Source: Tolypothrix carrinoi HA7290-LM1 (GTDB taxonomy: Bacteria > Cyanobacteriota > Cyanobacteriia > Cyanobacteriales > Nostocaceae). From it: a stretch of DNA of 37,658 bases. Positions 1-37,658 of the stretch are shown here, one piece after another. The translations under genes and the position numbers were made by a program. The stretch lies in assembly GCA_019358935.1 (NCBI GenBank), contig JAHHIK010000084.1, positions 1-37,658 of the forward strand, given 5' to 3'. How positions within the stretch are numbered: position 1 is the first letter of the stretch; each line of letters starts with the position of its first letter. The notes under the pieces were generated by a model. That model did not search any database. It had not been told where the DNA came from and was given only the letters and a program-made list of their open reading frames with translations.

Positions 1-116
1 AAGGCAATTTAGTTGTCATCTACAGGGGATTAAAGTGCGAACTCTATCCTTTTGAGGATTACCCTATAGAGGCTAATCATCCCCCGATTTCTCGGTTTAG
101 ATTAAACGAATCGCAC
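1..116 (-). mobile_element. Group II intron C, 5' end only (continues beyond left window edge), inserted in tnpB after codons ...S-T-K-T-C
   Basis: Minus strand reads ...TCT ACT AAA ACT TGT|GTGCGATTCGTTTAATC. GTGCGATTCGTT is the same 5' boundary seen at 2739 and 4738, and tnpB homology stops exactly here, at the first Cys of the zinc finger. Confidence 0.8.
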
Positions 117-345
117 ACAAGTTTTAGTAGACGGATACCATTGATCTATAAATATGACCCGCTTGCCTTTCTTTTTGGCAATCCACTCTAGAATTTGTAT
201 AAATTCTCCAAAAGCTAGGTCTGATATCTTGCGTCCCCTTCCTACGTTGCATTCCTTTGAGATTTAAGGTTTCAAAGCACAACACATCAAACTTATTAGT
301 TAGGTCGTGGGCTAGCTTCCAAAACCAATCACGTCTAGCATTAGA
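117..345 (-). pseudogene. tnpB: IS200/IS605 tnpB, exon 2 (between introns B and C), with an internal frameshift near 240
   Basis: Reads SNARRDWFWKLAHDLTNKFDVLCFETLNLKGMQR (RuvC-II Glu), then in a shifted frame GRKISDLAFGEFIQILEWIAKKKGKRVIFIDQWYPSTKTC. Confidence 0.85.
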
Positions 346-2739
346 ATTAAACTCAACGAGATTGTCACCAATCCCGTTGGTCTTCAAAACCGTGCGTAAC
401 AGTTTCCCGTTACACGGCTCCTCAACGGTGCGATGCTTGTCATACATACCTATTGCCATCTCTGGCAGTTTTCTCATCGTGGCAATGTCTGTGCAGAAGT
501 TGTAGGTTTTTATATACATCCTTTCCACCTTTCGATTTGGGGATGATATGGTCAACTTCCATTACATCATCTTCTCTAAAATACAATCCGCAATAGGCGC
601 ATTTCCCTTTTTGTTTTTTGAGTAGCAATGTTACTCTTGTTGGCAGTAAGGGGTTCTTGCCTTTTCTCTCACTCCAGTAGACTAGGTTTCCATCAAAGGG
701 AGAGGCTTTTCCTCTTACTTTAACGTGCCTCACGATTTCTGTCTTGGCGTGTTTCAGTAGGGTTGATGTAACTTTTCCCTCTTTGGTTGATGCGAATACC
801 CAATTGTCGTCGCCTCTTGTCTTCCAGTATTTAACTGAAATCCAATGCCCTGTTTTTCCGGGATGGCGGCGTTTTGCCCAGGATTGAAGCTTTTGAAATA
901 TTAGACGGTCAATATCTGAAAAGATTTCTTTGCTTATCACCATTGAGTAATAATTTGCCCATCCCCTGATTACAGGGTTTAGGCGCTTTATTAGAGCCTC
1001 TTGAGGGGCTGATTTATGAGCGTCGATGAGCCTACAGATTTCGTCGTAATGTCTCTTTATTGCCTTTACACTGGGTTTGATGAGTGTTTTAAATCCTAAT
1101 AATTTTCCTTGTGAGGATTTTCCAGATTGGGTTTTTCCTACTTTGTACTGTCTGATATTAAATCCGAGAAAGTCGAAGCCTTCTTGGGATTTTATATTAG
1201 GTTTTTGTAGGGTGTGACCTATTCTAGTTTTATTAGGTTTTAGTTCTAGTCCCATCTTTTCTAACCACGTAGATATTTCGGCTTTGCATCTTACGATTAC
1301 ATCGAGGTCAGGGTGTAAAATGACAAAATCATCGGCATATCTGATGAGGGATAGTGCTTTTTGATTAGATTTCTTATTTCCTGGCAAGGATTCGGCAATC
1401 TTGTTGATTTCCTCTTCCATTCCATGTAATGCGATGTTTGCTAGTAGAGGAGATATAACCCCACCCTGTGGCGTACCTTCATCTGTTTTTGACCATTCAC
1501 CGCCATCAAATACACCTGATTTTAACCATGCCTTAATTAGACGGTTTAGGGTTGGGAATGTATTGATTTTGGTTAGTAGTTTTTTGTGGTTGATTTTATC
1601 GAAGCATTTTGATATGTCGGCATCTAAAACCCATTTTGGTTTTTGTTTGATCTGACTGAATATTGCTCCGATAGCATCGTGGGCTGAACGTCCTGGTCGA
1701 AAGCCGTAGCTGTTAGGTTCAAACTTTGCTTCCCATTCTGATTCAAGTGCCAGTTTGACAAGCGCTTGTGTTGCCCTATCCTGCATTGTCGGTATCCCTA
1801 AAGGTCTTTTCTCCTCCGTTCCGGGCTTGGGAATCCAGACCCTTCTGGTGGCTTTTACCTTGTTGGTTAGCTTCAGGTTTACAATTAGGGTAATTCTTGC
1901 CTTAGATGTTAAGGATTTGACACCATCAACACCTGCGGTTTTCTTACCTTGGTTATCCTTTTGGACTTTGCGTACAGCTAGTGCTTTTGCTGACCATGAC
2001 CTCATCAAGGTCTTTTGGAGTCTGCGAACTGCCTTAGTATCACCACGAACAGAGGCTTGGAAAATTCTTTTCTGAAGCTTGAACACATGACGCTCTAGCT
2101 TTCGCCAGGGTATCAAGTTCCATTCCACCATCTGATTGTTCAGTGTTTTAGACATATATACTTCTTCTAAAAGACTTTTCCTTTCACACCATCGTGAGTA
2201 CGTCAGCATATCTTGACCATTACGGTCAAGCTTTCGCTTTTTACTCAATCTCTCCCACTACTGCATTCGGTTAGCACCTGCTTTGAGTGTTCGACCTCTC
2301 AAAGAGCTTAATAATGGGTTACTTCGTTCCGGGTGACAATTCTATGTATCTTTAGAGTGATGCTTTTCGCCGGGTTTATTGGGGGTGCATATTGGTCGGG
2401 ACATTATCCGCCAATCCCATATCCTTTACCTTTTGGTGTAGTGATTCAGCCTGATTGCACTACTTGTACGTAACGACGATTCAAACGCATCTTTAAGCCA
2501 AGGCTTTACTCATGGATACTTTGCTCGGTGGACACTGATTTAGGCTGTCAGTGGAGCCACCTTTCATCCCCGCTTTACGGATTGATGGCTAGTCGCTACC
2601 GTAGGGGAAGGGCTTTCACTCCTGCACTTGGAGGATAGGTTTTTCACCTACATTGTCATCCAGTTATCAAGGTTCAGTACCTTGTGGCTAATCCCTCTCC
2701 ACCTTTATTAGGCTTTGATTTCTAGCCAACGAATCGCAC
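346..2739 (-). mobile_element. Group II intron B (IIB/chloroplast-like class), apparently complete, 2394 nt
   Basis: 5' GTGCGATTCGTTGG at 2739. Domain V GAGCCGTGTAACGGGAAACTGTTACGCACGGTTT at 420-387, then domain VI ending ...GAGTTTAAT at 346. Removal joins ...AAG TAT GAG GAT ATT|TCT AAT GCT AGA (KYEDI-SNAR) in frame. Candidate EBS1 AAUGUC (2405-2400) pairs with IBS1 GAUAUU. Confidence 0.93.
440..2155 (-). CDS. ltrA: Group II intron-encoded reverse transcriptase/maturase with HNH endonuclease domain (~571 aa from MSKTL)
   Basis: RT0 KKTAGVDG, RPLGIPT, SYGFRPGRSAHDA, GTPQGGVISPLLANIAL, RYADDF, X domain LNPVIRGWANYY, C-terminal CAYC...EVDHIIP...NLQLLHRHCH. Uninterrupted ORF. Confidence 0.96.
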   Translation of the reverse strand: MSKTLNNQMVEWNLIPWRKLERHVFKLQKRIFQASVRGDTKAVRRLQKTLMRSWSAKALAVRKVQKDNQGKKTAGVDGVKSLTSKARITLIVNLKLTNKVKATRRVWIPKPGTEEKRPLGIPTMQDRATQALVKLALESEWEAKFEPNSYGFRPGRSAHDAIGAIFSQIKQKPKWVLDADISKCFDKINHKKLLTKINTFPTLNRLIKAWLKSGVFDGGEWSKTDEGTPQGGVISPLLANIALHGMEEEINKIAESLPGNKKSNQKALSLIRYADDFVILHPDLDVIVRCKAEISTWLEKMGLELKPNKTRIGHTLQKPNIKSQEGFDFLGFNIRQYKVGKTQSGKSSQGKLLGFKTLIKPSVKAIKRHYDEICRLIDAHKSAPQEALIKRLNPVIRGWANYYSMVISKEIFSDIDRLIFQKLQSWAKRRHPGKTGHWISVKYWKTRGDDNWVFASTKEGKVTSTLLKHAKTEIVRHVKVRGKASPFDGNLVYWSERKGKNPLLPTRVTLLLKKQKGKCAYCGLYFREDDVMEVDHIIPKSKGGKDVYKNLQLLHRHCHDEKTARDGNRYV

Positions 2740-3422
2740 AATATCCTCATACTTGCGTACTAAATTCTTTCTAGCCCGTTCTCGATTGGATGACCCTTTT
2801 AGCTTCTTGGAATGTTGTTTACTCGCTCTGTTAATGGTATTGAGAGACTGTTTAAGAAATTGGGGAGATTTAATACCGGAGCCATCAGAGCAGGTGAGGA
2901 ATGTCTTTAAGCCGAAGTCAAATCCCGCTATTCTACCAGACGTGAATTTGATTTCTGGTTCAACTACATCGTCAACTACGACAACTATAAACAACTCACC
3001 CAATGGTGTGCGTTTAATCGTTAATGTTTTAACTGTTCCCTCTATTTTTCTAGACTTCCAAAATTGATAAACTTTCTGCCCAATTTTGACCCGATTGCTA
3101 CTTAAAAATTTATACCCTGCTTGCTTAAGGGTGAATGATTTGTACTTCTTAACTTTCTTAAATCCTGGCGGACGAACCCCCTTCTTATTGTGTTTAAAAA
3201 ACAATTGGTATGCTTTCAAGGGTGCGTTGACAGATATCTTGCACTGCTTGAGAACCCACTAATTGCCAAAACTCTTTACGTTTCCGCAATTTGGCTATAT
3301 GAGATTGAAGTTTGGCACAACGAGCGGTGTTTACCCCACATCCGGTAGTACCGACGATGAAGGGCAATACAATGATTATAAATGACCCCAGCAGTGTTAA
3401 TCATCCGCTTGAGGCATCTATT
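2740..3422 (-). pseudogene. tnpB: IS200/IS605 tnpB, exon 1; 5'-truncated, with frameshifts near 3320 and 3220
   Basis: ORF 2722-3219 carries PPGFKK, RuvC-I GFDFGLK and RARKNLVRKYEDI. Upstream frames read NRCLKRMINTAGVIYNHCIALHRRYYRMWGKH and CAKLQSHIAKLRKRKEFWQLVGSQAVQDICQR. No start codon or IS left end is visible. Confidence 0.85.
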
Positions 3423-4201
3423 GTTCCGTCTGTTGACTTGTATTTGTGAATATTTTCGATACCATTGAGGGCGATGTTAGCTAAAAGGGGACTTATCACA
3501 CCGCCTTGGGGAGTTCCCTGTTCAGGAAACTCTGGGTTTGTACCCGCCTTGAGGCAGCGGAAGATACCTATTTTCATACCTGCTGGGGCTATGAGGTTAT
3601 CCATGATAGAGGTGTGATTTATCCTGTCGAAGCATTTCTCAATATCAAGTTCTATGACTCGTTTATTGATTCCGTTGCAACTGGAGTTTAGGTTGCTGAA
3701 TAGGATTTTCTGTGCATCATGTGCCGAACGTCCTGGTCTAAAACCATAGCTCTTTGCATGAAAGGTTGCTTCGTGTGCGGGTTCTAGTGCATATTTTGCT
3801 AGGCATTGCCAAGCTCTATCTGCGATAGTCGGGATTTTAAGCATCCTGGTAGAACCGTCCTTTTTAGGAATTGGTATACTCCGGAGTTTTCCGTGTATCC
3901 AGTTCTTCGCGGTTGCGCTTAACAGGTCTTCAAGCTCAAAGCGCTCCTTAGGAGTTAGTAGCTTTTTGCCGTCGATGCCTGCTGTCTTTTTACCTGCGTT
4001 TAGCTGAGTTACTTGACGGATTGCCAAAAATCTAGCCGCTTTGGACTTCAGAATAAGTCGTTGTAGAGACATCGCTTTCCGCTTGTCTCCTACTCGAATA
4101 GCTTTAAACACTCGACGTTGTAGGCGGAATAGGTTCTTCCGAAATTTCTTCCAGTTGAGGTTCTTCCAAGATTCGCTATAGTTTTCTATGCGTCCAATCA
4201 T
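3401..4201 (-). pseudogene. Group II intron A reverse transcriptase, truncated after RT4 (no YADD in window)
   Basis: GKKTAGIDGK, RMLKIPTIADR, SYGFRPGRSAHDAQ, ELDIEKCFDRI, GTPQGGVISPLLANIALNG; the frame then runs into tnpB sequence and stops. Confidence 0.9.
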
Positions 4202-4738
4202 GCTCTGACTCTGTTAAGTGTTTTCTGAATACCTTGCAGCAATTACGCCGCATCCTACCCGAATTAAAGGAATTCCGTATCTCGTCTTACCTACTTTGGG
4301 GTTCGACTATCCCAAGACCTTTAATTCGTTTTTATTCGTTCCCTCAGATGATTGGTTGTTCCGTTAGGTAGTGCCAATTTAACCATCAGACCCCCAGGTT
4401 CTTGCCGTTATTAACTAGACATTCGGCGGGGATTACTCTGATATAGTCGGGGTTACAAGATATGACCCGCTAAAGGCTGGGTTACTTTTCTAGGCATCTG
4501 TTTTACCGTGGGAACTCCCTATTAGCACCAGTGTCCACCCATAACGGTAGTCTGATTGTGCCCTGTCCCCAGCTTCACTCTACAAGTAACGAGCTTGTTC
4601 GGTGTGGGCAGATAAGGAGTCAAGCATGAACCTTGCTGGCAGGGCTTTCACCTGCATCAACCTGAGAGTTTAACTCCGTAGAGTTAGTTAGTATATGTAC
4701 GGACTGGATACCGTGATTCTACTAACAACGAATCGCAC
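3423..4738 (-). mobile_element. Group II intron A, 5' portion (domains I-IV and N-terminal RT), inserted in the dctQ 3' end
   Basis: ...TAAAGGC A GACTAG|GTGCGATTCGTTG at 4738. Candidate EBS1 CUAGUU (4418-4413, loop of a GCCG/CGGC stem) pairs with IBS1 GACUAG. Candidate EBS2 GCCUUUA (4477-4471) is the exact complement of exon UAAAGGC. Confidence 0.9.
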
Positions 4739-5258
4739 CTAGTCTGCCTTTAATAATCGCAAAATTTTTGATAGCCTCAGAAATTCCCTGAAAAATCAAC
4801 AATATACAGGCGACAATAATCATCGCTTTAATCGGGTAACGCGGCAATCCACCCGGATCGGGCGACGTTTCCAGAATTTGCCACGAAGCAGCGATCGTAT
4901 CCCAAGAAAAAATAATTACCATGATGCAGAAGGGAATCAGAAAAAATATTGTTCCCAGCAAATCTGCAACTGCCTTACGCTTAGGCTGCCAATTATTGTA
5001 AAAAATATCAACGCGGACGTGTTCGTTATGTTTGAGCGTGTAAGCCGCTCCTAACAAAAAAACTAAATCAAATATATACCATTGCGCCTCAATGTAAGCA
5101 TTAGAGGTAAGATTGCTGCCGATAATTCGCCCCAAGTATCGCCCAACAACATTCCACACGCCAAGTATGACCATGACTAGCACCAGCCAACTAGTAAGTC
5201 TACCAATGCGATCGTTACAAGCATCAATAATTCTAGAAATTTTTAACAGTTTTTCCAA
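4722..5258 (-). CDS. dctQ: TRAP transporter small permease subunit (DctQ family); last ~5 codons supplied by intron A
   Basis: Four hydrophobic segments, EAQWYIFDLVFLLGAAYTLKHNEHVRVDIFY motif, DPGGLPRYPIK. Confidence 0.88.
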   Translation of the reverse strand: MEKLLKISRIIDACNDRIGRLTSWLVLVMVILGVWNVVGRYLGRIIGSNLTSNAYIEAQWYIFDLVFLLGAAYTLKHNEHVRVDIFYNNWQPKRKAVADLLGTIFFLIPFCIMVIIFSWDTIAASWQILETSPDPGGLPRYPIKAMIIVACILLIFQGISEAIKNFAIIKGRLGAIRC

Positions 5259-5367
5259 TGTTCTCTACCCTCTTCAATAGTCGTAAATGTAGTTTACAAC
5301 CGAACTGAGCAAGCTTATAAAAACTAGCAATAATTGCCAAACTCACACATTTCTACCTCCTACTTAA

Positions 5368-5802
5368 TATACGGCAGTCCTAAATAGCTTTTGAACACCT
5401 ACTTTTCTTTCTTATCTTGGCGTACTTGGTATCTTCTCCTGTCGGAGACGCTGCGCTAAGGCGGTTCGTTATGAATTTTTTGTTGACAATCAACTATATA
5501 TAGTAATCCGTGCAGGAGTTATGATATAGCAATTCTCACTTGCGTCAAATACCCAAACTGATAGTAGGGACAATTCATGAATTGTCCAAGAGTGCGTATT
5601 GTTGTGTATTGCATCTAACTGAAAACCGCTATATTCTTTTAAACGTAGAGGCGTTGGCGGTAGCCTGCGGCAAGCCGCAGGCTAGCCTCAAGGGAGAGAA
5701 GCGGCTTGCACTTCTGCTACCGCAAAGACGTTCGCCTTGGTCTCCAACAAAAGAAGAAAAAAAGATGCAGAGACTTTTCCTAAATGATTTATAACTGCTA
5801 TA
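5368..5802. mobile_element. Cluster of nested/degenerate TA-flanked MITEs with embedded small hairpin repeats
   Basis: Inner element 5525-5633 has imperfect TIRs TATAGCAATTCTCA.../...TGAAAACCGCTATA and a central GTAGGGACAATTCATGAATTGTCC hairpin. Outer ends resemble TA(C/T)GGCAGTCCTAAAT (5368) and TAAATGATTTATAACTGCTATA (~5781-5802). Palindrome TAGCCTGCGGCAAGCCGCAGGCTA at ~5661-5684. Confidence 0.55.
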
Positions 5803-5816
5803 TTTTAATAAAAAAG

Positions 5817-5856
5817 ACCCATAAATAATCGTTTTTGTGTGAGATTATTTATGGGT
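5817..5856 (-). terminator. Intrinsic terminator of the lectin gene
   Basis: 14-bp stem ACCCATAAATAATC / GATTATTTATGGGT followed by a T-run on the minus strand, ~25 bp after the stop at 5883. Confidence 0.65.
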
Positions 5857-6433
5857 TATCGATGTCTTGACATAGAAGAATATTATCTCTCTTCTTCTCT
5901 CACAAAAATATTCCTCAAAACCCATTTACTCCAGTCTTTACCATTAAGTTTGGTTTGCCAAGCTTGATATAACTTTTGACCGTAACCGACTCCAAATATC
6001 GTCAATCTACCATCCTGATTTTGGCTAACTTTAAGATTCTTACTAATTTGCTCGGTAAAATCTTGCCATTTGCCCCATTTACCATTAGGTTCAGTTTGTG
6101 CAACTCGATATGCTTTTTTATCAGTACTAATTGCAAAAGCTTCTAGTCTACCATCTGGATTTTGAGCTACTGCTAAAGTTTTCGCAACTCCACGAGAAAG
6201 ATTGTCCCATTTACTCCAATTGTTACTATTGATTGTGGTTTGCCAAATATGATATGCCTTATCATCAGTACCAACTACAAAAACTTCTAATCTGCCATCT
6301 TTGTTTGGAGCTACTGTTACACTTTTAGCAGTTCCATCAGCAAGACTGTCCCATTTACTCCAATCCTTACTATTAAGTGTAGTTTGCCAAGCATGATAGA
6401 CTTTGTTATCAGTACCAATTGCAAAAACTTCTA

Positions 6434-7758
6434 GTACAGGGTGGCGGAAATAAACCGACCATTTTTGTGAGAGACTAAGTAAGAAGGGTGAAAACTTTTA
6501 TAGATAGTTTTTAAGGAATCAGGGTGTGGCAAGGTTAGCTCCAAAATCATTAGAATTGCTGTGTGGTGAACGGGACGAACTGGAACATTTACTCAAAAGG
6601 CACAGTACACCACAGCAAATCGGACTACGAGCAAAAATTATTCTACTTGCTTGGGAGGGCAAAAATAACCGTGACATTGCTCGAACGTTGAATATTAGTA
6701 GAGATATGGCTCGGACGTGGCGAAACCGATGGTTAGAATTAGGCGATCGCCAATTACCAGTGATGAAAAAATTGAGCGATGCAGAACGGGGTGGGGCACC
6801 TGCAAAATTTAGTATGGAGCAAGTAATTGAGTTGTTCGCGCTTGCATGTTCGCTACCCGAAGACTATGGACGACCAATAAGTCATTGGACAGCAAGAGAA
6901 CTGGCGGACGAAATCATCAAACAAGGCATTATTGAAAGCATATCAGTCCGTCATGTTAAAAGATTATTAGAAGAAGCAGAACTTAAACCCCACTCCTCGT
7001 CGCTACTGGTTAACACTGAACTGAGGACGAAGAATTTGACGCAAAAGTTGAAGATATTACTAGTTTGTACATCAGTGCAATTGAACGTTACAAAAACGGA
7101 GAGCGTACAATGTCCATTGATGAAATGACGGGTATTCAAGCTACTGAGCGTCTAGAAAAAGACTTACCGATACGACCAGGTAAGGTTGAAAAAAGAGAGT
7201 TTGAGTACATTCGTCACGGTACACAAAGCTTAATTACCAGCTTCGATGTTGCCACTGGTCAAATTGTTGAACCCAAATGTGGAGATTCAAGAACAGAAGT
7301 TGATTTTGTCCTTCATGTTCGTCGAGTTCTAGACAGTGACCTTCATGCGATAAAATGGCATTTAATTATGGACTGTCTTAACACTCATCAGTCTGAGTCC
7401 TTAGTTCGTCTTGTTGCTGAAAAAGAAGGTTTAGACATCGACCTTGGCATTAAGGGTGAAAGTGGCATCCTCAAATCGATGAAATCTCGTGCAGCTTTTT
7501 TGAGTGACCCAACACACCGAATCGTTTTTCATTACACGCCCAAGCATTCTTCTTGGCTCAACCAAATTGAGATTTGGTTCAGTATTTTGGTTCGCAAGTT
7601 ACTTAAGCGTGCCAGCTTCAAGAGTCAGAATGATCTGAAAACTCGAATCCTTGATTTTATTGACTATTTTAACAAAACAATGGCTAAACCTTTTAAGTGG
7701 ACGTATAAGGGTAAAGTATTGGCTATTTAATAGTTGGCTTATTTACGCCGTGCCGTAC
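6434..7758 (+). mobile_element. IS630-family insertion sequence, 1325 bp, TA target duplication
   Basis: Imperfect TIRs GTACAGGGTGGCGGAAATAAACCGAC / revcomp GTACGGCACGGCGTAAATAAGCCAAC. TA at 6432-33 and 7759-60. The empty site AACTTCTAGTCTGCCATC matches the sister repeat at 8041. Confidence 0.93.
6526..7730 (+). pseudogene. IS630 transposase (HTH ORF 6526-~7010, DDE ORF ~7025-7730); junction appears damaged
   Basis: N-terminal HTH (RAKIILLA...WRNRW...HWTARELA) and DDE residues in [12 protein letters not shown] and SSWLNQIE. The linker RYWLT lies in a third frame ending in TGA, so two frame changes are needed. Confidence 0.8.
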
Positions 7759-8548
7759 TAGTCTGCCATCTTGATTGGGAACTAATGTTAGGTTATCAGC
7801 AATGCCACGAGAAAGATCGTCCCATTTACTCCATTCTTCGCTGTTGGGTTTAGTTTGGTGAGCGTAATAAACCTTATCATCAGTACCGATCGCCACAACT
7901 TCTAATCTACCATCTTTATTTGCAGCTACTGCCAAACTTTTCGCAATCCCACTCCTAAGGCTTTTTAATGGACTCCAATCTTTGCCATTAACCGTGGTTT
8001 GCCGAGCATGGTAAACTTTTTTATCGTTACCAATTGTAAAAACTTCTAGTCTACCATCTTGATTAGAAGCTACTGTCAGACTTTTAGCAGTTTGATTTGA
8101 AAGACTTTGCCAATCACTCCAATCTTCGCCATTCGGTGTATTTTGCCAAGCATGATGAATATTATCATCAGTGTCAATTACAAAAGCTTCTAATCTACCA
8201 TCTTGATTTTGACTAATTGCTAGGCTACCTGTGACGCGATTTAAGTCTAACTGAGTAAAAATCGTATTTGCTTGAGTAGATTCTTGTAGATTCGCCATTT
8301 AAACCTCCTAAATCTCTATTAAATGAGAGATGAATAAATAAAGAATGACAATTTTTATCTCTGCCTTTTATTTAATAGGCTTAATCGCAATCAAATTATG
8401 CAGTTTATCGTAGCGTCCACCTTTGCATCTATCTAAAGTAGTTTTTTGCATGAAACGCGCTGCAAACAAGATCCCCCCATCTCTAATAAAAGCGATCGCT
8501 TGTGCTTTCAACGCGATAAAATTCTCAAGCACAACGCACTCCACAGCT

Positions 8549-9382
8549 ATGCAAATCAACTGGGAAACTGCCAAAACCTACGAAGATATTCTTTATCACA
8601 AAGCCGACGGTATCGCCAAAATCACCATCAATCGTCCCCACAAACGCAATGCTTTTCGTCCAAAAACCGTCTTTGAACTTTACAACGCTTTTTCTGATGT
8701 CCGTGAAGATACTACTATCGGTGTTGTACTATTTACTGGCGCAGGACCCCACACAGATGGGAAATACGCCTTTTGTGCTGGCGGCGATCAAAGTGTGCGA
8801 GGGCACGCCGGTTATGTAGATGATGATGGTGTACCTCGTTTGAATGTGCTGGATTTACAACGCCTGATTCGTTCGATGCCGAAAGTAGTAATTGCTTTGG
8901 TTGCTGGATATGCGATCGGTGGTGGACACGTTTTACACTTGATTTGCGATCTCACCATCGCTGCCGATAACGCCATTTTCGGACAAACTGGTCCCAAAGT
9001 CGGCAGTTTTGACGGTGGTTTTGGCGCTAGTTATCTCGCTCGCATCGTCGGACAAAAAAAAGCCCGAGAAATTTGGTTTCTCTGCCGCCAATATACTGCA
9101 CAACAAGCCGAGGAAATGGGTTTAGTTAATTGTGTTGTACCAGTAGAACAACTAGAAAAAGAAGGAATTCAGTGGGCACAAGAAATATTAGAAAAAAGTC
9201 CCATCGCTATTCGCTGTCTCAAAGCCGCATTCAACGCCGATTGTGATGGACAAGCTGGTTTGCAAGAACTTGCAGGTAATGCCACTTTACTTTATTACAT
9301 GACCCAAGAAGGTTCCGAAGGCAAACAAGCTTTTCTCGAAAAGCGTCCGCCAAATTTTCGCGACTTTCCCTGGCTTCCGTGA
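8549..9382 (+). CDS. menB: 1,4-dihydroxy-2-naphthoyl-CoA synthase (277 aa from MQINW)
   Basis: [57 protein letters not shown]. Confidence 0.97.
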
Positions 9383-10874
9383 ACTACCCACACTGACCCA
9401 GAGTACCGGGTACAGTGTCGGCTTCTGTACTCAATGGCGAGTGCCTCAGATGCGACTTTCGCCCCATCTTTGGTCTTACCTCCCCTCCTACAGCAGGGAC
9501 GGCTGAACCATCCGCCCTTAGCATTCTGATTCCTTCTGCTCTAATGTTGATGGCTGCATTACCATCTCTGTCATGATGAGTGCCGCAATGAGGGCAAGTC
9601 CATTCCCTCACATCTAGTGGCATTTCACTTACTTGATAGAAACAATTAGAGCAAAGCTTGGAACTGGGGAACCATCTATCTATCTCAACCAACTTTGCAC
9701 CTTTGCGTTCTAGCTTGTAGGCTAAAAAGTTGGTGAATGTTCCCCATCCACAATCAGATACCGCTTTTGCCAATTTATGATTACGAACCATGCCCTTGAC
9801 ATGAAGGTTTTCTACCATGACAGCTTGGCTATCGCTGACCAACTTATAACTTGCGTTTGTGTAGAAAATCTTGCCGCGAATTGCTAACTCGTTCGTACAC
9901 CTTGGCAACAACTTTTCTATATCTATGCCGCGAATTACTTCCTTTTTGTTTACGAGCTAATTTTTGTTGTTTGCGTTTTAGATTTTTTTCGTGTTTAGCA
10001 AAATGTTTAGGATTGTCGTACTTTGACACTTTTTCGCCGTCAGTGACGACTGCAAAATGCTTTAGTCCTAAATCAATCCCATAAATCTTGCCTTCTGTCG
10101 CAGCCGGGTTTTCCCCTTCTATTTCGGTCAGAATGGATGCAAAATACTTGCCTGATGGAGTCTTGCTAACAGTAACAGTTTTAATTTTCCCCGAAATTGG
10201 TCTATGTATCTTGGCTTTGACTATCCCAATATTGCCTGGAAGTTTGACAAGGGAGCCATCCACGATTTTGACTTTTGAGGATACTGAATAGACTGCCTAC
10301 CGTGCTTAGACTTGAACCGAGGAAAGCCTGCGCGTTTATCAAAAAAGTTTTTGTATGCTGTGGTCAGGTTAAGTGTTGTAGCTTGTAAAACTTGGCTATA
10401 ACAATCAGACAGCCATGCAGTATTTTCTGCTTTTTTGAGTGCTGGAAGAAGTGCATTGAGTGCTGAACGTCCAAGTCCTTTGCCAGTTTGCTTGTAAGTC
10501 TCAATAGATTTATTTAGCGCATAGTTCCACCACCAGCGGGCAGAACCAAACGTTTGGGCTAAGAGTATTTGTTGCTCTTTGGATGGATATAAACGAACTT
10601 GTACAACTTTGTGCAACACTCAATATCACCTCCTTGATTTTTTATTTTATCGCAATATACAGTTATTGATAAAAATGTTCCGGACAAATTTGGCAATTCC
10701 TCGCGACGTGTACGTCTGAGTGAGTATTCTGTCCGTCGAACCGTCGCTATCGACCAACATTCCTAATTGAACTGTGTTCAATGTCGGTCGTTGGTCAATT
10801 CGTCATTGCCCACCTTATATCCCGCCACTGCCGATCAAAGACGGAATACAGTGGGGGACGAGGGCGTGTGAGAG
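9379..10874 (-). mobile_element. IS200/IS605-family (tnpB-only, IS1341-like) element, 1496 bp
   Basis: Right end ...GGGTAGTTCAC (9379) preceded by hairpin CACTGTACCC..GGGTCAGTG. Left end abuts TTTAA (minus strand, 10879-10875). No TSD. Excision restores menB ...CTT CCT TAA plus its terminator. Confidence 0.88.
9384..10619 (-). pseudogene. tnpB: TnpB RNA-guided nuclease, split into three frames (frameshifts near 10275 and 9855)
   Basis: VRLYP HTH start with AGGAGGTG RBS, GFPRFKSK, RuvC-I GIDLG, RuvC-II VENL, zinc finger CSNC/CPHC, RuvC-III DRDGNAAINI. Confidence 0.92.
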
Positions 10875-10881
10875 TTAAAAC

Positions 10882-10919
10882 TCAAAAATCGCACCTTTGC
10901 TTAAAGATGCGATTTTTGA
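10882..10919. terminator. Bidirectional terminator hairpin (original menB terminator, now displaced by the IS)
   Basis: TCAAAAATCGCA-CCTTTGCTTAAAGA-TGCGATTTTTGA inverted repeat between convergent genes. Confidence 0.75.
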
Positions 10920-11007
10920 AGATGTGAAGATTCTTTACAGATTAATAAGTATTAAAACCAAATTTACTTTGGGCAGATTAATTTTGCGAGTTGGTAACAA
11001 TCAGCCC

Positions 11008-11319
11008 CTAAATTAAAATTGCCTGAGCTTGTGCCTGTTCAGAAGTGCAGACGGCTGTTTGGCTAACAGAAGCAACTGCAATTTTATCTAAACTAGAACC
11101 TAAAGAACTAGAAGCCAAAACTGGTGTTGCATTAGGCAAACTCCAAACATCTTCCAAACTTTCCCAGCTAGGTGCAAACGGTGGGAGCGCGAAAGAGCAA
11201 GCCTTCCAACTTCCGAGAACTGGCGCTCCCAACTGTTGGCAAAGTCCGCCACGGCGTCCTTCCGGCTTGTAATGACGACAATATCGACAGGCAGAAGTCA
11301 AGAATTTAATGGGTTTCAT
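11008..11319 (-). CDS. Cys-rich cyanobacterial hypothetical protein
   Basis: CRYCRHY..EGRRGG.C..L...W.AC pattern; 103-aa ORF. Confidence 0.7.
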   Translation of the reverse strand: MKPIKFLTSACRYCRHYKPEGRRGGLCQQLGAPVLGSWKACSFALPPFAPSWESLEDVWSLPNATPVLASSSLGSSLDKIAVASVSQTAVCTSEQAQAQAILI

Positions 11320-11802
11320 CTGGGTTCATCTTAAATCCCGTTAGGGCTGATTTCTAGCTTCAATTCTGCTCTACATATAAATACCTATTTAAGCCAGAAA
11401 CCCATTATTCTGTATATGTTCTAGCGATCCCGATGAAATTATTAACTTTATAAAATTTTTATATTTGTGTCATATTTGGCAATAATCCAACTACCGTAAC
11501 TATAGCAATATCAGGCTCAAAAGCATTAGGGATCAAGGTTAAGCCTTATGTTTTGGATTTAGTCAGCGTGTTAAATTCACCTCAAAAAATGTCACATAAC
11601 ATAGCTGGCATAAATTTAGGGGGAAATTAGGAGAAATTTTGATAAGTATATCTACAGGGATACTACCTGAGAAATATAATTTTTCTCTCGTTGAGAGTAA
11701 AATATTAAATCATAAATAAGGTTTTTCCTTTGCGTCAGCACTCGTGTGTGCTGTAAATAGGCGCTATCCACGCCTACTACGTTCATCTATTTTTTGTTGT
11801 CT

Positions 11803-12354
11803 TCAAATATTAGAAAACTGCTTGGTAGCACAGATAGAACAGACACCCCAACGCTGGATTTCGCCTGGTGGGGTGGGAGATTGACATTGAGGACAAATAG
11901 GTAAATTATGCGATCGCCTTTGCATCTTTTTAGCCCAATTTTCAAAAGCAGCATTCGCATTCTTAGTGGGTGCGCGATCGCGCTCTTTCCTTGTCTCATC
12001 ACCAAGGTAACTGGGATGTTCGCACGGCGAAAGCGTTTTTTGCTGGTTTGCTTTATCTTGGGGACGCTTCCAACCAGCAGTAGAGAAGTGAATATCTACT
12101 AAAGGATCGGGCAGTTTTTCATTTAACTTTACAAGCAGTCGCTGGCGCTCGAAAGTTAAGTTTTGCGCCCAAGCTGCGCTAGAAGTTGCCACCCGCAATA
12201 CATCGCGCTGAATCGACAATGGTTGAGTATGAGCGGCGATCGCACTTCCTACCACTTCAGCCCAACACTTGAGCAAGCGAGGAAATGGCTGCTGGTGCAG
12301 TAATATCTGAATTTCCGGAAGACTTAAAATATCATTAACTGATTTCAAAGACAT
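11803..12354 (-). CDS. DUF721/DciA-family protein with C-terminal Zn ribbon
   Basis: WAEVVG..IAAHTQP...LRVATSSAAWAQNL; CPQC...CSIC. Confidence 0.85.
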   Translation of the reverse strand: MSLKSVNDILSLPEIQILLHQQPFPRLLKCWAEVVGSAIAAHTQPLSIQRDVLRVATSSAAWAQNLTFERQRLLVKLNEKLPDPLVDIHFSTAGWKRPQDKANQQKTLSPCEHPSYLGDETRKERDRAPTKNANAAFENWAKKMQRRSHNLPICPQCQSPTPPGEIQRWGVCSICATKQFSNI

Positions 12355-12484
12355 CTCGCGTAAACCTTGAGCAAAAATTTTAACTTGCTACAAAAACCAT
12401 AAATCTATTCAAAGAATTTTCGTTAGGATTGGCACACATGTATTTTAAGTTAATCCAGTAATCTACTTTTGAGGCAGACAGGCT

Positions 12485-13720
12485 ATGAGTCAAGACCCCC
12501 GACATTTGGGTACTCAATCGTCGAAAACACCTGGGTTGAAGCCAGCACTAGCGTCAGCACTATCTTGTTTAGAAGTGCAACTAGATCAAGAGTTAGCCCG
12601 CTATCGACGTACACGAACCGGATACAACATACCTAACCAAAGCCGCGTCAGTAGTAACGCACCTCAATTGCAGCAGACTGCGATCGCGGCGTTGGACGGA
12701 GTGCTTGCCGCAGGCATCGCGCCCAAAAAAGCCGTACCAACTCCAACTTTGTTACAAGATGCGACCGTTCTGCAAGCGAATACCCCGTCCGCATCTGTTG
12801 AAGTTGAAACTCCTCAGTCAATGCCAGCGGCGACAACGGTAAATACTGAGATACAAAATCCTCCAAAGGTTGAGGTTATAGATAAAACAGATACACCTAA
12901 TAAGGAAAATGGCAGTATTGTGCCTGCGGTTGTCAAATCTGATAAAACAGAAAATACCCCATCAGATGACACCCCCAAGCAGCCAGACGATTATTTAGAA
13001 TCATCTGAAGCACTGCTGCGAAGTTTGACAGAAGAACAACCACAAAAAAGAAAGCCAAGTAACAGCGACAATCTGCTATCACCTTTGGGGATTGGCTCAA
13101 TGTTATTGCTATTAGTAGCTAGTTTAACCTTGGGATACGTAATTTTTAATCCGAAAAGCTTGTCTGTGTTTGGCTTTGGTGGCAAGTCTCAGCCAAATTC
13201 GCCACCAACGGCATCGACAACTAATGTAAAAAATACTGAGAAAACGAAACCGGAAACACCGACTACGCCCATACCTAAGTATCCGAATCTCGCCACCGAT
13301 GAATTTCCAGAGGTGAACGATCCTAATGACGTAGTTGGCTTAAAACCCAAACCGAAACCGACTCCTACAGCAATACCAAGCCCTGTGGCGGCAAGAATTC
13401 CGGCAAATCCACTCTTGGCGCCAATACAACAAGCGCAACCCTTGCCAGGACAAATGCCAACACCAAAGGCGACAACTTCGCCCAAACCAGAATTGCCGCT
13501 AACAGAAGTGAAACCGTCAGCGGATGGATTTTATCATATTGTCATAGATAATCAAGGCGCGAACGCTTTCGCCTCTGCACGGGTAGTAGTTCCCGATGCT
13601 TATTTCTCACCTGATGGAAAATTGATTTATCTGGGTGCCCTGAAAACCAAAGAACAAGTAAAACAACAGATGCAACTACTACAGTCAAAAGGAATTAAAG
13701 CGCGGGTGCAGCAACCTTAA
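12485..13720 (+). CDS. Single-pass membrane protein, Pro/Thr-rich, possible C-terminal SPOR-like domain
   Basis: N-terminal helix LEVQLDQELARYRR, TM segment LGIGSMLLLLVASLTLGYVIF, C-terminal IYLGA...LQSKGIKARV. Confidence 0.7.
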   Translation: MSQDPRHLGTQSSKTPGLKPALASALSCLEVQLDQELARYRRTRTGYNIPNQSRVSSNAPQLQQTAIAALDGVLAAGIAPKKAVPTPTLLQDATVLQANTPSASVEVETPQSMPAATTVNTEIQNPPKVEVIDKTDTPNKENGSIVPAVVKSDKTENTPSDDTPKQPDDYLESSEALLRSLTEEQPQKRKPSNSDNLLSPLGIGSMLLLLVASLTLGYVIFNPKSLSVFGFGGKSQPNSPPTASTTNVKNTEKTKPETPTTPIPKYPNLATDEFPEVNDPNDVVGLKPKPKPTPTAIPSPVAARIPANPLLAPIQQAQPLPGQMPTPKATTSPKPELPLTEVKPSADGFYHIVIDNQGANAFASARVVVPDAYFSPDGKLIYLGALKTKEQVKQQMQLLQSKGIKARVQQP

Positions 13721-13826
13721 GGAGCGAAAATCTACGATACCATGAAAAAAACATCTACTTAATCTCTAGCTGTTGACACTGTGAGCTAATCGCTATGTGC
13801 GAGCAAAAAGTGAATGGAGAGCCGAA

Positions 13827-14543
13827 ATGGAACTGATGAAGCGTATCCAACGGGTGATTCGCGCTAATCTCAATAGTATGACGGGCAGTGCGTCAGATCC
13901 AGAAAAGATTCTGGAGCAAGCCGTTATGGAGATGCAAACTAATTTGGTGCAATTGCGACAAGCTGTAGCACAAGCGATCGCTACTCAAAAACGCACTGAA
14001 CGACAAACCGCTCAGGCTAAGTCAACAGCTATTGAATGGTATCGTCGCGCTCAACTAGCGCTACAAGCCAATAATGAACCTCTCGCAAAAGAAGCGCTCA
14101 CTAAACGTCGTGCTTATCAAGAAACAGAAAAAGCTCTTGCAGCTCAAATGGAGCAGCAAAACAGTCTGATAGTTAAAATGAAACAAGATATGCGATCGCT
14201 AGAATTTAAAATTAGCGAGGCGAAAACCAAAAAAGATATGTACATCGCTCGCGCTCGTTCTGCTGAAGCGTCTTACCGACTTCAGGAAATGTTGAGCAAT
14301 TCATCTACCACTAACAGCTTAAACGCTTTTGAACGGATGGAAGAAAAAGTTTTGCAACTCGAAGCCAAATCAGAAGCAATAGCTCAACTCGACAGCGATG
14401 ACTTAGAGCAGCAATTTCTGATGAAAGAATCTAACAATAGTATTGATGGGGAATTAGCAGCGATGAAGGTGCAGCTTTTAAGTGGGACAGATAATGTACC
14501 ACACCCAAGCAATAATTTCAATTCTGAAAGCGGAAATACCTAA
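13827..14543 (+). CDS. pspA: PspA/IM30-family protein
   Basis: RVIRANLN...DPEKILEQA, AFERMEEKV; coiled coil; directly upstream of vipp1. Confidence 0.88.
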   Translation: MELMKRIQRVIRANLNSMTGSASDPEKILEQAVMEMQTNLVQLRQAVAQAIATQKRTERQTAQAKSTAIEWYRRAQLALQANNEPLAKEALTKRRAYQETEKALAAQMEQQNSLIVKMKQDMRSLEFKISEAKTKKDMYIARARSAEASYRLQEMLSNSSTTNSLNAFERMEEKVLQLEAKSEAIAQLDSDDLEQQFLMKESNNSIDGELAAMKVQLLSGTDNVPHPSNNFNSESGNT

Positions 14544-14723
14544 ACTCACGAATCGTAAAGATTGGGCAATTAAGGAAAACTAAAGCATATCTTAGAAATT
14601 AAGGGTTGTGTGAAGCTACCAATCCTCATCGAAAAGATTAAATTGAAATAGGTAGCTATTAAACAGTAAAAAAGCTAGTGTATCCGTTCAAAGCGCGTAA
14701 ATCGCAAAAGGAAAAACAAAGTT

Positions 14724-15506
14724 ATGGGATTATTTGATCGCATTAGACGAGTAGTTGGTGCTAACCTTAATGACCTGGTAAGTAAAGCCGAAGATCCAGA
14801 AAAAATGCTGGAACAAGCCATCCTGGAAATGCAGGAAGACTTAGTACAGCTGCGTCAGGGAGTCGCTCAGGCGATCGCTGCTCAAAAACGTACAGAAAAA
14901 CAGTATAATGATGCCCAAAATGAAATAAATAAGTGGCAACGTAATGCCCAGCTAGCGCTGCAAAAAGGTGATGAAAACCTAGCACGTCAAGCACTAGAGC
15001 GGAAAAAAACTTACACCGACACCGGCACTGCGCTCAAAACCAGCCTGGATCAGCAAAGTACCCAGGTAGATACTCTCAAGCGCAACTTAATCCAGCTAGA
15101 GAGCAAAATTTCTGAGGCAAAAACCAAGAAAGAAATGCTCAAAGCGCGGATCACCACTGCCAAAGCTCAAGAGCAACTTCAAGGCATGGTGCGCGGTATG
15201 AATACCAGCAGCGCAATGGCAGCTTTCGAGCGGATGGAAGAGAAAGTCTTGATGCAAGAAGCTCGCGCTCAGTCAGCAGGAGAGTTAGCAGGTGCCGATT
15301 TAGAAAGCCAATTTGCCAAATTGGAAGCAGGTAGCGATGTTGACGATGAATTGGAAGCTTTGAAAGCGCAGATGACACTAGGACCTGCTGCCACACCAAC
15401 TCAATCGTTACCCCCAGGACAAACCACCACTCCCAAAACTAATCAGCAACCGGAAGTGGTTGATGCCGAAATCGAATCGCTACGCAAGCAATTGGATCAA
15501 ATGTAA
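14724..15506 (+). CDS. vipp1: Vipp1/IM30 thylakoid membrane protein
   Basis: MGLFDRIRRVVGANLNDLVSKAEDPEK; C-terminal extension with helix VDAEIESLRKQLDQM. Confidence 0.93.
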   Translation: MGLFDRIRRVVGANLNDLVSKAEDPEKMLEQAILEMQEDLVQLRQGVAQAIAAQKRTEKQYNDAQNEINKWQRNAQLALQKGDENLARQALERKKTYTDTGTALKTSLDQQSTQVDTLKRNLIQLESKISEAKTKKEMLKARITTAKAQEQLQGMVRGMNTSSAMAAFERMEEKVLMQEARAQSAGELAGADLESQFAKLEAGSDVDDELEALKAQMTLGPAATPTQSLPPGQTTTPKTNQQPEVVDAEIESLRKQLDQM

Positions 15507-15534
15507 CATTATCATCAAAATCCTCTTTCCCTAG

Positions 15535-15560
15535 TCCCACGCCTTTTGGTCGTGGGATTT
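15535..15560 (+). terminator. Putative terminator after vipp1
   Basis: TCCCACG-CCTTTTGGT-CGTGGGA-TTT. Confidence 0.5.
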
Positions 15561-15571
15561 CGCGTCAAAAT

Positions 15572-15599
15572 GTAGAGACGCGATATATCGCGTCTGTAC
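15572..15599. repeat. GTAG REP-like palindrome
   Basis: GTAGAGACGCGATATATCGCGTCTGTAC. Confidence 0.75.
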
Positions 15600-15706
15600 G
15601 AGTCAATTAAATTCAAACTCTAGATCGTTGACTTTGGACTATTGACGACTTTGAGATAGAGTATTTTGTGTGCCAATATAAATCGTGCCACCAGATGGAG
15701 ACTGCA

Positions 15707-16042
15707 ATGAGTAAGGGTGTAAGCACTATAACTGATGCTGAGTTTGAAACCGAAGTTTTGAAAGCCGAGCAGCCAGTATTAGTTTACTTTTGGGCTTCTT
15801 GGTGCGGACCTTGTAAATTGATGTCACCACTAATCAACTCAGCTGCCAATACGTACAGCGATCGCCTGAAAATAGTCAAAATGGAAGTAGATCCTAACCC
15901 ACAGACTGTTAAGGAATATCAAGTTGAAGGTGTACCCGCTCTCCGGCTATTTCAAGGAAACACAGTCTTAGCTTCCAGTGAGGGAGTCATCGGTAAAGAT
16001 AAATTACTCGACTTCCTGGAAACTCATTTAAACAATAATTAG
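15707..16042 (+). CDS. trxB: Thioredoxin, x-type-like
   Basis: VLVYFWASWCGPC, EVDPNP, VEGVPALRLF; resembles cyanobacterial x-type TrxB as recalled. Confidence 0.88.
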   Translation: MSKGVSTITDAEFETEVLKAEQPVLVYFWASWCGPCKLMSPLINSAANTYSDRLKIVKMEVDPNPQTVKEYQVEGVPALRLFQGNTVLASSEGVIGKDKLLDFLETHLNNN

Positions 16043-16063
16043 TCCAAACTTCTCTGACTCCCC

Positions 16064-16092
16064 GTACAGACGTTCCGTCGGAACGTCTCTAC
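16064..16092. repeat. GTAG REP-like palindrome
   Basis: GTACAGACGTTCCGTCGGAACGTCTCTAC. Confidence 0.75.
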
Positions 16093-16108
16093 CTAACTTT
16101 TAATTCCC

Positions 16109-16168
16109 AACTCCTAACTCCTAACTCCTAACTCCTAACTCCTAACTCCTAACTCCTAACTCCTAACT
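16109..16168. repeat. Heptameric STRR-type tandem repeat (AACTCCT)x8
   Basis: Perfect 7-mer array ending 3 nt before the aminotransferase ATG. Confidence 0.9.
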
Positions 16169-16171
16169 AAA

Positions 16172-17536
16172 ATGCAGTTTGCGAAACGTTTACAACCCCT
16201 GCAATTCAATGTATTTGCTGAAATGGACAGAGCTAAAGCAATAGCTAAGGCTGCTGGGCAACAGTTGATAGATTTGTCGCTGGGGTCTTCTGATTTACCA
16301 GCCGAAGCGCATGTTATTGAGGCGATCGCTTCTTCTCTTGGCGATCGAAGTACTCACGGCTACTTGCTGTTTAACGGTACGAGGGCGTTTCGCTCTGCCG
16401 CAGCTAATTGGTACGAGCAAAAGTTTGGCATAAAAGTTGACCCAGAAACGGAAGTGTTACCCCTGATTGGTTCTCAAGAAGGAACGGCACATTTACCTCT
16501 AGCAGTGCTGAATCCTGGAGATTTTGCCTTATTGCTCGATCCGGGCTATCCTTCTCATGCAGGCGGAGTGTACTTAGCCAGCGGTCAAATTTACCCGATG
16601 TCACTCCGGGAAGAAAACAATTTTTTACCAGTATTTAGCGAGATTCCCGCCCCTGTTTTGGCACAGTCGCGGATGATGGTATTGAGCTATCCTCACAATC
16701 CTACCAGCGCGATCGCCCCATTATCTTTCTTTCAAGAAGCTGTAGCGTTTTGTCAACAACATAATCTCGTCCTCGTTCACGATTTCCCCTACGTAGATTT
16801 AGTGTTTGACGAGACTGGGGGACAAGGGGGACAGGGGGGACAGGGAGGACAAGGGGGACAAGGGGGACAGGGGCGACAGGGAGGACAAGGAGGACAAGGA
16901 GGAAAAATTTCTCCCTTGTCTTCCCCCTCTCCCTTGTCTTCCCCCTCTCCCTTGTCTTCCCCATCCCCCCATCCCCCCCTCCCCCCCTCTCCCCATCCCC
17001 CCCTCCCCTCCTCCCCTCTCGCTCCTTCAATTTTCCAAGCTGACCCGGATAAAAGCGTCTCGATTGAGTTTTTCACTTTGTCCAAGTCATATAATATGGG
17101 TGGCTTCCGTATTGGCTACGCTATTGGTAATGCTGAGTTGATTCACGCTTTACGTCAGGTAAAGGCAGCTGTTGATTTTAATCAGTATCGGGGAATTTTA
17201 AATGGGGCGATCGCTGCTCTTACCGGTCCTCAAGCTGGGGTAAATGCTGCTGTTGCTACCTTCAAACAACGTCGAGATGCTTTTATTAACGCTTTACACC
17301 GCATTGGTTGGCAGGTTCCTACTCCCCAAGCAACAATGTATATTTGGGCAAAGTTGCCAGCACATTGGAGTCAAAATTCTATAGAATTTTGTACTGAGTT
17401 AGTCGAACAAACTGGTGTTGCGGCTTCCCCTGGTGCAGGCTTTGGTAAATTTGGGGAAGGGTATGTTCGCTTTGCTTTAGTCCATGAGCCAACTATATTA
17501 ACCACCGCTGTGGAGAGAATAGCTAAGTTTTTGTAA
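16172..17536 (+). CDS. PLP-dependent class I/II aminotransferase (LL-DAP/Asp aminotransferase-like) with in-frame low-complexity insert
   Basis: PLIGSQEG, YPHNPT, VHDFPY, FTLSKSYNMGGFRIGY (PLP Lys), PGAGFG..GEGYVRFAL. Confidence 0.9.
   Translation: MQFAKRLQPLQFNVFAEMDRAKAIAKAAGQQLIDLSLGSSDLPAEAHVIEAIASSLGDRSTHGYLLFNGTRAFRSAAANWYEQKFGIKVDPETEVLPLIGSQEGTAHLPLAVLNPGDFALLLDPGYPSHAGGVYLASGQIYPMSLREENNFLPVFSEIPAPVLAQSRMMVLSYPHNPTSAIAPLSFFQEAVAFCQQHNLVLVHDFPYVDLVFDETGGQGGQGGQGGQGGQGGQGRQGGQGGQGGKISPLSSPSPLSSPSPLSSPSPHPPLPPSPHPPLPSSPLAPSIFQADPDKSVSIEFFTLSKSYNMGGFRIGYAIGNAELIHALRQVKAAVDFNQYRGILNGAIAALTGPQAGVNAAVATFKQRRDAFINALHRIGWQVPTPQATMYIWAKLPAHWSQNSIEFCTELVEQTGVAASPGAGFGKFGEGYVRFALVHEPTILTTAVERIAKFL
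16814..17020 (+). repeat. In-frame GGACAAG repeat element: G-rich arm plus C-rich arm
   Basis: About nine 9-mers encoding GGQ/GRQ, then (CCCTTGTCTTCCCCCTCT)n and poly-C tracts encoding SPLSSP/PHPPLPPS. Confidence 0.9.
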
Positions 17537-17715
17537 GCAATTTATAAACTCTTCATCTCTAATTAACGATAAATTTATCGTTTCCGCCTTGACTACCTGC
17601 ATTTTCTCTGGAAGGTACAGGTAAAATTACATAGTACATAATACTAAAAATTACTATAAAAAAGTATATTTAGTCCGTGTTGAGCTAAAATCGTAGCTTC
17701 AAAAGTCAAAAAGAA

Positions 17716-17914
17716 GGGTGTAGGGGATAGGGTGTAGGGTGTAGGGGGAAGAGCGTGTTCGCAAGTACCCACCACTAATTTAAGACCACCAAATCGGAGA
17801 TTTTGGGGGAACGCAAGTACCCTATTCGTTCCGTTCTGGGGTGTACATAAAGCCCTGTTTTTTCTTCTTTCCCCAAACCCTACACCCCACACCCTACACC
17901 CTAGTTTTGGTCAA
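17716..17914. repeat. MITE-like element with inverted heptamer arms (GGGTGTA)n...(TACACCC)n
   Basis: GGGTGTAGGGGATAGGGTGTAGGGTGTAGGG at ~17716-17746 and CCCTACACCCCACACCCTACACCCTAGTTTTGGTCAA at ~17878-17914. Confidence 0.65.
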
Positions 17915-17927
17915 GGACGCGGCTAAC

Positions 17928-18590
17928 ATGACAGTAACTAAGCAATTCAAAACTACCAAGCTTATAAGCGCTAAAAGCAGACGCTCAAACTTATCTCAAA
18001 ATTCGACATTGAAAATGGTTCCGTGCCAATTTAAGCTAGCACTGTGGCTAGTACAGACACGATTCATGGCGATTTTTGTTGCCGTTGTTGGATTGACGAT
18101 CGCTGCTACCCCTGCGTCAGCTTTCTCATCTAAAGCTGACAGCTTCATCAAAAATCGTTCAGTAAATTTATTGAATGATAATCACACCAGCTTGAATTTG
18201 GAACTGGATTTGACTCAAACAAAATTTACTAGTAACGAAGCTATAGATGAGTTGAACTTAAATCAAGTTCAACCATACGATTTTGATACACAGAGAATTT
18301 TGACAACTGGTAATCAAGTTTCGCAATTGCTGCAAAAAGCAGAAAGCAATATAGAAGAAATTATTCAAGCTAGTGAAGTGTCAAGTGAGACAATAGACGG
18401 CAAAACTTTCTATAAATATCAGCTTGGGGATACAAAGTCTAAAACCAAAGAAACGCTTACATATACTAATACTTGGAAAGCACCTGCGTCTCCTCCTAAA
18501 AGAAGGATACCAGAACCCTCAACAATATTAGGGCTAATAGCGATCGCTAGTTTGTTTGTCACCCAGCGTCAAAAGATGAAAATACGCTAA
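17928..18590 (+). CDS. PEP-CTERM sorting-domain protein (start uncertain)
   Basis: Signal-like hydrophobic stretch ending ATPASA; C-terminal IPEPSTILGLIAIASLF followed by a basic tail. Confidence 0.85.
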   Translation: MTVTKQFKTTKLISAKSRRSNLSQNSTLKMVPCQFKLALWLVQTRFMAIFVAVVGLTIAATPASAFSSKADSFIKNRSVNLLNDNHTSLNLELDLTQTKFTSNEAIDELNLNQVQPYDFDTQRILTTGNQVSQLLQKAESNIEEIIQASEVSSETIDGKTFYKYQLGDTKSKTKETLTYTNTWKAPASPPKRRIPEPSTILGLIAIASLFVTQRQKMKIR

Positions 18591-18711
18591 GGGTAAGAAT
18601 CATTTTCATCATCGTCTAATCCAATTTTTCACTTAATTCATCATATTTATGTATTATTGCCTTGTTTCATGGCAATATTTTTTTGTGTTTTATATTAGAC
18701 GATAGATAGAA

Positions 18712-19131
18712 ATGACAGCAAGATTCTTTAAGAGACAGCAGTTTCAATTACATCAGTCTAAACGAATTTTGCTAATTGAAGATAATGATGTTAATAGAAT
18801 ATTGCTTGATGATTATCTAAATTATTGTGGTTATGATGTCCGAAGTTTATCAGAGGCTTCTACTTTTTTCTCAACTATAAAACAATTCCAACCCAAGTTA
18901 ATTTTATTAGACTTAAAATTGCCAGATATTGATGGTTATACCCTGCTAGAACAAATGCATAATAAACCAGATTATGTTAACATACCTGTTATTGTAGTTT
19001 CAGCTTTAGCTTTTAAAGCAGATCAACAACGAGCTTTAGATTTAGGTGCTTGTCGCTATTTTGTTAAACCCGTAAATTTAATTGATTTAATTCAAGCAAT
19101 TGAAGAAGAATTGGCTTTGAACAGTAAATAA
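18712..19131 (+). CDS. Single-domain response regulator (CheY/DivK-like)
   Basis: ILLIEDN, LILLDLKLPDIDG, VVSA, FVKP. Confidence 0.92.
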   Translation: MTARFFKRQQFQLHQSKRILLIEDNDVNRILLDDYLNYCGYDVRSLSEASTFFSTIKQFQPKLILLDLKLPDIDGYTLLEQMHNKPDYVNIPVIVVSALAFKADQQRALDLGACRYFVKPVNLIDLIQAIEEELALNSK

Positions 19132-19152
19132 ACTTTCGTGCTTGGTGTGAGT

Positions 19153-19332
19153 TTATTCAGATTTTTGGCTGGCAATGAACTCTTCAACAATCTGACTCAG
19201 GTTTTGCACATTATTACCAATTTCGGAAATTTTACGTTGAGCTTGTGCTATAAGCAACATTGCTGTTTGCAGTTCGTTGAGTGTTTCATCCATAGAGTTA
19301 CGATATTGAGATTCAAAATCTTGCAGGTTCAT
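19153..19332 (-). CDS. Small coiled-coil hypothetical protein (59 aa from MNLQDF)
   Basis: Heptad pattern LNELQTAMLLIAQAQRKISEIGNNVQNLSQIVEEF. Confidence 0.6.
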   Translation of the reverse strand: MNLQDFESQYRNSMDETLNELQTAMLLIAQAQRKISEIGNNVQNLSQIVEEFIASQKSE

Positions 19333-19787
19333 TGTTTTTCTCGCGTCTGAAATCCTATCGTTTACAGTTTCAATCGTAATCAATATGCTGAAATTGCTAA
19401 ATCCGTTAATTCGCTTAATGTTTGACGCTTTAGTTAAACTCCGGAATCTTGCTTATTAATTAATGAATAATATAACAACTTTATATAAAAATACCCAATA
19501 CAAGTATTGATATAGTGAAATAAGTAATAAAAAGGCTGGCAAAAATGGTCAAGTAAAATAATAGCCGAGTAATGAAAAAGTAATTTGGCTTGAAAATAAA
19601 GAAGAGAATGATAATTTAGAAAATATGTAGTAGATATATGAATTTATAAAATATTTTCACACATGCAAAGACTAAAAGTTGTCTGCGTGCTTAATATTTT
19701 CTTGATAAATAATCTATGAAATCAACACATTTATATGAATTTTTATTAAAATAGAGATAGGTATATTTGTGAAACTACTTAATAGTT

Positions 19788-21665
19788 GTGACAACATCTG
19801 CTCAAATAGTACCACTGCTTAAAGATCCAGAACGTCTGGAAAACCGTCTGGTGGAAATTCCCCCGGAACCTGGGGTTTATTTCATGCGCGACGGAAGCGA
19901 TCGCATAATCTATATAGGTAAATCGCGAAAATTGCGATCGCGTGTCCGTTCATATTTCCGCGATTCGCAAAAACTAAGCGAACGCATCGCGACAATGGTA
20001 AAGCAGGTGACGGAAATCGAATTTATCGTCACCGATACCGAAGCTGAAGCTTTAGCGCTAGAAGCAAACTTAATCAAGCAGCACCAGCCATACTTCAATG
20101 TGCTGCTAAAGGATGATAAAAAATATCCTTACGTATGCATCACTTGGTCTGAAGAATATCCGCGTATTTTTATCACCCGCAAACGTAAAAGCGGTAACGA
20201 AAAAGATAAGTTTTACGGACCTTATACTGATTCTCACCTGTTACGGGAAATATTACGCATATCTAAACGCATCTTCGCACTCAAACAACGACCCCAACCA
20301 CTTTTTAAAGACCGTCCTTGCCTAAATTACGATTTAGGTCGCTGTCCGGGTGTGTGTCAAAAACTGATTTCACCAGAAGAATACCGCAAAACTGTGCAAA
20401 AAGTGGCGATGGTGTTTCAAGGTCGAAGTCAGGAACTAATTGATATCTTGACACAACAGATGCAGAAATCGGCGGAAGCGCTAAATTTTGAGTCTGCTGC
20501 ACGAATTCGCGATCAAATCGCTGGGTTGAAGTCGTTGAATGCAAATCAAAAAGTTGCCTTACCGGATGATACCGTTTCGCGGGATGCGATCGCTCTCGCG
20601 GGTAATGATAAACACGCTTGTATTCAATTATTCCAAATTCGCGCAGGGCAACTTGTCGGACGTTTGGGTTTCGTTGCCGATACTCACGCTGAACCTGGAG
20701 CCATTTTACAACGAGTGTTGGAGGAACATTATCAAACCGCCGACGCGGTGGAAATTCCCGCAGAAATTTTGGTACAGCACGAGTTACCAGATGCAGAAAT
20801 ATTAGCCGATGTCTTAACTCAACGCAAACAACGAAAAGTCACGATTTTGGCTCCGCAGCGGCAAACTAAGGCAGAATTAATTGAGATGGTCGAGCGAAAT
20901 GCTCAGTTTGAATTGCAAAGAATGCAAAAATTGGGCGATCGCAATCACCAAGCTATGCAAGATTTAGCCGCGATTCTCGATTTACCCGATTTACCTCACC
21001 GCATCGAAGGTTACGACATTTCACACATCCAAGGTTCAAATGCAGTAGCTTCCCAAGTCGTGTTTATCGACGGAATCAGCGCTAACCAGCATTATCGTCA
21101 CTACAAAATCAAAAATCCCACAGTGACTGCCGGACATTCAGATGATTTTGCGAGTTTGGCTGAAGTTATTCAGCGTCGCTTTCGTAAGTATGCTGAAGAT
21201 CCGGAGTTATTAAGACAGGGTAATCCAGATTTTCCCGATCTAATTATGATTGATGGCGGTAAAGGTCAATTATCTTCAGTTGTCGCTGTCTTGCAAGAGA
21301 TGAACTTGTTAGAGGACTTGCGAGTCGTCAGTTTAGCAAAGCAGCGAGAAGAGATTTTTCTTCCGGGAGAATCCGCACCATTGCAAACTGAAGCTGAACA
21401 ACCAGGAGTGCAGTTGTTACGACGTTTGCGGGATGAAGCGCATAGATTTGCAGTTAGTTTTCATCGTCAGCAGCGCAGTGATAAATTAAGGCGATCGCGT
21501 TTAGATGAAATTCCCGGTTTGGGACACCATCGACAAAAGCAGCTTTTAGGACATTTTCGCTCTGTTGATTATATCCGACAAGCGACACCCGCACAACTAG
21601 CTGAGGTTGCGGGAATTGGTCCGCGTTTAGCGCAAGAGATTTACGATTATTTTCATCCCTCTTAA
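19788..21665 (+). CDS. uvrC: Excinuclease ABC subunit C
   Basis: GIY-YIG PGVY...[31 protein letters not shown], HhH IPGLG/VAGIG. Confidence 0.97.
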
Positions 21666-21745
21666 GAGGCATTATCTAAGATATGGCTAATTGATAATTG
21701 GGAAAATCCATTAGTCATTACCAATAAAGAAATTTAGCTAAAATA

Positions 21746-21779
21746 GCTCATGCTGTTAATTTACAGTATGAGCATTTTT
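21746..21779. terminator. Terminator hairpin between convergent uvrC and Uma2 genes
   Basis: GCTCATGCTGT-TAATTT-ACAGTATGAGC-ATTTTT. Confidence 0.6.
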
Positions 21780-21846
21780 AATTAAAGTTAAAACCGAAAC
21801 TGTAAGCGAACCACCTAGTTTGTAATTCGTCCAAAATAAGCATAAA

Positions 21847-22458
21847 TTACAAAGCCGCATCGAAAACCTGTTGGGCGGTAAGGTTCAGTTTGGGGAAAGT
21901 TGGAGAGACTATTGGAGTGTTGCCCCGGAACAATGTTCTGACATATTCACCATCCACAAGTTCGCACACAAAAAGAGCGGGCTGTTTGGGATTGCCGAGA
22001 AAATCGCGTCCGCCCAATGCTGCATAATCCGCTATCCAATATTCGGGGATGCCCATCTCTTCATAATCGGCAAACTTTTTGTGGTAGTCGTCGCGCCAGT
22101 TTGTTGAGACAACTTCAATTACTAAAGGAATTGATGCTCCTTGGGTAACAGTTGACTCTTTTTCCCATAAAGGTTCATTAGGGAGATTATCAGAATTTAC
22201 CAACAAAACATCAGGGAAGTATCCCGAATCTTTTTCAGCAGGTTTGACTAATGCAGTTTTGGGAAGTAGATAGGGAACCCCCATCCTAACTTGCACGGCT
22301 AGCTCTAAGGTTAAAAAGCTTGTGACTTTTTCGTGTTTCCCCGTTGGCTGCAACATTTCAACAATCACTTTATCATGTAGCTCGTAACGCTTACCGTCGT
22401 TGGGGAGCCACTCGATAAATTTTTCATAGGTTACGAGTTTGGGTAAGGTTTGGGTCAT
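21847..22458 (-). CDS. Uma2-family (DUF820) PD-(D/E)XK endonuclease
   Basis: RYEL, YFPDV, LVIEVVS, DDYHKKFADYEEMGIPEYWIAD. Confidence 0.9.
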   Translation of the reverse strand: MTQTLPKLVTYEKFIEWLPNDGKRYELHDKVIVEMLQPTGKHEKVTSFLTLELAVQVRMGVPYLLPKTALVKPAEKDSGYFPDVLLVNSDNLPNEPLWEKESTVTQGASIPLVIEVVSTNWRDDYHKKFADYEEMGIPEYWIADYAALGGRDFLGNPKQPALFVCELVDGEYVRTLFRGNTPIVSPTFPKLNLTAQQVFDAAL

Positions 22459-22707
22459 AGTAACGCCTCCACATATATTTGACTTTACCAGCCTATAAAA
22501 GAGGTTTGCGTGCAATCTATTTATTTATTTGAAAATCGCGATCAATTTATCTTCAAAATTAATTCTCAATCTACTACCCAAAGCTTAAGTAAATCTTAAG
22601 ATATTTTTTTTGTGACTAAAAATACAGTTATTTGGTAATTTTAACTTTTTACTGCAAATACTACTTATGCTGAAAGTTGATGTCTGATGTCACCAATTTT
22701 GCTCTTA

Positions 22708-22816
22708 AAAAAATGGGGAGGGTTTGAAGCCCCATGATTAATCGTGGGGTCTACTAGACTGTTTGTAGAAACCCGACGCTCGATGACTCGCTACCGCTCC
22801 GCTATCCCCATTTTTT
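22708..22816. repeat. Small inverted-repeat element whose right arm is interrupted by a 30-bp repeat
   Basis: AAAAAATGGGGAGGGTTT (22708-25) vs AAACCC[30 bp]TCCCCATTTTTT (22769-816); internal hairpin GCCCCATGATTAATCGTGGGGT. Confidence 0.65.
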
Positions 22817-23181
22817 CTAGCATCGCTCGGTAACAGGAAAAAAAAGTTTAAATAACTGCAAATTACTTAATCTCAAGGCTTTATTGATGGGGATCAGCGG
22901 ATATAGAAGCGTTATGCATTTGACAAAATTAATTTATATGTCTAAAGTTGGATGTGTTGAGTACGTAATGATTAAGATAATAAAACCACAAGAACATTTT
23001 ATGAATTAAAACTTTTGTTGAAGATGATGACAGAATATAGTCGCTTTTGTTAGATTGTGTCAAATCAGAAGCTTTACTGGTTGAATGGACACTTTTTTCT
23101 CATTTGCCTTAAGTCAGAAAATTTTCTGGTTTAATTGACGGTTTTTATCCATAAAAAATTACTACATCAAGGGATTTTAAA

Positions 23182-23361
23182 ATGCAAATAGTACAAAAAA
23201 TTCGTTGCCCAAACTGCGGTAGCGAGGGTGAAAGGCATTATCTTTCTCATAGTCAATTGACTCGCACACAATGCCCGACTTGTGACTACTTAATGATATC
23301 TTGCACCCGCACTGGTAGAGTGATTGAGGCTTATGCCCCAGGTATTCTTGCTAGAAGGTAA
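23182..23361 (+). CDS. 59-aa zinc-ribbon protein (absent from the ORF track)
   Basis: MQIVQKIRCPNCGSEGERHYLSHSQLTRTQCPTCDYLMISCTRTGRVIEAYAPGILARR*; two CxxC pairs; AAGGGA upstream. Confidence 0.8.
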   Translation: MQIVQKIRCPNCGSEGERHYLSHSQLTRTQCPTCDYLMISCTRTGRVIEAYAPGILARR

Positions 23362-23371
23362 ATGAGGCGCG

Positions 23372-23400
23372 GTAGAGACGTTCCACTGGAACGTCTGTAC
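23372..23400. repeat. GTAG REP-like palindrome
   Basis: GTAGAGACGTTCCACTGGAACGTCTGTAC, between convergent genes. Confidence 0.75.
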
Positions 23401-23430
23401 GAAAGTTGAGAAAAAATTGCTCACTGTTAA

Positions 23431-24582
23431 TTACTTTTTACTTGTTCTTAGTTGTCCACAAGCTGCATCAGCTTCTAAGCCACGAGAATAGCGGACGCTA
23501 ACAGCAATATTTTGCTGTTTGAGAACTGTAAGGAAAGCTTGTATGCGATCGCTATTTGGGCGTTTGTAATCGACTTCGCTGATAGGATTGTAGGGAATCA
23601 AATTAACGTGACTTTGAAAGCCTCGCATACATTTCGCTAATTGTAATGCGTGTTCTGGTAAGTCGTTCACCCCAGCCAAAAGAACGTATTCAAAACTAAC
23701 GCGACGTCCGGTGATTTCTACATATTCGCGACATTCGGCAAGTAAATCTTCAATTTTGTAAGAATGTGCGCTGGGGATGAGTTGTTCTCGCAGTGGTTGG
23801 TTAGGTGCGTGGAGACTAACAGCGAGAGTAACTTGCAGATGGTGTTGAGCTAGTTGACGAATGCGATCGCGTATTCCCACAGTAGATAAAGTAAGCGATC
23901 GCTGTCCAATTCCCACATCTTTATTTAAAGATTTGATCGCACCTAAAACATTATCTACATTCAACAACGGTTCGCCCATACCCATAAATACTACATGGCT
24001 AACACGTTGCTGAAAATCTTCTTGGACAGTTAAAACTTGATCGACAATTTCATGGCGTGCTAAATTGCGCTTATATCCACCCTTCCCAGTAGCGCAGAAA
24101 TCACAAGCCATCGGACAACCCACTTGCGTAGAAACGCAAACAGTCAACCTTTCAAGTGATTGGCTACTTTCTCCTCCCCCAAGTCCTCCTTGTCCTCCTT
24201 GTCCCCCAAGTCCTCCTTGCCCCCCTGTCCCCTTATCTCCCCACCGAAAAGTGGGAATACCAACGGTTTCAATAATCTGACCATCTGCTAATCGCAAAAG
24301 ATACTTGACAGTGCCATCAGGGGCGACAGAGCGGTAATGTAAAGTTGAGCGTCCAATGGGGATTTCTGCAACTTCGGCACGCCATTGTTTAGAAAAGACA
24401 GAGATATCGTTAAGCGATCGCACGCCTTTGTTATATATCCAATCATGCAGCTGCTTTCCTCTGTAAGCGGGTTGTTTTTGTTGCTGAACCCAAACCGTCA
24501 ATTCCTCCAAAGAAGCGCCTAATAGTGGCGGAATCGAGATTTGTGCTTGGGGTGTGGTGATTGTGGCAGAGTTAGCAGACAT
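23431..24582 (-). CDS. rlmN: 23S rRNA (A2503-C2)/tRNA methyltransferase RlmN with in-frame Gly-rich insert
   Basis: Radical SAM motif [31 protein letters not shown]. Confidence 0.96.
24170..24246 (-). repeat. In-frame GGACAAG repeat in rlmN
   Basis: Encodes [25 protein letters not shown] between VGIPT and RLTVCVS. Confidence 0.85.
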
Positions 24583-24670
24583 AACATTTAGGAATTGGCA
24601 TCGGATCTATATGGTAGGCGATCGCCGCTGCTAGTGTCTGGAATTATTACTTTAAGTAAGGTAGTGAGCG

Positions 24671-24726
24671 GTGAGCCAGCGCGGTCTTGGGGGTTTCCCC
24701 CATGAGCGACTGGCGAACCCGAAGGG
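24671..24726. repeat. Small dispersed repeat (GAGCCAG...CTGGCG family)
   Basis: GAGCCAGCGCGGTCTTGGGGGTTTCCCCCATGAGCGACTGGCGAACCCGAAGGG, flanked by inverted TGAGCGGTGA/TCACCGCTCA. Confidence 0.75.
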
Positions 24727-24727
24727 T

Positions 24728-27628
24728 TCACCGCTCAATTGCAAGACTTTTCTGCCGGATGGGAATTTCAATGCAAAACTCTGCACCAAATCCTGGCTGG
24801 GAAATACACTCTATTTTGCCCTTATGTTTATCCACGACAATTTGATAGCTAATTGATAATCCTAAACCGGTACCTTGTCCCACAGGTTTAGTTGTGAAGA
24901 AAGGGTCAAATAATCTTTGCCTAACACTTTCGCTCATCCCCCCTCCATTATCTTTAATCGAAATAGCCACAAAATCGGAATTTAATAATTTAGTAGAGAT
25001 AATAATTGTACTTAGGTTATTTTTTACTTCCGCTTTTGTTCTTTGATTGTAATCATCCAGTGCATCAATACTATTACTCAAAATGTTCATAAACACTTGA
25101 TTAAGTTGTCCGGCATAACATTGAACTTGAGGTAAATCACCATATTCTTTGATAATTTCAATCGGTGGATGATCGGACTTTGCCTTCAAACGACTTTGCA
25201 AAATTAATAATGTGCTATCAATACCTTCATGAATATTGACAGGTTTCATATCAGATTCGTCAAGACGCGAGAAATTGCGTAAGGTAAGGACAATTTCGCG
25301 AATTCGCTGAGTGCCAACTCTCATTGAAGAAAAAGTTTTGGGCATATCTTGCATCAAAAAATCAAGGTCAATTTCGTCGATAAAATCATTAATTTCTTCT
25401 GTGGTTTGGGGATAATTGTTTTGATAAAGCTTAATTAAAGCGATCAAATCTTGAATGTAGCTATCAATATGAGTCAAGTTGCCGTGGATGAAGTTGACTG
25501 GGTTATTGATTTCGTGTGCGACACCAGCAACAAGTTGACCGAGGCTGGACATTTTCTCAGTTTGAATTAACTGCGCTTGGGTGCGCTGCAAATCTTGGAT
25601 AGCAAGTTTTAATTTAGCCGCTTGTGCAGTAGCAGTTGCAGCTAATTCTTCCTTGATTTGCAAAGCTTGACGAAGTTCGGCTTCAGCTTGCTTGCGTTGT
25701 GTGATGTCGCGCAGAATAACAATATATTCTTGAATATTTTGATTGACTCTAGTGGAAATTGCCACATCAAGAATGCGAGAATGGCGCTTGAGAATTTGTT
25801 CGCTACGGGTAGACCAATTTTCCGGTTGATTAGGCAAATCAAAAAGTAAATTACTCATATGCAATTCTTGCAAATGATTGGTATCCATCTCCAAAAGCTG
25901 CAAAGCTGCTTTATTTGCCTTGCGAACAATGCCATTTTCATCTAGTAATAAAACGGCATCAAGAACCGTGTCTAGGGCAATTCTAAATAAATGTTCTGCC
26001 TCATCCCGCGCTTCGACAATCGAAGTAACTTGTAGCAAACTTGTCCAGGATGCGATCGCAATTCCCACAAAAGCGATTGACATCACCAAAATAGCCAACA
26101 AATTCGTACTAATTTCAATGGGAGCATCATCTAACCTAGCTCGGATCAGCCAACCGATCGCCGTCGCACCAGAAATCAATACGAGCAGAATGGATACTTG
26201 CAGCACGACAACATCTTTTTTGAGATCGTTGTCAAACAGCGATCGCCGACGTTTGATCCACCATGCAGGATGCATGAAAGCAAAGCTGACGCGGCGGATA
26301 ACCGCATCTGCTGCCAAAATAGTTAGGGGAAACAGAATGCTAATCAGCCAATCTCTCTTGCCTAGAGACAAACCCCCAACTATCAAGACAAGCAATTCTA
26401 CCAGAAAAAAGCCCCCAGACCACCAACCCCATCGGACTTCTGGTCGTCCTCGCTGTAGCCAAAAAGCTAAATGGGTGATGGCGATCGCTGCAAAGTACCC
26501 CGTCCCACCCACCATCACGACTTGAGTTACATTACCCCAACATAAGAATACCAGACTAATTAAAAATGTAAATATTAAAGCAGGTGTAAGCACGCCACGG
26601 CGAGACACAACCCCAAACACAGGTGCCATGTGTCCATCTAGCGCCAATTGAGACAACACGCGGGGACACAGAGCAACCGCAGTCGCCAAACCCAGAAGGT
26701 TGCCACAGGCAATCAACAGTCTCGCCAGAAACGAGGCTGTGTTACCCCAGAATGGTTTAGCAGTTGCTAACAGATTCAAAAAAGTATTTTCGCCTAGTGC
26801 CGGTGTTGCCAACCGCATCAGTACCCAGGAACTACCTAGAAAGAAAATCGGCATCAGCCAAGCAGTCCATGAGAGAAACTTCAAAGTTTTTTGCGGTTTT
26901 CGGCTATCAGCAACAAAAGCAGCAGCGCTTTCACAGCTATACACAATGTAGGTAGCGATGAAGTAATACTTCGCCCAATCGCTCAAATTTAGAGACGTTG
27001 CATCAAAAGCGAGGTTAGAAGGGATAAGTCCAGGGCTATTTGGCGACAAAGCTAACCAACCGATACCTTCAACGCTGTAAGTGAAAGCGATCGCTCCTGC
27101 TGGAATCACTAAAAACATGTGCAGCAGCGCTAAAGCACGAGTGCCACTAAAAGCCACAATAAAAGGCAGAACCGTAAAGCCAATTTTTAACAGCATTTCC
27201 GGACAAGCAATCCCCAAAGGCTTTAGGTTTGTTTGAATCAGATCCGTTAGCAAAATACCATTCATCGCCGGTCCTGAAGCCCAGCCGATAAAGTATCCAA
27301 TGGCTGCATAGCGACCCAAACCAGGATAGTTTTTCAACAACTTAGTGGTATAATTAGGCGTTCCCCCGGACATCTCTGGGAAATGCATCGCCATGCGTTT
27401 GACTTGCAAATTCAGCAGCATTCCCACGATGACGCACGGTAGCACCACAAAGATTGCTTTCGTTCCCAGCGCTGCATTGATCGGAACTGCAACACCTATC
27501 CAAGTAAGCGGGCTAGTCATGCTAAAGCCCCAAGTTTCCAAAGAACTGAGGCTGCGCGGAAGACGCATTTTCCGGTCCGGAAACATTATTGATGTTTCTA
27601 ATTTGCTGTTATCTGTCTGTTTGAACAC
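24728..27628 (-). CDS. APC-superfamily amino-acid permease-PAS-histidine kinase fusion (start uncertain)
   Basis: ~540-aa polytopic N-terminus (FPEMSGGTPNY, CPRVLSQLALDGHMAPVF..VSRRGV), PAS DAVLLLDENG..RKAN, H-box VAHEINNP, N/G1/F/G2 boxes. Confidence 0.9.
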   Translation of the reverse strand: MFKQTDNSKLETSIMFPDRKMRLPRSLSSLETWGFSMTSPLTWIGVAVPINAALGTKAIFVVLPCVIVGMLLNLQVKRMAMHFPEMSGGTPNYTTKLLKNYPGLGRYAAIGYFIGWASGPAMNGILLTDLIQTNLKPLGIACPEMLLKIGFTVLPFIVAFSGTRALALLHMFLVIPAGAIAFTYSVEGIGWLALSPNSPGLIPSNLAFDATSLNLSDWAKYYFIATYIVYSCESAAAFVADSRKPQKTLKFLSWTAWLMPIFFLGSSWVLMRLATPALGENTFLNLLATAKPFWGNTASFLARLLIACGNLLGLATAVALCPRVLSQLALDGHMAPVFGVVSRRGVLTPALIFTFLISLVFLCWGNVTQVVMVGGTGYFAAIAITHLAFWLQRGRPEVRWGWWSGGFFLVELLVLIVGGLSLGKRDWLISILFPLTILAADAVIRRVSFAFMHPAWWIKRRRSLFDNDLKKDVVVLQVSILLVLISGATAIGWLIRARLDDAPIEISTNLLAILVMSIAFVGIAIASWTSLLQVTSIVEARDEAEHLFRIALDTVLDAVLLLDENGIVRKANKAALQLLEMDTNHLQELHMSNLLFDLPNQPENWSTRSEQILKRHSRILDVAISTRVNQNIQEYIVILRDITQRKQAEAELRQALQIKEELAATATAQAAKLKLAIQDLQRTQAQLIQTEKMSSLGQLVAGVAHEINNPVNFIHGNLTHIDSYIQDLIALIKLYQNNYPQTTEEINDFIDEIDLDFLMQDMPKTFSSMRVGTQRIREIVLTLRNFSRLDESDMKPVNIHEGIDSTLLILQSRLKAKSDHPPIEIIKEYGDLPQVQCYAGQLNQVFMNILSNSIDALDDYNQRTKAEVKNNLSTIIISTKLLNSDFVAISIKDNGGGMSESVRQRLFDPFFTTKPVGQGTGLGLSISYQIVVDKHKGKIECISQPGFGAEFCIEIPIRQKSLAIER

Positions 27629-27965
27629 AATTTTTATTTTTAGAGGTGATTAAACGAGGTCGCCAACTCAAGAAAATCGCTCTTAAGTTGCCGCGTGTTC
27701 TCCTATCCAATGTTTTGGAGAGTGGTTAAAAATGAAGTTTTGACGTGCAACTTCGTATTAGTATTCCCTTGGTTGTTTACTCGCTAACAACTTAGATAAA
27801 TTTACATAGGGTTTTCAGTATTTACCGACAAACATGAAAAAACCGGGTTTTTGACCAATTTTCATCAATCAACCCGGTTTATGCATAAATCTTAGTTTTT
27901 ATCAATGACAGCAATTTGTGGCATTAATACTTGCTACAGTCTAAGGCTACTTCTTGACAAAGAAA

Positions 27966-28319
27966 TTAACCAAAAGTTGAGCCATTCCAGCCCCACATAT
28001 AACCTTTAGCATCCGCAAACTCAATATAAGTGCGATTTTTCGGTACACCTAACGCAGAGTTAATTTCTTGGCAAAAATCCTGACTCATAGCTTGAGTTTG
28101 CTCTGATTTCATTGTACCGACGCTCTTTATTTCAATGTAGCAAACTGGGTCTGTACTGCCAGCGAAGGTCATGGGAATTTCACCTTCAAAAGCTGTCATA
28201 ATATAAGATTCTGGTTTGCCTGTATGCTTGGCTAACTTAGCTGATAAGCTTTTGAGCATTGCTTCAACTTCAGCTTTTGCCGGCGCAGATACAGAAGTTT
28301 GTACTTTAATTAAAGGCAT
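27966..28319 (-). CDS. MIF-family (phenylpyruvate tautomerase-like) protein
   Basis: Catalytic Pro1 (MPLIKVQT), GKPESY, MTFAGS..P, MWGWNGSTF. Confidence 0.92.
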   Translation of the reverse strand: MPLIKVQTSVSAPAKAEVEAMLKSLSAKLAKHTGKPESYIMTAFEGEIPMTFAGSTDPVCYIEIKSVGTMKSEQTQAMSQDFCQEINSALGVPKNRTYIEFADAKGYMWGWNGSTFG

Positions 28320-28325
28320 GGATTT

Positions 28326-28767
28326 GTTGGTGGTTAGTGGTTAGTTGTTAGTGGTTAGTTATTAGTGGTTAGTTGTTAGTTGTTAGTTGTTAGTTGTTAG
28401 TGGTGAGCCAGTGCGTTGGGGAGGCAGTGCGGTCTTGGGGTTCCCCCCGTTGTAGCACCTGCCGTCGGCTCTGCCGACAGTCACGCAACTGGCGAACCCG
28501 AAGGGTTGGTGGTTGGTGGTTGGTGGTTGGTGGGAACGTGGTTGGTAGTTAGTGGTTAGTCGTTGTTAAAAATACTACTCACCCTGTCCCCCTTGTCCAC
28601 GCCAGTCGCACGCCAGGTGCTACAACGGAGGGAACCTCCGCAACGCACTGGCTCCTCAACGGAGGGAACCTCCGCACGGCGCTGGCTCCCCTTGTCCCCT
28701 TGTCTCCTTGTCCCCCTTGTCCCCTTGTCCCCCTCTCCCCCCCTCTCCCCCTCTCCCCCTTCCCTCC
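28326..28767. repeat. Composite repeat patch: (GTTAGT[G/T])n STRRs, two nested small dispersed repeats, (CTTGTCC)n tract
   Basis: Heptamers at 28326-28402 and 28506-28560; nested elements at ~28403-28505 and ~28599-28690; pyrimidine tract 28687-28767. Confidence 0.85.
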
Positions 28768-29604
28768 TCACTGCAAAGACGAGCGAAACAGATGATTGTG
28801 TTCGGGATGATATAAATGCGATCGCTTTGCGACTCCTTCGGAGTATCGCGTTCCCACACTTTCCGAAAGTGCAGGACTAATTACGTATAATGTAGTACGA
28901 ATCAGATTTTCTTCGATGGTACAATCTGCCATTTTGTCAAGGGGAACAACCAGAATTTTTTCATCTTGCCAGCCGATTCGATAGCAAATTGCTACTAGCG
29001 TATCATTTGGGTAGTGTTCTAGTAGTTTGGCTTGGGAAGACGCTACATGACGCGCACTCAGATACAAGCAAAGACTAGCTTGGTGTTGTGCGAGGGTGGC
29101 TAATTCTTCTGTGGGGGGGACTTGTGTACGTCCGCTGATGCGGGTGAGGATGATAGTTTGAACTAAACCAGGAATAGTTAACTCAACTTTAAGTTTAGCG
29201 GCAGCGGCTTGAAAAGCGCTGATACCTGGTATAACTTCAAAGGGAATATCTGACGAAGCCAAAAGCTGCATTTGTTCGTGGATGGCACTATAGAGACTCG
29301 GATCGCCAGAATGAAGACGAACGACTTTTTTATGCGATCGCACTCGTTCTATCATGATTGGCAAAATCTCTTCTAAAGTCTTATTCGCCGTTTGAATAAT
29401 TTCCGCATCTTCGCGGCAAAGTTCTAAAATCTCTTCAGGAATTAAAGAATCTGCAAATAAAATCACATCAGCACACTTCAGCAGTTTCTGCGCCTTTACC
29501 GTTAGTAAATCAGGATCGCCAGGACCTGCTCCCACAATATACACTGCTGGTTCTAACAAATGACCATACTCTTTTTTACTTAAATTTGCAGTATAATCAC
29601 TCAT
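28768..29604 (-). CDS. cobM: Precorrin-4 C11-methyltransferase
   Basis: VYIVGAGPGDPDLLT, RLHSGDPSLY, PGISAFQAAAA, QTIILTR, SHLYHP. Confidence 0.94.
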   Translation of the reverse strand: MSDYTANLSKKEYGHLLEPAVYIVGAGPGDPDLLTVKAQKLLKCADVILFADSLIPEEILELCREDAEIIQTANKTLEEILPIMIERVRSHKKVVRLHSGDPSLYSAIHEQMQLLASSDIPFEVIPGISAFQAAAAKLKVELTIPGLVQTIILTRISGRTQVPPTEELATLAQHQASLCLYLSARHVASSQAKLLEHYPNDTLVAICYRIGWQDEKILVVPLDKMADCTIEENLIRTTLYVISPALSESVGTRYSEGVAKRSHLYHPEHNHLFRSSLQ

Positions 29605-29661
29605 AAATAAGCACACGATAATTTAGCAAAAAATTTTTTTTGGGCATTTTTTCAGTATCCT

Positions 29662-29689
29662 TCCGGATAAATACTCTTTGCCTAGTAGA
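29662..29689 (+). promoter_or_regulatory. DIF1-type heterocyst-specific promoter
   Basis: TCCGGA (29662-67), a 17-nt spacer, then GTAGA (29685-89); positioned -35/-10 relative to ~29697. Confidence 0.7.
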
Positions 29690-29696
29690 GATGAAT

Positions 29697-29745
29697 GGTA
29701 GATGCACCCTGGTTAAGCCCTAGAGAAAACTCTGGGGCATTTTTT
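29697..29745 (+). ncRNA. nsiR1: NsiR1-like small RNA, single copy
   Basis: 5' GGTAGATGCACCCTG matches my recollection of the NsiR1 conserved 5' end; DIF1 promoter upstream; terminator GCCCTAGAG-AAAA-CTCTGGGGC-ATTTTTT. Confidence 0.7.
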
Positions 29746-29750
29746 ATTTT

Positions 29751-29957
29751 TGTTAGTGGTTAATAAATAGTGGTTAGTGGATAGTGGTTAGTGGATAGTT
29801 GGAGCGTGGATAGTGGATAGTAGGAGCGTGGTTAACAGCCAGTCCCCCTTGTCCCCCTTGTCCCCCTTGTCCCCCTTGTCCCCCTTGTCCCCCTTGTCCC
29901 CCCATCCCCCCATCCCCCCATCCCCCCATCCCCCTACCTCCCCATCTCCTCATCTCC
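29751..29957. repeat. STRR heptamers (AGTGG[AT]T)n plus (GTCCCCCTT)x6 and (CCCCCATC)n tracts overlapping the lgt 3' end
   Basis: Directly visible tandem arrays; the lgt stop TAG lies inside the G-rich (minus-strand) tract. Confidence 0.85.
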
Positions 29958-30809
29958 ATTGGGCGGGGAAACTACATCAGGTAAAGGACGTTTAGCTAAG
30001 TAAAGCCAAGCTAGCCCAGCTAATCCTAAGAGAATTCCGGTTAAACTTACCAATTGTGCGATTCTTAGTGGTCCTAGCATCAAGCTATCAGTCCTTAGAC
30101 CTTCGATCCAAAAGCGTCCTAAGCTGTAAGCTACCCAGTAAACCATAAATAGCGTACCTACTTTTAGGCGTGGTTGCGATCGCAAACTCCGAAAAAACAA
30201 AGTCATCAGCAAAGCGAAAACCATTAAATCCCACAGAGATTCGTAGAGAAAGGTGGGATGGTAGTACTCAAAACTAGCCAACTCTGGAGGACGGCGTTCT
30301 GGTGGAATGTATAGCTTCCAGGGTAAATTGGTAGGACTGCCAAAAGCTTCAGAGTTGAAGAAATTGCCCCAACGCCCGATCGCTTGTCCTAAAATCAGCG
30401 AAGGTGCTACTAAATCTGCTAATTGCCAAAAAGAAACCTGTTTAAGTTTCGCAAAAATTAACGCCGCTATAACCCCACCAATAATTGCACCATGAATCGC
30501 AATACCTCCTTGCCAAATGGCAATAATGCGTTCTGGGTGCTGGACATATTCTGCCCACTGAAACAAAACGTAATATATCCGGGCAGCGGGAATTGCGCCA
30601 ATTACCAGCCAAATTGACAAATCACTCAGCAATTCTGGATTAACATTACGGCGCTTTGCCAAGTACTGAGAGAGGCTAACGCCAATTAACACGGCTGAGG
30701 CAATCAATAAGCCATACCAGCGAATAGTTAAAAATCCGATTTTAACCAGAATCGGTCCTGGAGAAGTAAATTGAAACGCCAAAGGCAAGGCGGAAAAATC
30801 CAGTGCCAT
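29934..30809 (-). CDS. lgt: Prolipoprotein diacylglyceryl transferase
   Basis: [47 protein letters not shown]. Confidence 0.96.
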
Positions 30810-31234
30810 GCAAAAGTACCTAAAAAATGATAATAATCAGTGGTGCAGATTCAGGCGAGGCTTGAGTTTCATCTGCCTCTCGTTAACTAAAGAATATATT
30901 TTTCCTTTTGCTATCCCTCAATTGATGAGCATTTATATACCGGAGGTTGACGTAACATACAAGCATTCTGGTCTCATCCATAGGATTGATTTTAAGTCGC
31001 CTTGGGTTGAGAACAGAGGATAGACAATTCATGAAAGCAAAACTAAGTTTGAGTTTGCCCTGGCGCTTGAAGTTTAATGTCGGGTTTGGGATATTTATTG
31101 TTTCATCAGACTTCTAGTCTAAGGGTCTAAGGCGCAAAATTATCACCTTTCTTTCTAAAGTAAAAATAGCGGTTCGCGATCTATCAATCGAGTTTCGATA
31201 TAATCACCTAAACAACTGTGAGGCATCTAAAATT

Positions 31235-31810
31235 GTGATTGCCATTTATCCAGGTAGTTTCGACCCCATTACCTTAGGACACCTTGACTTGATCCAACGT
31301 GGTAGCAGGTTGTTTGAGAAGGTGATTGTGGCTGTGCTGCGTAACCCGAACAAAACGCCACTGTTTAGCGTGCAACAACGCCAACAACAGATTCGTCTTT
31401 CAACAGCACATCTACCTAATGTAGAAGTAGACAGCTTTGATGGTCTAACCGTCAATTATGCCCAAATGCAACAAGCACAAGTTTTGTTACGGGGTTTACG
31501 GGCGGTTTCGGACTTTGAAGTAGAGCTACAAATGGCGCATACTAATAAAACCCTTTCTACTCAAATAGAAACTGTTTTTCTGGCTACGTCAAACGAGTAT
31601 AGTTTTTTAAGTAGTAGTGTAGTAAAAGAGATTGCAAGGTTTGGTGGCTCTATCGATCATCTTGTTCCCCCGCACGTCGCTCTAGATATATACCAATGCT
31701 ACGCTCACCAACAGACAGTATCGAACCCAATCAAAACGGAAGCAACCCAGAACCTCAGGAGTTTGCCGACCCAAACTCCTATGGAGACGTTTCCGGAATG
31801 GGAAGTGTAG
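31235..31810 (+). CDS. coaD: Pantetheine-phosphate adenylyltransferase
   Basis: [37 protein letters not shown]. Confidence 0.96.
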
Positions 31811-32388
31811 AAATTCAGCAGGAACTCAACCGCTTAGAGGAAATGATTCTTTCTAGTTTCCACATTCCCCTGACGCGACGCACGTTAGTCGATGAAGAAA
31901 AGCTGCTGGATCAGCTTGATTTTATTCGAGTTTCTTTGCCATTTGTTTTTCAAGAAGCTGCCGCGATTATCGAACAGAAGCAGGAAATTCTGCTGGAAGC
32001 GGAAGAGTATGGACAGCAAGTTGTAGAGGCAGCGCAAGCGAAAAGAGCGCAGATTCTAGCTGAAAGTGACATTATCCGACAAGCACAAACAGAAGCGCTT
32101 CTTCTTCGGCAAGAAGTGCAGCTTGAATGTGATGCGATGATGGAAGACACCCTGGCAGAAATTGAGCGCAAGCGTCGTGCTTGTCAGCAAGAGTTAGAGG
32201 AAATTCGCACTCAAGCGATCGCCCAAGCTCAAGAAATTGAAAATGGCGCCGATACTTATGCTGATAGCGTCTTAGAAAATATCGAGCAAAACCTCACCGA
32301 TATGTTACGAGTTATCCGCAACGGACGCGAACAACTGTATCCAGACACGCCACCACATAACAATTCATCTGCCGGTAAGAAGAAATAA
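31696..32388 (+). CDS. cdv3: DivIVA-like coiled-coil cell-division protein (Cdv3-like)
   Basis: LNRLEEMIL...[17 protein letters not shown], long coiled coil, GADTYAD; directly downstream of and overlapping coaD. Confidence 0.75.
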
Positions 32389-32457
32389 ACGAGTAAGTTC
32401 ATAAAAGTATTTAGATCCTTACCACAATTGGCTTTAATTAAACAGGATTCTTCATAA

Positions 32458-32772
32458 ATGTTTACTTTACCCCAAGTTAATATTGGATTAAATCTAGGAA
32501 TTATTTATGTTTTATTGGGTGCAGCTTACTTAATTTTAATGGTATTTTTTCTAGTTCAAAGAGCAACTAGATTAACTAATTGGGCTTTATCACTTTATAT
32601 TATCCAAGCGATATTTATACCAGTTTTAATGTTATTATGCGGGTTGATTTTGATTTTTCAAGGTTGGCGCTTAGATCCAGTTCTTCAGTTTGGGCAATTT
32701 TTGTCATTTTTAATAATTATTTATTTCTCTATTAAAGACATTGTAATTAACGCAGTTTATAGAAATAGATAA
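32458..32772 (+). CDS. Ycf66-family N-terminal-domain membrane protein
   Basis: LLCGLILIFQGWRLDPVLQFGQFL signature. Confidence 0.8.
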   Translation: MFTLPQVNIGLNLGIIYVLLGAAYLILMVFFLVQRATRLTNWALSLYIIQAIFIPVLMLLCGLILIFQGWRLDPVLQFGQFLSFLIIIYFSIKDIVINAVYRNR

Positions 32773-32780
32773 TATCACCC

Positions 32781-32809
32781 GTAGAGACGTTCCAATGGAA
32801 CGTCTCTAC
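32781..32809. repeat. GTAG REP-like palindrome
   Basis: GTAGAGACGTTCCAATGGAACGTCTCTAC, between convergent genes. Confidence 0.8.
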
Positions 32810-32826
32810 AATTTTGCACGAAACAA

Positions 32827-34173
32827 TTAAAGAGTATAAGTAAAATCTTCTACCAACATACCAGGAACCATACTACCTCCGAGTTGCCGACTTTCGTATG
32901 TTCCGACTTCAGGAATGAATTCTTGAAAATTCGTGAAGTCTATCAAATTTTCTCCCCAAAAGCGATAGAGACTGTCATCAAAACGGAGATTTTCAATTGG
33001 GGCGATGATTTCTCCTTTTTCCACCCAAAAACAAGCATAACGAGTCATACCTGTGATTCTACCAGTTGGGCGATCGCTCCAATTCAAGTAATGTAAATTC
33101 GATACATATAACCCTGTATCTAAACTTGGCAAAATCTCCTCAAATGCTAAGTTTCCCACACTTACTTCTGGCGCACGTAATGACTCATTTCCATTAGCAC
33201 CATTCGCATTTTTTTCATATTCCTTTGCCGTGCGAGAATTCACCAAGGTATTTACTAACATCCCTTTTTCAATTATCGGAATTTCCTTAGCTGCCATTTC
33301 TCCCCATTCATTAAATCGCGGCACAAAAGCGCGTTGAAAGTTTTCTTTCAAATTAAATAACCGAGAAAGTTGCTTTTCTTGACGCGATATTGCAGCCAAA
33401 GCACTATTTCCTTGTTGAATATCAGCTTCGCTGACACCACCCCAAGAAAGCATCATTAATAAATCAGAAACAGCCGCCGGCGCAAAATAAGTTTTGTAAT
33501 TTCCGCGTGGCAATTCTTTCGGCGAATGTGAAAGCAGTTCTATTTGCCTTTTCGCATCGCTGATTTTCGCTGTATACGCAGTTGAATCCCAATCACTTCC
33601 GGCAAAAGTGCCTTTGACAGCTTGTCCGGAAGTCGTGAAAATAGAATAATCTAAAGTAAAAGTATCGGTTGCAAATAAATGTTTTTGACCGCTAGAATCA
33701 CCATAACCTTGAATTACCGAACCCCCAGCATATATCCCAGCAAAATCTAATTCGGCAACTTGTTCTAGTACGGTTGGTACTACCGCTTCTGCTGCCAACA
33801 ATTTCCCCGAATGTGTTTCCCGACTGGTATTTGTTCCTGATGGCAATACGAGATACGGATCGGCAGGTAAATAAGGCAGTTCTTCCCTTAGTTCTTTGAA
33901 AGCGTTGTATGCTGCTTGCCAATCTATTTCCCAATTGCCTGTAAAGGGAAACTGTCGAAAACTATTGCGCCGGTCTTGCATCAAATTCAGTTCGATCCAA
34001 CCATCAGCAACACAACCAGTTTGTCGCACTTTAGCGTGATTGAACCGCGTAAATTGACTGCGTTCGCTGTGTAGTTTTATCGTGAAGTGTTCGCTATCTG
34101 CTTTTTTATTTAGCAGAGTTTCAATTAATCGATTAAAGCTAATTTCTAAACTTGATAATTCGTCAATTTTCAT
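32827..34173 (-). CDS. TldE/PmbA-family protein
   Basis: ERSQFTRFN, YFAPAAV, LYVSNLHYLN, TGMTR, PIENLRF; no HExxxH; follows tldD. Confidence 0.87.
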   Translation of the reverse strand: MKIDELSSLEISFNRLIETLLNKKADSEHFTIKLHSERSQFTRFNHAKVRQTGCVADGWIELNLMQDRRNSFRQFPFTGNWEIDWQAAYNAFKELREELPYLPADPYLVLPSGTNTSRETHSGKLLAAEAVVPTVLEQVAELDFAGIYAGGSVIQGYGDSSGQKHLFATDTFTLDYSIFTTSGQAVKGTFAGSDWDSTAYTAKISDAKRQIELLSHSPKELPRGNYKTYFAPAAVSDLLMMLSWGGVSEADIQQGNSALAAISRQEKQLSRLFNLKENFQRAFVPRFNEWGEMAAKEIPIIEKGMLVNTLVNSRTAKEYEKNANGANGNESLRAPEVSVGNLAFEEILPSLDTGLYVSNLHYLNWSDRPTGRITGMTRYACFWVEKGEIIAPIENLRFDDSLYRFWGENLIDFTNFQEFIPEVGTYESRQLGGSMVPGMLVEDFTYTL

Positions 34174-34177
34174 CGTT

Positions 34178-34231
34178 TCCTTGTCCCCTTGTCTCCTTGT
34201 CCCCTTGTCTCCCTTGTCCCCCCTCTCCCTC
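34178..34231 (-). repeat. GGACAAG repeat tract filling the tldD-tldE spacer
   Basis: Minus strand GAGGGAGAGGGGGGACAAGGGAGACAAGGGGACAAGGAGACAAGGGGACAAGGA-AACG-ATG. Confidence 0.85.
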
Positions 34232-35671
34232 TTAAACACCTCCGCCAAAGACTTCGACGTTAGCAAATAGACAAATGGGTGAACCATGTCCTACGGAAAT
34301 CGCTTGATTTGGTTCTCCTTTGCCACAGTAAGCTGTGCCGTACATTTGCCAGTTAGAGGAGTTTCCTAGTTTAATTAAGCTGTGCCAAAATTCGGGTGTG
34401 GTGGCTCGATAATTGGGATTGCGGAGGGTTTTGGTGAGTTTGCCGTTTTCAATTAATTTGGCGTACTCGCAGCCAAACTGAAATTTATAACGTTGGTCAT
34501 CAATTGACCAAGAGCGGTTAGATTCCATGTAAACGCCGTGTTCTATGTCGGCGATGATTTCGTCAAAGCTGGCGTTTCCTGGCTCTAAATTCAAGTTTGC
34601 CATGCGATCGATTGCTGGTCGATTCCAAGAACATGCACGCGCACACGCAACTCCTGGTACACCAGCTCTAGCTTGGCTTTCTAAACTGCCTACACCGCGC
34701 TGAAGTACGCCTTCTTTAATTAAGTACTCTCGTGTTGCCACTGCCCCAGTATCATCAAAGTTATAGCTGGCAAACTCTCCGGGTACGGTGGGGTCAAAGG
34801 TGATGTTCATTAACTCAGAACCGTATACTAAGTTCCCAAAGTCACTTTTGTTGACAAAGCTGCCGCCGGCGTAGTTGCGCTCATCTCCTAAAATGCGATC
34901 GATTTCTAAGGGATGTCCGACACTTTCATGAATTTGTAGCATCATTTGGTCGGGTGCTAAAACTAAGTTGGTGCGTGTGGACGGGCATTCGTCCGCTGTC
35001 AATAGTTCTACTGCTTGTTCGCCAATTTGCTGCACCCGTTGCCATAATTCTTCTTCTCTTAACAGTTCCATGCCACCTTGGTAACAGTGTGCTTGCCAGC
35101 CGTTGTTACTGCGCTGCTGCACGATCGCTCCATCTTGTGCTGTGGCTCCGTAATGAGTGCCTAATGACAATATTTTTTGATACACTTCCGAACCATTGCT
35201 GCTGATAAACCACGTTTCTTTTTCAGTAGTGGTAGTGGTTGCCGTGGTTTGAACTATCTTGTCGTCAACTTTTAAAGTTTTGCAAATGCGGATAAGTATA
35301 TCGTTTATTTCTCTCGGACTCAGTGCATCTAACGGTTTGATAAATGGGGAGATATATTCCCCAACGACTTTCGGGCGTTCTTTTCCACTGAAGGGATATA
35401 TCCACCATTCGCTGGCGGCTAGTGCCTGTTTATACGCTTTTTCCGCAGCAGCTTGCAAGCTGGCAAGATCCAGGGAATTGGTAGCAGCGTAACCGAGACA
35501 ACCATTAACCAAAACTTCCAGCATCACCCCGATAGTAGAGGATTTGCCGTTTGTTTGCGGTAAGGCATCTCGAACATAACAATTATAGTTGTTTTCCTTT
35601 ACGGCTCTAATACCAATCCAATCAGCCGGGATGTTTAGAGAAGCGATGATGTTGGTTAATTCAGACCACAT
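34232..35671 (-). CDS. tldD: TldD metalloprotease (start MWSEL)
   Basis: IHESVGHPLEIDR (HExxxH), DDTG, RMANL, CGKGEP. Confidence 0.92.
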   Translation of the reverse strand: MWSELTNIIASLNIPADWIGIRAVKENNYNCYVRDALPQTNGKSSTIGVMLEVLVNGCLGYAATNSLDLASLQAAAEKAYKQALAASEWWIYPFSGKERPKVVGEYISPFIKPLDALSPREINDILIRICKTLKVDDKIVQTTATTTTTEKETWFISSNGSEVYQKILSLGTHYGATAQDGAIVQQRSNNGWQAHCYQGGMELLREEELWQRVQQIGEQAVELLTADECPSTRTNLVLAPDQMMLQIHESVGHPLEIDRILGDERNYAGGSFVNKSDFGNLVYGSELMNITFDPTVPGEFASYNFDDTGAVATREYLIKEGVLQRGVGSLESQARAGVPGVACARACSWNRPAIDRMANLNLEPGNASFDEIIADIEHGVYMESNRSWSIDDQRYKFQFGCEYAKLIENGKLTKTLRNPNYRATTPEFWHSLIKLGNSSNWQMYGTAYCGKGEPNQAISVGHGSPICLFANVEVFGGGV

Positions 35672-35680
35672 AATTAAAGT

Positions 35681-35800
35681 TGGTAATTGGTAATTGGTAA
35701 TTGGTAATTGGTAATTGGTAATTGGGAATTGGGAATTGGTAATTGGTAATTGGTAATGATTTTCCATTACCCATTCCCCATTACCTATTACCCATTACCA
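35681..35800. repeat. Inverted STRR arrays (TGGTAAT)n ... (CCATTAC)n
   Basis: About 11 heptamers followed by about 5 reverse-complement heptamers; can fold into a hairpin between cysS and tldD. Confidence 0.88.
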
Positions 35801-35806
35801 GTTTTC

Positions 35807-37414
35807 CTAATTTCGGTGCCAGCGGGTTCCTTCACGGCTATCAATTAGGGTAATTCCTTGAGAAAGCAGTTCATTGCGAATGCGATCGCTCATTTCAAAA
35901 TTCTTCGCAAGACGTGCTTGTTGTCTTTGGTGAATTTTCGCTTCAATTTCGGCATCGCTTAAACCGTCACTCACAGATTTTTCCGCTTCCATCTCGGCTT
36001 CTAAACCCAAAACTCCAGCTAAAGTGACAAGTGTATGCCATTGTTTGAATAACTCATCCGGTGATATTTCGGTTTTACCTTCATGGACAAAAATATTACC
36101 CTCTCGTTCTAGTTCCTTGGCTAATTTAAACAAAATCACCAACCCACCAGGGAAATTAAAGTCATTATTTACAGCTTCGATGAAACGTTCAACAATTTCA
36201 GGGAGTAGGGAGTGGGGAGGAGCCAGCGCCGTGGACGGGTCTCCCGGCTTGAGGCGACTGGCGTTGGGGAGTGGGGAGAGTGGGGGAGGGGGGGAGGAGG
36301 AGATGGGGGGAAAGATGTTTCCCATGTTCTGTGTGTCCCCTTGTCCTCCTTGTCCTCCTTGTCCTCCTTGTCCTCCTTGTCTTCCTTGTCCTCCTTGTCC
36401 CCATCCCAATTGATATCCAAAGAGCAAACCTTTTTTCAGGGTGTTCCAACCGTTTGTTGCTGCCTGAATTGCTTCGTCAGTAAAATCGATTGGTGTGCGA
36501 TATTGTGCCATCAGCACAAATAACCGCACTGCCATTGGGTCAACGCCTCGATTCAGTAAGTCGCGAATCGTGGTAAAATTACCTAAAGATTTGGACATTT
36601 TTTCGCCATCCACCTTCACCATACCGTTATGCATCCAGTATCGAGATAACGGTTTGCCTGTCACTGCTTCAGATTGGGCAATTTCATTTTCATGATGGGG
36701 GAAAATTAAATCTTCACCGCCGGCGTGAATGTCGATGGTTTCGCCAAGGCGATCGCGTACCATTGCACTACATTCAATATGCCATCCCGGACGACCTTTA
36801 CCCCAAGGTGATTCCCAAGCGGGTTCTCCCGGTCTTGCAGCTTTCCACAAAGCAAAATCAGCCGAATCTTTTTTGCGCTGATACTCTGGATCTTCTAAAT
36901 CAACTCGTCCACTTGCACCTGCTTGCGAATCTTCTAATTTACGTCCAGAAAGCTTGCCATACTCAGGAAACTGACGCACCGCATAGTAAACATCACCGTT
37001 ACTTGGGTAAGCGTAACCTTTGTTTTCTAACTCGTGAATTAGTCGAGTTATGCCATTCATTGTATGGGTAGCGCGGGGATATTCTGAAGCTTCTTTGACA
37101 TTCAGCCGCGCCATATCCTCAAAATATGCTTTGATAAAGCGATCGGCTACAGTTTCCATCGTTGAGTGTTCTTGCCGCGCTCGATTCAAAATCTTATCAT
37201 CAACATCAGTAAAATTCTGGACATAGCGCACTTCATAGCCGAGAAATTGTAAGTATCGACGCACTACATCCCAAACTATACAAGCTCTGGCATGACCCAA
37301 ATGGCAATAATCGTAAACCGTCACGCCGCAGTAATACATCTTAACCTTTTTGGGTTCGACAGTTTCAAAGAGTTCTTGGCGACGGGTGAGGGTATTGTAA
37401 ACAGTTAGGGTCAT
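35807..37414 (-). CDS. cysS: Cysteine-tRNA ligase with in-frame repeat-derived insert
   Basis: [44 protein letters not shown]. Confidence 0.97.
36201..36408 (-). repeat. In-frame GGACAAG element in cysS containing a nested GAGCCAG...CTGGCG repeat (36220-36264)
   Basis: Encodes [10 protein letters not shown](GGQ)4GD...[35 protein letters not shown]. Confidence 0.88.
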
Positions 37415-37658
37415 TCTGAGAACTTAAGAAATAAAGTGCATCTATTAAGCCATTGTAGATTTTCTAGTCTTTAGCATATCAACTGCTGTTAAATAAATCA
37501 CACCTGGGGATGATTTTTAGGATTTCTTCTCATACTAACCCAAGTTGCGGGTTATCGATTGATACGGCTTGTGATCACTCAATTCATGCGATCGCGTACA
37601 ACAAAGTGGCGTTGGTGCGTAGCGCCAACGTGCCGATGCCGTTGTTACCAGTATTCAG

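What the first reader, a model, noticed from the sequence alone, without database searches (positions are those of the whole stretch)
1..4738. Russian-doll mobile element: three different group II introns and a tnpB stacked inside a TRAP transporter gene
Seen: three GTGCGATTCGTT 5' boundaries on the minus strand (4738, 2739, 116). Intron A enters dctQ, its RT breaks into tnpB at ~3422, and that tnpB is itself interrupted by introns B and C. RT-A and RT-B are clearly different proteins. Known: group II introns favour mobile DNA and can form twintrons. Inference: a multi-level nest, dctQ > intron A > IS605/tnpB > introns B and C, all in the same orientation. One transcript from the dctQ promoter would therefore face a splicing cascade before any downstream dctM is reached.
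Basis: partly seen in the sequence, partly recalled or inferred. Interest (0 to 1): 0.85.

Follow-up and report, generated by a model that had tools for sequence, protein, structure and literature searches.

The report
Introns and transposon wreck transporter operon
Three self-splicing introns and a small transposon really do lie side by side here, but not as one nest: one intron landed in a transporter gene, a transposon carrying two more introns landed in a neighbouring gene, and a deletion most likely fused the two, which is ordinary decay of mobile DNA.

Summary
The three intron starts, the two different reverse transcriptases and the split tnpB are real. The four-level nest is not supported. 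The window ends at a contig end inside intron C. Contig C66 holds a matching intron 3' end, the last tnpB piece and the IS right end, which joins directly to dctP codon 255 at a TTAC target, with no intron A 3' half. At window 3422/3423, intron A's RT meets tnpB codon 14, with no IS left end. dctM was not found in the assembly, which holds only contigs of 10 kb or more. Best reading: intron A entered dctQ, a tnpB-only IS200/IS605 element entered dctP, introns B and C homed into that tnpB, and a ~3 kb deletion fused the two sites. No splicing cascade to dctM follows. A nest hidden on a lost small contig remains possible (about 12%). Side result: 11 of 23 intron 3' ends found in this genome lie in tnpB genes, at six different sites. 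Introns in IS605 elements are published, and this scan has noted them on other DNA.

The parts
4739..5258 (-). dctQ (TRAP small permease), 5' 173 codons. Unspliced, it ends with 5 intron-derived residues in place of 11 native ones
   Evidence: Pfam DctQ E 4e-21; 94% identical to intact DctQ of G003 and G006; tail compared
3423..4738 (-). Intron A: 5' 1316 nt of a group II intron; its YADD motif, maturase domain and DV/DVI are missing
   Evidence: 71-79% identical to the 5' ~1300 nt of six full-length relatives, e.g. the ~2.25-kb intron on C51; no YADD in its ORF
4413..4418 (-). EBS1 candidate of intron A, in a hairpin loop, complementary to the last 6 nt of the dctQ exon
   Evidence: Only full 6-nt complement in the first 600 nt of the intron; folds in a loop
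3423..4201 (-). Truncated RT-A, cut just before the YADD motif; the frame runs on to a stop at 3401 in tnpB DNA
   Evidence: RVT_N and partial RVT_1; TIGR04416 positions 6-200 of 353, below cut-off; relatives continue ...IIEPSIRYADD
3417..3422 (-). Deletion junction between intron A and tnpB codon 14; the six bases AATAGA fit both parents (microhomology inferred from relatives)
   Evidence: Intact IS copies align from 3422/3423 on; the RT-A relative L101 has the same six bases at the matching codons; one unitig spans the junction
2740..3422 (-). tnpB piece 1 (codons 14-240), with +1 frameshifts near 3327 and 3222
   Evidence: 78-88% identical to 14 IS copies from six relatives; indels; NF038281 IS200_TnpB E 3e-24, below cut-off
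346..2739 (-). Intron B: complete 2394-nt group II intron, inserted between RKYEDI and SNARRDW without loss or gain of bases
   Evidence: Flanking pieces are adjacent in intact IS copies, e.g. L037 1924|1925; RF00029 52 bits; DV/DVI fold
2399..2405 (-). EBS1 candidate of intron B, in a hairpin loop, pairing 7 nt with its 5' exon
   Evidence: Two other 7-nt complements (G-U allowed) lie earlier in the intron; only this one fell in the range that was folded
440..2155 (-). RT-B: intact 571-aa RT/maturase/HNH protein
   Evidence: RVT_N, RVT_1, GIIM, HNH; TIGR04416 over cut-off; YADD present
117..345 (-). tnpB piece 2 (codons 241-316), with a +1 frameshift near 243
1..116 (-). Intron C, first 116 nt, cut by the contig end. 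Outside the window, on G000:C66 (minus strand): intron 3' end 48294-48169, tnpB piece 3 and IS right end 48168-47952, then dctP codons 1-255 on the plus strand (47186-47950)
   Evidence: PF07282 is split into positions 1-33 on C84 and 32-60 on C66. A sibling in G072 matches both ends at 99% and 97.6% at the same tnpB site

Best explanation
Two separate insertions and one deletion destroyed a dispensable TRAP transporter locus (dctQ>dctM> <dctP) of a heterocyst-forming cyanobacterium. (1) Intron A retrohomed into the dctQ tail (site and EBS1-IBS1 match shown; the event is inferred). (2) A tnpB-only IS200/IS605 element inserted into dctP 3' of a TTAC target, facing the same way as dctQ (right-end junction and target shown; mobilisation by a TnpA in trans inferred). 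(3) Introns B and C each homed into that tnpB in the sense orientation (precise junctions shown; site C recurs in three other genomes). (4) A deletion of about 3 kb, probably through a 6-bp microhomology, removed intron A's 3' half, the dctQ tail, dctM, the dctP 3' third, the IS left end and tnpB codons 1-13 (inferred). The order of steps 1-3 is not known. Result: intron A cannot splice, the IS cannot excise, TnpB is broken in four places and the transporter is lost. Intron B looks intact and could be transcribed by read-through from the dctQ promoter (inferred, not tested).
For: G003 and G006 have intact dctQ-dctM-dctP; in G000 the genes on one side map to C84 and those on the other to C66. 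dctP on C66 stops at codon 255 and is followed directly by the IS right end ending TCAA. The same spot in G003 and G006 reads TTAC|GGTTAAC; 9 of 10 intact copies with a recognisable left end (of 14 fetched) follow TTAC; TTAC occurs at 0.0047 per position; IS608 uses TTAC and TCAA (PMC3201880, passages). The three tnpB pieces tile intact copies with no gap or overlap (L037: 1243-1924, 1925-2152, 2153-2370). Full-length or two-ended intron C relatives at the same site match both contig ends (G072; L092). The only homologues of this tnpB in the assembly are on C84 and C66. No DctM by tblastn or PF06808, while 8 of 14 control genomes ring; of the 1871-1958 bp between the two sites in relatives only intergenic repeats match G000. 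One of 22 intact copies (L045, a congener) has the same 28 nt across site C as C84 plus C66.
Against: The C84-C66 link is inferred, not read. Contig-end lengths fit a k=127 assembly in which intron C is a repeat starting 11 nt into its 5' exon, and the X1 unitig also starts at 98; this implies a second intron C copy at the same kind of site on unseen DNA. The test of whether piece 3 belongs to the same IS copy was weak: rho 0.74, reached by 27% of same-copy and 8% of different-copy pairs, about 3:1. Contigs under 10 kb are absent, so 'no dctM' means not found. The microhomology rests on relatives about 80% identical. No expression data.
Confidence: 0.8

Rival explanations
1. One IS copy sits in intron A and a second, diverged copy sits in dctP; both carry intron C, and a small unassembled contig between them holds intron A's 3' half, the dctQ tail and dctM.
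For: A second intron C copy at the same kind of site is implied by the contig-end arithmetic and the unitig start. Contigs under 10 kb are missing, and the middle piece would be about 4-7 kb. One Nostoc MAG has this intron in two different IS copies (L091, L093).
Against: It needs two IS insertions within 3 kb, two intron C insertions and still a deletion at 3422, since the left end and 13 codons are gone. Depth over 2854-3487 in X1 is 503.6, the value of a single unitig, so no second copy 90% or more alike was laid there. The profile test and the L045 haplotype lean to one copy.
Confidence: 0.12
2. The junction at 3422 is an assembly chimera between two repeats.
For: The genome is rich in introns and tnpB copies. 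Run X1 may be the source sample, so it is not independent DNA.
Against: A separately assembled unitig covers 2577-4195 with 0 differences at depth 504 against 498-545 for neighbours. Neither side of the junction has a close second copy in the assembly. Synteny of the two contigs fits.
Confidence: 0.03
3. The IS arrived in dctP already loaded with introns B and C, as a composite of about 6 kb moved by TnpA, instead of gaining them in place.
For: The right-end junction is a clean TnpA-type joint, and G000 has 7 Y1 transposase matches. PMC4810608 (supplement passage) lists two near-identical IS605 copies with an intron at the same position.
Against: Elsewhere the same intron sits in different, diverged tnpB copies (L091 vs L093; one intron type in four different tnpB genes of G000), which points to homing after insertion. 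No second loaded copy was seen. This changes only the order of events.
Confidence: 0.15

Closest known systems
[quoted passage not shown] PCC 7107 (Kapitonov et al. 2016, PMC4810608; passages of main text and of supplement file 1 read)
   Same: RT-HNH group II intron inside an IS200/IS605 element of a filamentous cyanobacterium
   Different: Here two different introns sit in one tnpB, the element has no tnpA and is decayed. I did not see their Fig. S9 sites, so I cannot say whether sites B or C are among them; supplement file 2 was not searchable
TeI3 family F4 introns at a conserved site of ISEL1 (IS200 family) in Thermosynechococcus elongatus (Mohr et al. 2010, PMC2882425; passages)
   Same: Intron lineage that homes to a conserved site in a multicopy IS; named there as a route to intron proliferation
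   Different: Those introns lack an ORF; here intron B has an intact ORF, and six intron types use six different tnpB sites in one genome
Group II twintrons of T. elongatus and nested arrays of Methanosarcina acetivorans (PMC2882425 passages)
   Same: Several introns in one orientation in a short stretch
   Different: No intron here is shown to lie inside another: B and C are in tandem in tnpB, and A is joined to them by a deletion
IS608 of Helicobacter pylori (PMC3201880; passages)
   Same: TTAC target, TCAA right cleavage site, hairpins near both ends, no target duplication
   Different: This element's intact relatives show no tnpA next to tnpB in the stretch inspected; this copy has lost its left end
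IStrons (PMC4227781; search listing and abstract start only)
   Same: Intron and IS200/IS605-type DNA combined
   Different: IStrons are group I intron-IS chimeras whose splicing makes the insertion harmless to the host gene; here group II introns lie inside tnpB and nothing restores dctP

Membership tests
Mobile group II intron (B) | 5' GUGYG start and DV/DVI ending in AY | tested here: met
Mobile group II intron (B) | Intact RT/maturase ORF with YADD | tested here: met
   TIGR04416 348 bits vs cut-off 300; YADD
Mobile group II intron (B) | Precise insertion and EBS1-IBS1 pairing | tested here: met
   no full 6-nt EBS2 complement was found (5 nt only)
Mobile group II intron (B) | Splicing or retrohoming activity | not testable with these tools
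   No RNA holder listed
Mobile group II intron (A) | Complete ribozyme with DV/DVI and complete RT | tested here: not met
   Cut at 3423, no YADD, no 3' end followed by the dctQ tail among 23 found. It is a remnant
Mobile group II intron (C) | 5' start, DV/DVI and precise insertion | tested here: met
   116 nt on C84, 126 nt on C66 with RF00029 57.5 bits; exons adjacent in intact copies
Mobile group II intron (C) | Intact ORF and EBS1 | not testable with these tools
   Middle is not in the assembly; in relative L092 EBS1 pairs 8 nt with the same site
IS200/IS605 element | Right end with hairpin and TCAA, inserted 3' of a fixed tetranucleotide without duplication | tested here: met
IS200/IS605 element | Left end present | tested here: not met
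   Lost at the 3422 junction; present in intact relatives
IS200/IS605 element | Intact TnpB | tested here: not met
   Codons 1-13 missing and three +1 frameshifts against three reference copies
Twintron / nested intron | Inner element lies between the 5' and 3' ends of an outer intron | tested here: not met
   Outer 3' half not found after the IS right end; caveat of missing small contigs
IStron | Group I intron chimera whose splicing makes the IS insertion harmless to the host gene | tested here: not met
   Introns are group II and lie inside tnpB; only Intron_gpII matched in this part of the window

The most novel reading that the evidence does not exclude
In these cyanobacteria tnpB genes are a main, shared landing ground for group II introns: several unrelated intron lineages have each tuned their exon-binding sites to a different conserved TnpB motif and spread between diverged IS copies by homing. 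TnpB protein (and, for the 3' sites, its guide RNA) would then depend on splicing in many copies, so introns would act as a brake on RNA-guided IS maintenance. Basis: 11 of 23 intron 3' ends (6 of 17 types) in G000 lie in tnpB, which is 0.68% of the assembly; site C recurs in three other genomes, one a Microcoleus. Against: only 4 of 30 hits examined in five relatives; survival in neutral multicopy DNA could give the same pattern; this copy's TnpB is dead regardless.
Probability: 0.25. Interest if true: 0.6.

Novelty: new member of a known kind. Interest (0 to 1): 0.3.

Why it matters
As a locus it shows how mobile elements remove a dispensable operon: two insertions, then a deletion that makes unrelated elements look nested. 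It is a warning for reading 'Russian dolls' from sequence order alone. The wider pattern, with about half of one genome's introns in tnpB at six sites, would give a ready test of whether introns specialise on TnpB motifs and whether splicing gates TnpB. The habit itself is already reported.

Tried and rejected
Four-level nest: rejected on the C66 junction, with the small-contig caveat. Chimeric assembly at 3422: not supported. Site B in other genomes: no match spanned the exon-intron join in 300 family genomes, and a degenerate pattern found 0 in metagenome contigs; it looks like a one-off in those searched. Site C pattern over 400 phylum genomes gave only one 2-mismatch hit, not examined and probably chance (control also 1); the all-species scan gave 3. 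A pre-deletion allele (intron A in dctQ with its 3' half) was not found: the dctQ-tail pattern gave 3 metagenome-collection hits, 2 intact alleles (not shown to be independent of the relatives already seen) and 1 unrelated. No RNA holder listed. Runs X2, X6 and X8 hold only short related pieces and were not used as evidence about this strain. The identity-profile test was weak. Intron classes (CL1/CL2) were not assigned. No structure or complex prediction was run. Papers PMC8919778, PMC7923331 and PMC10055086 (passages) said nothing on introns inside tnpB in the passages seen.
Full report
Setting. The window is the whole contig C84 of genome G000 (7.96 Mb, 184 contigs). The smallest contig is 10,054 bp. 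An NsiR1 match fits a heterocyst-forming cyanobacterium (that link is recalled). Position 1 is a contig end, so the continuation had to be sought on other contigs.

Observation. The three GTGCGATTCGTT starts are exact, at 4738, 2739 and 116 on the minus strand. Intron B is complete (2739-346) with DV/DVI and an intact 571-aa RT-maturase-HNH ORF. RT-A is a different protein (112 of 253 residues identical) and stops just before YADD. tnpB sequence begins at 3422 and is cut by B and C. Hairpin-loop EBS1 candidates pair with the 5' exons of A (6 nt) and B (7 nt).

The host locus. Of 30 relatives searched, 12 have a DctQ match, 2 of 10 in the genus. G003 and G006 have dctQ>dctM> <dctP intact. In G000 the genes beyond dctQ are on C84 and the genes beyond dctP are on C66. 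DctM was not found by tblastn or PF06808, which rang in 8 of 14 control genomes. Of the 1871-1958 bp that separate the two insertion sites in relatives, only intergenic repeats match G000.

What follows intron C. The end of C66, read on the minus strand, gives 126 nt of an intron 3' end (RF00029, 57.5 bits), then a tnpB Zn-finger piece, an IS right end ending TCAA, and then dctP at codon 255 on the other strand. The three tnpB pieces tile intact IS copies with no base gained or lost at either intron (L037: 1243-1924, 1925-2152, 2153-2370). In the closed genome G072 an intron matching both ends (99% over 99 nt, 97.6% over 126 nt) sits at the same tnpB site; its middle is replaced by an ISAs1-like transposase gene (my recognition of the translation). 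L092 (Microcoleus) has a 2496-nt relative there, and L091 and L093 (one Nostoc MAG) have its 5' end in two different IS copies.

Where the IS inserted. In G003 and G006 the dctP site reads TTAC|GGTTAAC on the IS strand, and G000 has TCAA|GGTTAAC. Nine of the 10 intact copies whose left end my pattern recognised (14 fetched) follow TTAC, one with a 1-nt offset; the tenth follows TTAG. TTAC occurs at 0.0047 per position. IS608 inserts 3' of TTAC and has TCAA as right cleavage site (PMC3201880, passages). So this right end is a true insertion joint in dctP.

The 3422 junction. Intact copies have a left end about 250 nt upstream and 13 more codons; both are absent. The bases AATAGA at 3422-3417 fit tnpB codons 14-15 and also the matching codons of an RT-A relative (L101), so a microhomology deletion is likely, though the parents are not available. 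One unitig of run X1 covers 2577-4195 with 0 differences at depth 504, like its neighbours; X1 may be the source sample. tnpB also carries three +1 frameshifts (near 3327, 3222, 243) against three reference copies. The missing DNA adds up to about 3 kb: ~1.9 kb host, ~0.9 kb intron A (from the 2.25-kb relative on C51) and ~0.25 kb IS.

Against this reading. The C84-C66 link is inferred. Contig-end lengths fit a k=127 assembly (for example C56 and C145 hold 119 nt of one intron and share 8 exon bases). By that rule intron C is a repeat that starts 11 nt into its 5' exon and ends 1 nt into its 3' exon, and the X1 unitig start at 98 agrees. A second intron C copy in a diverged tnpB therefore probably exists on unseen DNA. 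If it lay between C84 and C66, a lost small contig could hold intron A's 3' half and dctM. An identity-profile test over 22 intact copies (25 examined, 3 duplicates dropped) gave rho 0.74, reached by 27% of same-copy and 8% of 436 different-copy pairs; one congener copy has the same 28 nt across the site as C84 plus C66. This leans towards one copy but is not decisive. I put the hidden nest at about 12%.

Mechanism. Shown: the three intron 5' junctions, the B and C 3' junctions, the IS right-end joint, the broken TnpB. Inferred: retrohoming of A, B and C; transposition by a TnpA in trans (7 Y1 matches in G000; most tnpB genes lack a nearby tnpA, PMC10055086 passage); the deletion; the order. 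Intron A has no catalytic domain left, and no dctM lies downstream in this reading, so there is no cascade that restores the transporter. B and C lie in tandem, in the sense orientation, and could splice independently if transcribed; no RNA run was listed.

Wider pattern. RF00029 finds 23 intron 3' ends in G000 (150 of 493 candidates scored). Eleven are followed by tnpB sequence in the sense orientation. They fall into 6 of 17 end types and map to six positions of TnpB, including the EDLN and RDxNAA motifs, while tnpB-like DNA is 0.68% of the assembly. One type sits in four different tnpB genes, which points to homing on a conserved motif. In five relatives only 4 of 30 hits examined (of 49 listed, some not true ends) had a tnpB 3' exon. 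Purifying selection against insertions in useful genes could explain part of this.

Known systems. Group II introns in IS605 elements of Nostocales were reported by Kapitonov et al. 2016 (PMC4810608; main-text passages and two supplement passages read; supplement file 2 not searchable, Fig. S9 not seen, so their sites may include these). Intron families at a conserved IS site are described for T. elongatus (PMC2882425, passages). My searches listed no paper devoted to two introns in one tnpB or to a map of such sites, but the library lacks most subscription journals. Earlier notes of this scan describe single introns in tnpB on other genomes; they are AI notes and are not used as support.

Verdict. 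Real features, wrong architecture. A decayed locus of known kinds of element; interest 0.3, mostly for the double occupancy of one tnpB and the genome-wide pattern.

Noticed in passing
G000 contigs C27, C123, C146, C151, C65, C93, C70, C125, C31, C66, C84: 11 of 23 group II intron 3' ends found lie in tnpB genes: one type at the EDLN..|..NH motif (4 copies in tnpB, 1 elsewhere), one at RD|ENAA (2), one at the helix before the second RuvC motif (2), one just after the first RuvC motif, plus B and C
   Followed up: partly
L071 (G072:C1:3834579-3836466): Intron C sibling at the same tnpB site whose middle is replaced by an ISAs1-like transposase gene (recognised from the translation, no family search); its tnpB also appears cut at the 5' side
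   Followed up: partly
L073, L076, L077, L080, L081, L082, L088: More distant intron relatives whose 5' exons translate as TnpB C-terminal or EDLN motifs; L077's site confirmed by blastp of its 3' exon (L141)
   Followed up: partly
window 5419-8489: 3071-bp stretch absent from G003 between dctQ and the next conserved gene: a beta-propeller lectin-like gene split by an IS630-like element (6526-7730); run X8 shows the empty site as a 6430-7758 joint
   Followed up: partly
window 9384-10619: A second, frameshifted tnpB of another subfamily
   Followed up: no
L037-L045, upstream of tnpB: Intact copies of the IS carry about 170 conserved bases between the left hairpin and tnpB, which may encode a small divergent DNA-binding protein (read by eye)
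   Followed up: no
G000:C67 204-3173: Two RT matches close together, possibly one intron inside another
   Followed up: no
window 29696-29746: NsiR1 small RNA match
   Followed up: no

Follow-up and report, generated by a model that had tools for sequence, protein, structure and literature searches.

Organization of the locus

The window, the whole stretch of 37,658 nt that was analyzed, is the start of contig C84 in a draft genome of 7.96 Mb, which comprises 184 contigs (the smallest about 10 kb) and is 99.65% complete. At this end of the contig, dctQ, intron A, tnpB exon 1, intron B, tnpB exon 2, and intron C all lie on the minus strand (Table 1), and three group II intron starts (GTGCG..., GTGCGATTCGTT) are found on that strand at positions 4738, 2739, and 116. 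Because position 1 of the window is the contig start, only 116 nt of intron C are present. Farther along the contig, an Rfam match to NsiR1 at 29696 would point to a heterocyst-forming cyanobacterium.

Table 1. Features at the start of the window.
Feature	Positions	Strand	Basis
dctQ (TRAP small permease)	4739..5264	-	Pfam DctQ, E 4.6e-21; cut by intron A 11 codons before the stop
Intron A, 5' half of a third group II intron	3441..4738	-	GTGCG start at 4738; RVT_N and partial RVT_1
Deletion junction zone between intron A and tnpB	3423..3440	-	Alignments to relatives and synteny
tnpB exon 1	2740..3422	-	Pfam OrfB_IS605, E 5.4e-12; NCBIfam IS200_TnpB, E 1.2e-24 (fragment below cut-off)
Intron B binding sites: IBS1 GATATT (2745-2740), IBS2 GTATG (2752-2748)	2740..2752	-	Predicted pairing with EBS1 and EBS2
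Intron B (2394 nt), a complete IIB group II intron	346..2739	-	Start motif, Rfam D5/D6, empty alleles
EBS2 CGTAC (2470-2466) and EBS1 AATGTC (2405-2400; EBS1 in a stem loop of domain I)	2400..2470	-	Pairing with the 5' exon
Intron B protein, RT-maturase-HNH, 571 aa	440..2155	-	RVT_N, RVT_1, GIIM, HNH; TIGR04416 348 bits (cut-off 300)
Intron B domains 5 and 6 (AGC triad, bulged A, end AAT)	346..422	-	Rfam RF00029; fold
tnpB exon 2 (RuvC-II Glu; last codon is the first zinc-finger Cys)	117..345	-	Alignments
Intron C, first 116 nt	1..116	-	GTGCG start; body unassembled

Empty alleles define the intron junctions

DNA of tnpB exon 1 matched 82 of 200 genomes of the bacterial family, and the best locus from each of the top 29 genomes was fetched. 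None of these 29 homologous tnpB loci is interrupted at site B or site C; several of them read KYEDI/SNARRDW and STKTC/SSCGH at the two sites, and the rest are similar. Because the empty alleles read through, junctions B and C are exact and in phase 0. These results confirm the description, in an earlier note made from the DNA sequence by itself, of a tnpB gene with two group II introns, in which excision of intron B joins KYEDI/SNARRDW in frame and intron C follows the codon of the first zinc-finger Cys. The same note had pointed out that both introns are inserted between codons; this carries no functional meaning, because insertions in phases 1 and 2 are found in tnpB as well and splicing restores the sequence in any phase. 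Nor does this particular tnpB family appear special as a target, with all of its fetched loci empty and many other tnpB families targeted.

Partial matches to the tnpB family were checked for introns at 10 loci and showed solely deletions, small inserts, or contig ends. A third intron site in the family, after GFDFGLK, is found in genome G060, where the intron is a more distant relative of intron B. The spliced tnpB ORF of G060 is whole (378 aa from stop to stop), and the RT of its intron is interrupted.

The element stack or the frameshifts described below might stem from mis-joined repeats, given that the assembly is a draft, that the contig ends inside intron C, and that read depth in run X1 is about double at 1-160. 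However, Logan contigs of run X1, which is possibly the source sample, so that a sequencing error would be shared, cover 98-2598 and 2577-4195 with 0 differences, the junctions agree exactly with the empty alleles, and two congeners have a dctQ-dctM-dctP order with which the flanks are consistent. An artefact of assembly or data is extremely improbable.

Intron B and its target site

The D5/D6 region of intron B (422-346) matches RF00029 with 52 bits against an Rfam cut-off of 40, and its ORF, in which YADD and HNH are intact, scores above the TIGR04416 cut-off. The intron has the GUGYG 5' end, the D5/D6 with catalytic triad and branch A, and the AY 3' end of a IIB group II intron. Within positions 1-5000, the sole Rfam matches were to RF00029 and a D5 family, and no group I intron or IStron was found. 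EBS1 pairs with IBS1 at 6/6 positions and EBS2 with IBS2 at 5/5. When the same six EBS1 alignment columns were read in 20 B-like introns, at least 5 of the 6 positions paired with that intron's 5' exon in 16 of the 20, versus 33 of 378 cross pairings. This covariation indicates that the insertions are site-specific and that the loop of intron B is tuned to its tnpB site. As judged from established group II biology, intron B probably homes by reverse splicing at a site matching its EBS loops.

In run X1, which may be the source sample, intron B and the DNA on either side of it have equal read depth, indicating a single copy. No second occupied site B was found: metagenome contigs contained 0 exact junctions, and 401 genomes of the order gave six other one-mismatch matches with 0 intron starts, a number about equal to that of the reversed control. 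The nearest relative of intron B, in G085, is 92-94% identical; its 5' end is lost and its 3' end lies beyond the contig. The closest relatives with readable targets reside in other genes or in intergenic DNA.

Site C is occupied repeatedly

At the terminus of contig C66, an intron 3' end is followed by SSCGH...RDENAA (tnpB exon 3), a hairpin, and TCAA, beyond which lies the 5' part of dctP. The start of intron C is identical to that of an intron in G039 at 98 of 99 positions, the 3' end of the G039 intron is identical to the intron end on C66 at 123 of 126 positions, and exon 3 on C66 continues the empty alleles in the alignment. These matches, together with the dctQ-dctM-dctP synteny, suggest that C84 and C66 adjoin across intron C. 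The two ends of intron C are on two contigs, and its ORF and EBS1 were read only in two copies that are 86-97% identical (L111 and L113).

An exact scan of GTDB genomes for the site-C junction returned five stretches, three of which belong to the window's tnpB family (two in G201 and one in G202). The stretch at L111 lies on the antisense strand of an unrelated gene, and that at L114 has a different intron start and no tnpB match. The occupied site C of G039 was found in a search of 200 genomes, and site C is occupied in four further tnpB copies from three genomes (G039, G201 twice, and G202). Compared with intron C, the 5' intron ends are 98.6-99% identical in G039 and G201 and 86% identical in G202, and exon 2 of the occupied copies is 72-79% identical to that of the window; the two G201 hosts are 77% alike. 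The presence of introns that are 98.6-99% identical in tnpB copies that are 72-79% identical, including the 77%-alike pair of G201, indicates separate insertions. The EBS1 of L111, a copy 96.6% identical to intron C, fully matches the tnpB site and has one mismatch at its own ectopic site.

On these comparisons, site C is evidently a true recurrent homing site. The proposal in the earlier note that this tnpB family is a recurrent target is therefore borne out at site C, for which the other intron-bearing copies sought by that note were found, and by the third site in G060, but not at site B, whose occupation was seen only in the window. Among the occupied site-C copies, that of G039 is 5'-truncated and has a broken intron, that of G202 contains a stop, and one of G201 is truncated, while the other G201 copy is open as far as the contig end.

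A dead tnpB copy joined to intron A by a deletion

Relative to intact homologues, the window's tnpB has three +1 frameshifts (at about 3321-3327, 3216-3222, and 243), and it has no start codon and no left end, its homology starting at 3422, about 13 codons into the gene. The RuvC-I Asp (GFD) is present in exon 1, and the three RuvC motifs and the zinc finger are recognized, though the frame is broken. Because of the three frameshifts and the deletion of the left end and start, this copy is evidently dead, being neither mobile nor able to make TnpB; the earlier note had judged it probably dead from about three frameshifts.

In place of the left end of the IS lies sequence of intron A, whose homology to full-length relatives stops at about 3440 and whose RT ORF, running from 4201, ends before YADD. 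Alleles of dctQ without intron A are present in G150 and G183, and two of the ten congeners that have dctQ show the order dctQ, dctM, and then dctP facing both. The empty IS site in dctP is preceded by TTAC in 2/2 congeners, TTAC precedes the left end in four of the five tnpB-family loci displayed, and the right end on C66 consists of a hairpin and TCAA. We take the TTAC target and TCAA end to be IS608-like motifs. The deletion took out 1958 bp of host DNA, comprising the end of dctQ, dctM, and the end of dctP, along with the 3' half of intron A, the IS left end, and about 13 codons at the tnpB start. DctM was not found in the assembly of this genome. Insertion of the IS into intron A was ruled out, as the IS right end sits in dctP. 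No tnpA was seen beside the fetched members of the window's tnpB family, and no other or empty copy of the window's tnpB was found in its own assembly by blastn and tblastn (contigs of at least about 10 kb).

These features suggest a course of events in which a tnpB-only IS200/IS605 element evidently inserted after TTAC in dctP, and two unrelated group II introns would have reverse-spliced into its tnpB, each where its EBS loops match the target; the EBS pairing was read for intron B in the window itself and for intron C in near-identical copies. Intron A would have entered the neighboring dctQ, and a later deletion, apparent from the synteny and placed last by a probable order of events, would have fused intron A to tnpB.

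tnpB genes are frequent targets of group II introns

The genome of the window contains 23 D5/D6 intron ends, of which 11 (48%) are in tnpB, nine called by a 3'-exon profile and two by the RuvC-III motif and the right end; one further end lies in an iscB-like HNH gene, as judged by motif. tnpB-like sequence makes up 0.59% of the assembly (contigs of at least about 10 kb), which also holds 23 uninterrupted tnpB ORFs of at least 300 aa. Four tnpB 3' exons, 48-58% alike, are each preceded by the same intron end (its last 100 nt are identical in all four), which in every case lies at the Met after the RuvC-II motif.

In 40 genomes of the family, 208 further intron-end matches were obtained. Among the best 130 by score, 121 were examined and nine dropped (eight presumed inner ends of nested introns and one contig edge). 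At least 17 of the 121 ends (14%), from eight genomes, are in tnpB: 12 by the 3'-exon profile, two by Pfam, and three by a 5'-exon profile, with one more weak case. The profile was built from the window's family and its own genome, so that 17 is a floor, and related cases are not independent. Among the same 121 ends, three are in RRXRR (IscB/IsrB) genes and seven in the RT genes of other introns. Introns nested in other introns are about as common as introns in tnpB.

The insertion sites in tnpB cluster at RuvC-I, the bridge-helix region, RuvC-II, the zinc finger, RuvC-III, and the tail. Among 13 spliced cases, nine are in phase 0, two in phase 1, and two in phase 2, and further sites in phases 1 and 2 occur elsewhere. 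No antisense insertion was found among the tnpB cases, while antisense hosts do occur for other genes. In a quick tree of 66 RT N-termini, in which 14 of 59 inner branches are well supported, the 16 tnpB-hosted rows require 14 changes, compared with 14.4 in shuffles (231 of 500 shuffles are as low), and at least eight of the 14 changes are forced by well-supported branches. No dedicated intron lineage tied to tnpB is apparent on this tree of 66 rows, and identical introns are found both in tnpB and in unrelated genes in G020, G024, and G090. As far as the sequences tell, many intron lineages enter tnpB, at many sites and in all three phases, and always in the sense orientation in the cases found.

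The enrichment, measured against the share of tnpB in the own assembly, is directly observed; its probable cause is that tnpB genes are abundant and dispensable and conserve short motifs. Since tnpB keeps RuvC-I, RuvC-II, RuvC-III, and the zinc finger across diverged copies, an intron tuned to such a motif would find many harmless targets. The window locus is most probably a fossil pile-up from ordinary, independent retrohoming into such genes, and two introns in one tnpB would be an occasional outcome expected at this rate. The absence of antisense insertions in tnpB could also reflect selection for spliceability, a point that runs against independent homing.

Selection by the host, rather than tolerance alone, might instead enrich introns in tnpB, if they are retained because poor splicing damps a DNA-cutting nuclease. 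The many insertions in or beside RuvC-I, RuvC-II, RuvC-III, and the zinc finger, and the half of the own-genome intron ends that lie in tnpB or iscB, are compatible with such silencing. However, a site-specific intron needs conserved motifs anyway to find many copies, an antisense insertion would silence better and none was found in tnpB, and most tnpB copies are empty, including all the fetched family loci and the long uninterrupted ORFs of the own genome. We therefore regard silencing favored by the host as very unlikely.

Intact intron-bearing elements and co-transposition

Twenty loci were fetched, mostly for multi-copy B-like introns. In G090, two blocks of 4248 bp, each a whole IS with its intron, are 99.67% identical and have unrelated flanks. 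Both copies have both IS ends and a frame of 452 aa after in silico splicing, and no empty copy of the element was found in this two-contig genome (2/2 copies occupied). Intact spliced tnpB ORFs are also predicted in G060 (the window's tnpB family), G115, G098, G025, and G020; the G115 trio consists of different tnpB genes. The idea in the earlier note that expression of the RNA-guided nuclease from an undamaged copy would depend on splicing agrees with these apparently spliceable cases in other genomes.

Such cases raise the alternative of a composite element, which the earlier note had proposed as an inverse of the IStron arrangement. An intron inside an intact IS605 would ride on IS transposition, for which TnpA acting in trans requires nothing but the ends, and TnpB made after splicing would restore the element at excision sites. 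The G090 pair, duplicated together with its intron, and the other intact spliced ORFs fit this scheme, as does the restoration by TnpB of its element at the donor site (PMC10055086). However, the G090 introns are less diverged (4/2477 nt) than the IS exons (10/1771; binomial p = 0.024 in one test, with unequal selection ignored), and one of the IS-borne introns shows no difference from a third copy that lies free in an unrelated gene. Together these lean toward homing after the IS duplication. Unequal selection or gene conversion might produce the same divergence, and co-transposition explains the G090 pair as simply as independent homing. Frameshift-free intron-bearing copies at different loci, which the earlier note had suggested looking for, are thus present in form, but their divergence leans to separate homing. 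The occupied pair of G024 was rejected as co-transposition and likely reflects separate homing, as its two members differ in intron variant.

The tnpB copies occupied by the window's own introns are all damaged or unassembled, and the window copy lacks a left end. In the window's family, no occupied IS was seen at more than one locus with derived intron changes in common; the G090 pair fits in position and not in divergence. With the tnpB-hosted introns forming no clade on the RT tree as well, we consider the composite element unlikely as an explanation of the window, and read nothing at this locus as a cooperating composite element. In a broader form, there is a small but appreciable chance that some cyanobacterial IS605 elements move as intron-bearing units, whose RNA-guided nuclease would be produced only once the intron has been spliced. 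TnpB homing would then be under the control of splicing, and the intron would have two further routes of spread; on this view the G090 pair, intact and with no empty copy, represents such a unit, and the window its dead end-stage with two introns. Independent retrohoming remains the preferred reading of the window.

Relation to known systems

The targeting of tnpB by group II introns and the ambiguity of co-transposition have been known since 2016. In Suppl. Fig. S9 of Kapitonov, Makarova, and Koonin (PMC4810608), group II RT-HNH introns are shown in tnpB of IS605-1_CC and IS605B-1_CC, and 'many other examples' at different positions are mentioned with data not shown. The present cases share with these a cyanobacterial RT-maturase-HNH intron, the sense strand of tnpB, and the finding of one intron at one site of diverged tnpB, and the conclusion reached in that figure is the same as independent retrohoming. 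As in G090, the cases there comprise two near-identical occupied copies for which co-transposition is left undecided. The insertion site in that figure is at about residue 50/51, whereas the window has two introns in one tnpB, in the bridge-helix region and at the first zinc-finger Cys, in a dead element.

Family F4 introns of TeI3 in Thermosynechococcus elongatus lie at a conserved site of ISEL1, of the IS200 family (Mohr et al., 2010; PMC2882425). They resemble the window introns in this conserved site in an IS200-family element, and the conclusion drawn from them agrees with the one reached here, a preference for mobile DNA being presented there as a route of proliferation. Unlike the window introns, they are ORF-less and use a single site, and tnpB is unnamed in the accessible parts of that paper. 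IStrons, in which a group I intron is fused to IS605 or IS607, likewise combine an intron and a TnpB element at one locus (PMC13565253; PMC10690162). In the IStrons described in these sources, the intron extends across the IS and by splicing removes all of it from the host gene, whereas the group II introns of the window sit inside tnpB with their own RT (encoded by intron B) and do nothing for the host gene.

The window element resembles tnpB-only IS200/IS605 elements in its insertion after TTAC, subterminal hairpins, TCAA right end, and RuvC and zinc-finger TnpB, and differs from mobile ones in having lost its left end and start codon. In the literature covered, with subscription journals largely outside its scope, no published account was found of two introns in one tnpB or of intron frequencies in tnpB. 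The counts given here (14% of sampled intron ends in the bacterial family and 48% in the own genome) quantify a remark that was published without data in 2016. They are also relevant to the view, already proposed, that an insertion of this kind was the source of the HNH domain of IscB/Cas9. The G090 pair provides a concrete case for splicing-dependent TnpB and co-transposition, the window copy itself being a relic. In addition, annotation mistakes intron-split tnpB and iscB genes for fragments, although several would yield whole proteins once spliced.

Introns in tnpB and other host genes

Two intact intron-bearing tnpB elements are found in the genome of one relative (G090), at loci unrelated to each other, and no empty copy of this tnpB element was found in that genome. 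This pair is the best candidate case for co-transposition or for a splicing-dependent TnpB. In the T. carrinoi genome, a single multi-copy intron occupies four tnpB genes, in each case where a Met codon follows the RuvC-II motif, and these four hosts show a mutual similarity of only 48-58%; a fifth end of this intron, on contig C6, lies within unrelated DNA.

Genes of the iscB/isrB type (RRXRR) are likewise interrupted by group II introns, at C180:8554 in T. carrinoi, where the intron lies immediately before the HNH motif, and at three loci of other genomes (L198, L218, and L196). The B12-dependent ribonucleotide reductase gene carries an intron at one conserved site in four genomes (T. carrinoi C61:7259-9744; L124, L159, and L166). 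Twintrons, in which the RT genes of other introns hold introns at conserved sites (L131, L132, L203, L130, L242, L243, and L293), are about as frequent as introns in tnpB.

Coordinates of the intron-bearing elements, intron ends, and other features
Feature	Position	Strand	Remarks
Intact intron-bearing tnpB elements, G090 (n = 2)	C1:1935230 (L288); C1:3867725 (L286)
RuvC-II-site intron, T. carrinoi, 3' ends	C27:120; C123:23135; C146:16758; C151:342
RuvC-II-site intron, T. carrinoi, 5' end	C85:37138
IS630-type transposase, window	6508-7730	+	Two overlapping frames (HTH and DDE_3)
Second tnpB, window, unrelated to the intron-bearing one	9387-10619	-	Disrupted by two frameshifts; carries no introns
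NsiR1 small RNA, window	29696-29746	+	Rfam match over cut-off

Other features of the window and its relatives

The TRAP transporter locus (dctQ, dctM, and dctP; window 4739-5264 and contig C66) is destroyed in T. carrinoi and whole in two congeners; no dctQ DNA was found in eight of the ten congeners searched. The G039 copy of intron C (L091:2080-3967) has lost most of its RT and carries, past nt 99, a transposase-like insert that by eye resembles ISAs1. All three frameshifts of the window's intron-bearing tnpB (3321-3327, 3216-3222, and 243) are +1, and each is accompanied by a block of 4-6 altered bases rather than being a plain slip. The IS630-type transposase has inserted between repeat-protein ORFs that resemble each other (5883-6497 and 7723-8298).
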